Assembly: GCA_002269645.1 (NCBI GenBank)
Contig: NIVC01001299.1
Coordinates: 1-64,000, forward strand
Reading direction: 5' to 3'
Origin: Macrostomum lignano
Lineage: Eukaryota
Length of the DNA: 64,000 nt
Numbering within the stretch: position 1 is the first letter of the stretch; every line of letters starts with the position of its first letter. This document shows positions 1 through 64,000 of the stretch, piece by piece. A program made the position numbers and the translations under genes. Below the pieces are notes generated by a model. The model did not search any database. It worked only from the letters and a program-made list of their open reading frames with translations, and was not told where the DNA came from.

Positions 1-11139: not shown

Positions 11140-12695
11140 AGGAGGATTGTTAGATGTTCAAAAAGGATTAACAAGCTTACCACCAATCTTTACTACTGGT
11201 AAATATACAGGGGAACTACACCTACCATCAATGAACTTCACAGGTTAACCCGTGGCCTGAGTGTAGAAGCAAAGCTACTGCTAGTCACTATTAGTGGCGA
11301 TGTCTCCAAATTGCGTGAAACCCGTCATACAGCTTCAAGTACCACTTCAATTGAGAAATCTTTTGAAGGAACAGAGGTAACTCCTCTTCCCAAAGGTAAA
11401 AAGCTTGAAGACACGGTGGCAATGCGCAGCCAAGCTCCTAAGTATTTTAAATATAAGGAGAAGGTTCAGAGAGCAGACGGAGATGGGCGGTAATTATCGC
11501 CGCTTAAGGTGTGCTCCAGCCTCTTTCGAAAGATTGAGGGTAAACTACCCGGCACTCGCTTAGATTTGAGATTAAATCCTGATGACACCCAAAAGCCGAT
11601 TCAATTCCAATAAATGGGATTGATTGGTTAGCATACTATCACGACTTAGCATATAGAGATGCTGACAAGAACCCGCCCGAGGAAGCATTAAGATTAAAAC
11701 ATGAAGCCGATCAAAAAATGATTCAAGGATTAGATAACTTGCAGGGATTATCGGTAGGGCAAAGATTAACTAGGTGGATGGTTAAAAAAATTCTACAATC
11801 TAAAGTTAAATTTGGTTTAGGAATTAATTACAACCAACATGGTAATAATTGTGTCGAATGTTTGTTATTAAGTGGTAGTGGGCTAAGTTATGATAAGGCT
11901 AAGGTTCTTCATAAAGAATATCGAAAACCTAAATTTTATAGAAAAATCATGAACTTCAAAAAGAATGAAATTTGGTATGCTGATTTAATGTCGATGCCGA
12001 ACGAAAGAGGATATAAATATATCTTAACCATATTAGATGGTTTTACTCGATACGCGTGGGCTGTTCCTTTGAAATCCAAAAAAGGAGAGGATGTTGCTGC
12101 TGCTTTTAGAAGTCTTGGAGAAAAAAGCGAACGTTTGTGTGTTGACGAAGGAAAAGAATTTTACAATCCTCATATGTATAAATTATATCATTTTGAAAAA
12201 GGACAAGAAAGGAAAAAAGACGCGAATGGGGAGTATATTAATAAAATTTATTCTATTTATGGAGAGAGTAAAAACGCATTAATAGAAAGATTTAATAGAA
12301 CTTTAGGTAAGAAATTATGGTTTCAGTTTAGTCTTAATGGTAACCAAAAATGGGTAAAAATATTACCAGACGTAGTGAAAGATTATAACAATTCATATCA
12401 TTCGGCGATAAAGATGACTCCTCAACAAGCTTATAACAATCCTGAAAACGTTAAAGTTACTTTTGGAAAATTTGAAAAAAATAAAAAGAAATCTTTTAAG
12501 GTTGGTGATTCTGTTTATATCTATAAATGGAAAGATAAGTTTGAAAAAGGAAGAAAAGGATATTGGAAGATAAGTGAGAAATTTACTATCAGTAAAGTTT
12601 TAAATACCAATCCTACAACCTATATAATTGCTGATAAGGACGGTGAAGAAATATTGGGTTCGTTTTATGAGAACCAACTAATATCAGCGAACTAA
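11087..12695 (+). CDS. Parvovirus-type PLA2 domain (PLA2X) fused to retroviral-type (rve) integrase; exons 11087-11245 and 11548-12695, with one -1 frameshift at ~11590
   Basis: After intron removal: GELHLPSMNFTG|PGTRLDLRL..PINGIDWLAYYHDLAY..EADQKM, in frame with integrase WYADL / LCVDEGKEFYN / IERFNRTL (DDE) and a C-terminal FKVGD..W....F.I domain. Confidence 0.9.
11093..11126 (+). repeat. 30-bp double-hairpin element in the HNH 3' end / PLA2X 5' end overlap
   Basis: AACC-GAAC GAA GTTC-GCG-TTCC TTC GGAA-C-GATC; both stems covary relative to the polB copy. Confidence 0.8.
11246..11547 (+). ncRNA. Group I self-splicing intron (IC1-like, with P5abc), 302 nt
   Basis: P1 CAGGU/GCCUG with U.G at the 5' splice site; P3 UGUCUCC(11301-07)/GGAGAUG(11479-85); P4 UGCGUG(11312-17)/UGCGCA(11423-28); P7 GAGCA(11471-75)/UGCUC(11512-16) with bulged A and G-C guanosine site; J8/7 UAAGGUG; P9 with GAAA loop; P9.0 AG/CU; P10 with the CCCGG exon start. 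Removal restores FTG-PGT. Confidence 0.93.
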
Positions 12696-12705
12696 GTTCG
12701 AACAA

Positions 12706-12930
12706 TTACTTGAGACAACATGGTAGTAAATTTTTTATAACAAACAAAAACAATATTATTACTATAATTGTTACTAATATTATTATTGACATTTGTTCAA
12801 CTGTTATCAAACTTAAATTTTCATTAAGTTCATTAATCGGCACATTTCCGATGTAGGAATAGTTTACCTTCATTTTTTTATATATATTTTTCACAATAAA
12901 TGTCGTTTCTGTTATAGAATAATAGTTCAT
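12706..12930 (-). CDS. Small Polinton protein with a C-terminal transmembrane segment
   Basis: AAAAAATG start; hydrophobic IIILVTIIVIILFLFVI. Confidence 0.5.
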   Translation of the reverse strand: MNYYSITETTFIVKNIYKKMKVNYSYIGNVPINELNENLSLITVEQMSIIILVTIIVIILFLFVIKNLLPCCLK

Positions 12931-12946
12931 TTTTTAAATATTTTTT

Positions 12947-13261
12947 TCACATAAAAATTTCACTTTCATTCTCTGAATCACTGGTTTCATATGAACTATT
13001 TGTTGATTCGGAATCTGTTGATCTAACCTCCCAATCATCCGAATTTAAATAATCTCCAAGTTGAAATATTAACTCACCCTCTTGTTCTAAATCATACATC
13101 TCATCTAGCTCTAATGGATAAAGTTTTAGGTCGTGCTTGTCGTCATATTTTAAATAAACTTCATCAATTATTCCATTCAAAATATGTTGTTTTATTATCT
13201 CTGCATTTTTAGCAACAGTCTCAAAAGTATCACTAACAGAAAAGGTGTAAACTCGGGTCAT
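12947..13261 (-). CDS. Acidic Polinton hypothetical protein (104 aa)
   Basis: AAAAATG start; D/E/S-rich tail; last ORF before the terminus. Confidence 0.5.
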   Translation of the reverse strand: MTRVYTFSVSDTFETVAKNAEIIKQHILNGIIDEVYLKYDDKHDLKLYPLELDEMYDLEQEGELIFQLGDYLNSDDWEVRSTDSESTNSSYETSDSENESEIFM

Positions 13262-13315
13262 TTTTAGTATCAGAAAAAGACCCTTCGCGCCTGCGGCGCG
13301 GGCAAGGGGTTATAG

Positions 13316-13588
13316 AGTAGTAGTATAGAAAAAGACGCTTCTAGATCAGACCTTATTTTAATGGCCGTTTGTAAGGTCTTAAGAGGGGGGACGCGAGGGG
13401 GGTGTTGGGGAGTGTTTGGAAGTGTTGGGAAGTGATTTTTATTGTTAGGGGTGATTATGGGTGATTAGATGTGTTAAGGGTGTTTAGATGTGTTTTTTTA
13501 TTTACCCCCCGTGTCCCCCCTCTAGACCCTTAAAACGGTCATTAAAAAAGTGCTCTGGGTCTAGAAGCGTCTTTTTATATACTACTAC
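13316..13588. repeat. Polinton terminus with internal inverted repeat (AGTAGTAGT...ACTACTAC, ~85-90-bp imperfect arms)
   Basis: 13316 AGTAGTAGTATAGAAAAAGACGCTTCTAGA... is the reverse complement of ...TCTAGAAGCGTCTTTTTATATACTACTAC 13588; similarity continues to the G6/C6 runs; GT-rich spacer. Confidence 0.85.
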
Positions 13589-15349
13589 GGTAAATAGTTT
13601 TTGAATTTGTAAAATTCCAGGACACCTTCTTTTCAATGTGTTTTTTTCTTCACATTGTTGATATATTTCTGTTAAGTAATTACTTTGAGGTTAAATAAAA
13701 CCTTGCATTCTAATATTTTTGTCCGACTATGGGTCTAGTCGAACTTTATTCACTTTTAAGTTTTCAAAAGTCTGTTGTTTGTAGATATAAAATTAGTTGA
13801 AGTTTTTTAATAAAGAAAGGCCATCTGGCTGGGGTTTTATTTTGCCACACTTAAAGACACGGCGGCCGTGTCTATATCCAAAAAACTTATAGAAATGGTG
13901 ACCGTGTCTCTGATGCTGATTAGATCCATACTTATAGGTCTAAACAAGGGCAATATAGCTAATTGGTTAAAATACTAAAAAGGTAAAAAAGCAATGGAAA
14001 TTTTAGTCAAGATTTAGAATATGAGATGGGCCTAAGCCTCTTTCTTTACCGAAAATTTATAAAACTTTAATGCATTTTGAATTTTGCAAATCTAAGAAAA
14101 ACTTTTTGTCCTAAATAGTCAAGAAAAATAATAGGCAGTTGTTATTCGTCCTGTGACCAGAAAAATAGCTATTTGTCATTTGTCTACTTAAATTACTATA
14201 TACAAGCGTTTTATTTTAAAGTATTTGTTAAGTGATTAACATTCTAGAGCTTTTTCCTATCTTAATTAATCTTTTGTTTTACTTAGTAAGCCTAGGATAT
14301 GTATATCTATGTATATATACATGATTAACTCACCTAAAAATTTTACTTGCACATTGACTACATGATAAGTGAAACTTCTCATTATTCAGTTTGATTTTTA
14401 TACCTTCTTACACCTTGTTATCCTCCATGCGACCATGCGCTTTGCCTTATAAAAAGGTGCATAGCATAAAAGGGTATAAGCTATACAAGACAGGAAGCAG
14501 TCAGACTAGGGCCTAAGTGTAGACTAGATATATACTGATAAAACAACATATTAATCAAGATGCGAGTAAGAAACCTTTAAAATCCAAAAAAATCACTAAC
14601 ATATATAAGAAGTACTATCCATTTACCCAAACAAATAAAAAATTGGCTTTTTGTCCAGTATAACAACCAGATGAATAGTGAAATGGCTATGTATCCTGTA
14701 ACTAGATGAATAACTACATTGCTATTTGTTTAGTCACTAGACAAATACCAATTTCCAAAATAATATAATTAGACATTAATTCTAGGCAAGGAGAAGCATC
14801 CTTGTTTGAGCTTCAAATCAGCCTCAACCTTTACTAGTGCTTTTTCCCCAGATTAATCAATAAAATATTGGGTATATATATTTTATACAGATTCACTAAT
14901 GGTATTATGGTCAGTGTTGTATTTTCATTGGCTATTGGCTTGCTTTACTTCTATAGCCTAAATACAAAATTGAGTCTAGCAACTAGTGAAATGTGGGATG
15001 GCTAGCTTATAAAAGTTTTTTAGACTGACACTTGGACATAACAATTGGTAGATGTTTATACAAGTCTATCTAAGAATTGATTTCTTATATATCACGAAAG
15101 ATGCAACACTAGTGTCAACTTTAAAGCACAAACAGATAACATGCTATTAACATTATGAAACATAAATTAAAAATAATTTTATCTCTATTCTTTTTATGAG
15201 AAGCTAATGTTATACAATATGCTGGTATAGAAAAAAATTATTAAATATCTTTAAATGGCCCTTGTGGTAAGATCCTTTGCTTTGTTAATATTTAATATTT
15301 ATAATATCTAAGCACATTGTTTTATTAGATTAATTTTAATCCATTGTAG

Positions 15350-18276
15350 TCTGTTATCATACCAGTTCACAATGCTGAATCATGGCTTAGTGAAGCCATT
15401 CAATCCGCTGTCAATCAAAACTTTTCTGGCAATTTAGAGATTTCTGTCTACAATGATTCTAGTTCTGTAAGTTTTTTCATGTCATTACATCTTATAATAT
15501 AGATGTAATTAATTTATAATTTAATCTATTGTCAATGTTATTTTTTAATACACAAACTAGGATAGCAGCGCCAACATCTTGAACAATTTAAAACAGGAAT
15601 TGTCACAAAAAGTGTACAATTTTGTCATATCTGGACACAATGGTAAAGCAAGAGGCTGTGGATATGCCAAAAATTGTGCTGTAGCTCAGTCTTCTGGAGA
15701 ATATCTCTGCTTTTTAGATGCTGTAAGTGGGCCTTTGTGTTACAGAATTTCAAGTATTTTGTGTGTTAAACATAAAAATATTTTATAATCTTTGTAAATA
15801 TTTTCAGGATGATGTCATGCTGCCTCACCGGATTGCTGAACAACTTTCTCTAGCAGTGTCACTGAAAAACAAACATACTGTGAGCTACTGTCTACTGAAG
15901 TTATTTTACTTTTCTTTTTTACATATTGTCATTATCTAAGGGTGTGGCCTGTCATAGTATCCTAGAAATATTTGTATTGTTATTTAGCGTATTTTTCCCA
16001 AATTTCTACTGTAAGTAGAGTAGTCATTTAAAATTCAATATTAGTATTTTTTACCAGAATGTTTTATATTTCTACTGTTAGTACAGTATAAAGAGAACAA
16101 TAGTTATTAATTATTTTTTGTCGCTCAAATATTAATTGATAATTTAAATGTTATAAAAACGTTTATTGCCCCCCCCCAAAATATTCACTAAGATTGTCGG
16201 CAGTCAGTTTCACCGTAAGCCTGACGGTTCCACAGCGCGATTCACAGCCTGGGCCAATCAGCTGACTCCTGTGCAGCTGGTGACTCAGGTGTACACTTCT
16301 CACGGACCCACCGTGATCATGCCAACTTGGTTCATGCATCGATCGGTATTTGATCGTGTGGGAGGCTTCAATCAGTCTGCAGCCAGGGGCTTTCCGGAGG
16401 ATTTGGAGTTTTTCTTCAAGCATCTTGACTGCGGCGGTGGTGTGGCAAGAGTTGACGCCGATCTGCTCATGTACAGATACCACCCAGCTGCCACCACCTT
16501 CTCCGTGCACGAGTGAGCTCTGATTGTGCAGCATTGATAACAACACTGAGAATCGCCTTTAAACCACCCTGAGAATCGCCCCTAAATGACCCTGAGAATC
16601 GCCCCTAAATGACCCTGAGAATCGCCCCTAAATGACCCCGAGAATCGCCCCTAAACCACCCTGAGAATCGCCCCTAAACCACCCTGAGAATCGCCCCTAA
16701 ATGACCCTGAGAATCGCCCCTAAATGACCCTGAGAATCGCCCCTAAACCACCCTGAGAATCGCCCCTAAATGACCCTGAGAATCGCCCCTAAATGACCCT
16801 GAGAATCGCCCCTAAACCACCCTGAGAATCGCACCTAAACCACCCTGAGAATCGCACCTAAACCACCCTGAGAATCGCCTCCAAGCCACCCTGAGAATCG
16901 CCCCTAAATGACCCTGAGAATCGCCCCTAAATGACCCTGAGAATCGCCCCTAAACCACCCTGAGAATCGCACCTAAACCACCCTGAGAATCGCCTCTAAG
17001 CCACCCTGAGAATCGCCCCTGAACCACACTGAGAATCGCCCCTAAACCACCCTGAGAATCGCACCTAAACCACCCTGAGAATCGCACCTAAACCACACTG
17101 AGAATCGCCCCTGAACCACACTGAGAATCGCCCTGAACCACACTGAGAATCGCCCCTGAACCACACTGAGAATCGCCCCTGAACCACACTGAGAATCGCC
17201 CTGAAACACACTGAGAATCGCCCCTGAACCACACTGAGAATCGCCCTGAACCACACTGAGAATCGCCCCTGAACCACACTGAGAATCGCCCTGAACCACA
17301 CTGAGAATCGCCCCTGAACCACATTGAGAATCGCCCCTGAACCACACTTAGAATCGCCCTGAACCACACTTAGAATCGCCCTGAACCACACTGAGAATCG
17401 CCCCTGAACCACACTGAGAATCGCCCCTGAACCACACTGAGAATCGCCCCTGAGCCACTGTAAAAATCGCCCTTAACCACTGCGCTTTTCGCGCGCAACT
17501 ATAGGAGCGCAATATTCCGTCTGCGCATGGATCGGCTTGTTGCCAGGGTGTTGCCAGGCTGGCCCAGCTTCAGTGTGTGGAATGCCGGCAAGCAGGGCCG
17601 CAGGTTCTACCGAGCCCTGCCGCCCGACCATCGACGGAAAGTGGCGGCCTTCTGCGATGTGGATCCTAAGAAGATTCAGCTGGGGTTTTACACCTTTGAG
17701 GAGAGCTCAGTGAGTGCTTCTGCCACATCCTCAGTTGCTGGGCCACCGGCCCCCCAGATCCTCAGTTGCTGGGCCACCAGCCTCCCAGATCCTCAGTTGC
17801 TGGGCCACCAGCCTCCCAGATCCTCAGTTGCTGGGCTACCAGCCTCCCAGATCCTCAGTTGCTGGGCCACCAGCCTCCCAGATCCTCAGTTGCTGGGCTA
17901 CCAGCCTCCCAGATCTTCAGTTGCTGGGCTACCAGCCTCCCAGATCCTCAGTTGCTGAGCCACCAGCCTCCCAGATCCTCAGTTGCTGGGCCACCAGCCT
18001 CCCAGATCCTCAGTTGCTGGGCCACCAGCCTCCCAGATCCTCAGTTGCTCCTCAGACTGAACATTCAGGCCACTCCTTGAACTCTCCCTGAATTCCACCG
18101 CCCGCCTCCACCCACTGCAGCAGCGGCCGAAGCCCCGCATTCCAATCGTTCATTTCTCGACAGTTAAGCCGCCGTTAATCATCTGCGCGAAGTTGGACCT
18201 CACCGGAGGTCAGCTGGAATCCAATTTAGACTCTCTTGGACTCACTGAAGGCGTTGACTACTACTGGTTTAGCTAA
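15350..18276 (+). CDS. B3GNTL1: GT2 glycosyltransferase B3GNTL1/QTGAL orthologue; exons 15350-15466, 15561-15722, 15808-15879, 16193-16512, 17505-17709, 18121-18276; start exon not located
   Basis: [82 protein letters not shown]; all GT-AG junctions keep frame. Confidence 0.93.
16540..17480. repeat. Intronic minisatellite, 20-21-bp unit CCACMCTGAGAATCGCCCCTRAA-like
   Basis: Directly visible tandem array. Confidence 0.95.
17727..18052. repeat. Intronic minisatellite, ~31-bp unit CCTCAGTTGCTGGGCCACCAGCCTCCCAGAT
   Basis: Directly visible tandem array. Confidence 0.95.
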
Positions 18277-18689
18277 GTATAGTAGCAGTAGTAGGTGTAG
18301 CAATTTATGTAGCTGTTTTTCTCTTTATGCTTGTAATTACTGTAGACTTGGCCAAAGTGCTTGGTAAGGTTTTTATTTTATTGTAAAGACAACCAGTATT
18401 TAATAATAGCAAGTTTTAAATTTATCAAAATAAAAGCGTCTTATTGCAGTCGATAAGCCATCCTCCACAGAGAATGCACAGGTTCTGTACGGTACTGAAA
18501 AACTAGTTTTGCGTTTTTTACCTCTTTTATTTGTTTTACATTTGAAGTGAGGCGGCGATTTAGTCGTATTGAGACTAAATTCTAGTTGTAGAGACTAGAT
18601 CTATGTCTAAAGGTTGAGAGTAGATGAATTAGTGGACTCTGGAGAATCGATCTAATTTAATGGAGTGGAGGTGGAGTGGATCCAGTTTG

Positions 18690-19330
18690 GGAGAATAGAA
18701 CTAATGGGGGAGAGTAGATCTAATTCTGGAGAATAGATCTAATGGGGTAGAGTAGATCTATTTTTGGAGAATAGATCTAATGGGGTAGAGTAGATATAAT
18801 TTTTGAGAATAGATCTAATGGGGGAGAGTAGATATAATTCAGGAGAACAGATCTAATGGGGTAGAGTAGATCTAATTCGGGAGAATAGATCTAATAGGGC
18901 AGAGTAGATATAATTCAGGAGAACAGATCTAATGGGGTAGAGTAGATATAATTTGGGAGAATAGATCTAATGGGGGAGAGTAGATATAATTTGGGAGAAT
19001 AGATCTAATGGATTAGAGTAGATATAATTTTGGAGAATAGATCTAATGGGGTAGAGTAGATATAATTTTGGAGAATAGATCTAATGGGGTAGAGTAGATA
19101 TAATTTTGGAGAATAGATCTAATGGGGTAAAGTAGATCTAATTTTGGAGAATAGATCTAATGGATTAGAGTAGATATAATTTTGGATAATAGATCTAATA
19201 GGGTAAAGTAGATATAATTCTGGAGAATAGAAGACCATTTTTAGGATAATGGGTTAAATGGGAGGAGAGTAGATCTAATGGGGTATAGTATATCTAATTC
19301 GGGAGAACAGATGTAATGAGGTAGAGTAGA
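18690..19330. repeat. Intergenic minisatellite, ~38-bp dimeric unit (GGAGAATAGATCTAATGGGGTAGAGTAGATATAATTTT)
   Basis: Directly visible tandem array. Confidence 0.9.
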
Positions 19331-19547
19331 TGTAAAAGTGAAGAAGATCTATTTGGGAGGACTAGTTTTGTTGATGGATTCTATTAAATCTAAAGTTGAA
19401 TCAACTCAAGAGGAAGAGTTTGGATGTCTTGTTTAAGAGTAGAATTGTGGTCGTAAAGAAGTACATTTTAGAGAAATGTTGACATAAACTTATAAAATTA
19501 CAAGCTAAAACACTTGCAGACAACTGAGCTGTCTTCTCCATTCTTTA

Positions 19548-22434
19548 ATGTCGCAATCAGTCAGCGGTTGTCAAGCGGTTGCTAAGGCGAAAAAGTCTGT
19601 GGCGGTGGTTGGCGCTGGCGCTGCAGGCCTGGCCGTTGCGGCCACTCTGAGACGCAGCTGCTTGGTGACCGTGTTCGAGCGGAGTTCAGATTTTGTTGGT
19701 GGCGTGTGGAACTACAGCTCAGACCGGAACGGAGGTCCCATGTACTGTCGGTTGAGGACTAACCTGCCTAAGGAGATCATGGCCTATCCTGACTGGGAGT
19801 GGCGCCGACCAGCCGGTGTCAGCTTTGTGGATCACGATAGCGTGCTCGAGTATTTGAGGTCTTATTGCTATGACCAGGTGAGGGCTGCGTGAGAAACAGC
19901 AGGACATGATAAGAAATGATAGCACGAGATGAAAATTGATATGACATGTGAGAGGATGAGAATCGATATATGAGAGGATGAGAATAGATATCGGAGGATG
20001 AGAAATAATATGAGAGGATGAGAATCGTTATGAGAGGATGAGAATTGGTATGGGAGTCTGACAAACTTTATGGGAGGATGAGAATCGATATGAGAGAACG
20101 AGAATCAATATGAGATAAAAAAGAATCGATATGAGATGACGAGAATCGATATGAGATGTGTTGAGTGAAGGAAACTCCTGCTGTAAAGTACAAAGCCAGT
20201 TAATATTTCAGTAGAAGACCTGTATTCCCCTCATTCCTCTGTTTCAGGGCCTAGATAAGCACATTCTATTCGGCCAAGAAGTACTTTCGGTTAGTCAAAG
20301 TGCATCCATCGATGACACTTCACCAACTGACACCGGCAGTAGGTCTTGGATAGTACAGACCAGTCGCAGTGGTCCTCGGACATTTGATGCAGTGGTTCTA
20401 GCGAATGGTCACTATGCTAAACCCATGTTGCCCCGGCTGCCAGGTATTGAGAATGTGCCTTCTGGGTTGGTCAGTCATAGCTGCACTTATCGAAGGGCTG
20501 AAGATTTTAAGGTGGGTTTTAAAGCTGAAGTTTTGATTCTCTTTTTGATTACACTGCTTAGCCGTTTTGCTTAGATTTTAGCCTTGAGCCTCAATAAGAC
20601 TCGCCCTTCTCCTACCACAAAATCGCCATTAATCCTCCACAAGAATTATCCTTAATCCACTCTAAGAATCGCCAATTATCCACCCTAAGAATCGCCATGA
20701 ATCCACTCAAAGAATCGCCCTTAATCCACCACAAGAATTTTTCCTTAACGAGGAATCGCTATTAATCCAACATAAATAAGAATCGCCATTAATCCACCAC
20801 AAGAATCGCCATTAATGCTCCATAAAAATCGTTATTAATCAACCACAAGAATTGCCATTAATCCACCCTAAGAATCGCCAATGACACCCCTCCACAAGAA
20901 TTGCCATTAATCCACCCTAAGAATCGCCAATGACCCCCCTCCACAAGAATTGCCATTAATCCACCCTAAGAATCGCCAATGACACCCCTCCACAAGAATT
21001 GCCATTAATCCACCCTAAGAATCGCCAATGACACCCCTCCACAAGAATTGCCATTAATCCACCCTAAGAATCGCCAATGACCCCCTCCACAAGAATTGCC
21101 ATTAATCCACCCTAAGAATCGCCAATGACACCCCTCCACAAGAATTGCCATTAATCCACCCTAAGAATCGCCAATGACACCCCTCCACAAGAATTGCCAT
21201 TAATCCACCCTAAGAATCGCCAATGACACCCCTCACAAGAATTGCCATTAATCCACCAAAGAATCGCCAATGACCCCCCCCCCCCACAAGAATTGTCCTT
21301 AATCCACCAGAGGAATCGCTATTAATCCAACATAAATAAAAATCGATAAAAAACTATAATCCACCATAATTGAGTCTCCCTCAATCCACCCTAAGAATCG
21401 CCAATAATCCCTCACAAGAATTGCGATCAATTAATCCACCGTGAGAATCGTCATTAATCCACCACAAAATCGCCATTAATCCACCACAAGAATCGCCAAT
21501 AATCCCCCACAAGAATTGCCATTAGTCCACCCTAAGAATCACCAGTAATCCCCCACAAGAATCGCCATTAGAGCACCATAAGAATCGCCATTAATCCATC
21601 GCAAGAATCGCCACTAATCCACCCTGAGAATTGCTCTAACATTACATAGTTCCCCGAAAGTTCTACAAAAGTACAATCCAAACCAAAATTCCCTCAACCC
21701 GTCAGGACAAAGTTGTGGCACTCCTTGGTGCGGCCTCCAGCGGCCAGGACATCGCCCTTGAACTGACCTCATCGGCCGAACACGTCTACCTGTGCCACCG
21801 TGGTCCCAGATTACAGTCAGCGCTTCCAAAGAACCTTACAGAGTTGTACGCCATGGATAGTGTCAACTTTGACGCTAATAACAATCAATTTCATATTTTC
21901 GTATCGACTGATGATTCTTCATCAGCAATTGGAAAAGTGCAAGTCGATCACGTGATGTTCTGCACAGGTTACGATTATAATTTTCCATTTCTAGCCAGCG
22001 AGCTGACCAGGCCAAGTCACGTGCCCAACCTGTACATGCAGGTGGCCCACTGCACTCTGCAGGGTCTGTTCTTCGTAGGCCTGTGCACTCATGTGGTGCC
22101 ATTCCCGCAGTTTCATCTGCAATCCAAACTCATTGAAGCAATTCTGCTTGGCCAGCTAAAACTGCCTGACGATGCTGAATCGACTAGTCTGAGAGATGAA
22201 GCTGAGAAGCTGGCTAGCGGTGTGCCTGCAAGGCATTTGCATTTGCTGGGCGATGATCAATGGGATTATAATGATCAATTGGCCGATTTGGCTGGCTGCC
22301 AAAGGTTTCCTGTCGTGATGAGGCTTATCTACGACGATGTGAGGCTGGAAAGAAAACTGAGATTAGTTGATTTCAGGCAATGGGCTTACAGTATTACTGG
22401 GCCTGACAGCTTTGAGAAGCGGTTTGTGAGCTGA
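19548..22434 (+). CDS. Flavin-containing monooxygenase (FMO GS-OX/SNO-like); exons 19548-19877, 20248-20511, 21706-22434
   Basis: GAGAAG FAD motif, GGVW, LRTNLPKEIM.YPD, ANGHY, SHS..YR, GAASSGQD NADPH motif, CTGYDYNFPFL; phase-0 GT-AG introns. Confidence 0.93.
19915..20160. repeat. Degenerate 20-bp minisatellite (GAGAATCGATATGAGAGGAT)
   Basis: Visible in FMO intron 1. Confidence 0.85.
20600..21630. repeat. 20-bp-based minisatellite (CCACAAGAATYGCCATTAAT), higher-order in its centre
   Basis: Visible in FMO intron 2. Confidence 0.92.
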
Positions 22435-22461
22435 TGCTTTGAACTAATTGAACTGAACTTC

Positions 22462-23035
22462 TGCTCTTACTGACATCCTTACTGACTCCTCTGACGTCCT
22501 TATTGACTCTTCTGACATCCTTACTGACTCCTCTGACGTCATTACTGACTCCTCTGACGTCCTTATTGACTCTTCTGACATCCTTACTGGTTCTTCTGAC
22601 ATCCTTAAACTGACTCTTCTGACATCCTTACTGACTCTTCTGACATCCTTAAACTGACTCTTCTGACATCCTTACTGACTCTTCTGACATCCTTAAACTG
22701 ACTCTTCTGACATCCTTTCTGACTCTTCTGACATCCTTACTGACTCTTCTGACATCCTTAAACTGATTCTTCTGACATCCTTTCTGACTCTTCTGACATC
22801 CTTACTGACTCTTCTGACATCCTTAAACTGATTCTTCTGACATCCTTTCTGACTCTTCTGACATCCTTAAACTGATTCTTCTGACATCCTTTCTGACTCT
22901 TCTGACATCCTTAAACTGACTCTTCTGACATCCTTTCTGACTCTTCTGACATCCTTACTGACTCTTCTGACATCCTTAAACTGATTCTTCTGACATCCTT
23001 TCTGACTCTTCTGACATCCTAACTGACTCTTCTGT
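22462..23035. repeat. 21-bp minisatellite (ACTGACTCTTCTGACATCCTT)
   Basis: Directly visible tandem array. Confidence 0.95.
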
Positions 23036-23444
23036 CTCCCTTGAGACTTTCTGAGTTACTAAAATTCTGCTGCTCATTTGATAGCAGAAGATTTCTGACA
23101 TCGCGATGTTCCTACTGACAATCGTGTAGTCTTTTTAGAAATTATTATTGATTTTTCAAGGCTTTATATGTCTTCTACTTGTAAAGCAAAACCCCTGTTC
23201 TTTAGATGAATAAATGAAATATTAGTCCGATATTATTAACACTTTATTTTCAAGACTTACATTTAATTGATGCCTAAGTAAATTGATATTGTGCCTTTCT
23301 ATGTGTACATGAGAGAATTGTTAGACAGATGTCCAGTATTGAAACCTGATTAATTGAACACGCGGTTTTTTCCACAGAATTCTGTGGTTTTTTCTGTTGA
23401 TTATTTTTATTGCGTTTCTGTGAGCTTTTGGGAGTATTGGGTGA

Positions 23445-24245
23445 GGCAGAGGGTGAGATTGATAGTTTAGAGGGTGAGATTGATAGTCGAGAGGTGAGAT
23501 TGATAGTCGAGAGGGTGAGATTGATAGTCGAGAGAGTGAGATTGATAATCGAATGGTGAGATTAATAGTTACAGGGTGAGATTAGTAGTCGAGAGGGTGA
23601 GATTGATAATCGAATGGTGAGATTAATAGTTACAGGGTGAGATTGATACATGTAGTTGAAGGTTGAGATTTATATTCGGATAACGAGATTGATTGAGATT
23701 AGGGTGTGATAGTCGGGAGAGTGAGATTGATAGCCGGGAGAGTGAGATTGATAGCCGGGAGAGTGAGATTGATAGTCGGGAGGGTGAGATTGATAGTCGG
23801 AGAGTGGATTCAAACTCGGAGGGTGAGATTGATAGTTGAAGGTTGAGATTGATAGTCGGGAGGGTGAGATTGATAGTCGGGAGGGTGAGATTGAGAGTCG
23901 GAAGGGTGAGATTGATAGTCGGGACGGTGAGATTGATAGTCGAGAGGTGATATTGATAGTCGAGAGGGTGAGATTGATAGTCGAGAGGGTGAGATTGATA
24001 GTCGAGAGGGTGAGATTGATAGTCGAGAGGTGAGATTGATAGTTTAGAGGGTGAGATTGATAGTTTAGAGGGTGAGATTGATAGTCGAGAGGGTGAGATT
24101 GATAGTCGGGAGGGTGAGATTGATAGTCGGAAGGGTGAGATTGATAGTCGGAAGGGTGAGATTGATAGTCGGGAGGGTGAGATTGATAGTCGGGAGGGTG
24201 AGATTGATAGTCGGGAGGGTGAGATTGATAGTCGGGAGGGTAAGA
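23445..24245. repeat. 21-bp minisatellite (GAGGGTGAGATTGATAGTCGG)
   Basis: Directly visible tandem array. Confidence 0.95.
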
Positions 24246-24319
24246 TCGAGAGTCCAGCCATCTAGTAGTGAAAAGATCCCCATTCACCAAACGTTCCCCA
24301 TCTGCAGCCCCTGTCCACC

Positions 24320-27159
24320 ATGCCGGGTCACCGCTTCGACTTGGCCATCGTAGGCGGCGGTATTGTTGGCGCTGCCACAGCCCGTGAGGTGACGAAACGG
24401 TGGCCAAAACTTCGCTGCCTCCTACTGGAGAAGGAGTCCGGCTTGGCCCGGCATCAGAGCGGCCACAACTCCGGCGTGATTCACGCGGTAATTTATTATC
24501 AGCCTGGCAGTTTGAAAGCTAAGCTGTGCGTTCGCGGAATGCGGCTCATGTACGACTATTGCGATGCTAGACGGCTGCCGTGTAAGAAGGTTGGCAAACT
24601 CATTGTGGCCACTAGGGAGGACGAGTTTGATAGGTGAGTATCTTAGGTCTGAGATCTGAGAATATCATTTTACAGTCTGAGAGTCTCTCGTGCGATACCT
24701 GAAGAATCTCACTCCATGCTTAGGAATTCTAACTCCGTTCCTAAAGAATCTCACCCTATTTCTAAATAATCTCACCCCACCACTAAAAATGTCATCCTAT
24801 CCCTAAAGAATCTCACCCTATCCCTAAAAATCCTAAAAAATCTCACCCCATCCCTTGAGGATCTGACCCAATTCCTAAAGAATCTCACCCAGTCCCTGAA
24901 GAATCTCACCATTTCTGTGAATTCCCACCCTGTCCCTAAGAAATTTCACTCCATCCCTAAAGAATCTCACCCCATCCCTTGAGAATCTCACCCCATCCCT
25001 AAAGAATTTCACCATATCCCTAAAAAGTCTCACCCTATCTTAAATAATCTTACCCCATCCCTAAAGAATCTCACCCCATCCCTTGAGAATCTCACCCCAT
25101 CCCTAAAGAATTTCACCCTATCCCTAAAAAGTCTCACCCTATCCCTAAAGAATCTCACCCCATCTCTAAAGAATCTCACCCTATCTCTAAGGAATCTCAC
25201 CCCATCCCTAAAGAATTTCACCCTATCCCTAAAAAGTCTCACCCTATCTTAAAGAATCTTACCCTATTCCTAAAGAATCTCACCCCGTCCTTAAAGAATC
25301 TCACCCCATACCTAAAGAATTTCACCCTATCCCTAAAAAATCTCACTCCATCCCTAAAGAATCTCACCCAATTTCTATAAACTCCCACCCTGTCCCTAAG
25401 AAACCTCACCCTGTTCCTAAGAAATCTCACCACGTCACTAAGAAATCTCACCCTATCTCTAGTGCATATTAATTAATTAAGTGATTAAATATGATTTAAA
25501 TAATTATAAATCATATTCGCTACATTCCTACTTGGAAAATTAGTAGCATAATACGCACATTGGTTATACTATTTGTTATAATAAAGAACCTATATTTTCT
25601 CAGGCTAGCAGAATTAAAACGCCGCGGCGAGGAGAATCGAGTCCCGGACCTTCGTTTGCTGACCAACCAATCGGAGATTCTCGCCGTAGAGCCCAACTGC
25701 ACCGGCGGCCTTCGGGCTTTGCACTCGCCGCACACGGGTATCGCCGACTTTGGCGCGGTGACCCGCTCTTTCGGGGACGATTTTCTGGCCTCTGGCGGCG
25801 AAGTTCGTCTGGGCTTTGAACTCGCTTCCGTCCGCTTCGATTCTGCGCAGCTGTCGGAACCGAATGGTTTGTGCTTTATTGTCTACACTTTGCTACTTAT
25901 TTTAGCGGTGTTAGTAGGCTGGTTGCGGAATTGTCAGTAAAATTGTTAACAATCTCTCTCCTCGCCCTTACAGCCCAAAATTTCACCCTATCCCTTGAGA
26001 ATCTCACCACATCCTTTTGAGAATCTCACCACATCCCTTGGGAATCTCCCCACATCCCTTTGAGAATCTCACCACATATATTTGAGAATATCATTACAAT
26101 CCCTTTAAGAATCTCATCAAATCCCATAAGAATCTCACCACATCCCATAAGAATCTCACCACATCCCTTGAGAATCTCACCGCATCCCTTGAGAATCTCA
26201 CCGCATCCCTTGAGAATCTCACCGCATCCCTTGAGAATCTCACCGCATCCCTTGAGAATCTCACCGCATCCCTTGAGAATCTCACCACATCCCTTGAGAA
26301 TCTCACCACATCCATTTGAGAATCTCACCACATCCCTTGAGAATCTCACCACATCCATTTGAGAATCTCACCACATCCCTTGAGAATCTCATTTCGTTCT
26401 TTAAGAATCTCAGTCATCCATATCCGTCCGGCAGGCTACCCGTTGACTCTTCAACCCGCCACGGGCAAATCGGTCAGCTGCCGACGCCTCATCACATGCG
26501 CCGGCCTGCACAGCGACCGCGTCGCCGCCATGACTCTAACCAAGGATGACGCATCATCGGATTCTAAGACTGCTCAGTCTCCACCGCCGCCGCCATCTAT
26601 CGTACCATTTCGGGGAGATTATCTGGTCCTTCGTCCTGGCCGAGAGTCGCTAGTCCGTGGCAACATCTACCCAGTGCCCGATCCCAGATTCCCATTCCTG
26701 GGAGTTCATTTCACGCCCAGAATTGACGGCTCAGTGTGGCTGGGGCCCAACGCTGTATTGGCTTTCAAACGAGAAGGCTACGGTCTGTGGGATATCAGTG
26801 CCAGAGATTTGGCCGATGCGTTGAGCAAGCCGGGCCTGTGGAGACTACTAGCAGCCAATATTGGTCCGGGACTGCGAGAACTTCGTCGGGTTATCGACAC
26901 TGGCGCAATGGTGGAAGAATTACGACGATTTGTGCCGTCGTTGAGTCGAGACGACGTGGCTAGAGGTCCTAGCGGGGTTCGAGCTCAGGCCCTTGCCGAT
27001 ACGGGCGCTTTGGTTGACGATTTTGTTATTGTAGGCGATTCCGAGGGTCGTGTGATGCACGTCTGTAATGCGCCCTCGCCTGCTGCCACGTCGTCGTTGG
27101 CGATTGCCGAGTTTGTGGCTGATAGGGCGAATGAAAAACTGGGTTTGGGGCTTCTGTAA
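24320..27159 (+). CDS. L2HGDH: L-2-hydroxyglutarate dehydrogenase; exons 24320-24633, 25604-25866, 26435-27159
   Basis: IVGGGIVG, HQSGHNSGVIHA..YY.PGSLKAKLCVRG, IYPVPDPRFPFLGVHFTPR..G.VWLGPNAV, GVRAQAL, NAPSPAATSSLAIA. Confidence 0.95.
24720..25460. repeat. 21-bp minisatellite (AAAGAATCTCACCCCATCCCT)
   Basis: Visible in L2HGDH intron 1. Confidence 0.93.
25978..26395. repeat. 21-bp minisatellite (GAGAATCTCACCACATCCCTT)
   Basis: Visible in L2HGDH intron 2. Confidence 0.93.
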
Positions 27160-28155
27160 TTTTTTAATAAGTAATTCAACTTTATAAAACAACAATTTTT
27201 TTTGCGCCTGCGCCTGTTGTGTCAATTTTAAATTTTGGGGTTGATCAAGTTTATCGATTTTCATTTTAAGCTAGTCTAGACGCAGCTGAGCGCGTGAGGT
27301 GTCGCTAACAGTTTTCTGTAACACTTTCTTCCCCCATCTCCTCACTTTATCGATTTGTTGCCTCTTCTCAGAGGGAGGGGTGGTGGCTAGTGCTTATCAG
27401 TTTTCCAGTCCGTCCCTCACCCTCTTTTTTTCCCGCTGACCCAGGCTTCGTTTTATCGATTCTGGCCTTGCCCGTTTGTGCGTGAGATTGGTTGTTGTTT
27501 TAACGGTTTTCAAGTCCGTCCCTTACCCCCGCCTCCTCCACTAACTTTTCTACCCCTCCCCCACTATTGCTTTGTTGCCTCTTCGCGCGCGCGGGGGAGG
27601 GGTGGTCGCTAGTGCTTATCAGATTTCCAGTCCGTCCCTCACCCCCCTTTTCCACCCCTCCTCGGCCCGCCGACCCATGCCCTGTTTTATCGATTTTGGC
27701 TTTGCCCCACGGTTCCAATCGTGCGTTTTTGAAGGTTGGCTTGGTGATCTATTAATTTTCCATTCTTTCCTCCATCAAAATACCCTGCACTAGCCTCACT
27801 TTATCGCCTGTTGGTGTGCAGCAGCTTTCTTTCAACTCTGCGTAAATCCTGGGTCCTGACTCGGTGTTAATGACCAAACAACTTTTTTGATTAGCTATAT
27901 TTTGCTAATAGAAGTATTTCAGAATAAGTGCTGAAAGACTAGCTAGCTCGCATTAGTTAACCATGATTCAAATCTTAATGATAAATACGATGCATTGTAT
28001 TTTCGTAAATATAAATTAAATAGTTTTGATTTGCTATTAAATTAGAGGAAACTTTTATCGAATTAATTAACTTCCGATAACAACAAATAGGTCGAAGAAG
28101 TGCATTGAAGGATGTCTTAATCTTAATCTTAACTTAATCTTAATCTTAATCTTAA

Positions 28156-30745
28156 TCACAGAACAGGCGGCGGAGGCGGTGGCGGCACCATCGTCAGCAT
28201 TGGATTCCAGCAGTCCTGCCTGTCGTCTCCTCCATAACTGTTGTCGATTTCAAAGTTTTGAGCTTGCCAGTCAGTTCTATCCTGGCGAATAGCCGCTTCT
28301 CGGCTACGTTTTCTAACGCGCCAAATTATTCTAGACGAATACTCGTGGAAAGGTTTAATCAAACGCAAACATCCGGTTGCGCACAAGCGTCTGAAATTGT
28401 GACGAAATCTTGGTACAGTGGCCATGAGCAGCAGAGGACTGGCGCACAGTTGTATCGAAGTCAGCAGTCTGCTCATGTAGAGGTACAACTCGTCATCGAT
28501 CTGATAAACCGATGCTGTTTGATGCTGTTGGCCAAATTTTAGCCAATTCTCTCGCTGTTGCCTCCGCACATGCGGATGAGTGCCAGCTCTCAATAGGTAG
28601 TAGTGCAGGTGCATCAAACAGTTGTACACAGCCGGTAACAGACACAGCAGCGCATAGCCAAAGCAGCAAGCCACCAGTCCTGTCTGTATGCTGCAGTAGA
28701 GCTCCGAATCGATGACGTACTGCAATAATAGCCGCCGCTTTTGCTGCTGCTGCTGCTGATTTCTGCAATTAAAAAATCAATCCATTTTGTCACTACGCTG
28801 AAACTGGTACCGAACCAAGAGCTTTTCGAGTGCTTTGATAGCCGTTGAGGCACTATAGAAAACAGGGAAAAAATAACTGTTGCTGGTTAGACTGTAAATT
28901 AAATTGCTACCATGAAGCACATTTAAAGTGAACGAATCTTTTCTCAGCACCATCTTGAAAACCTTAAAAGCGGTTTTTTCTGAGTATTAAAATTCAGAGC
29001 CTTTGTCACTAGCCCAGGGTTAAGTGATCTATTCATTTAAAATAATCAAAAACTCCCACTTCGTGGGATTCGGATTTGGTCAGGCTTTCTAAAAGCAGAT
29101 AACACAATCTGGTAAACTTCTGGTAAAATTTCGCCGAATCGACTTCGCCAGGCTGCCCACAACCTTTGTGCGAATTAAGGTCTGTTTTTGGGAATTACTG
29201 GACATTTCTTCAAGTCAAAATGTGTTCAAAAGGTCGTACTTACATCGAGACATCATTCCGCAATCGGTTTTTCCAACCGGAAATTAACCAGCACAAACTG
29301 GCCAATGAGAATAGTATTGTCAGCGTCACGGGAATGACGTCACCAACTAGGAGATCGCCTATTGGCCAGAACCAATTGGTGAACGTGTCTGTGATTGGCC
29401 AGCGCTCGGTCCAACCGCAGTGCAGAATTCTATTGGTGGTATCTCCACTGGCTAATGGGCTCTCCGTCACAATCGTGAGAGTCCACAGGTGGTGCGCGTT
29501 GAACAAGACAACCAGCACGCAGGCAAGAATGGTGCTGTTCTTAACCCACTCTCGGGAGTAGCTGTTCACCCGGTCAAATGGTTGGCGCACTAATCGATAA
29601 GTGTCAATCGCCAGTGCCGTTTGTAGCAGAGATTTAAAATGGTACAAGGATGAGTAGGCCAGATTAATCAGCTGGCAACTGGACTCGTCCATCAGAGCCA
29701 GGCTCAGGCTGAGTTTCACGTCCAGGGCCGATTGCATCCACAGGTCGAGGCACCGGCTCCACAGCAGAACCGTGTCTGTGCAGGCCAGAAGCATCAGGTA
29801 GAGACAGACTGGTAGCTGACGCCCGCTGTAGGTGAGGAGCAACCGGCCGGTCAGACAGTTGGTCAGAGTGCCGAAAATCAGCAGTGCCAGAGGCAGGAAG
29901 CAGTCCAGCTGACGAAGAATTTCGCTTGAGTAATTCCCCGTGCATTCAATATCCCAGGCAACGGGCTGATCGGTTGTGGACAATTGGGACGCAGAGGCTG
30001 ATGCTTGAAGCTGGCGTTGCTGCTGCTGCTGCAGGACACTTAAAATTCTGCCTCCGGCTGTTGCGATGTAAAGGAAATTAAAAAGTTCTTTCTTTATGTA
30101 CTGTTAGAATCTTTCACTTTCCTTGTGGGTCTTTTGGTTTTCTCTGCATATGGTCTTTCTCTTCACGACTTTGCATGACTTTATTTTTATTCATGCACTG
30201 TAACTTTCTTTGCTCTCTTCAGTTCAAATCCTCTGTCTAGTTTTTCTCTTTTCCTGAGGCACCCATCTTACTGATACGTGTTACATCTACCATGCAGTCC
30301 TTGGTGCTGACTAATTAAAAAGCATCCCATCAAAAGATAACTCATCACCTTTAATTTGGAAACAAATTTCTTCTATGAGGAGCCGTCGACCTCTTTGATT
30401 TCAAGCAAAGGTGAAATTCAATTATGATGACGGATGCTGTTAGTTCTTACCGCCAGTGGAAGTCAACGAAGCAGCTGACGAGTCATCGAGTCCTTCCTCG
30501 CTGCTACCCTCTGTCCACATGATGCAGCGATAGTCCGTCAGACGGCTCGGGCAGTACTGCGCCAACTTCCCACTCCGATGAAAGAAGCATCCGCTATTGA
30601 TGAAGCTGAACAGACTCCCTCCGGTGATATTTCCGCGTCTACTAGTGTCTCCGTGCAAGCTTTCAGACTCCGACTGCGACTGGGCGCTGATTGTTGAACC
30701 GCTATGGAACCTGACCCTACCGCTTGCGCCGCCGCCCCGAGCCAT
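28156..30745 (-). CDS. Rhodopsin-like (class A) orphan GPCR, 571 aa; exons 30745-30451, 30057-29244, 28762-28156
   Basis: Seven hydrophobic segments; G.LTN (TM1), YL..LA.TD (TM2), C..TM3..IDTY, IP (TM5). Exon phases 1 and 2 match and the total of 1716 nt is divisible by 3. Confidence 0.82.
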
Positions 30746-31394
30746 GTCAATTAGCAGTTCCGATTCTTATAGAATTCAAACTACTCGGTAATAAATAGTT
30801 TTCAATATTGTCTTGAAGTCCCTGGGTTATTGGGGGCACCCTTATTGTAACTTCCGAAATGATTTCTAACAACTGATCCCCAGGTCAGTTTGATTGGTGG
30901 ATGGCTTTTGCAACCAATCGGATTTTGCATTTATCCTGTAATTTCCTTGTAACCCCCCCCCTGCCTCGATGCCCTGTCATGCGTAGCAATGAGGAATGGT
31001 AGCTTGGGAAATTTTGGGGATCTGTCTGCTTTTGAGGGATCGACTTGGCTTGCCTACTAAAGCTTGTCTTGCTGTATGTCTTTAGCAACCTACATGTAAA
31101 TCGGTGAACTTACATGTACATCCTGAGCAACCAGATTGGTGATCCTGGGTCCCATGTCAGGTCCCTGGCAACCAGAATTGTGTCCCTCGATCCCGTTCGT
31201 GACCCTAGAAACCTGATTAAAGCCCATGGATCCGAAATTGGCGTTTTTGACTACTAATGCCAAATTAGCGTCCTTAGAAACCCAGTTAGTGCCTCTAGAT
31301 CAAGGGGTCGGCAAACATATTTACCCCAAGGGCTAGATAAGGAAACCAGCGGGCCATATGAGAGAGGAAAAGAGAGGGAATACGAGCTCATAGA

Positions 31395-31600
31395 GAAGGA
31401 GAGACGAGAACAGAGGCGAGAGATGGGATGAGAGAAAGGCAAAAGATAAGAGGAGAAAAGAGGAGAGAGAGGGGAGGGGGAGGAAAGGGTAGAGGGAGAA
31501 AGGGGAGAGTGGAGGAAGAGAAGAGAGGGAATAGGAGAGGGCAGAGAGGAGAGGAGGAGAGAAGAGCGAGAGCTGAAGACAGACATGAGAGGATAGAGAG
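31395..31600. repeat. AG-rich low-complexity tract
   Basis: Near-pure purine stretch. Confidence 0.85.
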
Positions 31601-32528
31601 GCTTCGCAGGCTGCACGTGGCCCGCGGGCTGGATTTCGCCGACCCCTGCAGTCTAGATCCAAAATCGGCATCTCTAAATCCTGAATCGGGTTCACTTGGC
31701 AACTAAGTTGAACCTTGGTTTTAGTAATTATCGATGGAAACAGAAACCGACCGAAATGTCCGAAAGGCATGCAAATTGGACACAAAAATGTCTGTAGTTT
31801 TGCTACATGTGCATGGGTACATCCAATTCCCCACTCTGTAATATGAAGTAGATATACGATTGCTAAAGATATTTGGAACGTTTTGGTAACCACATTTAGA
31901 ATCTTCCAGCACAGAAAATTGACAACGCCTCTATCGGTTGTACCTCAGCTATTTGCCGCACGAAAGATAAGCAAAAAAGAAACGGTTAGTTATCAATTAA
32001 GCTTCTTTTTCTATCAGTCTGTCCAACTTTATGATGCATAACCTACATGTATAACCCTAGTCAGAGATTTCTACGCCTTAGAACTTGGCCGATAAAATCC
32101 TATCCAATTGACTGCTTGGAACCGATAAAAGTTCCCTTCTTCCGCGCCGCGGCGGTGTCGTCTTTAAGTCAAATTATAACTGCGATGCGCATGTAAATTG
32201 ACTTTCCTGGTAGTATAGCGCGCGAGCCTGTCGTATTCTGACTTCGATCGCGTCTGGAAGAGAAAGTTGCTATCGATTGATTATCCAGTTTTGTCCAAGA
32301 GCAGCCTTGCTATCCCCTTTCCCTAGTTAACGCTAATCGGGTTTCCTGTCTTGAGAAGATTTACAGCTCCCGATAAGCGGCCAAGTTTTGCTACACGGCT
32401 AAGGAAGTTCGAAAAGTGCTTTTAACGTTAATTAGAATTTATGCTCAGCTGGTTGGTTTACCCATGGAGGCCTCCTAATCGGTGAATACAACGATGGATG
32501 ACAACGTTAGACTTGCCACATCGGCCAA

Positions 32529-33410
32529 CAGGGGGGTGTCGCCATGGATTTTATGCTTAGGTGGGGGAACAAACCTAAGAATTTTACATGACTAAATTCC
32601 TACATTACTTTTTGGGAATCGGTGTTGTTACTCATTTTAACGCCACAGGCACTCATTTTAACGCCACAGGCACTCGTTTTGGCGCCGCAGGCACTCATTT
32701 TGGCGCTACATGCACTCATTTTGGCGCCGCAGGCACTCATTTTGGCGCTACATGCACTCATTTTGGCGCCGCAGGCACTCATTTTGGCGCTGTAGGCACT
32801 TATTTTGGCGCCGCAGGCACTCATTTTGGCGCCGCAGGCACTCATTTTGGCACCGCAGGCAGTCACTTATTTTGGCGCCGCAGGCAGTCACTTATTTTGG
32901 CGCCGCAGGCAGTCACTTATTTTGGCGCCGCAGGCAGTCACTTATTTTGGCGCCGCAGGCACTCATTTTGGCGCCGCAGGCAGTCACTTATTTTGGCGCC
33001 GCAGGCACTCATTTTGGCGCCGCAGGCACTCATTTTGGCGCCGCAGGCAGTCACTTATTTTGGCGCCGCAGGCACTCATTTTGGCGCCGCAGGCAGTCAC
33101 TTATTTTGGCGCCGCCGGCAGTCACTTATTTTGGCGCCGCTGGCACTCATTTTAGCGCCGCAGGCAGTCACTTATTTTGGCGCCGCAGGCACTCATTTTG
33201 GCGCCGCAGGCAGTCACTTATTTTGGCGCCGCCGGCAGTCACTTATTTTGGCGCCGCAGGCAGTCACTTATTTTGGCGCCGCTGGCACTCATTTTAGCGC
33301 CGCAGGCAGTCACTTATTTTGGCGCCGCTGGCACTCATTTTAGCGCCGCAGGCAGTCACTTATTTTGGCGCCGCAGGCACTCATTTTAGCGCCGAAGGCA
33401 ATCATTTTGT
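32529..33410 (+). mobile_element. Second, 3'-truncated copy of the minisatellite-bearing MITE-like family
   Basis: Starts CAGGGGGGTGTCGCCATGGATTTTATG like 49607; same 21-bp unit plus a 25-bp derivative. Confidence 0.55.
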
Positions 33411-34558
33411 ACATGCGATTTTTCCTAGCTACGTTGATAGTACATGTACAAGCGTAATTCCCGGCGTTTAGTTTGTGTTTGTGTTATGGAATGATTAGTT
33501 TACTAGTCCAAGCAAAGGACATAGTATCCGCAGATGCTGTCCAACGTAATTAATCGTAATTAGGCCTCACACGGTAAGAAAATTCCGAGCAGTGAAATTT
33601 GAGAAAAATTGATATTAAACTGAAACGAGAAAGCTTTTAAATGCATTTAAAGTAAGTTGAGCATTCATGCAAATTCTTTCTCAGTTTACAGTATAAAAAT
33701 TAGTTGCGCCTGGCGGCAGGAAGCCAGTGCACATCAAGGCTACATCAAGGACGTAGCTCAAGTATAAGAAGGACGTGGGAAGCTTTTAATAGAAGGCAGA
33801 ACCTATGTTCATCTTTTGATATGCTGTGCCTTTCTTATATCTCTATAATATAGCTTAGAAATTTAGGATTCTATGTTAATTTTACATCCTAAATACACAA
33901 TGTATATTTACCTAAAATTGATAAGAATGGCCCAGCTTGACTCATATAGGTTTTATGAATCTATATTTATCGTTATTATTAGTCCTTGGGTTAGATGTGT
34001 GCTGCTTGGATTAGTTTCCTCATCATTTCATTCCTGCAGAAGTGCTCCAATTGGTTGATCAAGAGAGGTAGGCAATCAGTAGAGTAAAGCGTGCAGTATA
34101 TATTTCTTAATTTGTATGCATCGACTTGTTCAGTTTCAGTTGACCGATTTTATTTGACTGTATGGCTAGCTGAAGGATTGCGCTAAGTTGGTTTATATAA
34201 GTCGTGTGTTTTGAGTACTCAGTCATTGGGAACTGTTGCTTAATTTGATGGGAACTGAGGCTGCTGTGTTGGCATCTGTATGCTTAAACATGCGCAGCTC
34301 CCATTGCACTTGATAGGCAGAAAAATCAATCTTCTCAGTCAGTCTCAGGAAATTTTCTAGTCGAATTTCTTGTCGAGTTTTTAGTAGTCAACCGACATTT
34401 GCCAGCAAGCTATAGGATTATTCATTCTGTTCTAAATCATTCATGCGTGTGACAGTTTTATGACCTCCCCCCTATCTCCAAAATCTTTTCCTGCCTGGTA
34501 CGTAATACCCCATCATAAATCGTTTTTCTCTGCTGCGCGCTATACCCCAATTTCTCGT

Positions 34559-34694
34559 CCAATCACAGCGCGACGACTGACGGGTGACGTCATCAGGGCT
34601 GCTCGGTAACGGAGGTCAAGGACAAGTCACGGCTTTCAAAATCACGCATCACGCTTACGTGATCGCGTGACGCGTGATCTCAGGGCTATAAATA
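34559..34694 (+). promoter_or_regulatory. Candidate Pol II promoter: CCAAT (34559), CRE TGACGTCA (34585-92), TATAAATA (34687-94)
   Basis: Canonical motifs in canonical order within a CpG-rich patch about 2.3 kb upstream of the espin ATG. Confidence 0.45.
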
Positions 34695-37026
34695 AGAGCT
34701 GTTTTGAGCTCTGAGAGGCAACGTTCTATGTTCACAGACCGTTTCCTTCCCCTTTTGTTTCCTTTTCCCCCCTTTGGAGCTGTAACAACCGTTCGGAGCC
34801 CGTTCTCCCTTTTCGGTGCTGAGCTAAACTTCCCTTGGCTTTGACCTCCTGACGCGTCTCATCTGGACGGAGGTCGTCCGTGACTGCAGCCGCCGCCATG
34901 ACCATCCTACGACCACGCAGGCCAAACAGCCCCTGGCCGTCGGCCGCGTCTGGAAGGTCTTGCTGAGGATCAGAGCTAAGTGGAAGATTACATAGTATGA
35001 GCCGAATTATCACGAGTGAGCTCTAGGACCTGCATTTCCCCAGCCAATACAGCATCGAACCCATCTATGTATAGGAGGAAAAAAATTAAGATGGCGTTAT
35101 CTATTATCCATTTTTGGAATCCTGGGGCTCAAGGAGGGAATTGTAGTCTAAAACCTCTCACGAGCTAAAAGAACCCTTCTCTATTTAAAAGTCCTCATTT
35201 CCAGCACTGACATAGACAGCGGTCCTTGTATGCCTCGTATACAGTCCCTTAGTCGGCCATTTCTAGTACAGTTGGGTTCAAGAATCCTCGTCTGTTACAG
35301 ACCGGGGTGTCCCGTATCGTTAGTGACAGTTTTTCCCGAGGTGTACATGTACTCCCTGCTGCGGTGTTGGTGGCAGCCGCGCCTCTGGCGTGTATCTTCA
35401 AACATAACCGCGGGGCCCGCTGTCTAGATGATGGGATCTCGGACGCAAACGTCAACTACCAGACAAAGTCTAAGGGATGACGCCTAGCGGCTGTACCTTT
35501 CAGCGGCACAGCCCAGGGGAATTAGAACAGGCGTTTTTCTGCAGCCAGGGTTGCGTCAAAACATAATGTATAAAAACAAACCTGATCAGCTTTGCCATTC
35601 TTGATTTAATTATTTCAACGTCGGATCCGATCGGTAGCCAAGTTTCAGTAATTGATGCATAATGGATCAAATTGTTAATATGGCGTAGTATAACTTTAAG
35701 TGTTGATTACCATGTACATGTACATAGCTAGGAAGCTACAGTATATACATGTATAGCCTGCAGCTTTTAGGATCAAGTGTGTCGAGCAGTCCATCATGAT
35801 GATGGGATCCAGTTCAAAGGGTTGGATCAGATTTTTCATGCATAGTCTAGTTCTGAAGAGGAAATAGACTTTGTCTTTGACTCAGATGCTTGCCAAAGGT
35901 TTCCCACGGCGTCCGCATTAAGTTTAAAATATTCTGTTGTCTTCCAGAACCGTAGGAATTAAAAATGAACTTTCCAGTTGAAAATTATTCAATAAAAATA
36001 AAGCATGCGATGCTTTAAACTATCTTTTTCTAAATGCATGATACTCTGATGCGTATACTTTAATGCCCTAATTAAAAAAGTTTTTAAGCCTGTTAGACAA
36101 TGTTCAATAATCTAGCTCACGATGCTGGCGATATCTACTAATGCATTAGCTTCTAGATAAAAAATCTGAATTTAGCTCGTAATATTATAAAAAATTTTAA
36201 ACTAAAATTATCCTTACATTACAATCATCCGAATCTTCGAATGCATGTGTAAATTTGTTTTAACACTCTGAATCTATTAAAAACAAGTAACGCACTTTTT
36301 CAACATGATTTTTACCATCTTTTTTAAGGTGGCAAAGCACGTTTTCGACGGCCACGGACAGGGCTCTCATCATAATTTTATTGTAAAATTTGAAAAGAAT
36401 ATGATTACACCGTTTCGAAAGTATTATAAATAATTTTGCTGTAAGTATCACAGTTATCACAGTTTTTATTTAATAAAGTCGGTATTGAAACTGAATTTAC
36501 AATTGTGTTTTGTTTGTGAAATCGATATCCACTGATAATAATAGATTTGCTTAATCGAATAAATAGAAATATCTGTAATAAATAAAATAATTTTGAATGA
36601 AAAGTTACTAAGTGTTATAAAAGCAAAGTGCTTATTGAAATTTCCAGCCCTCCATCTCTGTATTAGATAAAAAGTTCAATGTATAAAGTTATAAACTACA
36701 ATTGTTAAGTTAGAATTTATGCATGCAAATTTCAAGTCCTATTTAAAATGCTTAGTTTCAGCAGTTGTTTATGGCTTTTATGGTATTGTGTAACTTTGAA
36801 GTACTTTGTATACTTAATTCTTTTGCGCTGCTTGCCTTCTTATTCAGCTTTCAGCCCTAAACAAAAAAGAATAAATGATTAGTCTTTAATATTTTTATAT
36901 TCTTTTAGTCTTTTATAACTTAAAAAATTAATATAATTATCACTTTGAGGATTTAAGTTAATTCAGTTAAATAAAATAAAATCCCACAGTTAGCAGACGT
37001 CAATTCCATAACGATCGGCAGCGCAG

Positions 37027-44060
<7,034 letters not shown>

Positions 44061-46639
44061 CGACCTTGACACGAGAGACGAGTCAATGTTCACCTCCAGT
44101 TCCAGTAGCATGTTCAAACGATATCTTGTTAGTAAAGTAAAACAAACCAAACCTTTTTTTCAAAAGCTTTAAAAAACCAATTACAGCTAAAAGTTTTTTA
44201 CTGTATGGCCAGCTGAAGCAATAGATCGCTATACTCGAGTTTTTTTTTAAAATAAGCTAAAGATCTTAGTACATGATATCCTCTACAGATGAGAAGTTGG
44301 ATTTAAGGCCTACCTGAGTAGAAGATCGGGAAACTAGGTTACTTTTAAAAAATTGAGGCAGGTTTGCGTTTTCATTGTTTTAGGACACTGTTAATTTTAT
44401 ATCCTACATGTACGTACATATGTCCTGTGCCTAGAAGTAAAAAATCGTTCTTTATGACTATGTAACAAAAAAGTGTAGCAGAATGATAAAATAGATTCAT
44501 AAAACCAATAAGAACATCAGTAAAGCTAGCTATAAATTGAAAGGCAAGTCATTTATAGAAAAAAGGAACATTGAGTCTACCTTTTATCAAAAGCTATACC
44601 AATATGAAAACTCTCCTATGCAAGATCTCCTGACAAAAAAATTAATTTAAGTTCCTGTGCTATTCTCGTAAAGTCTCTAAAGTCTCGTTCATATAATTTC
44701 AACAACTTCCAGCAGGTTTCACAACAAGTAATTATATTAGCATGCAGTTGAACAGCATTTTATACTTCACGTTTTATCAGTTTTTATTATTTTGCTGTTA
44801 TCATTGCCAACCAATTATTTATAACCACGGTTTTACGTTAAAACAGTAGCTGCATGCCTAACTTTTGCTCATGTTATTAATTTTCACAATTACTATTGCA
44901 CGAACAGTATATATATTACTATTTACATGATATTACATGTTACAGCCTAGCTATCTCAATTTTCAGTATTTTAGACCCCAAATTTCCGTTACAAACTCTG
45001 ATTGTGTACATAGAAAATTATTTTTTAGACAATATAATTAGATTTGAAAAATCAGCATATTCAAGTTTTAACAAGAATTATATACTCGTAAATTTAATCG
45101 GAAAGTATTTTTAACAATTGTGTCACAGATTCTGGTACTAAAAACTGTTTTTTTATTTCACCATTTTCACACACTATCGACGTCTTTTTTTCATTCAAAT
45201 TTCGAAAAATTAGATTTAGATTGTCTTTCAAAGAAAATGAATCTGACTATTTTTAGTTGACGAAATCATTCGACTTACGAGCGTATTAAAAATTTAAAAC
45301 TCTTCAAACTTTTTCTTACGTCTGACCAACAAAACTTCAAAATACAATGTTTTGTATTGAATTTTAAATTTTGCCTCTTTGTTGAAACGTAAGAATATGC
45401 ATGGCTGTGTACTTAAATGTTCGTAACTTGCGCAATTTTTAATTCTGTGGTTCATTTTACAAACAACGATATAAGAAATCTAAAGCTGATATTACCATTA
45501 TTGCATGAATTCCCAGCCGAAAATGTTTGGTGTTAAATTACACTTGATCCTATTAAAATTGTTACGCAAAATTGACAGTGTATTTCTTCCAGAAACTTTG
45601 AAACGCGCTTATTGGTCCCCGAGTAACTTTTGAAGCTAAGAAATCAATATAGCACTCCATTGAGTATTGGTAGGAAAATATGAACTACTCGTACATTACG
45701 AGCATATAGATCACACTTCATTGTTTGCTGTTGCGCTTAAAAAATATAATAGAGCATCTATACTAGCTGACTGCACCGAACTACTGCACATCAGTAGCAT
45801 TGGAAGATTTTTTGTTTCACCCTCTGGAACTACTTTCCTTGAATTTCACAGCTAAAGTACAAAAAAGCCGGAAAATAATTAATACGTTAGAACAGGGTCG
45901 ATTTAAAAGCGCGAATATTTACAGCAGACTGCGTAAAAACTATGGAATGATGTCCGCATTGAAAAGGCACAGATATATACTAGCAGCAGACTTAAGAGTA
46001 GTCTCATAAAACAACTCCAAGGTCGTTTAACTAACTATTAGAATTCGATGTCCGGCAGATGTACAGTCAAGCAGGGTTAAGCAGGTAAAAATAGCTCATA
46101 AATTTTTTAGAAAGAAATCAAAGCACTTATTAAAGTAGATTATAAAACCGAGCGTCGCTTACAGGCACTGCAGGAGTTGCTTGTGCGTGTACTTTTAGTA
46201 GTTATGTGATCAAAGGCAATGTATGTACATGTAAAGGCCTGTGCTTATATTAGTCATAGATATAATAATAGTACAACCAACGCATATCGCTGACTCCTGA
46301 TGAGCACATGCAAGCGCGCAATACTGTACACAGACACGCACTCTTACACACTCGTCAGGCATGTGTCACACTCTCCGTGCCTTAGGGCCGATTTGTCCTC
46401 ATGGCTGGAATCGTACAACAGCTCCCCCAGGCCAATTTTCGTACACACACGCAATTTGTGCGTTATTAAATAAATAAATTAGGCAATGAATAGTTATTAT
46501 TAAATTATGAGTAAAAAGCATTAGCACAAAATTAACCGCAACTGAAAGACGCAGTGCAAAGTTGAATTGGCATGCAGACAGACGGGACAAATACTGTTGT
46601 TGTTTTCCTTTCGAGATGACGTATCAGCCCTGTGAATAT

Positions 46640-49600
46640 TTACAAGTGTTTGTGCCTTGCATAAGCTGCTACGGCACTTTTTCGACGAAACGACACCTTC
46701 TTGAGCTTGGCTTTGTAGTGCTCGTTCTCGATTTCGCGCACGTGGTTGGCTGGAAACCAGCCGCGATGACCCAGCTGAGTGAGCCGGCTGCCCAGGTACC
46801 AACCTGTGGTGAGGGTGTAGGGGACGGAGAGAGGCGTGGGCGCAGTGTCTCGAAATATAAGAGATTAAGAAGGCTACCATTTTTACGTATTACCAGTCCC
46901 TCATTCCTTGGCTTTACCTCGCTTATCCCTAGTTGACCCAAAGTTTCAGTTTTGCCTGTATTTTTTTAGTCCCAACGCGACAAGGCAGGAGGTTTTCTTT
47001 TCCCAGATCCCAACTGGTCTATGCCAGTATAGAAACTCCCAAACCCCTTGTCATTACTAGTAGGGTAAAAGCGTATCTACGTAGCTATCAGCTCTATCAC
47101 AAAAGAGTTTAGTCATCAAGGTGGACAAGGAGCAGCAATCGATGCACCTGGCCCGAACTCCAGATAGTATATAACACTCCTGGGTGTTGACTCTAATAGA
47201 GGTGTGAATCGCATGGGAAATAATCAAACACATTTTTTGTACATAAGGACCCCATTAAATCGAACCTGCTAAACTCATCATGCAATCTGATGGGTGCACA
47301 AAAAGCATCAGAATTAAACTAACCATCCTCAGTCTTCTTGTAGATGTTAACAATGTCCCCTCGTCGCAGTTCCAAGTCGTCTTTCTGCTGAGCGGTATAG
47401 GCCCGGATCGCCTCGGCCTGAGGACAGTCGTCGGGCTCGTACACCGGGTCGCCCAGCTCGTCCCGAGGGCTGAAGATCATCAGCCATCGCTCAGCTTCCT
47501 CCCTGCTAGGCATCTCCAGCACCAGAGAGACTGGCGGAGTACCGTCTGAGCTGTCTACCATGCGAAGTCTCAGAGTTGGCTTTTGAGAGGACTCATCAAA
47601 GGTTGAGTAGGATGCGTTGGACAGGTATTCAACGTCCACATAGGCTCGTGGACAGTGCTTCAGCACTTGGAAGCCTTGGTCGCTAAAAATTGTGTATTTA
47701 AGAAAGTTAATCAAGGCTAAACTCCTCAAAACCACTCCTGATTTTAAAATGAGATAAAAATCCTTCAAGCTTAGGATGTCGAGAAAATTTTCACACATCC
47801 GCTTTGTAACAGAATTTCTCAAGATCTTGTGAAAGGGCGCTAAAAAAACAAGTACGTACTGCTACTAACAATAGATAGATGGTTTGTAACTTTATCCAGT
47901 AATACGCAATCATAATTTCGAGGGCAGAATAACCCAACTAGAAAGAGCGGAAACTTACCTCTTTGGCTTGGACACGATAAGCAGGTCTGAGAAGGCGTGC
48001 AATTGCAGGTAGTTCTTTCGTAGGAACATCTTCGCTACGAAGCCCTGCGTGTTCGGCGTAGCGCTGATCACTCGAACCTGCGCCTCACGGATCAGGTGAC
48101 GGCCACCGCCCCAGCAACCGACTTTCTGGAGAAGAAATAAAAATTTTCAAAAATCAATTAAATGAGACGGAATCTCTGAAATCTAAATTTGAATGAAAAA
48201 AACTTGCCTTGACTTTAGTAAAGATAAGCTGATTCTGAAGTTTGAGCATCTGCTCCTTCTCAGACATCATCCGTGACTCCTGGTCGCACTCTCTGGCCAG
48301 GGTGAGCAGCTGGCCCAGCGCCAACATGCTGGCGCCATAGTTTGGATCATCCTGCGACATCCTACGAACCACAGCGTCCATAAGCAGCTGCAGACTCATC
48401 ACTCGCTTCATCGGCATCTCCAGGTAGCTCTGCAGGGCAATCCGGCGACAGTCGGGCCGCTGCTCCAGCTCGCCGAGCTCATTCACAAAATCGGCATTCT
48501 CGCAGAGTTTGTGCAGAGTCTTTGTCTGATAGTAGAAATTCCGGCAATAGTCTTTATAAACTTTCAGGCTCTCGATGCTGTCTAGGATAACTTGGCTAAT
48601 CCATTCCATTCTCGGGCTCTTCTTCCATTGCTCTTCCATGGCTTTGAGAAATCTGTTGAGGAGTTGATTTTGTCAGTTGAAGATACTATATTAATCAGAT
48701 GTAGTCAGACTGATTGGTTAATTTGTGCTCTAGACTACTAAAAGTAAGTCGAATAGCACGAGAATAAGTATAAGGTCTGCGACACAGCATGTTGTCACTG
48801 TGAAACTTTAGTCGGGCGTTAACAACGCAAGGAGCAGCACAAGAAGCCATCACTGAAAATTCCATGCTGCACCTGAATCGGAAACCATCGCGGAAGGTCT
48901 GAGCAATGGTGCTTGTGCTCGACCGAGGAGAGGGGTCTGAGGAGGGGGGGGGGGATTCTGTGCGATTCTGGGTGGCCCCAAACCCTCCTGTGAGTACTTA
49001 ACTTAACACTAATACCCCGAGTGAGGGTTTTAGCCTAGTGGTTAGAGCGTCGGTCGACTCACAACTGAAAGGTCAGGTTTTCGATTCTCGACACACTCGG
49101 AAAAATTTGTGTTATTGAGCAAGACACTTAACTCTGCATTGCTTCAGTTTACCCAGCTGTAAAATGGGTGCCAGCATTAGCTGGGGATAATTGAGGTTGC
49201 GTGAAGCGATCCCACCCCCCCCACTCCTTGGACTATACAGCCGTACACTGTCTTTAAGCTGTCGGTGTCACATCAGTACATTAGGGTAGGTTTAATAATC
49301 AATTATTATTTTTTCTATTAGCACTCATAAACAGGCAGATATAATATCTAATTAGAATCGATGAAGTGGCGAAGCTATTTTATTCGGAGAAACATTGACC
49401 GAGAAACTGACATCTATGCTGTCAAGTGCATGTCAAGGGTAAACACTCTGGTAGATAAGACTTGATGGAACGCGTGTCGCTCGCATGGTTGCACACTAAT
49501 GCGATTTTCGCGCCACACTAGCAGTATATGAACAGTTCAAGTAGGACACTACACTCGACTTTCTTAGAAATGAGCTGGGAACAGGTATAGGAACGTTATG

Positions 49601-52600
49601 ACTATTCAGGGGCGTCGCTAAGGATTTTATGGTGGATTTTGTGCATTTTATGGAATGGCACAGGCATTCCTTTTAGCGCCGCAGGCATTCATTTCGGCGC
49701 CGCAGGCATTCATTTTGGCGCCGCAGGCACTCATTTTAGTGCCACAGGCACTCATTTCGGCGCCACAGGCATTCATTTTAGCGCTGTAGGCACTCATCTT
49801 GGCGCCGCAGGAATTCATTTTGGCGCCACAGGCACTCATTTCGGCGCCATAGGCATTCCTTTTATTGCCGCAGGCACTCATTTTAGCGCCGCAGGCACTC
49901 ATTTTGGCGCCGCAGGCACTCATTTTGGCGCCGCAGGCACTCATTTCGGCGCCATAGGCATTCCTTTTATTGCCGCAGGCACTCATTTTGGCGCCGCAGG
50001 CACTCATTTTGGCGCCGCAGGCACTCATTTCAGCGCCATAGGCATTACTTTTATTGCCGCAGGCACTCATTTTGGCGCCGCAGGCACTCATTTTGGCGCC
50101 GCAGGCACTCATTTCGGCGCCATAGGCACTCCTTTTATTGCCGCAGGCACTCATTTTGGCGCCGCAGGCACTCATTTTGGCGCCGCAGGCACTCATTTTG
50201 GCGCCGCAGGCACTCATTTCGGCGCCATAGGCATTACTTTTAGTGCCACAGACACTCATTTTTTCTTTGGCGCCCTGAAGAAAACTTATTGATTGCCACA
50301 GCAGGTCACAAAGTGGGGTGGGATGGGCCGGGACAAAGCATTTGCATGTCCCCCCCACCCCCATAGCTTTTACTGAGGGGGACATGTCCCCCCTGTCCCC
50401 CCAGTTGGCGACGTGCCTGTGAATTTTCGTAGACACTTGTTGTATAGCCTATACACGCATTGAACACAATTTTAGACCAGAAAACTATCAGAATTTTCCT
50501 GTGAAGGTTTGTCATACTTTCAAAATCTCTCTGTTTCTTGTCAACTTTGTTAAATATTGGGTTTTTTTTCCAAAAAATCTGTTTGTCTGAATCCAATGGA
50601 AATCTGGAAAACTTTTCAGCAACCGATTTTTTTTTATTTTTCATTCCTTATAGTTCCATATAATCGTACAAAGTCAAGATGTTGGCTGCCATGTGATGAA
50701 GTTGCTTGGGTCTTGACGCATGTATCTAATTAAAAAAATCCAACAGTTCACTTACGAGGTTGAGCACTCAATGATGTCCACGATATTTGAGAACAGATGG
50801 TGCTTATCCAGAGCCTTAACCAGTGCATTTTGGCGTGTGTGATCAAACAGGGAACTGTTGTAGAACACGTCAACTAAGACCAGCAAGTTTTTGTAGTAAG
50901 ACGCCTCCGAAGTGATGAATTCGAACTGGGCCTGAAATTATGTTGAAAATCAGATCGATTTTTCAGATGCATTTTGCTAATTGAATCAATATGTTTGGTA
51001 GATGCATACATTAGCAAGGTCGTAGTTTGTAGCTAGGGCGCACCCAGTGCTAAAGCCCCTTCCTGGTGCTAAAGCCCCTGGTGCTAAAGCCCCTGGTGCT
51101 AAAGCCCCTGGTGCTAAAGCCCCTGGTGCTAAAGCCCCGGGTGCTAAAGCACTTGGTGCTAAAGCCCCTGGTGCTAAAGCCCCTGGTGCTAAAGCCCCTG
51201 GTGTTAAATCCCTAACCATATGAGAAATCCTGTCTCTACTACAAGCTAGTTACAACTTGTTTTTTGTACTTGTTTTTCAAAGCAACGTACCTCCTTCAGC
51301 TTGACCTCATCCTTAGACAGCGATTCCAACAGTCCAGCTTCGGCAACTTCTGGCATGTTTCGCCAGAGAGTTCGGCTGGGCCCGCTGCTGGTCAGCCTTC
51401 CGGCCAGCTCACCGCCTCGCTGGTCTTGCAGCTGCGGCTGCTGCGACTCGTCTGACAAGTTTCCTGACTGTTCGGCTAATCTTAAAGCTGAACTCCGGTT
51501 ATTCGTTGCACCAACAGAAGTGGCTGATGTTGTAGCAGCAGATCCGTGATTCTCATGAAGATCGCCCTCACTATCCGACGTCTGTAACGCGCCTGAAGTA
51601 TGGATTAAACAAAACTACAATATAAGCGGAAACTCCGAGACGCGTGATTTACACAAGGACTACTTAAAAACTGCGGCCTCTCCTCCCGCCGCCTCTGGTG
51701 GGTTTACACTGCCATTGTTAGACCAAACCAGCTCCTTCGCCGGCTTCATCTGGAACAGTGCTCTAGAGGTGAAAGGGGTTCTTGAAGCTCTTAACAGGGT
51801 GCAAGGCCGCGCTTGTCGAGCTATATACTGCCATTGCACGACTCCCTCTACGCCCTTTGCTGGCATGAACTACTTCCTGGACATCCCCTCTTGACCTCTT
51901 TGTCAGAGGGGAGGCAATGAAGACCACCCGCCGTCTGCTCGACGCTTTCAGAAAGCGGAACCTCCGTCCGCACGGCGTGATCTGAAAGCAGCGGGAGGCC
52001 TGCTGACCCTCTCGGACGGAATCCCATCCACGCTCTGCCCTCGGCTCAAATTCAAAACCAGCATTCCACGACGTCATGAGGCCAGAGACAACTGGAAACC
52101 CCGTGAAATCCACTGCTTCACTGACGGATCCCAAATCAACTCCGCCTCTGGCTACGTCTACTACATCGTGTCTGGAGGGAGAACCATGGCGACTTTCTCC
52201 CAGAACTACTTGTTGTTAACAAAAGGTGTTAACAAAAGTTGTTAACAAAAAGTAGTCCTTTGTTTTACATTTCATTCTCTTCGATTTTAAGTAGACAATT
52301 GACAGAGCTGGTTTGGCATAAAAAGAAAAAAATGTAGTCTTACTCAGTCTCGCAGTTGGATCTTCGAACTCCGGTCCAACTCGATCGTAGAAAACCGACT
52401 TGTATTTGCTACGATCTTGCAGCTTCTCGGCTTGGTACTGCAGATTAATTTGTTTTAAGTGCCCAGTTATAACATCCAAATTAAGGATCAATGGAAGGTT
52501 TTCACAAATAATCTTATTATTATCGCAAGCTAAAGCTTAAGACTTCTCTCTAGCTTTCCAAACGCCTTCTGTATATGAACTCACCCTCAGAAATATCTCA

Positions 52601-55208
52601 GCTCTTTCCGCTTTTGTCTCATCAGAGAAGCTGCCTTTTCGGCTGTCCAGGCTGAAATATTTGGATTGATTTTTCCTCTAAAATGTCATAAACTATTTCT
52701 CGTAAATGTTTTTGTAAAATTCAAATTAGCATTCAACACAGTTGGCGTCAAGCTTACCCTCCGTTGCTAGCCATGTCCTCAAAGACTAAAATAGAAAAAA
52801 AACCGGGGAAAGAGAAAGATAATAGAAGCTTCCAAGTAGAGTAATAACGTACGTGTACTATGGAAACGTTATCGACGTTGATGATACTGTTCGAAATTTA
52901 TTGCAAAAATGATAGACATTGTGAAAAATATACGTGTGACAGTGGATGTCGGAATTTCGCATTGGTGACTTACTTTCGAAACGCTTTCGAATGCCCTGCT
53001 TGACGGTTCCTCGGCCGCTTGCGCGAGCACCTTTGCTGGGCCCCAGAGCTCGGACCAGTTCGGAATTGCCGTATTGCCCGCTGAGGCAGTCTGGTAAAAT
53101 AAATTTAAAACAAACTGATGGATTCAAAAATCGACAAAGCTAAATATCGATTTCCACCCAGCAAACTCGCCCCAACCATTAAATACGAATGCACCCCTGC
53201 AGTGTGGGAGTGAGTCCATTCGAGCCCCGAGGCATCCAACAGGCCCCTATCAAAGTCAAACCCGAGCTGAATTTATTGACTCAAAATTATCTTTTTTTTG
53301 AGTCGTAAAGCACAGTTTCAGTCCAGTCTATAATCTCTCTTTCTGGATGTATTATTGACTTAATCGCGCGGACCAGCTCCATAACGAATTCGAACTGGAC
53401 GTAACAGGCTTCAAAATTTAATGACTCAAGTCACGTGACTGCCTTCAAGCCCTATAGAGCCGCTTGACTCGATAGAGTTTGAGCGGAATATCTCGAGCTG
53501 AGAGTTGCTGCAAGCGTAGCTGTGCTTCAAGCAATCAAGATAAAAATCGCAGCGTTTCGTGTTGCTGGCAGTGGGTGTAGCAGCCAATACGAAAGACTGC
53601 ATTTAATTGTGCAATAAAAGCCCCGTTAACCATTTGCAACTGACAGAAAACCAGCTCCAAGCCATATTTGGTTGTTACAATACGAGCAAAATATTAAATT
53701 TCGTATTGCGCGATTGAAATATTGCATAATAAATTTGCTCCGCAGTAAATTCACCATTGCATCCCGAAATTATACTAGCATTTGGTTTCCAACGTGAATT
53801 TATTCAGTGCATGCAATTATTCTATTAGAAGCTTCTGAAAGCACCGGACTAAGATGACAAAGAAGAACTTTTTGGACACCTCAAAACAAGGCTTCAGGTC
53901 CCGTTAATTAGGGTAATTGAAAAGTGTTCTTCTTTGCAGGTAGGGCGGGGGGTAGTGCACATCCGTCATCATCAGAGTGAAAGAGTTAATTATCCAACTA
54001 TTTAGGACACCAGGAACTGCCTGAAAAATATCAGTTTGCTTTCATCTATACTTCAACCTCAGGGGGTTAAAATTTGACCAAAGCAAAGCATGGAAACTGC
54101 AGCAGAAAGGTGGTGCACTCGACTTTCTTAGAAATGAGATGAGGTCGGAAAAGAACGTATATTTTTAGCATTGCTAGTGAATTTACTCTGATTAATTAAT
54201 TCTCTTCTCCACCCAATTTTTCTATCACAAAACCCCATTTAGCGCTATGGAGGACTTCAAAAGACCAAAATTTCAAGGACCAATTAGAAAATTCTGAATT
54301 GGTCCTTGCGCCAAAATGAGCATCAGATGCTTTAGTCTGGCCTGAGTATTGATAATAGTAATAAAATAATTGATTATCCCAGCCCCAGTGGGCAGATGTG
54401 CAACCGACAGCTCAGCCGCAGCTATTGCGCGGCGCATCTGAAGGCTGCGTACGGCTGTTCAGTCCAAGGACTGGGGGGTCGCCACACACCGGCCCTCAAT
54501 TACACCAGAGAATGCTGGCACCCATTTTACAGCTTGTAGAACTGAAGCAATGCAGAGTTAAGTGTCTTGCTCAAGGACACAAATTGTTCCGAGTGGGTCG
54601 AGAATCGAACCCCGGACCTATCAGTGGTGAGTCCGACGCTCTAACCACTAGGCTACAACCCCTACTCACAACCACTGGCCTGAGGCACCAAAATCAGTTC
54701 TCGTTTATAACTTTTGGTTTTGTCTCCACGCACTACTGACTCCAGTAGGGCAACGACGATGGTTCAACATCACAGTGCGATAATTGAGTTGCACTGTAAT
54801 TGTTTTGATGTTGCGTGCTCAGTTTCACTCACCGGTAGAAGCCACCATCTCATGCTGAGGCCTTTGATCACCAGATGAATTGGTTGCATGATTTGAGTAC
54901 TTTCGCAAACTGCCACCAGCAGGGGCGAGACGGTGAGTTGATCCGCTGAAAGTCAAAATACCATGTAGATGATTAATTTATGAAAGACTTAGATCAGTCA
55001 GGTATAAAATCGCGGTCGTATGAGTAGGACTAATTCAGTCATTTAAGAACTCAAAACTAACAAGCACTCTTAAATACTTTGTGAAAATTCAAATTTTACA
55101 GCATAATAACTTCTTACAATCCCGTGTAGCCTTCAGCTCCTCTGGCAGTTGGCGATGTCGAAGATGCCCCCAGATCTTCCCAATACGCCTTGAGCCGTTG
55201 GAAGCGCT
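46640..55208 (-). CDS. Ephexin/ARHGEF16-26-type RhoGEF (DH-PH-SH3), multi-exon; 5'-most exon not located
   Basis: DH: FEFITSEASYYKNL, LFSNI.D, LQSYLEMPMKRV..L.LL. PH exons ~47415-48125. SH3: AIRAYTAQQKDDLEL..GD...GW..G....RGWFPANHV, stop at 46640. In-frame upstream exons at 51.3-51.6, 52.3-52.7, 53.0-53.1, 54.8-54.9 and 55.1-55.2 kb. Confidence 0.85.
49025..49310 (+). mobile_element. tRNA-derived CORE-SINE, variant 3' tail
   Basis: A box TAGTGGTTAGAG and a degenerate B box (GTTTTCGATTC), then a CORE-like domain ..GAGCAAGACACTTAAC..TCAGTT..CCCAGCTGTAAAATGGG. Confidence 0.8.
49607..50419 (+). mobile_element. MITE-like element with imperfect ~15-bp TIRs carrying a 21-bp minisatellite
   Basis: Left CAGGGGCGTCGCTAA; right TTGGCGACGTGCCTG; internal GGCGCCGCAGGCACTCATTTT array; no exact TSD seen. 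Confidence 0.6.
51045..51205. repeat. 15-bp minisatellite (GGTGCTAAAGCCCCT)
   Basis: Directly visible tandem array. Confidence 0.95.
51715..52205 (+). mobile_element. Degenerate non-LTR retrotransposon (LINE) fragment: RT thumb to RNase H
   Basis: RP..SF...IW......L.RVQ.RACRAI, LDIP.LDL, then IHCFTDGS (RNase H); interrupted frames; lies antisense in a RhoGEF intron. Confidence 0.7.
54362..54661 (-). mobile_element. tRNA-derived CORE-SINE, full length
   Basis: Reverse complement of the copies at 59.4 and 63.2 kb. Confidence 0.85.
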
Positions 55209-56995
55209 CTGGAAATACCAACAATGTAAATGCATTCAATGAGGCAACTATTCGACAAATAGACTGTTACCTCATGACATTATGAACTTCAACCTGTTAA
55301 GTAAGTGCTCGTCAACTTCGATAAATATTATTCACAAAAAACATTCTTGATGCCAATCGGCAGCATTCCGCGTTAGTGTTTTTATCAGATTTCAAAGGCT
55401 TTGAAAAGTCATTGTAAAATCACTGGATGACTCACGCATGCAACGTGAAGCAGGAGACGTTATAACAAAAATCTTTTAGTGAGATCAGCGAAGCCGAGTC
55501 AGAAGTACAAATTTGAATAAGTTTCGATTTGATTTCTCGGCCGATTAATAGAAAGAAAAGAAAGAAAGAAATAGAAAGCATTTCCTCGCAAGTCTCCTAG
55601 CTAGTGGGCACCGCCGACTGTCTTCGCGCGGTTTTACGTGGCATGTTATAAATTGATTTGCCTTTTGCGCAGTCAGCTAGCTAAGATGCCTCAATTCTTA
55701 CATGCGCCTATATTATAAATTAAAAGCAGATGATTTGCAGGCTGGTTGTGGGCCTGAAAAGTGCAACGCATTCGGCAACATGGTCCCACAACCGGCGCTG
55801 ACGATTGTCGGTAGGGTTCCACGAGTCCCACAACCCATTATCCAATTTTCGTGCACACACTAACCCAGAATTTACGTGGTCGCTCACAGAATCGAACCAC
55901 GGGGTCGTGCTTTTTTACACTGTGTTTTTCCTCAGCTATACAAACGTCTCTTGCTTAAATTTTCGACCTCACCTCTTCCCTTGACTGAGTCTCCTACAGC
56001 GGTCTTCTGCTCAGAAGACTCATCGCTGCTTGCCTGCTTGCCTATGTGGCGATGACATTGCGAATTGAATTGTAATTGCGCGAGTTATTTGATATAATTT
56101 ATCTAATGAATATAATTTCGGAATCAAGATTAATAGTAAAAACTCATGACGCAGTTACTTCTGAAGTATTATTATGAACACTTACCAGATATCTGGGAAA
56201 ACTTGGGCATCTTCGATATTAACTATGCCAACCAGATTAGTGCAGCTTTTTAGATTGATTGATGAAATGCAACGCGATAGCTGGTTCAGCAGACGCCAGG
56301 CACATTGAATGCTAATTTATTTTCCAGACGCTTTTGAGTTTTGATCTACTACGAGCTACAAGTATCAAGCCAAATTGGACAACACAGGAAGAGCTGCATA
56401 ATAAAAGTTGTGCGTTGTTAAACGGTATGTTTTATCCAAACTGTAGCTAGCTATAGGAAAAAGACACAGAACTCTGACGCCACTCCCCGCTGTACACTGC
56501 GGAAGAGAAGTAGAGAGAGAGAGTCACAGACAGAGGAGAGGAGAAGAACACTGGAGTAACCACCCACCCCTAAGAACCTCGACCTTGTCTTGCCCTTGCC
56601 TTGTAAAAATCTGCAGGCATAATACGTACAACTCTATGCTCAGTATCGTGGCTTGTACTTGGCCTGAGGTGGGTGAGGTGCATGAGGCATAATAGAGAGA
56701 AGGTATGCGCAGCCCTGAGCGGAGCGGGGGAGAGAGACTAAGGTCGACAGAACCGGTCACGTGCACGTACGCGACTGTGCAAAAAATAGCAGAGATAGAA
56801 TTATAGAGGAAAGAACCAGCACTGCACTGCCGCTGCGTTTCCTCGACCAACACCCGCGTCGGTTTGACTGTACGCAGAATAGTTATTATACTAGGAGATT
56901 CTATGCCATTAAGACTTTTATAAAAATGAAATCACTTTACCCAAAAGCAAATAAAGCCCATCTCATTTCTGAGGCAGCCTGATTTGTTTAAATGT

Positions 56996-57557
56996 GGCTT
57001 TAGCACCAGGGGCTTTAGCACCAGGGGCGCCAGCTCCAGGGGCGCCAGCTCCAGGGGCGCCAGCTCCAGGGGCGCCAGCTCCAGGGGCGCCAGCTCCAGG
57101 GGCGCCAGCTCCAGGGGCGCCAGCTCCAGGGGCGCCAGCTCCAGGGGCGCCAGCTCCAGGGGCGCCAGCTCCAGGGGCGCCAGCTCCAGGGGCGCCAGCT
57201 CCAGGGGCGCCAGCTCCAGGGGCGCCAGCTCCAGGGGCGCCAGCTCCAGGGGCGCCAGCTCCAGGGGCGCCAGCTCCAGGGGCGCCAGCTCCAGGGGCGC
57301 CAGCTCCAGGGGCGCCAGCTCCAGGGGCGCCAGCTCCAGGGGCGCCAGCTCCAGGGGCGCCAGCTCCAGGGGCGCCAGCTCCAGGGGCGCCAGCTCCAGG
57401 GGCGCCAGCTCCATGGGCGCCAGCTCCAGGGGCGCCAGCTCCAGGGGCGCCAGCTCCAGGGGCGCCAGCTCCAGGGGCGCCAGCTCCAGGGGCGCCAGCT
57501 CCAGGGGCGCCAGCTCCAGGGGCGCCAGCTCCAGGGGCGCCAGCACCAGGGGCGCCA
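56996..57557. repeat. Highly homogeneous 15-bp minisatellite (AGGGGCGCCAGCTCC)
   Basis: Near-perfect array; starts with two AGGGGCTTTAGCACC-type units. Confidence 0.97.
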
Positions 57558-58084
57558 GAAATTCAACAAAGCTAGAAAGTATCCAAATGTGAACGAAAAA
57601 TTCAAGCTGTACAAAGTGCATTTGGCATTAGCATTAGCAGAGATTTTTCTGATAAAATTTGGCTAAAAAATCAAATCTATTCATTTATTTGATGTCTTCC
57701 GAGCAAAACCCGAACAAAACCCATGCAGGCAATCAGTGAGCGCATTCTAAAGGTTGATTGAGTAGCTCTGCTTTTCGACGGAATAGGAAGCCTTGGATGA
57801 TAAGGATGCGGGTTGATGAAGCTCGGGAGCTTGGCAGGAAACCTTAAGCCCCCGGGGTGAGTGAGTATCGCAGATGTGCGAATGCATTAATTAGAAAGCA
57901 TCTATATAGTAATAGGCTTAATCTGTTTCTCTAATCGAAATTTCTAAGCTCTGACTAATCTAATCTAAGCTGCGTCTGTCTTGGGCTGGTTTTCATTCCC
58001 TTCCTGCTAGTTCTTTAAGTTGAACCTGTACTTTTTGCGTTTTAAGAGTACTCTATGCATTTCTCTATGCACTTTGCATTTGCA

Positions 58085-58480
58085 TCATGACACAAACATG
58101 AGAATAATTAGAGTGACACAAGCGTGAGAATCATTAGAGTGACACACTCGTAAAAATCATTAGGGTGGCACAAACATGAGAATCATTAGAGTGACACAGT
58201 CATGAGAATCATTAGAGTGACACAATCATGAGAATCATTAGAGTGACACAAGCGTGAGAATCATTAGAGTGACACAGTCATGAGAATCATTAGAGTGACA
58301 CAATCATGAGAATCATTAGAGTGACACAAGCGTGAGAATCATTAGAGTGGCACAAGCATGCAAATCATTAGAGTGACACAAGCATGGGAATCATTAGAGT
58401 GACATAAACGTGAGAGTCATTAGAGTGACACAATCGTGAGAATCATTAGAGTGACACAAGCAGGAGAGTTATTAGAGTGC
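58085..58480. repeat. 25-bp minisatellite (ATGAGAATCATTAGAGTGACACAAK-like)
   Basis: Directly visible tandem array. Confidence 0.92.
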
Positions 58481-59414
58481 TTTGCATAAAAGTAATAACA
58501 CAATATGCATGTGATGCATGTTCCAATGTGAGCAAAAAATCCCTAGAAAAGAATTTGCTAGAATGCTAAACAAGTCTTAGCCAAAAATAATGAGCCTCAG
58601 CAGATTTTGTTAATAACACAGCTGCTCAAAACGCTCAAAGCAGATCAGGATTGCAAGCGGAATTAGAATCTTACATCTGAAAGATTTGGCTCGCGTGATT
58701 CAACAGGAGAATTGTTGTTGTCCTGTTTTTCTCTTGTCCCGTGTTCAATATCTAGAAATCCCATTAGGGACCTTGGAGACTTTGTCAGTGGGGTGGATGG
58801 ATTTGCAAGAAGGATGCACGGATTTCTTAGAAATTCTTTAAATTTATTTTTCTAATCTCCGGGTGTCTTTATATTTTTGCGTGCGACAGAAGATTTACAA
58901 ACATGAAAATAAAATTATTAAAATCAATCAGTCCTTGAAGAAAAGTCTACAGGTGAATTTGATTCTCAGCGATCTACAATATCTCATTAGAGATTTGCGT
59001 CGGGTTGCGCGACAAGAATCAACAGTATCAGCTATTAGAGAAATAACTTTTATCAAAGGGCTTTCCCTGCCCTATTGAGAAGAAAGTAGCGGGAACTCAG
59101 TATTATTAGGTAAGTTTTAGCACAGCAAAGATACTTATGCGAGTGCCTTCTGCAATCCTAACACAGTCTTAGTTCGAAGACTACTACTTATATATTGTTA
59201 CTTTAGTCGTCCTTGCCTTAGTTTCAGTCCTAGTGGCTAGTGGAGCTTAATTCCGACTTACAACTAAAAGACACGGGCTACTTAAGTAGAAGGACACGTC
59301 ACGCACAAAACGTTCATGCCTGCTATAGTATACGCTAAAAAAAATTCTGCCTCCAAAAAATTACACGAATCGTGTGTCGCGTTCTATATTTACGACAATT
59401 AAGTAGTCCGTACT

Positions 59415-59680
59415 CTAAAAGGTCGGAGGTTCGATTCTCGACCTTCTAGGAAAAATTTGTGTCCTTGAGCAAGACACTTAACTCTGCATTGCTTCAGTTC
59501 ACCCAGCTGTAAAATGGGTGCCAGCATTAGCTGGGGTAATTGAGGGTGAGTGTGGCGACAACCAACAGCCGTACGCAGCCTTCAGATGCGCCGCGCAATA
59601 GCTGCGGCTGAGCTGTCGGTTGCACATCTGGCTCAATAGGGCAGGTGTAATCAATTATTATTATTATTATTATCATTATT
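59415..59680 (+). mobile_element. CORE-SINE, 5'-truncated, (TTA)n tail
   Basis: B box, CORE domain and the same 3' tail as the other copies. Confidence 0.82.
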
Positions 59681-60426
59681 GAGCTGCTGGTATATACAAC
59701 ACGAATTCATTGAAAATCGCTTTACGTAAATTAAGACTGCATCGGAACACGAAATTTATCCTTGAAAACCAGGACGCTATGGGGACACATACTACTAATA
59801 CGAGTACTACTCAAGCTTTGCCCCTCGTTTGCGTCGCATTTGTACAAGCGTAATTTATGTTGGCGGAGGAACGAGAGGCAGAGAGAGAGGGAGACAGCGA
59901 AGGGGAGAGGGGAGCGGACGCAGAGCCTAGGTGGCACTGGGAGAGGAGGAGAGCCCCAGCGGAAGCTCATTGTCACGCTCCGCTGGGTGGCAACGCCAGT
60001 TCTGGTGACTCTTTGCTTCGATAAGCGACCAGACGGCGAGTTTGCATGCGAGCTTGTGCGTGTGCGTGTGTGTGAGCGCGTGTTTGTGTGTGTCTTTGCT
60101 AGAAGCAAGGAGAAAGGCTGCGAGAGAGGAGGTTGAGGGCGACAGCAATCCAGTGTCCACAAGGCCTAGGTGAAGTCTGCTGCGCAAGAGACTAAAGCCT
60201 AGGCTCTCACTATTGGCTGAGCTTAACTCAGTCAAATCCTCAAACTTTCGGGCAGGAAAGTGTGAGGTTGGAGCAGCCGTCGGATGGAAGCATCGCTTCC
60301 CCTTTAAGGTGCTTTTCTTCTGTCTACGATACAGCGTTCTTAAAATCATTATGCTTCCCTACTCAATTCTGTAGATCCATCGTGAGTCTGCATGGACCAT
60401 CAGAGACAGACAGGTCGGACAATCGA

Positions 60427-61504
60427 ATGATGTGGAGCGCGGAGAGCAACAGCAACAACAGCGGCAGCGGCACTAGCAGAACTAGGAACTGCCCTCACAC
60501 AGGTCATGCTGACACGCCATCAGCCAGCGCTGCGGCATCGAGGCCCGTCTTCTGCTGCTGCGGCCCCGGTCGGAAACGATACCTGATAGCTCTGCTGTGC
60601 TGCATCGGACTGACGGTGGTTATTGGCATGCGAGCGGAGATGGTCGCCATCATGGACTATTTGAACAAGCAGTCCAACGTCTCGGCCACAGTTGCTAGGT
60701 CGAGCAGCAGCGCCTCAATCTTTCAGCCCAACGCTCACCGACAGATGCCTTGGCAGAACACCGCCAACGATCTGATTGAGAACTCGGTGTTCATCGGCTA
60801 CCTGGTGGCTAGCCCTGTTGGCGGCTACCTGACGGTGCATCACGACAGCTCCCTGCTACTCGGCTGCTCCGTGGCGCTCACCTGCGGTCTCAACCTGTTC
60901 CTGCCCTTGGTTACGCAAATCGCGGCAGATATCTCAGCGTCCATAGCGATTATTGTAGTGCTGCGACTGATGCAGGGCCTGGCTGAAGGCTGCCTCATAC
61001 CGGCCGTCTTTGGTGTGATGCGCTTCTGGGGACCCGAAGGTGAGCGATCCTCGCTGCTCTGCTTCGCCGTCATCGGGGTGTCGCTCGGTCCGCTGATCGG
61101 CCTGCCGGTGTGCCAGGAGATCGAGAACCACTGGGGCTGGGCGGTGGTGTTCTACATCTACGCCAACATCGGCTTGATCTGGTGCATCTTCTGGTGGCGA
61201 CTGATCGACGAGAAGCCCTTGAAGGACAAGAACCTGGGCAAACAGGAGCGCCAGTACTTGGAGGTGACGGTCACCAAGAAGGTCCTGTACGCGCACAGGC
61301 GTCTTCGAGTACCGTGGAAGGAGATTTTTAAATCTAGACAGGTCTATGCGATATTTTTCACGTACGCAGCAGACGACTGGACCTTCCAGATCAGCTCGGT
61401 GTGCATGCAGAGCTACTATCACCAGATGTACAAAACCGACGTTGGTCACACCATATTCCTGCTATCATTTCCGTTCCTGGCCAGGTCACTGTTTGTGCCA
61501 ATCG
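60427..61504 (+). CDS. SLC17-family (VGLUT/sialin-like) MFS anion transporter, first large coding exon; remainder not resolved
   Basis: RYLIALL..IG..V..GMR, GYL...PVGGYL, LRLMQGLAEG...PA, W.PEGERS.L, GWAVVFY......G..W...W, VPWKEIFKS..V.AI; GT donor at 61505. Confidence 0.85.
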
Positions 61505-63217
61505 GTAAGACTCTGTCCGTGCTACTAACTAGCTAATCAGTCACTTTTTCAGCTTATAACCTTTCGCCAGCCAATTTATTTTGTGCAAACCTTTCTGCCA
61601 CGGATACGCAAAACTCCAAACCGGTAACTGTCGGCTTGGCAGGACGGGGATTTACCAAGCAATTAATCAAATTACGCTTGTAAATAAGATCAGAATATTA
61701 ATAATGCTAATCTATGCATAAAATTCGGATAAATCTTTCTCAGTTCTCGCATATTTAAATATGATATATTAGACTTGCCATTTTAAGTGACGTTATTCTA
61801 GGCCAATAAACTGCCTTAAAACAGGTACAGTGCTCACCAGAGCATACGGTTTGCACTAGATTCTCCCAATGATATACGAGTCTGAAGTGGGCAGAGAGAG
61901 AGGGAGGGAGAGGCGGATCTAGTTTATCCAGGGAAGTTCTCAGTGAAGCGATGGCAGCAAAAGTGATAATGATGGTTTTTATGGCTGCAAAGTTCCGCTG
62001 CCACTCATGCAGCTCCAGCTGCTGTGGACATTTCTATACTGTCGAAGTAGACTCAAAAAGTTGGTGAACATGCAAATAGTGACTTTATTTATTGAGTAAC
62101 GCAGCTAACTCTCAGTTCTCGTACCTGTCGTGCCACACCCACCAACCCGCGTCTCGAGAGTACTTTTGATGCGATCCATGAAAACTCATTAAACCCTTAT
62201 GTCAATAGGCATTGCGGCATATAGGGGATTAACAGTAGGAATACTAAGCCATTTTTCCGTCTGTCGAACTTCCCCTGACAATTTTTTTTGGATGACCAGC
62301 TGAGGATGTCCAGCAGTTGAAGTTCGTATACTGTCAAGGCTTGATTGCAACAGTGTCCATGGTCACCTGGTGTCACCTGCTGAAGGTCCAGAAGCTCCGC
62401 CTGGGTGAAGGCCAATAAGAAAAGAAGTCAGAGCTGATGCAGACACATGCGGTCGACATGCTGATGAAATTTGGAGGCTTGGCAGGGCTGCACTGAGGCG
62501 CAGTGCTGATTGAAGTGTACTAAATACACTAGCGCTAAAGGGAACTTCCGACCTTCTGGCAGAATCGTCGAATATCTCGACGGTCCGCAGGGCTGGTGAC
62601 TTGATTCTTGTTTGAGAAGGTGTGCAACAAACAGGTAGCCGGCGTTCTGGAAGTTCGTGTGCCTGCGTTGCTCCATTCCGGTGCAACAAAAAATTGTCTG
62701 GGGTGGGATTCCCCGAATGGTATAGTTTTACCGTAAATCAGACTTTATTGCCTTCTCATACATTGACAATCACTTAAACTACACTGTACTTATTGTATTT
62801 TTAGTTTTCAGTCATACGACGTAGTTTGAACAGTGAGTGGGCTTTTAAACTTGGAGATAAACCAATTGAGTGCTGAATGCATTCAATTTGTTAATGGCAT
62901 GGATTTTAGCAAGACAAGGTTTGCGTGATTTTTGTTTAAACAGCGAGCATCCTGAACAAACAGTCACAGTGGGAGGACAGGACAAAAAGCATTATTGTCT
63001 AACTTAAAACTAAAATTAACAACTAACATTGAACAGAAATTTTCTCTTTAGTTTTATTTCATCAATCGGTCTTATATTGCTAGATTGTTTGCTTGGCTAG
63101 TTTGCAGCTCGATCAGTGTAGTAATTCGACTTAATTAAACACGTCAGATGTCTCTTGTTAAAGTTTCGTTACTAATAATAACTCATGCTAACTTAAAACA
63201 TGTGCCTTGATAAAGAA

Positions 63218-63514
63218 GGGTTGCAGCCTAGTGGTTAGAGCGTCGGACTCACCACTGAAAGGTGCGGGGTTCGATTCTCGACCTACTCGAAACAATTTGT
63301 GTCCTTGAGCAAGACACTTAACTTTGCATTGCTTCAGTTCACCCAGCAGTAAAATGGGTGCCAGCTTTAGCTGGGGTAATTGAGGGCGTGAGGCGACCCC
63401 CCAGTCCTTAGACTGAACAGCCGTACGCAGCCTTCAGATGCGCCGCGCAAAAGCTGCGGCTGAGCTGTCGTTTTCACATCTGCCTATTAAGGGCAGGTGT
63501 AATCAATTAATTAT
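63218..63514 (+). mobile_element. tRNA-derived CORE-SINE, full length
   Basis: A/B boxes, CORE domain, and 3' hairpin ACATCTGCC/GGCAGGTGT. Confidence 0.85.
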
Positions 63515-64000
63515 GTTTATAAAAGACAAAAAACCAATGAATATCTACACGAACAAATATAGTATTGAAATCTTACAGTTTAACTTGATGTTGAATGCTG
63601 GTTCAACTAATGCTCCTCTCTGCATTTCCCTTCCAACAAACATCTGGTACGATAGCAACACAGTATAAACACAAGGATATTGTCGGGAACTAGGCCTTCT
63701 ATTCAGCGGATGAAGAAACGATGGAGAAGGAGCTATGCAAGCTGCAGATAAATAATTCATGAATTTCGCAATGACGCGCGGCTTGGGGCGAAGTTGTTTC
63801 TCGAGCTTCCCAATGCAGCCGCACAAATATAGCAAACAGAAGTGTCTCTTCACTTACAAGCAGGCGGACTGTTTGACTTTTTTATTCCAATAGAAGTTTT
63901 TTCTAGATGTATTGTACCATTCCAGCAGAGCATCAACCAAATAACTATGCTGAGTTCTTTGATTCATTTTGTTTCTAAATTCAATATTCATTATATTATT

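Follow-up and report, generated by a model that had tools for sequence, protein, structure and literature searches.

The window, by which we mean the whole stretch of DNA analysed (64,000 nt), carries a decayed Polinton-like element towards its left end and flatworm sequence over most of its length. Its features are as follows, with coordinates and strand.

2..1536, plus strand: PolB-like replication gene remnant, cut by the window start
6018..6404, minus strand: candidate adenain-like cysteine protease, uninterrupted
6655..7519, minus strand: penton-like (minor capsid) gene, broken by at least one frameshift
7500..8294, minus strand: A32-like packaging ATPase, uninterrupted
8346..9628, minus strand: double-jelly-roll MCP gene, broken by at least one frameshift
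10117..10509, plus strand: conserved element ORF
10537..11139, plus strand: HNH/endonuclease VII-like ORF of 200 aa, uninterrupted and free-standing, a candidate homing endonuclease
11087..12695, plus strand: PLA2-rve integrase gene, exon 1 to 11245 and exon 2 from 11548, its start at 11087 inferred
11246..11547, plus strand: group I intron, 302 nt
13317..13590, unstranded: imperfect palindrome after the last element ORF, with arms of about 85 nt and a G/T-rich loop
15579..64000, unstranded: flatworm host flank with ordinary animal gene exons and many minisatellite arrays

The integrase part of the intron-bearing gene matches the Pfam rve domain (PF00665, 8.2e-08), and many of its 365 homologues carry PF00665 together with PF08398, the parvovirus-type PLA2 domain of those homologues. 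Alignment to two of them, P0001 and P0003, places one frameshift in the PLA2 part, besides a substitution in a splice signal of the intron. Directly upstream, with a small overlap, lies the HNH-like ORF, which is identified through PHROGs as the sole source (PHROG 1035, endonuclease VII, 3.4e-08; phrog_2255, HNH endonuclease, 4.8e-05) and has no match in Pfam, NCBIfam or PDB. The conserved ORF at 10117..10509 is 37% identical by blastx to an ORF of a related locus, L002, that immediately precedes the PLA2-integrase gene there.

The morphogenetic module comprises the ATPase, MCP, protease candidate and penton-like gene. The ATPase is recognised directly (Pox_A32, 9.5e-07) and aligns to the ATPases of loci L151 and L028 in a single HSP. 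The MCP gene is recognised through blastx, in two frames, to the MCP of locus L001, which itself matches PF21738 (DJR-like, 7.4e-12). The protease candidate lacks a direct Pfam match and is 43% identical to an L151 ORF with a weak match to Peptidase_C5 (0.0053). Similarly, the penton-like gene has no Pfam support; it aligns by blastx in two frames to a 267-aa ORF of L028, and its function is assigned by the place next to the MCP in that locus.

The PolB-like remnant aligns by blastx to a 773-aa ORF of L151 in five HSPs and three frames, with at least four frame changes and several in-frame stops, the stops falling opposite ordinary residues. It was recognised as a protein-primed PolB by motifs alone, and Pfam, PHROGs, PDB and the homologue search returned no polymerase annotation for it. 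Besides the PLA2-integrase gene, three genes are thus broken (MCP, penton-like and PolB-like). Some frameshifts could be long-read assembly errors. The preliminary description had called the interrupted gene a Polinton gene. The PLA2-rve integrase and the morphogenetic module agree with a Polinton/Maverick-type element; a Polinton in the strict sense requires a protein-primed PolB, and here the claim falls short, the remnant having no support in the profile libraries.

The palindrome may mark an element terminus or origin. Locus L001 has a similar one, likewise starting GTAGTAG. A match to MIR868 at this position is spurious, its 40 bits lying far below the gathering score of 200. In the flank, a VGLUT/SLC17-like exon (60652-61536) is 87% identical to a Macrostomum lignano protein, and its next matches are all to Platyhelminthes. 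The element shares a contig with the genes of a flatworm, in line with the bilaterian host proposed earlier, in this one assembly window.

Group I intron in the PLA2 calcium-binding loop

The 302-nt insertion is a group I intron without an internal ORF. The Rfam model RF00028 matches 11237-11538 (+) over its full length (model positions 1-253) with 57.8 bits and an E value of 5.6e-14 when an 801-nt region is scanned alone. This exceeds the gathering score (cut-off) of 50 bits and answers the Infernal/Rfam check that the preliminary description had proposed. The default gathering scan of the whole 64-kb window did not detect RF00028, nor did a 16-kb scan. Since the bit score is independent of the search space, these misses are false negatives of the speed filters. 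A joint scan of loci L027-L030 also returned nothing, though L028 clearly has an intron, again a filter false negative. Default Rfam scans of long windows overlook an above-threshold intron here, and such introns are therefore probably under-counted in eukaryotic assemblies. An HMM of the intron family finds the copy at E 3e-48, and finds no other within the window. The original identification as a group I intron is upheld by the model score, by an exact junction and by covariation, the latter two described below.

The intron lies between TTCACAGGT and CCCGGCACT. The closest intron-less homologue (P0001 in L002, 70% identical) reads uninterrupted as ...GYNFTGPGTRLELRLNPD... and encodes a continuous NFTGPGTRL; deleting exactly 302 nt from the window copy restores this PLA2 calcium-loop motif. 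Both P0001 and a second intron-less homologue, P0149 of locus L152, have an unbroken F-[TA]-G-P-G-T. Further, tblastn shows that exon 2 begins at the same residue in L001, L028, L029 and L030. The unbroken P0001 and the shared start of exon 2 therefore fix the insertion at exactly 11246-11547. The coordinates and the F-T-G/P-G-T splice junction given earlier are correct, and the intron does split the calcium-binding-loop codons of the PLA2-rve integrase gene of a Polinton/Maverick-type element. Alternative boundaries, set by the Rfam-aligned U or by the G ending the Rfam match, give a stop or a three-residue insertion and also clash with the intron-less homologues and the four same-site introns; 11246-11547 was kept.

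Group I introns have two invariant splice-site nucleotides, the U of the U.G pair that ends the 5' exon and a G as the last intron base. The window copy keeps one of the two, and the other is substituted. In L001, L028, L029 and L030, both are present wherever readable. A full core with an intact guanosine site had been described for the window copy; the RF00028 score and the G-C pair of the guanosine site agree with this, but with the substituted nucleotide the core is not fully intact. Judged from its sequence, the copy retains its family membership but not its presumed competence.

The predicted helices, all on the plus strand, are listed below.

11241-11247/11253-11259: P1, its 5' strand taking in the last 5 exon bases
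11263-66/11275-78: P2, copy-specific
11284-89/11293-98: P2.1, copy-specific
11301-07/11479-85: P3
11312-17/11423-28: P4
11322-26/11415-19: P5
11333-39/11404-10: P5a, plus a junction helix at 11340-43/11395-98
11345-54/11359-68: P5b, with a GAAA loop
11373-77/11383-87: P5c
11429-31/11463-65: P6
11435-38/11457-60: P6a
11442-46/11450-54: P6b
11469+11471-75/11512-17: P7, with a bulge at 11470
11487-91/11499-503: P8
11521-27/11532-38: P9, with a GAAA loop
11539-47: 3' tail of 9 nt after P9

Most of these helices also appear in an MFE fold computed without constraints (z = -2.2). Covariation was measured on a 40-sequence alignment of the intron family, its members collected by nhmmer, with slid partners and 500 shuffles as controls. 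Across the 40 sequences the intron structure is 87.0% paired, compared with 36-47% when the partners are slid. Both sides change in 61 of the 92 pairs, and none of the 500 shuffles reached any of the measures. The paired fraction is 91.9% in P3, 97-100% in P4, 97.1% in P5a, 100% in P5c, 99-100% in P6 and P6a, 98.9% in P7, 89.5% in P8 and 75.4% in P9. The conserved core from P3 to P9, including the P3/P7 pseudoknot, is thus supported by covariation.

P7 reads GAGCA/UGCUC in the window and GACUA/UAGUC in most copies. The compensatory change reported there corresponds to two covarying pairs (CG in 33 copies and GC in 6; UA in 35 and CG in 5). The G-C pair of the guanosine site, predicted to bind guanosine, is present in 40 of 40 copies. 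Outside the bulge, a further P7 pair is GC in 22 copies and AU in 18, with zero mismatches, and the bulged base is A in 22 and C in 18. The compensatory change described in P4 was also found: both bases of one pair differ, giving a wobble (GC in 38, UG in 1). Of the full P1-P10 core originally proposed, P1, P3-P9 and P5abc with its GAAA loop stand, P2 and P2.1 are predicted for this copy alone, and P10 has 4 of 6 pairs; one of its positions covaries against L001.

Covariation is seen in P5a, in P5b with its GAAA loop and in P5c, and CCCAAUGGUAAAAA is a conserved segment. The intron therefore shows features by which IC1 introns are recognised, namely a P5abc extension, a GNRA loop on L5b and an A-rich segment. 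P9.1 and P9.2 are absent from the window intron, where only the tail follows P9. Rfam offers a single model, RF00028, spanning all group I subgroups. The predicted P5abc architecture is consistent with IC1 without proving the subgroup, and the window intron may resemble that of Tetrahymena.

Same-site relatives, nucleases and the wider intron family

A related intron occupies the same codon boundary in four metagenomic Polinton-like loci (L001, L028, L029 and L030), and that of L001 scores 65.3 bits with RF00028. P0003 (L001, intron-plus) and P0149 (L152, intron-less) fall into one 90%-identity cluster. A comparison of intron-plus and intron-minus alleles, as suggested in the preliminary description, has thus found both, among metagenomic relatives and not flatworm copies. 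Exon 1 ends in ACAGGT in each of the three intron-plus alleles whose 5' junction can be read (window, L001 and L028); intron-less alleles have GGC where the intron-plus exon 1 ends in GGT. P0019 of locus L027, considered as a further interrupted allele, was rejected, its interruption being a deletion with no intron. Core identity among the same-site introns is 79% for the window and L001 and 74% for L028 and L030. These two pairs are not each other's nearest relatives within the intron family, so a single ancestral insertion at the PLA2 site is not established.

The relatives differ in the nucleases that accompany the intron. The L001 intron contains an ORF that is 35% identical (E 1e-11) to an L151 gene bearing PF09553, and its own match to this family (Eco47II-like, PD-(D/E)XK) is weak and below the curated cut-off. 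L028 has GIY-YIG fragments just upstream, with a match to TIGR01453 ('group I intron endonuclease') that is likewise weak and below the curated cut-off. The HNH-like ORF of the window has a homologue in the intron-less L002, where it follows the integrase gene and is interrupted by a single stop; the link between the HNH ORF and the intron is therefore positional, not exclusive. Together, the HNH/EndoVII-like ORF upstream and the relatives' other nucleases point to putative nuclease-driven homing in the viral phase. The PLA2 calcium loop is a single conserved site at which nearly identical alleles differ in having an intron or not, and the introns there are accompanied by nucleases of three different families, so that intron/endonuclease turnover in eukaryotic viruses can be studied here by sequence comparison.

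Beyond this site, related introns number more than 250 copies on viral contigs, mostly of giant-virus size. The nhmmer search gave 252 matches in 150 loci, many of them on GVMAG or 100-700 kb viral contigs. Their cores are 57-67% identical to that of the window intron, with P5abc, P7 and J8/7 sequence in common, and among these matches none of the giant-virus-type copies has a PLA2-integrase as its host gene. Several viral contigs carry multiple introns per gene region. The window intron belongs to this large family of compact, P5abc-bearing introns, which probably circulates in giant viruses and Polinton-like viruses infecting aquatic microbial eukaryotes. The comparison shows one large intron family common to these two groups of viruses, which share host cells.

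Origin and condition of the window copy

We regard it as highly likely that the intron is a viral-family group I intron surviving as a fossil in a decayed Polinton-like copy in a flatworm genome. The 302-nt insertion is a genuine group I intron, and its descent from a virus can be taken with good confidence. The comparisons above show what the intron is, its exact site, its conserved structure, how the family is distributed, the presence/absence polymorphism among relatives, the decay of the element and the flatworm flank; we infer its catalysis, its homing through particular nucleases and the sequence of events as follows. The intron would be transcribed within the PLA2-integrase gene. P1 would arise from pairing of an internal guide with the final five bases of the exon (CAGGU) and the bases that open the intron, with the U.G pair at the splice site, and the invariant P7 G-C pair beside the bulged base would bind guanosine. 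The GAAA loops of P5b and P9 would make tertiary contacts, and excision would join the F-T-G to the P-G-T codons, restoring the calcium-binding loop of a capsid-associated phospholipase. At the DNA level, the intron may have spread by nuclease-driven homing into the highly conserved PLA2 calcium-loop site, the candidate nucleases being the Eco47II-like PD-(D/E)XK ORF within the L001 intron, the GIY-YIG fragments upstream in L028 and, for the window copy, the free-standing HNH/EndoVII-like ORF upstream, arranged like the pairs of phage 'collaborative homing'. An intron-carrying Polinton/Maverick-type virus would have integrated into the genome of a Macrostomum-like flatworm and later decayed.

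Given the splice-signal substitution, the frameshift and the three broken genes, we do not expect the animal to produce a functional mRNA by complete splicing. The original claim, that a self-splicing intron was carried into a bilaterian genome, holds for a real intron in a Polinton-type element on a flatworm contig; as to self-splicing, the same defects make this copy a relic. The locus would represent a route by which a ribozyme enters the nuclear genome of an animal, carried along by a Polinton-type virus that integrates.

An alternative is that the element is foreign to the flatworm genome: it would stem from a virus infecting a protist or a food organism present in the culture, and contamination or misassembly would have linked it to flatworm DNA. 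The nearest relatives of the element all come from environmental metagenomes, with no animals among them, as a foreign origin would have it; the PolB-like fragment, however, has relatives in public assemblies on contigs of megabase scale, where endogenous copies would be expected. The composition changes sharply, from about 32% GC in the element to about 45% in the flank, and a search within the window found no repeats common to both, yet flatworm exons follow the element at a distance of about 2 kb on one contig. One element-host junction is visible in the window, with no TIR or target-site duplication in view, since the left end of the element lies outside it. The pseudogene-like decay in four genes would be unexpected for a replicating exogenous virus, and Maverick-Polintons with a phospholipase form a recognised group (bioRxiv 10.64898/2026.06.19.733378). 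We consider a foreign element unlikely.

A fossil intron must also be set against one that is still active, transcribed and self-splicing, perhaps through a nearby alternative 3' site, to yield a working or near-working PLA2-integrase mRNA, with the apparent breaks being assembly errors. The ribozyme core does exceed the cut-off of Rfam and has retained the invariant pair that binds G, but one invariant splice-signal nucleotide is unlike that of all four same-site relatives. If the G that ends the Rfam match were used instead, the product would stay in frame and gain three residues; this 3' site lacks P10 support and would add residues to the calcium-binding loop. AT-rich long-read assemblies do contain indel errors, and the ATPase, protease-like and HNH ORFs are uninterrupted, but the PLA2-integrase gene itself is frameshifted, and the frame changes and stops of the PolB-like remnant (at least four changes) are not explained by indel errors alone. 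An active intron is thus quite improbable. There is a correspondingly slim chance that the intron-bearing protein-coding gene is still transcribed in a bilaterian nucleus, with the intron doing at least part of its chemistry; if so, this would be the first group I ribozyme at work outside rDNA and organelles in an animal.

The probability of a spliceosomal intron, or of a chance insertion that is merely group I-like, is negligible, for although the 5' boundary becomes AG|GT on a two-base shift, no GT...AG pair in the region restores the frame and a candidate ending at a nearby AG gives an in-frame stop, and both readings are refuted by the RF00028 covariance-model score, the family-wide covariation and the four same-site homologues in non-animal viral contigs.

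Comparison with known systems

The intron of the window can be compared with several known settings of group I introns. Within animals, the only group I introns known to us are mitochondrial. These occur in cnidarians, sponges and placozoans, often with homing endonuclease ORFs. They too reside inside animal cells, but they are organellar and belong to early-branching animals, whereas the window intron is nuclear and lies in a bilaterian. According to reviews (PMC3679873, PMC9223047), all known nuclear group I introns are found in rRNA genes of eukaryotic microorganisms. These rDNA introns (Tetrahymena-type IC1 and IE) have the general core, a P5abc-type extension with a GAAA loop and a nuclear location in common with the window intron. 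They differ in lying in the rRNA genes of microbes, whereas the window intron interrupts a gene for a protein, in a viral element of an animal.

Chloroviruses are among the giant viruses with group I introns. Similarly, the RNA polymerase genes of Bodo saltans virus contain endonuclease-bearing group I introns (PMC5871332). The giant-virus copies of the family found here share P5abc, P7 and J8/7 sequence with the window intron. They lie in other genes, and the window intron is part of a small element that integrates, here within the genome of an animal.

The arrangement at the window recalls collaborative homing, exemplified by F-CphI and the psbA intron of a cyanophage (Zeng et al. 2009; Bonocora & Shub 2009, both cited in PMC11296320). 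There, an ORF-less group I intron adjoins a free-standing homing endonuclease; the window intron is likewise ORF-less, with an HNH-type nuclease gene beside the gene it interrupts, and a nuclease ORF inside the intron, as in L001, would correspond to the proposed next evolutionary stage. The likeness is one of arrangement alone. The intron-less L002 also has an HNH homologue next to its gene, on the opposite side and interrupted by a stop.

RF00028 introns have been reported in endogenous PLVs of Rhodomonas lacustris cluster C3, Paulinella micropora and Desmodesmus armatus, as restricted to a few protist groups (PMC12220804). This 2025 report of introns in protist-integrated PLVs, together with the more than 250 viral copies of the family, leaves the earlier statement that such an intron was not described only partly true. 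[quoted passage not shown] They interrupt a short unannotated gene upstream of the MCP, whereas the window intron interrupts the PLA2 calcium-loop codons of an integrase fusion in a flatworm. The locus thus extends the report of group I introns in protist endogenous PLVs to a flatworm.

The intron and its host gene

The gene around the intron encodes a parvovirus-type phospholipase A2 (PLA2) domain fused to an rve integrase (Pfam rve match, 8.2e-08) and has 365 homologues, many carrying both PF00665 and PF08398. Its closest intron-less homologue, protein P0001 from metagenomic locus L002 (70% identical), reads unbroken as ...GELHIPGYNFTGPGTRLELRLNPD..., and in the window 302 nt separate ...GELHLPSMNFTG from PGTRLDLRLNPD. 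Because P0001 is continuous here and tblastn alignments in four further loci agree on the first residue of exon 2, we place the intron as follows, in agreement with the preliminary description:

11246-11547 (+), group I intron, 302 nt
11237-11538 (+), match to RF00028 (group I catalytic intron)

The intron interrupts what we take to be the [Y/F]-x-G-x-G calcium-binding loop motif of parvovirus-type PLA2. An Rfam scan of window positions 11000-11800 (801 nt) recovered RF00028 over its full model (1-253) with 57.8 bits and E 5.6e-14, against a gathering score of 50, so the proposed group I identity passes the covariance-model check. RF00028 was not matched in the default scan of all 64 kb or in a 16-kb scan; since the bit score is independent of search space, these misses are losses to speed filters and not evidence of absence. 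The refuting condition set in the preliminary description, the absence of a covariance-model hit, would have rejected the intron wrongly on the long-window scans. The intron of metagenomic locus L028 was likewise missed in an Rfam scan of longer sequence. Default filters probably lead to under-calling of group I introns when long eukaryotic windows are scanned.

RNAalifold recovers P5a/b/c, P6, P7, P8, and P9 from the introns at the same PLA2 codon boundary alone; in 32 of the 59 pairs both sides have changed. We then counted pairing in an alignment of 40 family sequences, with P1-P9 written out, including the P3/P7 pseudoknot.

Pairing in the 40-sequence alignment
Cells paired: 87.0%
Cells paired, partners slid: 36-47%
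Pairs changed on both sides: 61/92
Shuffles reaching any measure: 0/500

Helices P3, P4, P5a, P5c, P6, P6a, P7, and P8 are about 90-100% paired in these sequences, and P5, P5b, and P9 75-82%; most of the same helices also appear in the window intron's own MFE fold. P7 is GAGCA/UGCUC in the window, in locus L001, and in three giant-virus-type copies, and GACUA/UAGUC in most other family members, confirming the variant first noted in the window copy. Its guanosine-site G-C pair is present in 40/40 copies. Outside the bulge, which is A or C, the pair shows perfect covariation (GC 22, AU 18). The predicted P2 and P2.1 are peculiar to the window copy. The structural description made from the sequence thus holds largely, for the core helices and their covariation; P10 forms only four of six pairs, with one position covarying against L001, as read from the sequences.

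Related introns and empty alleles

A motif scan followed by a profile search found 252 related intron copies in 150 loci, many on contigs labelled GVMAG or 100-700 kb long; the family is abundant in giant-virus-sized contigs. None of the loci from these searches encodes a PLA2-integrase. Three or four related introns lie within a few kb in L003 (130-4472, on a 49-kb viral contig) and L141 (4528-10301, 231 kb).

Related introns occupy the window intron's codon boundary in four metagenomic loci:

L001, 835 nt, with a 233-aa ORF inside; RF00028 65.3 bits
L028, 299 nt
L029 and L030, contigs starting within the intron

The protein P0149 (locus L152) is encoded without an intron, yet falls in one 90%-identity cluster with P0003 of intron-bearing L001; near-identical alleles thus differ in whether this site is occupied. 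Wherever the 5' junction of an intron-plus allele can be read (window, L001, L028), exon 1 ends ACAGGT, whereas the same glycine codon is GGC in intron-less alleles, a difference that would fit a need for the P1 U.G pair or co-conversion during homing. Two pairs of same-site introns are not mutually nearest relatives, and hence introns may have entered this site on more than one occasion.

RF00028 introns are known from Polinton-like viruses integrated in protist genomes, where they are confined to three groups of protists (PMC12220804, 2025). According to reviews, every nuclear group I intron known so far lies in an rRNA gene of a microbial eukaryote (PMC3679873, PMC9223047). A 2026 preprint describes one Maverick-Polinton group in which phospholipase domains are frequent (bioRxiv 10.64898/2026.06.19.733378). 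In our literature search, no paper connected group I introns to Polintons of animals or to Macrostomum. The suggestion that such an intron was undescribed holds only in part. The window intron belongs to a viral intron family; its site, the PLA2 loop of an integrase fusion, and its host context, a flatworm nuclear contig, are new.

A decaying element in a flatworm contig

The AT-rich segment from window position 1 to ~13,600 (~32% GC) holds, in order, a PolB-like remnant, small ORFs, a repeat-rich fibre-like ORF, a protease-like ORF, a penton-like gene, an A32 ATPase, a double jelly-roll capsid gene, a conserved ORF, an HNH-like ORF, and the PLA2-integrase. The strict Polinton label for the element and the IC1 label for the intron are unconfirmed.

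973-1536, PolB-like fragment
4166-5899 (-), 577-aa ORF, tandem 16-residue repeats (NLKRN.ADSYTKTEVD...), then a non-repetitive C-terminal part
13317-13590, 275-nt imperfect palindrome 3' of the last element ORF, arms ~85 nt, G/T-rich centre with short tandem repeats

The 577-aa ORF, which is without a family match, may encode a fibre or spike protein. Relatives of the PolB-like fragment (P0153-P0173) are all short (116-324 aa) and lack Pfam domains, and many come from ENA assemblies, on megabase-scale contigs. They resemble decayed remains that related elements have left in the genomes of other eukaryotes. The palindrome may mark an end of the element, a junction of terminal repeats, or an origin; Rfam gave it only a spurious miRNA-precursor match (40 bits, gathering score 200). 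In L001, a palindrome at ~200-370 adjoins the PLA2-integrase gene and likewise starts GTAGTAG.

From ~15.6 kb on, the contig carries many minisatellites along with exons of ordinary animal genes. A VGLUT-like exon shares 87% identity with a protein of Macrostomum lignano, and its remaining matches are all to flatworms; the host is therefore a Macrostomum-like flatworm, a bilaterian. The window includes a single element-host junction; the element's left end lies beyond it. The first host gene past the element apparently comprises two glycosyltransferase exons (15579-15788 and 17527-17958, +) that, by motif reading, look B3GNTL1-like, with a 23-nt minisatellite between them. Minisatellite arrays fill the flank (periods 8-26 nt, tens of copies; 16539-17480, 41800-43000, 56880-57620, and others), some recurring at several places and inverted (e.g., 51062-51211 and 56996-57145).

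One of the two invariant group I splice-site nucleotides is substituted in the window copy and kept in every same-site relative, and the P8 and L6b regions are shorter than in the family. The PLA2-integrase gene has one frameshift, the capsid and penton-like genes at least one each, and the PolB-like remnant several stops and four or more frame changes, but no interruption is seen in the ATPase, protease-like, or HNH ORFs. Judged from the sequence, these breaks are the pattern of a decaying endogenous copy. Of the proposed self-splicing intron in an animal nuclear genome, the genuine group I intron and the flatworm contig remain, but the substituted splice nucleotide and frameshifted gene mark a relic. 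It is very unlikely that the intron still acts in the animal; most probably, a genuine group I intron survives here as a relic and not as a working ribozyme-gene unit.

Nucleases around the insertion site

10537-11139, HNH-like ORF, 200 aa

This ORF matches PHROG 1035 "endonuclease VII" (3.4e-08) and an HNH PHROG, with no match in Pfam, NCBIfam, or PDB. In intron-less L002, the conserved upstream ORF abuts the integrase gene directly and an HNH homologue with one internal stop lies downstream of that gene instead; the HNH gene is not confined to alleles that carry the intron. The L001 intron ORF, which has a weak RE_Eco47II match of its own, shares 35% identity (E 1e-11) with a free-standing gene of metagenomic locus L151 with a recorded RE_Eco47II domain. 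This Eco47II-like PD-(D/E)XK nuclease is free-standing in L151 (8135-8722) and intron-internal in L001 (776-1477), a pair that fits movement between the two locations. Just upstream in L028 lie fragmented GIY-YIG ORFs that match TIGR01453 "group I intron endonuclease" weakly. With three nuclease families around a single intron site, endonucleases seem to have turned over repeatedly.

Polinton-like viruses are known to carry free-standing GIY-YIG and HNH genes (PMC12220804). Judging by position, the window intron and the neighbouring HNH-like ORF resemble collaborative homing in their arrangement, a concept cited in PMC11296320.
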